Under the pieces are notes generated by a model. The model was given only the letters and a program-made list of their open reading frames with translations, ran no database searches and was not told where the DNA came from. From Candidatus Thorarchaeota archaeon SMTZ1-45 (GTDB taxonomy: Archaea; Asgardarchaeota; Thorarchaeia; Thorarchaeales; Thorarchaeaceae): DNA of 13,999 nucleotides. The stretch covers positions 1 through 13,999 of the forward strand of contig LRSL01000085.1 in assembly GCA_001563335.1 (NCBI GenBank). Reading direction: 5' to 3'. The stretch's first letter is position 1, and every line of letters starts with the position of its first letter. The position numbers were made by a program, and so were the translations under genes. Of the stretch, positions 1 to 13,999 are shown piece by piece.

Positions 1-110
1 CAGAGAGTCACTCAAGTGGACATGCACGTGTGGCTACATGGGGCATCATAATCGGATTTGTGATCATGATGACACTTGACAATGTCTTCCATTTTCTCTT
101 TGGCGGTTGA
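1..110 (+). CDS. ZIP family (ZupT/GufA-like) metal transporter, C-terminal fragment (5'-truncated by window edge)
   Basis: Not in the ORF track. The frame from nt 3 reads ESHSSGHARVATWGIIIGFVIMMTLDNVFHFLFGG* (TGA 108-110), matching the typical ZIP C-terminus 'PE(S/A)H..G....AT.G...GF..MM.LD'. Confidence 0.75.
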   Translation, partial: ESHSSGHARVATWGIIIGFVIMMTLDNVFHFLFGG

Positions 111-284
111 TTGAGGAATTAGAGCGGCCGTCCTATGAAGCTCCCAAGATTTTTGAAAACCTCAGCTTGATAAATTAATCTTCATTTTTCGATGAAAGGA
201 AAATTTAATACATAGCTCAATTATTCATATGAGATTAATAATATCAGTCCATCTACAGTCAAGGCTGATATCTTATCGCGGGAT

Positions 285-1469
285 ATGATTGTCTTGATAA
301 AAGGAAGAGGAAAATCGCTGATTATCTTAGTCATTATTGGGCTTTTCGGATTCATGCCTAATGTACATCCGGACAGCTCTGTGCAAAATGTGTCTACGAG
401 TGCTCCCGATTATTGGCCAACGACTGGATGGCTCACTTCGACACCTGAAGAACAGGGAATGAACTCCAGTCTTCTTGATGAGTTTGTGGATGCGATAGAA
501 GATGTTTCTTTGCCGTTGCTTTCCTATCTTGTAATTAGAAATGGATACATTATCCTTGAAGGCTATCCAGATCCAGACTACAATGAGAGCACGCTAAAAC
601 ATGTCTGGTCGGTCACAAAAAGTTTCACGTCTGCTCTTGTAGGAATGGCACTTGGGGCGGGAGATCTCACAAGTCTTGATGAGTTGGTTGTCGATTTCTT
701 CCCTGATAAAACAATAGCTAATCTCGATGAGGACAAGCAATCCATAACAGTGGAGCATTTGCTTACAATGACAGCTGGATTCGAATGGTCCAGCGCCACC
801 GACCCTTCCGACATGATGGATAGTCCTGATTGGATTCAATATGTGTTGGATAAACCAATGGCAGATGTACCAGGTGAAACGTTTAACTACAACAGTGGAG
901 CCTCTCATCTTCTGTCCGCAATCGTCAACCGTACAACAGGAATTCCAACTCAGTCATATGCAGATACTTACTTGTTTCAACCACTTGGCATCTCAGATTA
1001 TGAATGGATAATTGACCCTCAAGGGGTTGCTTCTGGACACGCCGGTCTAAATATAACGCCCAGAGACATGGCGAAGTTTGGATTCCTCTATCTCAACAAT
1101 GGTACATGGGATGGCGAGCAGATTGTGCCTTCGACGTGGGTTTCCGCATCCACACAAGTGCAGGCTCCTGATGAGGACTATGGTTTTCAATGGTGGATAG
1201 ACCCAGAAAGAGATGCCTATTATGCATTTGGAAGAGATGGTCAGTATATTTGGGTACAACCTAAGAACGACTTGATTGTAGTGTTCACTGCTAGCGAGGG
1301 AATGTATTTGTCGTTGATTCCGTGGTACATTATTCCGGCTATACTTTCAACTCCAACACCGACGACTCCAATTTCACCCCCGCCAATAGATATGCGGATA
1401 ATAGGTCTAGTTGCGGGTGCAGCCGTTATTGTCGTTATCGTTCTTGAAGTATTCCGACGGCGAAGGTAG
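285..1469 (+). CDS. Secreted, membrane-anchored serine hydrolase, beta-lactamase class C / NylB-like family
   Basis: Catalytic SxxK (WSVTKS), YxN-like motif (FNYNSG), plus 'HLLTMTAG', 'RDMAKFGFLYLNNGTWDGEQIV' and 'YGFQWW' family motifs. Has an N-terminal hydrophobic signal, a Pro/Thr linker, a C-terminal TM helix and an RRRR tail. Confidence 0.9.
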   Translation: MIVLIKGRGKSLIILVIIGLFGFMPNVHPDSSVQNVSTSAPDYWPTTGWLTSTPEEQGMNSSLLDEFVDAIEDVSLPLLSYLVIRNGYIILEGYPDPDYNESTLKHVWSVTKSFTSALVGMALGAGDLTSLDELVVDFFPDKTIANLDEDKQSITVEHLLTMTAGFEWSSATDPSDMMDSPDWIQYVLDKPMADVPGETFNYNSGASHLLSAIVNRTTGIPTQSYADTYLFQPLGISDYEWIIDPQGVASGHAGLNITPRDMAKFGFLYLNNGTWDGEQIVPSTWVSASTQVQAPDEDYGFQWWIDPERDAYYAFGRDGQYIWVQPKNDLIVVFTASEGMYLSLIPWYIIPAILSTPTPTTPISPPPIDMRIIGLVAGAAVIVVIVLEVFRRRR

Positions 1470-1515
1470 TTGGATACAGTTGGGACTTGGGTGGTTACAA
1501 ACAGCAATGTTACTA

Positions 1516-1538
1516 TTCGAATCCGAGGGGTGACCCCA
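1516..1538 (+). other. Orphan tRNA 3'-end fragment (positions 54-76 including CCA), att-like remnant, possibly tRNA-His type
   Basis: TTCGAAT-CCGAG-GGGTGAC-C-CCA has exact T-loop / T-stem / acceptor / discriminator / CCA spacing (7+5+7+1+3). There is no matching 5' T-stem strand upstream. Confidence 0.5.
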
Positions 1539-1544
1539 GTACAT

Positions 1545-1565
1545 GCCGCCGTGGCTCAGTAGGTA
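1545..1565 (+). repeat. Exact 21-bp copy of the 5' end of tRNA-Asn (inverted repeat with 12934-12954)
   Basis: GCCGCCGTGGCTCAGTAGGTA equals tRNA positions 1-21 and is the exact reverse complement of 12934-12954. Confidence 0.92.
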
Positions 1566-1783
1566 CTCGTGTTTGAGAAAATAATCTCTTCATAATATTC
1601 CCGCTGCTGCTAATGTTAACTCAGGAAAAGGTGTGGAAGTGTTAGAGTTAATAAACAACCTCTGTTATATCCTCTGGAGTGTTGCGAGGGAGATTGAAAG
1701 AAGCATCATGACATTGACTTCTGGATTTTAACTAGCATGAACTACCTCGACCGCGTTCGTCGCAGCGGAGGAGAGTAGAGTTC

Positions 1784-4036
1784 ATGCCAAGGAAGAGTGG
1801 AGTCTTCTATGTTGTCTTGTCACTGGTATTCATCTTGGTGATAGGAATTGTCACGGCAGCCACTGATTCAGATGATAGTTACCAACTAACCCCAGTGAAT
1901 GTTTCAGAAATTGAGAAAGTGGATGTTACTGTAGCTAGTATGCCTCATGCCCCTATAGTCATTGATGGCGATGCAAACTTTACAGCAATAGCCTCAGCAG
2001 AGGGATGGGATGGTATTGGTTCTCCCAGTGACCCTTTTATAATAGAGAATCTAGATATTGACCTTGGCGGGAGCGAAGGCACCTGTATATTGATTAATAA
2101 CACACGGTCCCATTTCGTCATTCGTAACTGTGAAGTCCAAGCAGCAGACATCTATTTGACTGTAGGAATTCAGCTAGAGAACGTGACAGATGGGATCATA
2201 ATAAACAACCACATTCATGACAACACCCACGGAATTTTCGTTCACAGTGGGAGCACTAGAGTCACTATCTCCAGCAACAATATCTCCGATAATGTCTATC
2301 AAGGAATCCGCATTGATGTAAGCTCTACCTATGTCACAGTGGTAAACAATAACTGCTTGAATAATCAGTTGGGTGTCTACGTGTCATACTCAAACTACGT
2401 AATTATCGTCAATAACACCTTCAATAGAAACAAGGATCATGGAATCGTTGTAGCCTGGTCCCACAATAATACTATCAAAAATAATACCTGTGATGAGAAT
2501 CTTGATGAAGGAATATATCTCCATGAATCGTCTTCTAACACATTAACTAATAACATATGCACTAACAACCGATATGGCATTTACATCTATCTCTCAAATT
2601 CTAACAAAATATCAGAAAACATCTGCACTAGCAACAGTATTGGCATATATCTCACTCAATCAGATTCCAACACATTGGAAGACAACATCTGCGCTAGTAA
2701 CAGTAGCGACGGCATCTTTCTCTACGTATCGAGCTCCAATATGATAGCTAACAATACCTGCACTAGCAACAGATATGGCATCTGGATTCGCTATCATTCC
2801 AATTTCAATACTTTTGTCAATAACATATGTAACAACAACGATGTAGGCATTTATATCCACACAAATTCTGACAGCCATGAACTCCATTGGAATGTCTTAG
2901 CAGATAACAATCTTGATGGAAGAGATGATACAGGAACTAGTGATTTCAGTTACAATTACTGGTCAGATTATTCGGGAACTGACACAAATGGTGACGGTAT
3001 TGGTGATACTCCCTATGCATTTACAGGGAATTCTGATTTTTATCCATTGATGTATCAATCCAATCTTAGATGGATTAAGCCGCCAATGGACCAATCTATT
3101 GAGTTTGAGTATCTATTCCAATATGATATGGTCCTTGTCCAACATGGACCACTTGGACCACTTACATGGTCTATTAGCGACTCTATACATTTCAGTTGCA
3201 ATCAGGGTGTAGTTGAATCGAACACAATTCTGCCCAAAGGTGATTACGCATTGGAAGTGGATGTCACAAACTTCTACGGGTGTAGTCTCAGAGCAGCATT
3301 TACTGTCAGAGTTACAGTTGATGCCAGTAATCCGCCTGGATGGCTGACAATCCCCATTGATCAAGTGATAGTATATGGTGAAATGTTTGACTATCAGGTC
3401 ATGGTTGTGGACCCCTCAGGTATTGATCACTGGGAACTCAATGACACAGCTCATTTCGCCATTACTGAGAGTTATTACGTAGAAGGGAGTACAGCTCGTA
3501 TTACAAGCAGCTCAGACTTAGCAATAGGCCAATATGTATTAATCATAGATGTCTTTGATACATATGGCAATATGCTCTCGACTATCATCACCATAACTGT
3601 GGAGCCATCTGAACTAGACACCATACCACCTGAATGGGTGACCCTTCGTATTTACCAGACTATTGAAGTTGGTGAACCATTACAGATGCAACTTGAGGCT
3701 TGGGATTACGAGGGTATAGATCACTGGTGGCTCAATGACACAACACACTTCATGCTAGATGGACAGGGCGTCATCAGGAATGCTACAGTCCTCAATCCAG
3801 GCATTTACAGACTTGAGGTGAGAGCATACGATCCATATGATAACTATTGTTCTGCTGGCCTGGTCGTGACAGTTCTCGAAGCTCCAATGACCAAATCAAC
3901 AACCTCCACCACAACACCACCAACCATTAGTGCCATTCTTGAAGAAGTAGATTCAGTGATGATGCTTGTTCTGGGAGCAGGAATCGGAGGTGTTTCAGTG
4001 GTCGTCGTTGTACTAGTAATCCTAAGGAAGAAATAG
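1784..4036 (+). CDS. Surface protein with NosD/CASH right-handed parallel beta-helix, three Ig-like stalk modules and C-terminal TM anchor
   Basis: Signal peptide; 'HAPIVIDGDANF...GWDGIGSPSDPFIIENLDID' leader; ~22-aa GI(Y/F)L..S..N.I.NN.C..N repeats; 'NYWSDYSGTDTNGDGIGDTPY' NosD cap; three P.W...DQ modules; Thr-rich linker; TM helix plus RKK. GGAGG lies upstream. Confidence 0.88.
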   Translation: MPRKSGVFYVVLSLVFILVIGIVTAATDSDDSYQLTPVNVSEIEKVDVTVASMPHAPIVIDGDANFTAIASAEGWDGIGSPSDPFIIENLDIDLGGSEGTCILINNTRSHFVIRNCEVQAADIYLTVGIQLENVTDGIIINNHIHDNTHGIFVHSGSTRVTISSNNISDNVYQGIRIDVSSTYVTVVNNNCLNNQLGVYVSYSNYVIIVNNTFNRNKDHGIVVAWSHNNTIKNNTCDENLDEGIYLHESSSNTLTNNICTNNRYGIYIYLSNSNKISENICTSNSIGIYLTQSDSNTLEDNICASNSSDGIFLYVSSSNMIANNTCTSNRYGIWIRYHSNFNTFVNNICNNNDVGIYIHTNSDSHELHWNVLADNNLDGRDDTGTSDFSYNYWSDYSGTDTNGDGIGDTPYAFTGNSDFYPLMYQSNLRWIKPPMDQSIEFEYLFQYDMVLVQHGPLGPLTWSISDSIHFSCNQGVVESNTILPKGDYALEVDVTNFYGCSLRAAFTVRVTVDASNPPGWLTIPIDQVIVYGEMFDYQVMVVDPSGIDHWELNDTAHFAITESYYVEGSTARITSSSDLAIGQYVLIIDVFDTYGNMLSTIITITVEPSELDTIPPEWVTLRIYQTIEVGEPLQMQLEAWDYEGIDHWWLNDTTHFMLDGQGVIRNATVLNPGIYRLEVRAYDPYDNYCSAGLVVTVLEAPMTKSTTSTTTPPTISAILEEVDSVMMLVLGAGIGGVSVVVVVLVILRKK
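2340..2860 (+). repeat. Intragenic ~66-69 bp degenerate tandem repeats encoding beta-helix rungs
   Basis: Recurring aacat(a/c)tgc(a/g)cta(a/g)(c/t)aac...ggcat units near 2552, 2618, 2684 and 2753, with weaker copies on either side. Confidence 0.75.
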
Positions 4037-4076
4037 TGAGAAACGAGAAGCCATCCTAAAGAAGTATCCATTTGGA

Positions 4077-4562
4077 TTAACAAACAAAGGAGCGATAGTA
4101 TAACGAGTGTTGCAAGAACTTGATTTTGGAAACCTCGAGAAACTTTTGAACAGAATATTTGTAATATCGTGAAGACTCGTTGTCAATGGTTGTGAGCAGT
4201 GAGGGTTCTGGTTGGCTTCTAGCTTTTCTTCCTCCATTGAAGACTAACAGCCCTGGTAAAATACCACTCATCAACATCCCGATAATCCCTGTGACCGATA
4301 TCGCCTTTTGGAATCTGCCAGGATTGGTCGCAAGGATGAACCAGAGAAGCAGCAGAATCAACCCAATTAAGGCACCAAGAAAGAGGTAGGATGTTATTCC
4401 TCCCAACAGGGGGAGACTGGGGTCGTTGGGGTCGAGATTCATCCTAATCCCGTAGTCCAGCATGAAAATAATACCCAAGAGAGTTCGAAAGCTGCCGACG
4501 AAAAATTGAAGAACTGCCCCAGCAAGCACCCATTTACGAGCAGCTCCGGATCCCGCCATCAT
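4077..4562 (-). CDS. Small multi-pass membrane protein (3-4 TM, DUF4064-like)
   Basis: Hydrophobic helices ending in 'GILPGLLVFNGG'. A perfect GGAGGTGA RBS at 4566-4573 (minus) favours ATG 4562 or 4559 over TTG 4565. The family assignment is tentative. Confidence 0.7.
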   Translation of the reverse strand: MMAGSGAARKWVLAGAVLQFFVGSFRTLLGIIFMLDYGIRMNLDPNDPSLPLLGGITSYLFLGALIGLILLLLWFILATNPGRFQKAISVTGIIGMLMSGILPGLLVFNGGRKARSQPEPSLLTTIDNESSRYYKYSVQKFLEVSKIKFLQHSLYYRSFVC

Positions 4563-4629
4563 CAATCACCTCCAAGTATTGCTAAGGCTCTTTGACACCT
4601 TAGCTTAGATTATTATTATATCAAAGTTG

Positions 4630-4638
4630 AATATTAAG
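4630..4638 (-). promoter_or_regulatory. Candidate TATA box for the minus-strand membrane protein gene
   Basis: CTTAATATT on the minus strand, the same 9-mer found upstream of the tRNA-Asn gene (12979-12987). Confidence 0.4.
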
Positions 4639-4675
4639 GTTGAGTGCAGAATAGCATATATGAAAAGCTAATATA

Positions 4676-4691
4676 TTATTCATATGAATAA
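4676..4691. promoter_or_regulatory. Perfect 16-bp palindrome, candidate transcription-factor operator
   Basis: TTATTCATATGAATAA is self-complementary and lies between divergent promoters. ATTATTCATATGA (4675-4687) recurs at 220-232. Confidence 0.5.
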
Positions 4692-4716
4692 CTAAATAAT
4701 AAATTGAATGATATTG

Positions 4717-4727
4717 TTTATATAAAA
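4717..4727 (+). promoter_or_regulatory. Candidate TATA box for the LVIVD-repeat gene
   Basis: TTTATATAAAA matches the archaeal TTTAWAWA consensus in an AT-rich intergenic region. Confidence 0.5.
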
Positions 4728-4886
4728 CCTAATCAATTACTAATCGAAAGAAGCAGACTTGCGGTTTCGGGAGTGCCTTCAAAATCATTTAATCGAAAGA
4801 TGACTTGAGCATCAAATTACGTGTTTTTTCAGTTTGCTTCATTCAGTTATTCACAATTGTAGATAATATGGAGGAACAATTTAATC

Positions 4887-7178
4887 ATGAGGGAGAGCAA
4901 ATCAAATAGAGAGATTTTGCAGTTCAGGGCACTATTGCTCGTAGTCCTAATGACATTAATGATGTTTTGGACTGCACCACCGACAGCAGCCACAACCTAT
5001 CTCTACTATGAAGACTTTACAACAACAGCCTATATGGACACTACGAACTCAAATGTTACAGGCTGGGGCAAATATGATATTAAATTGCCTGGGGGAATGC
5101 CTTATGTAAGTGGTTTGTCTGGCGGGTATGTTGGATTCCAAGCTGTTGGGGACCTAGTCTATTGTGCAGATTTCTACTCAGGAACCCTCGATATAGTCAA
5201 TGTCAGTAATCCTCTTAACCCGTATATTATAGGGTATGTCAACGTTGGAGGACATCCTGTGAAAGTGGATGTTGACGGCGATTATGCATACGTTGCAGCG
5301 CTTGAAGAAGGACTCAAAGTCGTTGATGTCAGTAATAAAAGTAATCCGATAAAGGTGGGTGACACCTATCCAACTTACACTATTCCAGCCCATGATCTTG
5401 CAGTATCAGGCAACTATGTCTATATTGCGGGTCCGGAGCCCGGAGGTCTTATTACCATTGATGTGAGTGTAAAATCCAATCCTACTGCTGTTGACTACTA
5501 CTTAGGGGTAAGTCTTGCACGAATTGCAGTATCTGGTGGGTATGTTTACAGCGCTGGTTCCCCGACCCTACGCATTTTTGATTTGAGTGCACCAAACAAT
5601 CCCACCCCGCGCGGCTCCTGTACTTTAGCGGGTTCGGTGTCTGGGGGTATCGCAATTAGTGGAGGGTATGCATTCCTCGCGACTGAGGGCGGATTCCAAG
5701 TATCAGACATTACCAATCCTGATTCGCCCTCCATTGTTACTACCCATCCGTTAAGCGGAGAGGCACGAGCAGTAGCTGTCCAAGGAAACTATTCCTATGT
5801 GTGGAATAATGACTACGGTCTTGTAGCCTATAATATCACAATACCTACCAATCCCACTGTTGCTGGTGTTGGACCAGCAGGTTGGAATTATGCGACTTGG
5901 AACGGTATGGATGTTTGGGGTGATTTTGCGTATCTTGGTAATCGGGCGTCGTTACAAATTTGGAACATCTCCGATCCTCAGGTCTACGGATACCTTGGAG
6001 TTGGCCAATCCACTACCATTGATTCGTTTCCGAGTACCACCACAATTGTTCAGGCAACTCTGAACTCCACTTACATTCAACCTTCAGGCACCTCAATCGA
6101 TTTCTACCTATCAGCCGATAATGGATTACACTGGGAACAGGTCAATCTAGGAGTGGCACATGACTTCTCCGATCCAGGTCAAGACCTCAAATGGCGGGCA
6201 ATTCTCTCAACAACTGATAATCTCACAACACCAGAGATTGACACCTTAAGTATTTCATACAAGACCATTCTACAGTCACCCTCGCTCCTAGAACCCAGTG
6301 ATGCAGTATTGCTGCCTACTGCCACCCCCACATTGCACTGGGAGATAGTTCCTGGGACTGTGGAATATGTCATTGAGTTCGATACAGTATCGACATTTGA
6401 CTCACTGAATAAGTGGTCTGACACGACAACTCTGCTTAATTACACACCCTTGGCCCCATTGGCTGAAACGACATGGTACTGGCGAGTGGCTGCAAACGAT
6501 TCAGGTGGTGATCTGAGCGAGTTCTCCACTATCCGTAGTTTCACCATAGACATCTCTCCACCCACATGGGACCAGGCACCGACGAATCAGCTTGTCGAAT
6601 ACGGAGATGTCTTTTCATATGACTTAGATGCCTCTGATCCATCGGGCATCGACAGTTGGTGGCTTAATGATACAACGCACTTCTCAATAGATGGTTTTGG
6701 TGTAATTACAGACACGACAACATTGTCAGTGGGTGATTATGGGCTACAAGTATGGGTCAATGACTCACTCAATCACATCCTCACCACCACATTATCGATA
6801 AGTGTTCAAGATACAATCGACCCTGTATGGATTCAAACACCCACGGACCAGAGTCTTGAATATAACGAGTCCTTGGATTATCAATTACAGGCTAGTGATT
6901 TGTCAGGTATCGATCATTGGTGGTTAAATGACACAACGAATTTTGCCATATCGAGCGCAGGACGAATAACCAACAGTACGACATTGCTACCTGGAACCTA
7001 CGGAATAGAGGTCAGAGTCTACGATCCCTATAACAACTACTGCGTCGCTACATTTGTAGTCACTGTGGGAGAACTTCCAGCACAACCAGGTCCTCCATGG
7101 GTCTTTCTTACGATAGCAGCGATTAGCATCATTGGTGTCCTCGCGGTAGGGGTCTATATCGTGATGCAGAAAAGGTAG
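4887..7178 (+). CDS. Surface protein with LVIVD repeats (probable beta-propeller), FN3/Ig-like domain, two 'WWLNDT' stalk modules and C-terminal TM anchor
   Basis: Signal peptide; about six repeats of type 'V.V.GDYAYVA...GLKVVDVSN.SNP'; 'TWYWRVAANDSGG..SEFS' FN3-like strand; two 87-aa modules (starting 6549 and 6810); TM helix plus QKR. GGAGG RBS upstream. Confidence 0.88.
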   Translation: MRESKSNREILQFRALLLVVLMTLMMFWTAPPTAATTYLYYEDFTTTAYMDTTNSNVTGWGKYDIKLPGGMPYVSGLSGGYVGFQAVGDLVYCADFYSGTLDIVNVSNPLNPYIIGYVNVGGHPVKVDVDGDYAYVAALEEGLKVVDVSNKSNPIKVGDTYPTYTIPAHDLAVSGNYVYIAGPEPGGLITIDVSVKSNPTAVDYYLGVSLARIAVSGGYVYSAGSPTLRIFDLSAPNNPTPRGSCTLAGSVSGGIAISGGYAFLATEGGFQVSDITNPDSPSIVTTHPLSGEARAVAVQGNYSYVWNNDYGLVAYNITIPTNPTVAGVGPAGWNYATWNGMDVWGDFAYLGNRASLQIWNISDPQVYGYLGVGQSTTIDSFPSTTTIVQATLNSTYIQPSGTSIDFYLSADNGLHWEQVNLGVAHDFSDPGQDLKWRAILSTTDNLTTPEIDTLSISYKTILQSPSLLEPSDAVLLPTATPTLHWEIVPGTVEYVIEFDTVSTFDSLNKWSDTTTLLNYTPLAPLAETTWYWRVAANDSGGDLSEFSTIRSFTIDISPPTWDQAPTNQLVEYGDVFSYDLDASDPSGIDSWWLNDTTHFSIDGFGVITDTTTLSVGDYGLQVWVNDSLNHILTTTLSISVQDTIDPVWIQTPTDQSLEYNESLDYQLQASDLSGIDHWWLNDTTNFAISSAGRITNSTTLLPGTYGIEVRVYDPYNNYCVATFVVTVGELPAQPGPPWVFLTIAAISIIGVLAVGVYIVMQKR

Positions 7179-7211
7179 GAACCCTAAAAATGGGTTCCCT
7201 CTTCTTTTTTT
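7178..7211 (+). terminator. Hairpin plus U-tract terminator
   Basis: GGAACCC-TAAAAAT-GGGTTCC (7178-7198) followed by CTCTTCTTTTTTT, directly at the stop codon. Confidence 0.7.
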
Positions 7212-7473
7212 ATAACATTACTTCATTTTTGTAAGCCTTAATCATTGGAAAAGACCAGTTTGAATTGCATAAATGGACCCTACAATTGGTAAAAGGGGTT
7301 CTATAATTCCTTAAAATAACGCTATTCCCTTAAGAAGCCCAATAATCCAATCGCACAGGTTATGGTCCCGAATCTCAATCATATAGAAGACAGAATTCAA
7401 TCTCACTATCTCTACAAAGGGTTTTGGATATATTTTCACTTTTCTTGGACACAGTCTGAAGAAGGTAGAGGTC

Positions 7474-10200
7474 GTGTTTGCATCATTGTTTGGTGAGTTC
7501 CAGGTGGGAGCTGTAGAAGTGGTCGAGATTCCAGAGGACTATCTCAAGATACTAGACAAAGAGAATCAGGATGCCAACTATAGACAATCGTTCAAGAACA
7601 TCCTCAGAGGAGTGATTTATGCTGAGGTGCCAGTGGGACTTCGACTTGAGCGTATTAAAGGAAGAACTAGAGTATTTTTTCTGACTTGGACTCGAAAACA
7701 GGATGAGCTAAGCAGGAACCTCACCACTCTCACCACATCAGTTTCTGCATACCTGCCGAAGTTCATCTTAACATCAGCCAAGACATTCAAGGGACTGAGA
7801 GCAGGTCCAGAAGTCAACGGAGTCATAGCCTGTCTACTGGGAGAACCTGCAACTCAAGAGGAGATTGAACATAGCTCGGTTCGGATAGAACCGATGGATG
7901 CCGCTGGTGAGGTGCTTCAGAGTCTTGACAATGTCATCGTTCAGGTCTTTGTAGAACCAACAAAGTCAGGAAGGGGACATGTCAGATCTCTCGAGCGTGC
8001 GTATGAGAATGCTGTGGAACGGTCACAAAAGGTCGTATCGGGACCTAGACATTTCTCCCAAAAATCACAGCAATCAACCACTATTGTGAATGCAAGCGCC
8101 TCTAGAGAAGCCGAACGTCTTAGCAGACATGTCAAGCGCATGAGCAGTCGGTATCTCGGGAAGGTCTCAGTGACCATCACTCACTGGCATCCGAACCTAA
8201 GACTCGCCAAAACGCAGGCCAAGCGTGTGATGTCTGTCCTCATGAGTGGAGTCACACCTGCTGACAAGGAGGAGGACCTTTGTGTAAAAATCAAGACCAA
8301 ACGTAAGGATTTCGAGAAGGCTCTGGCGGGCAAACCCGTTGGTGACCACACAATCCTCACTCCAGACGAGGCTGCAATCTATTTTGCACTGCCAAAGGTG
8401 GACCTTGGTATCAAGGTTTCTCGACGGGAAGACTTCTCTGCTGCCAGTGTTGACCTGTCAGAAACAGAGAGAACAGGAGAAACGAATCCTCAACCAGAGT
8501 CCAAACAAGAATTGAACAGTCCGAAAAACATGTTTCTGGAAAATGAGCAGTGGAACCATCAAGACTCTAAGCCAGACTGGCGATCCCCACACAAGAAACT
8601 CATCCAGCTTGGTCTTGTGATACGGAATGGTGTGCCTCAACAATATCAGCCCTATGGACTGGTTCCAAAGATGCTCGGGTCACACATTGCAGTCTATGGG
8701 AATACAGGATACGGTAAGACCACGACTTGCGTCAGTCTTGTTGCGCAGGCGTATAGAAATGATGTCATTCCCATCATCCTTACACCTGGAAATGTCGGAG
8801 ATTGGCGAGTTCTAAAAGACCTCTATCCTGAGTTTCGGATCTTCACTGCTGGAAACCCAGACATCGCGCCTCTCCGATACAACATGTGGAATGTCCCACC
8901 AAAGGTCCCGGTTGGAAAATACATCGACAGGATGGTGGATGTTCATGTGGCTGCGCTTCCCACAGATGGTGTCATCTCCATGCACTTTGATGACATCTTC
9001 AACACCATGTATGAGAACTGCGGATGGTCGCGCATGGGGAATATTCGAGGACGCTCTATCCTGCTCTCTGATCTCTATCAGGCCTTTCAGCAGGTCGTGC
9101 AGACCCACCTAGAATACGGTGAGGACCTCAAGAAGGACTTCTACGGGGCGCTTGATGCACGACTCAGGAGTATGCTCAGAAACGAGATTCTGGTGGACAT
9201 GTTCAACACAACCACGGGACTGACGATTCCCGACCTTCTCTCCGAACCCACCATCATCGAGATGCGGGACCTCTCGCCAGAGGACCGGGCACTCCTAATT
9301 GGTGCGCTTACCGTGGGGATAAGTGAGTATTTGATCGCGAATCCAAAGAAGGAGGTGCGTCATCTCCTTGTCTTGGAGGAGGCGCATCAGTTCCTCAAGA
9401 GAGCGCAGAACCAGGGGGCGTACGCTGAGCCAACCTCCACGCAGAAGGCCATCTCCAACATCTGCGAGATGATGCGGATTCAAAGAGGTACAGGGTTGGG
9501 GTTCGTCATCATTGACCAGCTTGTGAGCAGCCTGCCTCCTGAGATAGTCAAGCTTCCCTCCAATATCATCATCCACACGCTGACAGACCTTGAGGAACGT
9601 GTGCTGGCGGGTCGACAGGCGCTGTGCAGTGACGCGCAGATTAGCCACATTGGTGGGATGGGCATTGGTGAGGTTGTCGCACGGGTCCAGACTCAGACAG
9701 TGCCTGCGAACGTCCAGATTGCGCCCCTGAACTACCTGCTCACAAGGTCGTTGCCGGAGAGGGAGTGGACCGATGAGATGGTGAGAGATGCCATGCTGGA
9801 GGTGTTCGCTGCTCATCCTGAGCTTGCAGAGAGTCGGCCCCTCACTTCCGAGATGAGGGACCTGCTTCGGGGCATCAGGTCGCCTCCGAAGCTCTCAGTG
9901 CAGCCTGAGATGCAGGTCATTCAGATCTCGAGGCGGCATGAGGTTGACATCTCGGAGATCGTCAACGAGCCGCTCTTTGTCAATGAGTACAAGAAACGGA
10001 TGGGGTCAGCCTCGAGAGGGAACCCAGGTCCAGTGGCTAGACTGTTGAATACTGTTGCAGGGAGGTTCTGTTCCAAGGATTTTGAGCGGGTGCCCTTCGC
10101 TGAGCGGCTGCTGCTCCATGCTGCGGGAATGCTGCAGGAACCCAGGGAGACCGCTGTGCTTGCGGACATCTTGTTGGCCATCAGGGGTGTGGATGCGTAG
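7474..10200 (+). CDS. HerA/FtsK/VirB4-superfamily (DUF87-like) P-loop ATPase with long N-terminal extension
   Basis: Walker A HIAVYGNTGYGKTT (~8683-8724), Walker B LLVLEEAH (~9364-9387), arginine finger and conserved Gln in 'MMRIQRGTGLGFVIIDQ', and a helical insert between the Walker motifs. GTG start. Confidence 0.88.
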   Translation: MFASLFGEFQVGAVEVVEIPEDYLKILDKENQDANYRQSFKNILRGVIYAEVPVGLRLERIKGRTRVFFLTWTRKQDELSRNLTTLTTSVSAYLPKFILTSAKTFKGLRAGPEVNGVIACLLGEPATQEEIEHSSVRIEPMDAAGEVLQSLDNVIVQVFVEPTKSGRGHVRSLERAYENAVERSQKVVSGPRHFSQKSQQSTTIVNASASREAERLSRHVKRMSSRYLGKVSVTITHWHPNLRLAKTQAKRVMSVLMSGVTPADKEEDLCVKIKTKRKDFEKALAGKPVGDHTILTPDEAAIYFALPKVDLGIKVSRREDFSAASVDLSETERTGETNPQPESKQELNSPKNMFLENEQWNHQDSKPDWRSPHKKLIQLGLVIRNGVPQQYQPYGLVPKMLGSHIAVYGNTGYGKTTTCVSLVAQAYRNDVIPIILTPGNVGDWRVLKDLYPEFRIFTAGNPDIAPLRYNMWNVPPKVPVGKYIDRMVDVHVAALPTDGVISMHFDDIFNTMYENCGWSRMGNIRGRSILLSDLYQAFQQVVQTHLEYGEDLKKDFYGALDARLRSMLRNEILVDMFNTTTGLTIPDLLSEPTIIEMRDLSPEDRALLIGALTVGISEYLIANPKKEVRHLLVLEEAHQFLKRAQNQGAYAEPTSTQKAISNICEMMRIQRGTGLGFVIIDQLVSSLPPEIVKLPSNIIIHTLTDLEERVLAGRQALCSDAQISHIGGMGIGEVVARVQTQTVPANVQIAPLNYLLTRSLPEREWTDEMVRDAMLEVFAAHPELAESRPLTSEMRDLLRGIRSPPKLSVQPEMQVIQISRRHEVDISEIVNEPLFVNEYKKRMGSASRGNPGPVARLLNTVAGRFCSKDFERVPFAERLLLHAAGMLQEPRETAVLADILLAIRGVDA

Positions 10201-10208
10201 GGGGGCGT

Positions 10209-12221
10209 ATGATGGAGGGCATGTCTGGGGAGAAGATGAGGCGACGACGGAGAGAGTATAGTGAGGAGGAGGACACCCGTGCCGAGGACATGAGCGCTTC
10301 TGAGGAGGGTCGGAGGAGGATTGGGGCACGCGAGGCGAGAGCGGAGAGTTCTGAGTCTGATGAGGTGGGAGAGGTCTCAGTCAGCGAGGTGGTGAGGCAC
10401 GCTATCGAGAAACTGCGGGAGAATGAGGTAGAAGAGGGCGATATTTCGCGTAGGGTGGAGGATGCTCTTGAGGAACTGGAGAGGATGGAGCAAGCCAGCG
10501 AGTCAGCCAAGGAGAAGATCAGGGATGCTCTGGAGAGTCTTGATGAACAGGAAAAAAAGAACGTCGTTATCGAAGAAGCGGAGGACATTGAGAGAGGTGA
10601 GCGTGTTAAGGATGTTGAGAAGACAACCACTATAGAGATTGAGAAGAGCCTTGAGAGAAACGAAAACCAAGATCTATCGAGAGAAACACCCTCCCGAATT
10701 CAAGAGTTGGATGAGAGTTGGGTGAAAGATGTTCTTTCAGAGTTTGATTCTAAAGAGTGGAACCAAGAGAATCTTGCTGCACAGCTAATGGAGATCAGTG
10801 ATAATCTGCCGGATACATCAAGAACGTTCTATATCGATGTTGAAAAAAGTCTGGGTATATCAGCAGAGGAACTCGACTCATTCAAACAGGCATTTCATCA
10901 GGTGAGAGAAGGTCTCGATGAGGTCGAGAGGGTTCGATTTGGGCTGGCTGGGGAGAGGCTCTACGTATGGAGACCAGATTTCGACTCAACCAGTTTAGAA
11001 AAGGTCTATGATAGTTTATACTATTACTTCCGCGATAAGGAAGCGTTTGACAGGTATATTGATGATGTTGGGGAATCTCTGGGGTTTCAAGAAAAAAGAA
11101 ACGGCGATATTCTGAAGTATCTACGAGAGCTGGCTTTTCAGATGGTCGTGGAAGACTCAAGGGATTACTGTATCAACCCTCAAATTTGTCGAATTCGCGG
11201 GGATTTCATTAACCTGATGAATGACATCTCAGGTAAGACACTCTCGGGCTTGGAGGGCGAGATTTCGAAAGTTACAGGACCTAGTGGAAGGGGAGGGATT
11301 GAAAGACCACTCTTTCCCCATGGAGAAAAGCTTGAAGTGGCAGTGGCACGTCTCGTGGCAGCTGTGCTTTCAGATGGCAGTGTTCAACCAAATGGTGGTG
11401 TACAATATGCAGAGTCTGAGATGAGCCGAATTGAGAGAGTCGTAGAGAGTTTGAGAGTCTTTGGGGATATCAATCTATCAATAAAACACATTGAAAGGGA
11501 GAATTACTATCGAACACACTTTCCTTCTGTCATCGGAAAACTGCTGATGCATAGAGAAGTTCCATCGGGCGATAGAACTATTCAGAATCCAAGACTCAGT
11601 ACATGTGTCAGAGAGGGGACTGATGAGGTCAAACGGGCATACATCGAGGACTTCATACCTCAAGATGCGTGTGTTGGAAAAAACAAAGTGATATGGCATC
11701 GAGCTAACGTTCTAGATGCCGGAGATAAGTCTAAGAAATATGGGCTGGAACCAAAGATCGGCATTGAGGAAAAGGTCCTAATTATGGAATATGGAAGAAG
11801 AGAACGAGGAAATGCAAAAGCATATGCTCTTTCTTGGGGGAAGCTGGAGGAACTAACACACCATCCAGATGTAACAACAACTCGTATTGCTAGGAGTCTA
11901 GAATGTGTTGGCTTTGATAATCCAAACAGACTCATGGATGATGAAGCAGAGATAATGCAAGGCTGGGGTATCAAGGTAAAAGTTGAGCCATCAGTCATTC
12001 GATATTATTCTGGGACTGGGAGAGTGACAATTACATGGCAAGCAAGAACGGTTGGGTTAGTAAATACAATTGAACTTTGTATAGTTGCTCCACCAAACGA
12101 TATTAAGAATAAGCAAAAAGCAAAGATTCTGGTTTCTGAACATCGTGAAGAATTGAAAGAAGCAGTGAGGTGTTTAAAAAGCAATAACATTGAATATAGG
12201 ATATGGTGGGATGGATCATGA
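10209..12221 (+). CDS. Protein with Glu/Arg-rich N-terminus and C-terminal LAGLIDADG (DOD-type) endonuclease-like domain
   Basis: Motif 1 'ARLVAAVLSDGSV' (~11345-11384) and motif 2 'CVREGTDEVKRAYIEDFIPQDACV' (~11604-11675), about 95 aa apart, resemble intein blocks C and E. No Hint/splicing motifs seen. The ORF is certain; the domain call is moderate. Confidence 0.65.
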   Translation: MMEGMSGEKMRRRRREYSEEEDTRAEDMSASEEGRRRIGAREARAESSESDEVGEVSVSEVVRHAIEKLRENEVEEGDISRRVEDALEELERMEQASESAKEKIRDALESLDEQEKKNVVIEEAEDIERGERVKDVEKTTTIEIEKSLERNENQDLSRETPSRIQELDESWVKDVLSEFDSKEWNQENLAAQLMEISDNLPDTSRTFYIDVEKSLGISAEELDSFKQAFHQVREGLDEVERVRFGLAGERLYVWRPDFDSTSLEKVYDSLYYYFRDKEAFDRYIDDVGESLGFQEKRNGDILKYLRELAFQMVVEDSRDYCINPQICRIRGDFINLMNDISGKTLSGLEGEISKVTGPSGRGGIERPLFPHGEKLEVAVARLVAAVLSDGSVQPNGGVQYAESEMSRIERVVESLRVFGDINLSIKHIERENYYRTHFPSVIGKLLMHREVPSGDRTIQNPRLSTCVREGTDEVKRAYIEDFIPQDACVGKNKVIWHRANVLDAGDKSKKYGLEPKIGIEEKVLIMEYGRRERGNAKAYALSWGKLEELTHHPDVTTTRIARSLECVGFDNPNRLMDDEAEIMQGWGIKVKVEPSVIRYYSGTGRVTITWQARTVGLVNTIELCIVAPPNDIKNKQKAKILVSEHREELKEAVRCLKSNNIEYRIWWDGS

Positions 12222-12793
12222 AGGACTTTGAGAATGAATGTGCTGATGAACTTCTGAAAATACTGGAGAAAGCTGGGAAAAAGGGTATTCAATTGGGATT
12301 GGTGAAGAAGGACTTGCGTAAGCATCTGAGAAATCTGGCAAAGAAAGAACAGGATTTAGCAATTGAAGCATCTATAAAACATGTGTTGGATGAATGGCGA
12401 GCTATCAAAATTGTAGATGAAGATGCTAGCTCAGAACTTACTTGGTATTTGAAGTATCTAACCGAGGAGGAATCTAAGCGATTCCGAGAGCTGTCTGAGG
12501 TGGACCAGATGTTGTTGAGAATCCTTTTTGACTTTGAGGGGGGATTTCAACCAGGGGCAATGAAGAAGGATGAAGCTATAAAGAAACTTCGTGAATTAGG
12601 TTTTAGTTTGGAGGATATTAATGTCATTCCTGGAATTGTAAGTAAAACCCGTGTTCCTGATGATGATGGCATGCAAATGTGGGTGTACATAATACCCCAG
12701 TATGAGTTCTCTGAGGAGTATAAAGCTCTTCAAGAAGAGTCTCTTGAAAAGTCGCGGAAACGTGAGGAACGGATGATGCGGGAATCTGATTAA
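12218..12793 (+). CDS. Hypothetical 191-aa protein, putative tandem winged-helix fold
   Basis: ATG at 12218 overlaps the upstream TGA (ATGA, 12218-12221), a better start than 12203. Two helix-helix-helix-wing-like segments ('DELLKILEKAGKKGIQLGLVKKDL...' and 'LSEVDQMLLRILF...MKKDEAIKKLRELGF'). The fold is inferred. Confidence 0.65.
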   Translation: MKDFENECADELLKILEKAGKKGIQLGLVKKDLRKHLRNLAKKEQDLAIEASIKHVLDEWRAIKIVDEDASSELTWYLKYLTEEESKRFRELSEVDQMLLRILFDFEGGFQPGAMKKDEAIKKLRELGFSLEDINVIPGIVSKTRVPDDDGMQMWVYIIPQYEFSEEYKALQEESLEKSRKREERMMRESD

Positions 12794-12846
12794 CCCTATG
12801 GAAAATTAGCTATTGTTAAAAAGCGCCGCCGGGAGGGCTCGAACCT

Positions 12847-12876
12847 TTAGCCGTACGTCACGAATTGTGACGCACT
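12847..12876 (-). other. Non-canonical tRNA intron, 30 nt, at position 50/51 (T-stem)
   Basis: BHB-like geometry: central helix GGUC/GGCU, bulges GG^A and AA^A, intron helix GUGCGUCAC/GUGACGUAC. Cleavage after the second bulge base restores the T-stem GGAGG. Confidence 0.85.
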
Positions 12877-12889
12877 CCGACCAACAACT

Positions 12890-12917
12890 GTCTGGCTCTC
12901 AACCAGTGGGTGAGAGA
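12890..12917 (-). other. Canonical tRNA intron, 28 nt, at position 37/38
   Basis: Bulges UA^U and AC^A, intron helix CUCUCA/UGAGAG, central helix CUGU/CCAG (one U:C mismatch). Confidence 0.88.
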
Positions 12918-12978
12918 TAACAGGCTGTCGCTCTACCTACTGAGCCACGGCGGCTGTTCGGCTCAGGTCGTGGGTTTC

Positions 12979-12987
12979 AATATTAAG
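12979..12987 (-). promoter_or_regulatory. TATA box of tRNA-Asn
   Basis: CTTAATATT lies 25-33 nt upstream of tRNA position 1. Confidence 0.6.
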
Positions 12988-13009
12988 ATTGCTGTTGAGC
13001 TTTGTTTTA

Positions 13010-13024
13010 CTACTGGCGGCGCCA
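13010..13024 (+). repeat. 15-bp direct repeat, copy 1 (tRNA-3'-end-like)
   Basis: CTACTGGCGGCGCCA is identical to 13813-13827; 18/19 match when extended left (TTT[A/G]). Confidence 0.8.
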
Positions 13025-13095
13025 ATCTTTTTAGAACTATTGTCTGGAAACTATAATATCGGTTCAGGTTCTAGTAAGTATGGGAGGACAAGAGT

Positions 13096-13728
13096 GTGAA
13101 GATTGAGGTCGACCCATCTGATTTGGAATGGGGGACTTACTACATTGATGAAAAATGCAAGGAATTAGAGAGAGTCCTTCGGGGGGACTCGAGATATGCG
13201 GAATGCGAGGTGAAACGTCTATATTCCGGAGATGAGAACTTTGACCCGTTTCATGTATTGGATGAGAATGGAAAGGGGATTGTTATGCTTGAGAGATGGG
13301 AAGTCGACGCATTGAGTGGTGCTGAGCTCATCACATACATCGAAGTTCAACGAAGACAAAATCAAATCCCAAACTGGGTGGAACCAGTGTTACTTGGGTT
13401 GTCCATGGGGTCTCTTGGAGTGGCGGTAGCTAGCTCAATACTTGCGTATTTTTTTCATCAGGATTCATCGTCACCGGTTTGGTTTATGGTGCAGAATCAG
13501 GGATGGTTCTATCTTCTCGCGCTTATTCTGGGCACTCTCTGCTTTTTGAAGTACAGAAGTACAGAACAACGGAAGAAGAATGTTGATTTGGAGGCAACAA
13601 GAGCTGACCCCTTGTTTCGTGATGTGCTGCAAAAACTCGCGGACCAGCCTGAAACTGAGAATCCTAGTAAGAAAAAATACGTGAAGAGATTAGAGAAAAT
13701 TAAAGATACATTTGCAGGTATCAATTGA
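13096..13728 (+). CDS. Hypothetical membrane protein (2 TM)
   Basis: GTG start with GGAGG RBS (13083-13087); acidic soluble N-terminal domain, two hydrophobic helices, basic C-terminal tail. No family recognised. Confidence 0.75.
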   Translation: MKIEVDPSDLEWGTYYIDEKCKELERVLRGDSRYAECEVKRLYSGDENFDPFHVLDENGKGIVMLERWEVDALSGAELITYIEVQRRQNQIPNWVEPVLLGLSMGSLGVAVASSILAYFFHQDSSSPVWFMVQNQGWFYLLALILGTLCFLKYRSTEQRKKNVDLEATRADPLFRDVLQKLADQPETENPSKKKYVKRLEKIKDTFAGIN

Positions 13729-13812
13729 TGTCACCAGCAACGTCACATCTGTTACCGTCTTAGAACAATTATCGACTGGTCCCAAGTCCAGATGTCCATG
13801 CATCAACCTTTG

Positions 13813-13827
13813 CTACTGGCGGCGCCA
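13813..13827 (+). repeat. 15-bp direct repeat, copy 2 (tRNA-3'-end-like)
   Basis: CTACTGGCGGCGCCA is identical to 13010-13024. Confidence 0.8.
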
Positions 13828-13897
13828 CTTCTTCCCTTGGTCTGTCAATCATAGCTGGAGAGTGAGTGAAGCAGGCGGATCTCAACCATCATCTCCG

Positions 13898-13999
13898 CTA
13901 GACTGGTTTGATTTTATACTCGAATTTCAATGACTGGATATTTTTGATTAATCTCAATGCAGGGTTACCGTCTTGCCAGCATGGTTTTCGGAGGGAATG
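13898..13999 (-). CDS. Possible C-terminus of a minus-strand gene running in from the right edge
   Basis: Open frame HSLRKPCWQDGNPALRLIKNIQSLKFEYKIKPV* ending at TAG 13900-13898. Too short to identify. Confidence 0.25.
   Translation of the reverse strand, partial: HSLRKPCWQDGNPALRLIKNIQSLKFEYKIKPV

Follow-up and report, generated by a model that had tools for sequence, protein, structure and literature searches.

A conserved ATPase, nuclease and winged-helix gene module in Asgard archaea: a possible undescribed system of DNA-targeting conflict or DNA transfer

The stretch of DNA analysed here (the window; 13,999 nucleotides of a contig from Candidatus Thorarchaeota archaeon SMTZ1-45) carries three co-oriented open reading frames on the forward strand, listed at 7474-10200, 10209-12221 and 12203/12218-12793. 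The first is predicted to encode a HerA/FtsK-superfamily P-loop ATPase (908 aa, GTG start), the second (670 aa, ATG at 10209) a putative nuclease and the third a tandem winged-helix protein (191 aa from 12218, or 196 aa if the ATG at 12203 is used). Eight bases lie between the ATPase stop (10200) and the nuclease ATG (10209), and the nuclease stop overlaps the winged-helix start within the ATGA at 12218-12221. This is the layout that an earlier note on the sequence had described, and the boundaries it proposed, a terminator on the left and the 3' end of a tRNA on the right, are also present. On the left, a terminator-like hairpin (7178-7198) and a T run (together 7178-7210, forward strand) end an upstream LVIVD-repeat gene. 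On the right, a tRNA gene with two insertions (12824-12954, reverse strand) faces the operon with its 3' end; it was identified by Rfam alone (RF00005, 35.8 bits against a gathering score of 29), as ARAGORN detected no tRNA in the window. Around the module the window holds beta-lactamase-fold, NosD/beta-helix and LVIVD surface proteins besides the tRNA, with no defence genes among these neighbours. The nuclease gene is a free-standing reading frame of the operon, lying in neither an intron nor an intein.

The ATPase (7474-10200) matches the Pfam DUF87/HerA central domain (PF01935; E 7e-8, 33.3 bits against a cut-off of 23.2). Its core contains a Walker A motif, GNTGYGKTT (aa 409-417; 8698-8724, forward strand), in which G409, G414 and K415 are shared by 51/51 family members, and a Walker B motif, LLVLEEAHQF (aa 631-640; 9364-9393, forward strand), with E/D635 and E636 likewise kept in all 51. 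The P-loop core, the Walker motifs and the DUF87 match place the protein, at the level of sequence, in the HerA/FtsK superfamily, in agreement with the original call of a HerA/FtsK-type ATPase. A conservation profile divides it into a family-specific N-terminal domain (about aa 1-380), the core (about aa 390-790) and a variable C-terminal region of about 110 aa. Orthologues share 54-83% identity and are all named Thorarchaeota or Promethearchaeota. A hydrophobicity scan detected at least two N-terminal hydrophobic segments, mostly three or four, in 34/51 family ATPases and none in the window protein or its clade, making the window ATPase a membrane-segment-free version within a mostly membrane-anchored family.

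More specific identities were considered for this ATPase. HerA proper was rejected because the NCBIfam HerA equivalogs scored 14.3-25.1 bits against cut-offs of 800-850 and because no NurA-like gene is a neighbour; near the module there is no NurA, Mre11 or Rad50. VirB4, type IV coupling protein and CedB were set aside because the protein has no hydrophobic segment and no transfer-apparatus neighbours. Weak NCBIfam matches to CedD (E 4e-9), TraD (7e-4) and also EssC lie far below the family cut-offs, as do the weak matches of its relatives to TrwB_AAD_bind and TraG P-loop. The nearest solved relatives by sequence are 8j4u, 8su9 and 8uae (E 1.3e-5 over aa 594-749), named 'Nucleoside triphosphate hydrolase' in the structure-sequence search, which we take to be Sir2-HerA or DUF4297-HerA entries. 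PADLOC-DB 2.0 returned only generic mad8 and HerA models (18-42 bits; HerA models 18-34), and in a control mad8, the best PADLOC match of the ATPase, and mad3 also matched ABC-type ATPases among random ORFs.

The nuclease (10209-12221) consists of two parts. The charged, low-complexity N-terminal part (aa 1-229; 10209-10895, forward strand) begins with the leader MMEGMSGEKMRRRRREY, which is common to paralogues and orthologues of the protein, and tracks the ATPase in recombination; its first 150 aa include 48 acidic and 29 basic residues, in line with the charged N-terminus remarked on previously. The C-terminal domain (aa 230-670; 10896-12218, forward strand) comprises an N-terminal subdomain and a double-LAGLIDADG fold at aa ~372-643. 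Its model (about 440 aa) has a pLDDT of 90.0 and a pTM of 0.88, and all 10 Foldseek matches at E <= 0.001 are LAGLIDADG endonucleases; among the lower-ranked matches listed are more LAGLIDADG endonucleases, plus WhiA. The domain superposes on PI-PfuI (Z 17.6, 185 residues aligned), I-Tsp061I (Z 16.5, 183 of 204 residues) and I-DmoI (Z 15.4, about 170 of 190 residues), over about 165-185 residues at an rmsd of 2.4-2.9 Å.

Two LAGLIDADG-type helices end in the putative catalytic residues. The first (aa 373-389; 11325-11375, forward strand; model helix 144-160) ends in Asp389, an Asp in 30/30 relatives, and the second (aa 472-486; 11622-11666, forward strand; model helix 243-257) in Asp486, which is Asp in 26/30 and Glu in 4/30, such that an acidic residue is kept at both positions throughout. 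Although no Pfam LAGLIDADG match was found for the window protein, PF14528 matches 5/30 of its relatives (best E 2.8e-4), and hhalign to Pfam-positive LAGLIDADG_3 partners (probability 78%, E 1.8e-5) puts both motifs in register. No PADLOC-DB 2.0 family matched the nuclease. From the model, the C-terminal domain is predicted to be a complete, monomeric double-LAGLIDADG endonuclease fold with an intact catalytic pair, and to cleave DNA.

The winged-helix protein (12218-12793) was modelled at a pLDDT of 90.8 as two tandem winged-helix domains and a C-terminal helix. Residues 1-82 have winged-helix matches at Z of about 10, and residues 86-161 a LOTUS/winged-helix match. The Foldseek list is headed by the tandem winged-helix proteins Nse3 and ScpB, at TM scores of only 0.22-0.27, and PADLOC-DB 2.0 returned PbeC alone (E 0.012). 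In the window's own proteins, the LAGLIDADG fold and the winged-helix nature were invisible to sequence libraries; both were confirmed by structure prediction and fold search. Both had been anticipated by the earlier note, which proposed a stand-alone LAGLIDADG protein with a wHTH partner and whose reading depended on the LAGLIDADG fold being there.

The co-occurrence of the genes was surveyed using the best 45 ATPase matches in 400 Asgard genomes, for 30 of which the downstream gene could be read. A large partner gene lies directly 3' of the ATPase in 30/30 cases, tightly spaced or overlapping (gaps mostly -20 to +11 nt), and in 25/30 it belongs to the nuclease family of the window. The remaining five are two proteins with seven to eight NUMOD3 motifs and HNH, one with HTH arrays and Pfam LAGLIDADG_3, one with HTH arrays alone, and one unknown large protein. 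The pairing is kept between ATPase clades of only 29-40% mutual identity, and one genome encodes three paralogous ATPases that are each paired with a separate partner. Of the ATPase-linked loci that could be judged, 11/25 lack the winged-helix gene; conversely, 20/20 winged-helix homologues of at least 150 aa sit directly after a nuclease gene of the same family. The order ATPase-nuclease(-winged-helix) recurs across Thorarchaeota-type Asgard genomes, and co-occurrence of the trio in the same order in other genomes is far above chance expectation, as the predicted recurrence required. The module is lineage-specific and abundant in its clade.

The nuclease family is present in 71/400 Asgard genomes, with 302 cluster representatives (clusters at 50% identity) matching it at E <= 0.001. 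It is patchily distributed, occurs in multiple copies, and includes fragments and genes with in-frame stops. Among judgeable nuclease genes, 15/41 adjoin neither the ATPase nor the winged-helix gene and sit among housekeeping genes, including those for ribosomal protein L2, archease, FTR and STT3; the nuclease can therefore persist alone. At least one such solo copy, C69b, from the same genome as the window, arose from this type of operon by deletion of the ATPase ORF, not by insertion. We also observed a joint duplication of the ATPase gene's 3' end and the partner leader. Solo copies, other homing-endonuclease types of partner and the mostly membrane-anchored ATPases did not feature in the earlier note.

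Comparison of loci revealed that the partner proteins are mosaics, as expected from the swapping of C-termini predicted previously. Residues 111-722 of the partner at locus L087 share 78% identity with the N-terminal part of the L115 nuclease, and the C-terminus differs. A similar Gly/Glu/Arg leader, defined by a pattern chosen after looking, occurs on partners of different nuclease types (22/43 partners versus 5/175 other ORFs). Loci L073 and L074 are 92.8% identical in DNA through the ATPase and the first ~290 nuclease codons, after which identity collapses and returns to 93% downstream. Between L059 and L062, dS is 0.175 for the ATPase and 0.159 for the nuclease N-terminal part, versus 0.737 for the nuclease C-terminal domain and 1.25 for the winged-helix gene, which thus co-varies with the nuclease domain. 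Across 120 locus pairs, identity in the ATPase does not correlate with identity in the nuclease domain (Spearman 0.08). The nuclease end and the winged-helix gene are replaced by recombination within loci that are otherwise 93% identical. As in polymorphic toxins, the N-terminal part stays constant while the C-terminal effector domains vary and recombine; the window and the partner sequences searched revealed neither a trafficking domain nor a secretion gene. Values of dN/dS were 0.09-0.40 wherever computable, solo copies included (the swapped 3' part of the L073/L074 nucleases, with saturated dS, was too diverged), which points to purifying selection that extends to free-standing nuclease copies.

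Some loci adjoin defence genes: short pAgo with Aga-REase (L059), SIR2 (L101), a NucC-like gene (L074) and a DrmC-like PLD gene (L045). PADLOC matched 9/90 flanking ORFs versus 5/90 random ORFs from the same genome, an enrichment that is not clear. The modules examined had no genes for pilins, channels, integrases or replication next to them. Searches of PADLOC, NCBIfam and PHROG yielded no model that describes the trio, and a literature search found no description of an ATPase-nuclease-winged-helix module, so the combination that the earlier note did not recognise has not turned out to be an already described system.

Taken together, these results lead us to propose that this is an Asgard chromosomal module in which a HerA/FtsK-superfamily ATPase works with a swappable, site-specific endonuclease in a DNA-targeting conflict function, an account to which we assign an even chance; such a conflict system is the most likely role. 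What the analysis shows is which folds the proteins adopt, that catalytic and Walker residues are conserved, how the genes are ordered, and that cassettes are replaced under purifying selection on the genes; from there we infer the biological role and how docking, DNA translocation and cleavage specificity might be arranged. The leader and charged tether would dock the nuclease on the ATPase ring, and the ATPase would translocate or present double-stranded DNA. The nuclease would then cut at sites set by its LAGLIDADG saddle, with HTH or NUMOD arrays adding to site recognition in longer relatives. The tandem winged-helix protein probably tunes or restrains its nuclease, most likely as a specificity or inhibitor subunit, because the two travel as one recombination cassette. 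What points to a conflict function is that the nuclease alleles are old and swappable, that a genome can hold several parallel modules and that these are patchily distributed; the role could be restriction-like defence against foreign DNA, or strain discrimination.

Several observations count against a conflict function: defence neighbours at 9/90 versus 5/90, surface proteins and a tRNA as the window's own neighbours, 15/41 nucleases standing alone, and a domain of homing-endonuclease type, domains of this type being classic selfish genes. The hydrophobic segments in 34/51 ATPases suit a membrane pump for DNA or protein no less than a cytoplasmic restriction motor.

Such a pump might serve DNA transfer or uptake in the manner of VirB4, CedB or TraD, the nuclease taking the role of relaxase through a nick or cut at its cognate site, the winged-helix protein acting as an accessory DNA-binding factor and the swaps changing which DNA is mobilised. 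The membrane segments of most family ATPases, the weak CedD and TraD matches, those of relatives to TrwB_AAD_bind and TraG P-loop, and nucleases of sequence-specific types are consistent with this. We nevertheless consider it unlikely: all matches to NCBIfam and Pfam transfer models fall far below family cut-offs, the window ATPase and its clade have no hydrophobic segment, no pilin, channel, integrase or replication gene stands beside the modules examined, the locus lies on the chromosome and keeps its synteny between species, and one genome has three ATPase paralogues with their own partners. The chemistry is also unlike that of a relaxase, since LAGLIDADG enzymes cut both DNA strands and do not pass through a covalent relaxase intermediate. 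Likewise unlikely, in our estimate, is a host-encoded HerA/VirB4-like DNA motor with interchangeable homing-endonuclease heads that would cut, mobilise or gene-convert specific chromosomal DNA between cells or alleles independently of a relaxase, with solo nucleases as a reservoir of specificities. Polymorphic toxin export, which the earlier note had named as one of two options beside a translocase-nuclease unit for defence or mobility, would have an EssC-like ATPase recognise the leader and export nuclease toxins of variable C-terminus, with the winged-helix protein as immunity, a scheme that would resemble essC variant modules. It would account for partners of constant N-terminal and variable C-terminal part, for joint replacement of nuclease domain and winged-helix gene, for the position of the latter only after a nuclease (20/20), for the membrane anchoring of most family ATPases and for co-duplication of the ATPase 3' end with the leader. 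The domain calls, recurrence and C-terminal swapping proposed in the earlier note have stood. A toxin-immunity reading, in the strict sense, is weakened by the 11/25 loci that have no winged-helix gene, and export is weakened for the window copy by a soluble ATPase with no membrane segment. In addition, the winged-helix fold is of a DNA-binding type, homing-endonuclease types with HTH or NUMOD3 arrays are sequence-specific rather than indiscriminate, and the search for a signal peptide, a channel or any other secretion gene came up empty; we hold toxin export to be improbable.

Finally, the nucleases could be selfish homing genes that home into a preferred site 3' of the ATPase and elsewhere with no functional tie to it, the allele swaps reflecting competing homing. 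In its favour are the LAGLIDADG, HNH and NUMOD3 domains, which are homing-endonuclease domain types, the solo copies located among housekeeping genes, the replacement of alleles inside conserved flanks, and the patchy, multi-copy distribution that includes fragments and in-frame stops. That explanation, too, seems to us improbable in view of the large partner that tightly follows the ATPase in 30/30 readable cases, a pairing kept across clades 29-40% identical. Partners of different nuclease types have the leader and N-terminal modules in common, their N-terminal part is co-inherited with the ATPase, and the solo copy C69b came from an ATPase deletion and not an insertion. We know of no homing genes with a long charged tether and a winged-helix partner.

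Eukaryotes have no closer known relatives than the Asgard archaea, whose systems for conflict and DNA exchange have, to our knowledge, mostly been recognised only through homology to those of bacteria. The conserved module suggests a hitherto undescribed system for DNA-targeting conflict or for DNA transfer, in which homing-endonuclease domains, normally selfish, would have been recruited to serve an ATPase machine as its exchangeable working end. Were it a defence system, it would add a new effector class and a new specificity-diversifying route to HerA-type systems; were it a transfer system, it would bear on DNA movement in archaea without relaxases. The high-confidence models and naturally diverse LAGLIDADG scaffolds may also interest meganuclease engineers.

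Among known systems, the monomeric archaeal homing endonucleases I-DmoI and I-Tsp061I and the endonuclease domain of the intein PI-PfuI match the window nuclease in fold and in two acid-ended LAGLIDADG helices. Unlike these LAGLIDADG homing endonucleases, the window protein lies below Pfam detection, is encoded outside any intron or intein between ATPase and winged-helix genes, and is enlarged by insertions, by an additional N-terminal subdomain and by a charged N-terminal part of 230 aa. WhiA, in which the LAGLIDADG scaffold serves as a transcription factor without the catalytic acidic residues, matches the domain as strongly as active enzymes do (Z 15.4), whereas both catalytic acids are kept in 30/30 members of the window family. 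The tandem winged-helix architecture is also that of the kite proteins (ScpB, Nse3/MAGE), which partner SMC-kleisin complexes; the window encodes neither an SMC protein nor a kleisin. VirB4/VirD4/CedB and EssC belong to the same ATPase superfamily, and hydrophobic N-terminal segments are found in most window-ATPase relatives too; unlike them, the window ATPase has no membrane segment, and no other transfer or secretion genes were seen.

Archaeal HerA-NurA, whose proposed mechanism is a ring translocase that feeds DNA to a nuclease for end resection, likewise has a HerA-superfamily ATPase and a nuclease encoded side by side, yet the Asgard module has a polymorphic partner and occurs patchily, in multiple copies, instead of being universal. 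Bacterial HerA-effector defence complexes also combine an ATPase, there known to form a ring, with an adjacent-gene effector; the similarity is at superfamily level only, the effector is a different one, and most relatives of the window ATPase are membrane-anchored. A paper from the Aravind laboratory (NAR 2024, PMC10853773) proposes a bacterial anti-invader theme of HerA/FtsK ATPase, endoDNase, HTH and a rapidly evolving multi-wHTH protein. HerA/FtsK 'capture' systems and DndFGH are there proposed to pump invader DNA to a restriction head, and some operons encode a rapidly evolving protein with two to four wHTH domains; the word LAGLIDADG is absent from the main text of that paper. These systems share with the window a HerA/FtsK-class ATPase, an active endoDNase (predicted in the window) and HTH domains. 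They are bacterial and use REase-fold nucleases, often within one fused polypeptide (PMC10853773), whereas the Asgard nuclease is separate, cassette-swapped and of LAGLIDADG or HNH-NUMOD3 type.

The module pairs an active-looking ring-type ATPase with an obligately following, tethered nuclease of sequence-specific type, the working end of which is exchangeable. ORF calls agree with the earlier note that three genes lie head to tail on the plus strand of contig C85, the entire 13,999-base contig of a 3.5 Mb, 88% complete Asgard genome: a GTG-started ATPase gene (7474-10200, 908 aa), a nuclease gene (10209-12221, 670 aa) and a winged-helix (WH) gene (12203/12218-12793, 196/191 aa). The 8-base spacer between the ATPase and nuclease genes and the ATGA overlap between the nuclease and WH genes are both present, as are the boundaries that had been described: a hairpin and T run that closes the upstream gene on the left (7178-7210, plus strand), and on the right a tRNA gene (Rfam match, 12824-12954, minus strand) whose end lies 31 bases from the last stop codon of the module. 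ARAGORN reported no tRNA at 12824-12954, probably because of two long insertions relative to the Rfam model (one of 29 nt following the anticodon-loop region, the other of 39 nt within the T arm), which are probably two introns. An integrated element at the tRNA was rejected for the window, where a search of 6900-13999 revealed neither a direct repeat of the tRNA end nor another att-like repeat, and where no integrase was found. Contigs from four metagenome runs were compared with 5000-13999. Every run carried the same allele, at low depth, and across the operon the contigs, which cannot show minor variants, revealed neither another cassette nor an informative joint.

The ATPase matches only the HerA central domain (DUF87) in Pfam (E 7e-8), with weak sub-threshold matches to the HerA, CedD, TraD and EssC models, and among solved sequences a HerA-type NTPase from bacteria comes closest (E 1.3e-5). 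All 51 family members keep the lysine of Walker A and the glutamates of Walker B. By a Kyte-Doolittle scan, a crude measure rather than a dedicated predictor, 34 of the 51 carry at least two hydrophobic segments within the first ~130 residues and none were found in the window's clade of ~905-aa ATPases, which makes the window ATPase a soluble offshoot of a family that is for the most part anchored in the membrane. Downstream of the tRNA gene lies a gene (13096-13728, plus strand) for a 210-aa protein with two hydrophobic helices. Its family is divergent and multi-copy (present in 16 of the genus's 28 genomes, with full-length matches no more than 47% identical) and occurs near an ATPase-nuclease module at three loci (the window, L045 and L067). 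That this protein could tether the clade of soluble ATPases to the membrane is pure speculation.

The 670-aa protein matched nothing in Pfam, NCBIfam, PADLOC or PHROGs, and a profile of its nuclease domain found PDB sequences at a best E of only 0.24. Charged, low-complexity sequence makes up the first ~230 residues, and residues 230-670 are conserved across a large family. GC skew is strongly positive (0.23-0.35) across 9500-13000, with a GC maximum of 0.58 near the ATPase-nuclease junction, in keeping with a charged tether rich in Glu and Arg, whose codons are purine-rich. A model of residues 230-670, built from 30 diverse relatives (pLDDT 90.0, pTM 0.88), retrieved only LAGLIDADG enzymes among its 10 Foldseek matches at E <= 0.001, with more LAGLIDADG endonucleases and WhiA listed beneath the top 10. 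VIA-align superposed the model on PI-PfuI (Z 17.6, 185 residues, 2.6 A), I-Tsp061I (Z 16.5, 183/204), I-DmoI (Z 15.4, about 170/190) and WhiA (Z 15.4). The LAGLIDADG nature proposed for the C-terminal domain is thus borne out by the model and both structural comparisons. The first LAGLIDADG helix ends in Asp389 in 30/30 relatives and the second in Asp486 (D in 26/30, E in 4/30). Independent support for the fold comes from weak PF14528 matches in 5/30 relatives, from hhalign against the Pfam-positive partner domains, which brings the two motifs into register (probability 78%, E 1.8e-5), and from the ESM Atlas, where a homologue of 41% identity has LAGLIDADG_3 clusters as its structural neighbours. 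The viral structures matched were inteins and free-standing LAGLIDADG enzymes only.

The WH protein likewise found nothing in PADLOC, NCBIfam or PHROGs, and Pfam gave only scattered single matches across 15 family members. Its predicted structure (pLDDT 90.8), a tandem pair of winged-helix domains plus a C-terminal helix, agrees with its description as a wHTH partner. Residues 1-82 resemble cullin WHB and RPA32 WH domains (Z about 10) and residues 86-161 match a LOTUS/WH domain. The tandem-WH proteins Nse3, ScpB and Rpc34 top its Foldseek list at low TM (0.22-0.27), and a kinship with kite proteins is at most tentative.

The recurrence of the three genes was examined in flanks fetched from Asgard genomes (40 nuclease-anchored, 29 ATPase-anchored and 9 with both genes already evident), samples that are not unbiased. 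The gene downstream of the ATPase was readable for 30 of the best 45 ATPase matches, the other 15 lying at contig ends or not having been fetched. In 25 of the 30 this gene belonged to the window's nuclease family; the others encoded 7-8 NUMOD3 motifs with an HNH domain (2/30), HTH arrays with a Pfam-positive LAGLIDADG_3 domain (1/30), HTH arrays alone (1/30) or a 1,898-aa protein of unknown type (1/30). Weaker ATPase relatives, including one on own-genome contig C109, add further LAGLIDADG_3 and HTH-array partners. Many MAG contigs break off almost exactly where the ATPase gene ends and the variable partner gene begins (L085, L093, L095, L098, L099, L100 and others), which is what a hypervariable or repeated next gene would produce. 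Among 57 nuclease genes of at least 400 aa, 14 had both neighbours, so that the order ATPase, nuclease, WH does recur in other Asgard genomes; in 11 the ATPase was the sole neighbour of the two and in 1 the WH gene was, 15 stood without either, and 16 were not judgeable. Solo nuclease genes adjoin ordinary genes (ribosomal protein L2, archease, formyltransferase, STT3). WH homologues of at least 150 aa directly follow a nuclease gene in 20/20 cases. One locus, L062, holds tandem WH genes (196 and 232 aa, 10290-11575, plus strand) in one module and an 88-aa third fragment about 3.6 kb further (15158-15424, plus strand).

Of 400 Asgard genomes, 53 contain the ATPase family (E <= 1e-20) and 71 the nuclease, and the nuclease domain matches 302 representatives of 50% identity clusters at E <= 0.001. 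Nuclease-positive genomes make up 51/85 of the window's own family, 13/19 and 3/3 of two other families and 17/27 of the window's genus, and usually hold several copies, plus fragments and copies with in-frame stops, many at contig ends. In full-length matches the conserved domain is C-terminal, preceded by a variable stretch of 20 to about 1,100 residues. All named relatives are from Thorarchaeota, Promethearchaeota or Sifarchaeia. Profile searches covered the Asgard phylum; beyond it, a pattern scan of all GTDB species (alignment A1) brought up nothing but close kin, at 6 loci from Thorarchaeota or Promethearchaeota. Orthologues of the window ATPase are 54-83% identical, and the best nuclease relative 56%.

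ATPase and nuclease-domain identities are uncorrelated (Spearman 0.08; 120 pairs, 16 loci), and the earlier note's suggestion of swapped C-termini held. Loci L073 and L074 share 94% identity in the ATPase and 47% in the nuclease domain; their DNA is 92.8% identical over the ATPase gene and the partner's first ~290 codons, collapses, and returns to 93% downstream. The sole large indel between these loci carries a NucC-like PD-(D/E)xK nuclease gene (L074 10425-11363, minus strand), just downstream of the swapped nuclease gene. In a second pair, L059 and L062, synonymous divergence is 0.175 for the ATPase and 0.159 for the N-terminal part of the partner, and jumps to 0.737 for the nuclease domain and 1.25 for the WH gene, which means that an older allele took the place of both nuclease domain and WH gene in one exchange. 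The 1,898-aa partner (L087) shares ~600 N-terminal residues at 78% identity with a nuclease-family partner (L115) and differs at its end; the partners are mosaics. Partners of differing nuclease types start with a similar Gly/Glu/Arg-rich leader; the pattern, defined after looking, occurs in 22/43 partners against 5/175 other ORFs, and a common leader is a lead, not a test. WH and nuclease-domain identities, which are saturated, give an uninformative Spearman coefficient of 0.20 over 36 pairs. The module proteins are maintained by selection: dN/dS is 0.09-0.40 wherever computable, solo copies included, the swapped 3' part of the first-pair nuclease gene being too diverged for a value.

The source genome holds five related loci. 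Besides the window there are a membrane-type ATPase with a nuclease (C42), a membrane-type ATPase with a 1,231-aa LAGLIDADG_3 protein (C109), and two loci on a further contig. Of these, C69a retains just ~140 nt from the 3' end of an ATPase gene before nuclease and WH genes, and in C69b the upstream region and the opening ~85 nt of the ATPase gene run straight into its last ~47 nt, followed by a nuclease gene. The C69b ATPase ORF was lost by deletion, so at least some solo nuclease copies stem from operons. In the nuclease-domain tree, solo and ATPase-linked copies interleave.

Two large surface-type proteins (1784-4036 and 4887-7178, both plus strand) are encoded upstream of the module, one with NosD/beta-helix repeats and the other with LVIVD repeats. 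Both end in repeated modules with a common 'GIDHWWLNDTTHF'-like motif and a C-terminal hydrophobic anchor, and these ends look like a common undescribed C-terminal repeat domain. A beta-lactamase-fold (serine hydrolase) protein (285-1469, plus strand) carries a hydrophobic segment at its N-terminus and, at its C-terminus, an anchor whose last residues are RRRR.

We favour, at about even confidence, a DNA-targeting conflict system, because old alleles are maintained and swapped, modules occur in parallel within a genome and their spread is patchy. The neighbours of some module loci include a short Argonaute system, a SIR2 protein, a NucC-like nuclease and a PLD nuclease; at L059 a short prokaryotic Argonaute (PADLOC pAgo_I, E 1e-130) and its Aga-REase/APAZ partner (2257-5251, minus strand) directly follow the module's WH gene. 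Enrichment in defence islands was not distinguishable from chance, PADLOC matches (E <= 1e-5) numbering 9/90 among flanking ORFs and 5/90 among random ones. The mad3/mad8 models match ordinary ABC-type ATPases with E down to 2e-55 in random control regions of the source genome (L131, L133), and a mad8 match alone is therefore uninformative on defence.

The membrane anchors of most family ATPases would suit a DNA-transfer pump with a relaxase-like nuclease, which we regard as rather unlikely. Joint replacement of nuclease domain and WH gene is what export of polymorphic nuclease toxins with WH immunity proteins would predict; the WH gene is often absent, however, and its product has a DNA-binding fold, making this reading improbable. 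About as improbable are selfish homing genes merely parked behind the ATPase, against which stand the invariable pairing of ATPase and partner and the N-terminal modules common to partners.

As the proposed check of known defence systems found, PADLOC 2.0 has no model that fits the nuclease or the WH protein. Limited full-text literature searches turned up no account of Asgard archaea in which LAGLIDADG or NUMOD3-HNH proteins are paired with a HerA-type ATPase. The words HerA and LAGLIDADG are absent from the main texts of an Asgard defence survey (PMC11291487) and an archaeal immunity survey (PMC12988326), and the only homing endonuclease mentioned in the available part of a Heimdallarchaeum mobile-element paper is of the rRNA-intron type, in an unrelated 8-kb element. 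The reading of the module as a DNA-targeting conflict system also draws on its likeness to known systems. It resembles HerA-effector defence complexes and, as far as the available text of PMC10853773 describes them, the systems of the 'HerA/FtsK capture' theme, in which an ATPase is combined with an endoDNase, HTH domains and a rapidly evolving multi-wHTH protein. Within known HerA/FtsK ATPase plus nuclease systems, the window carries a variant with a soluble ATPase and a WH partner.
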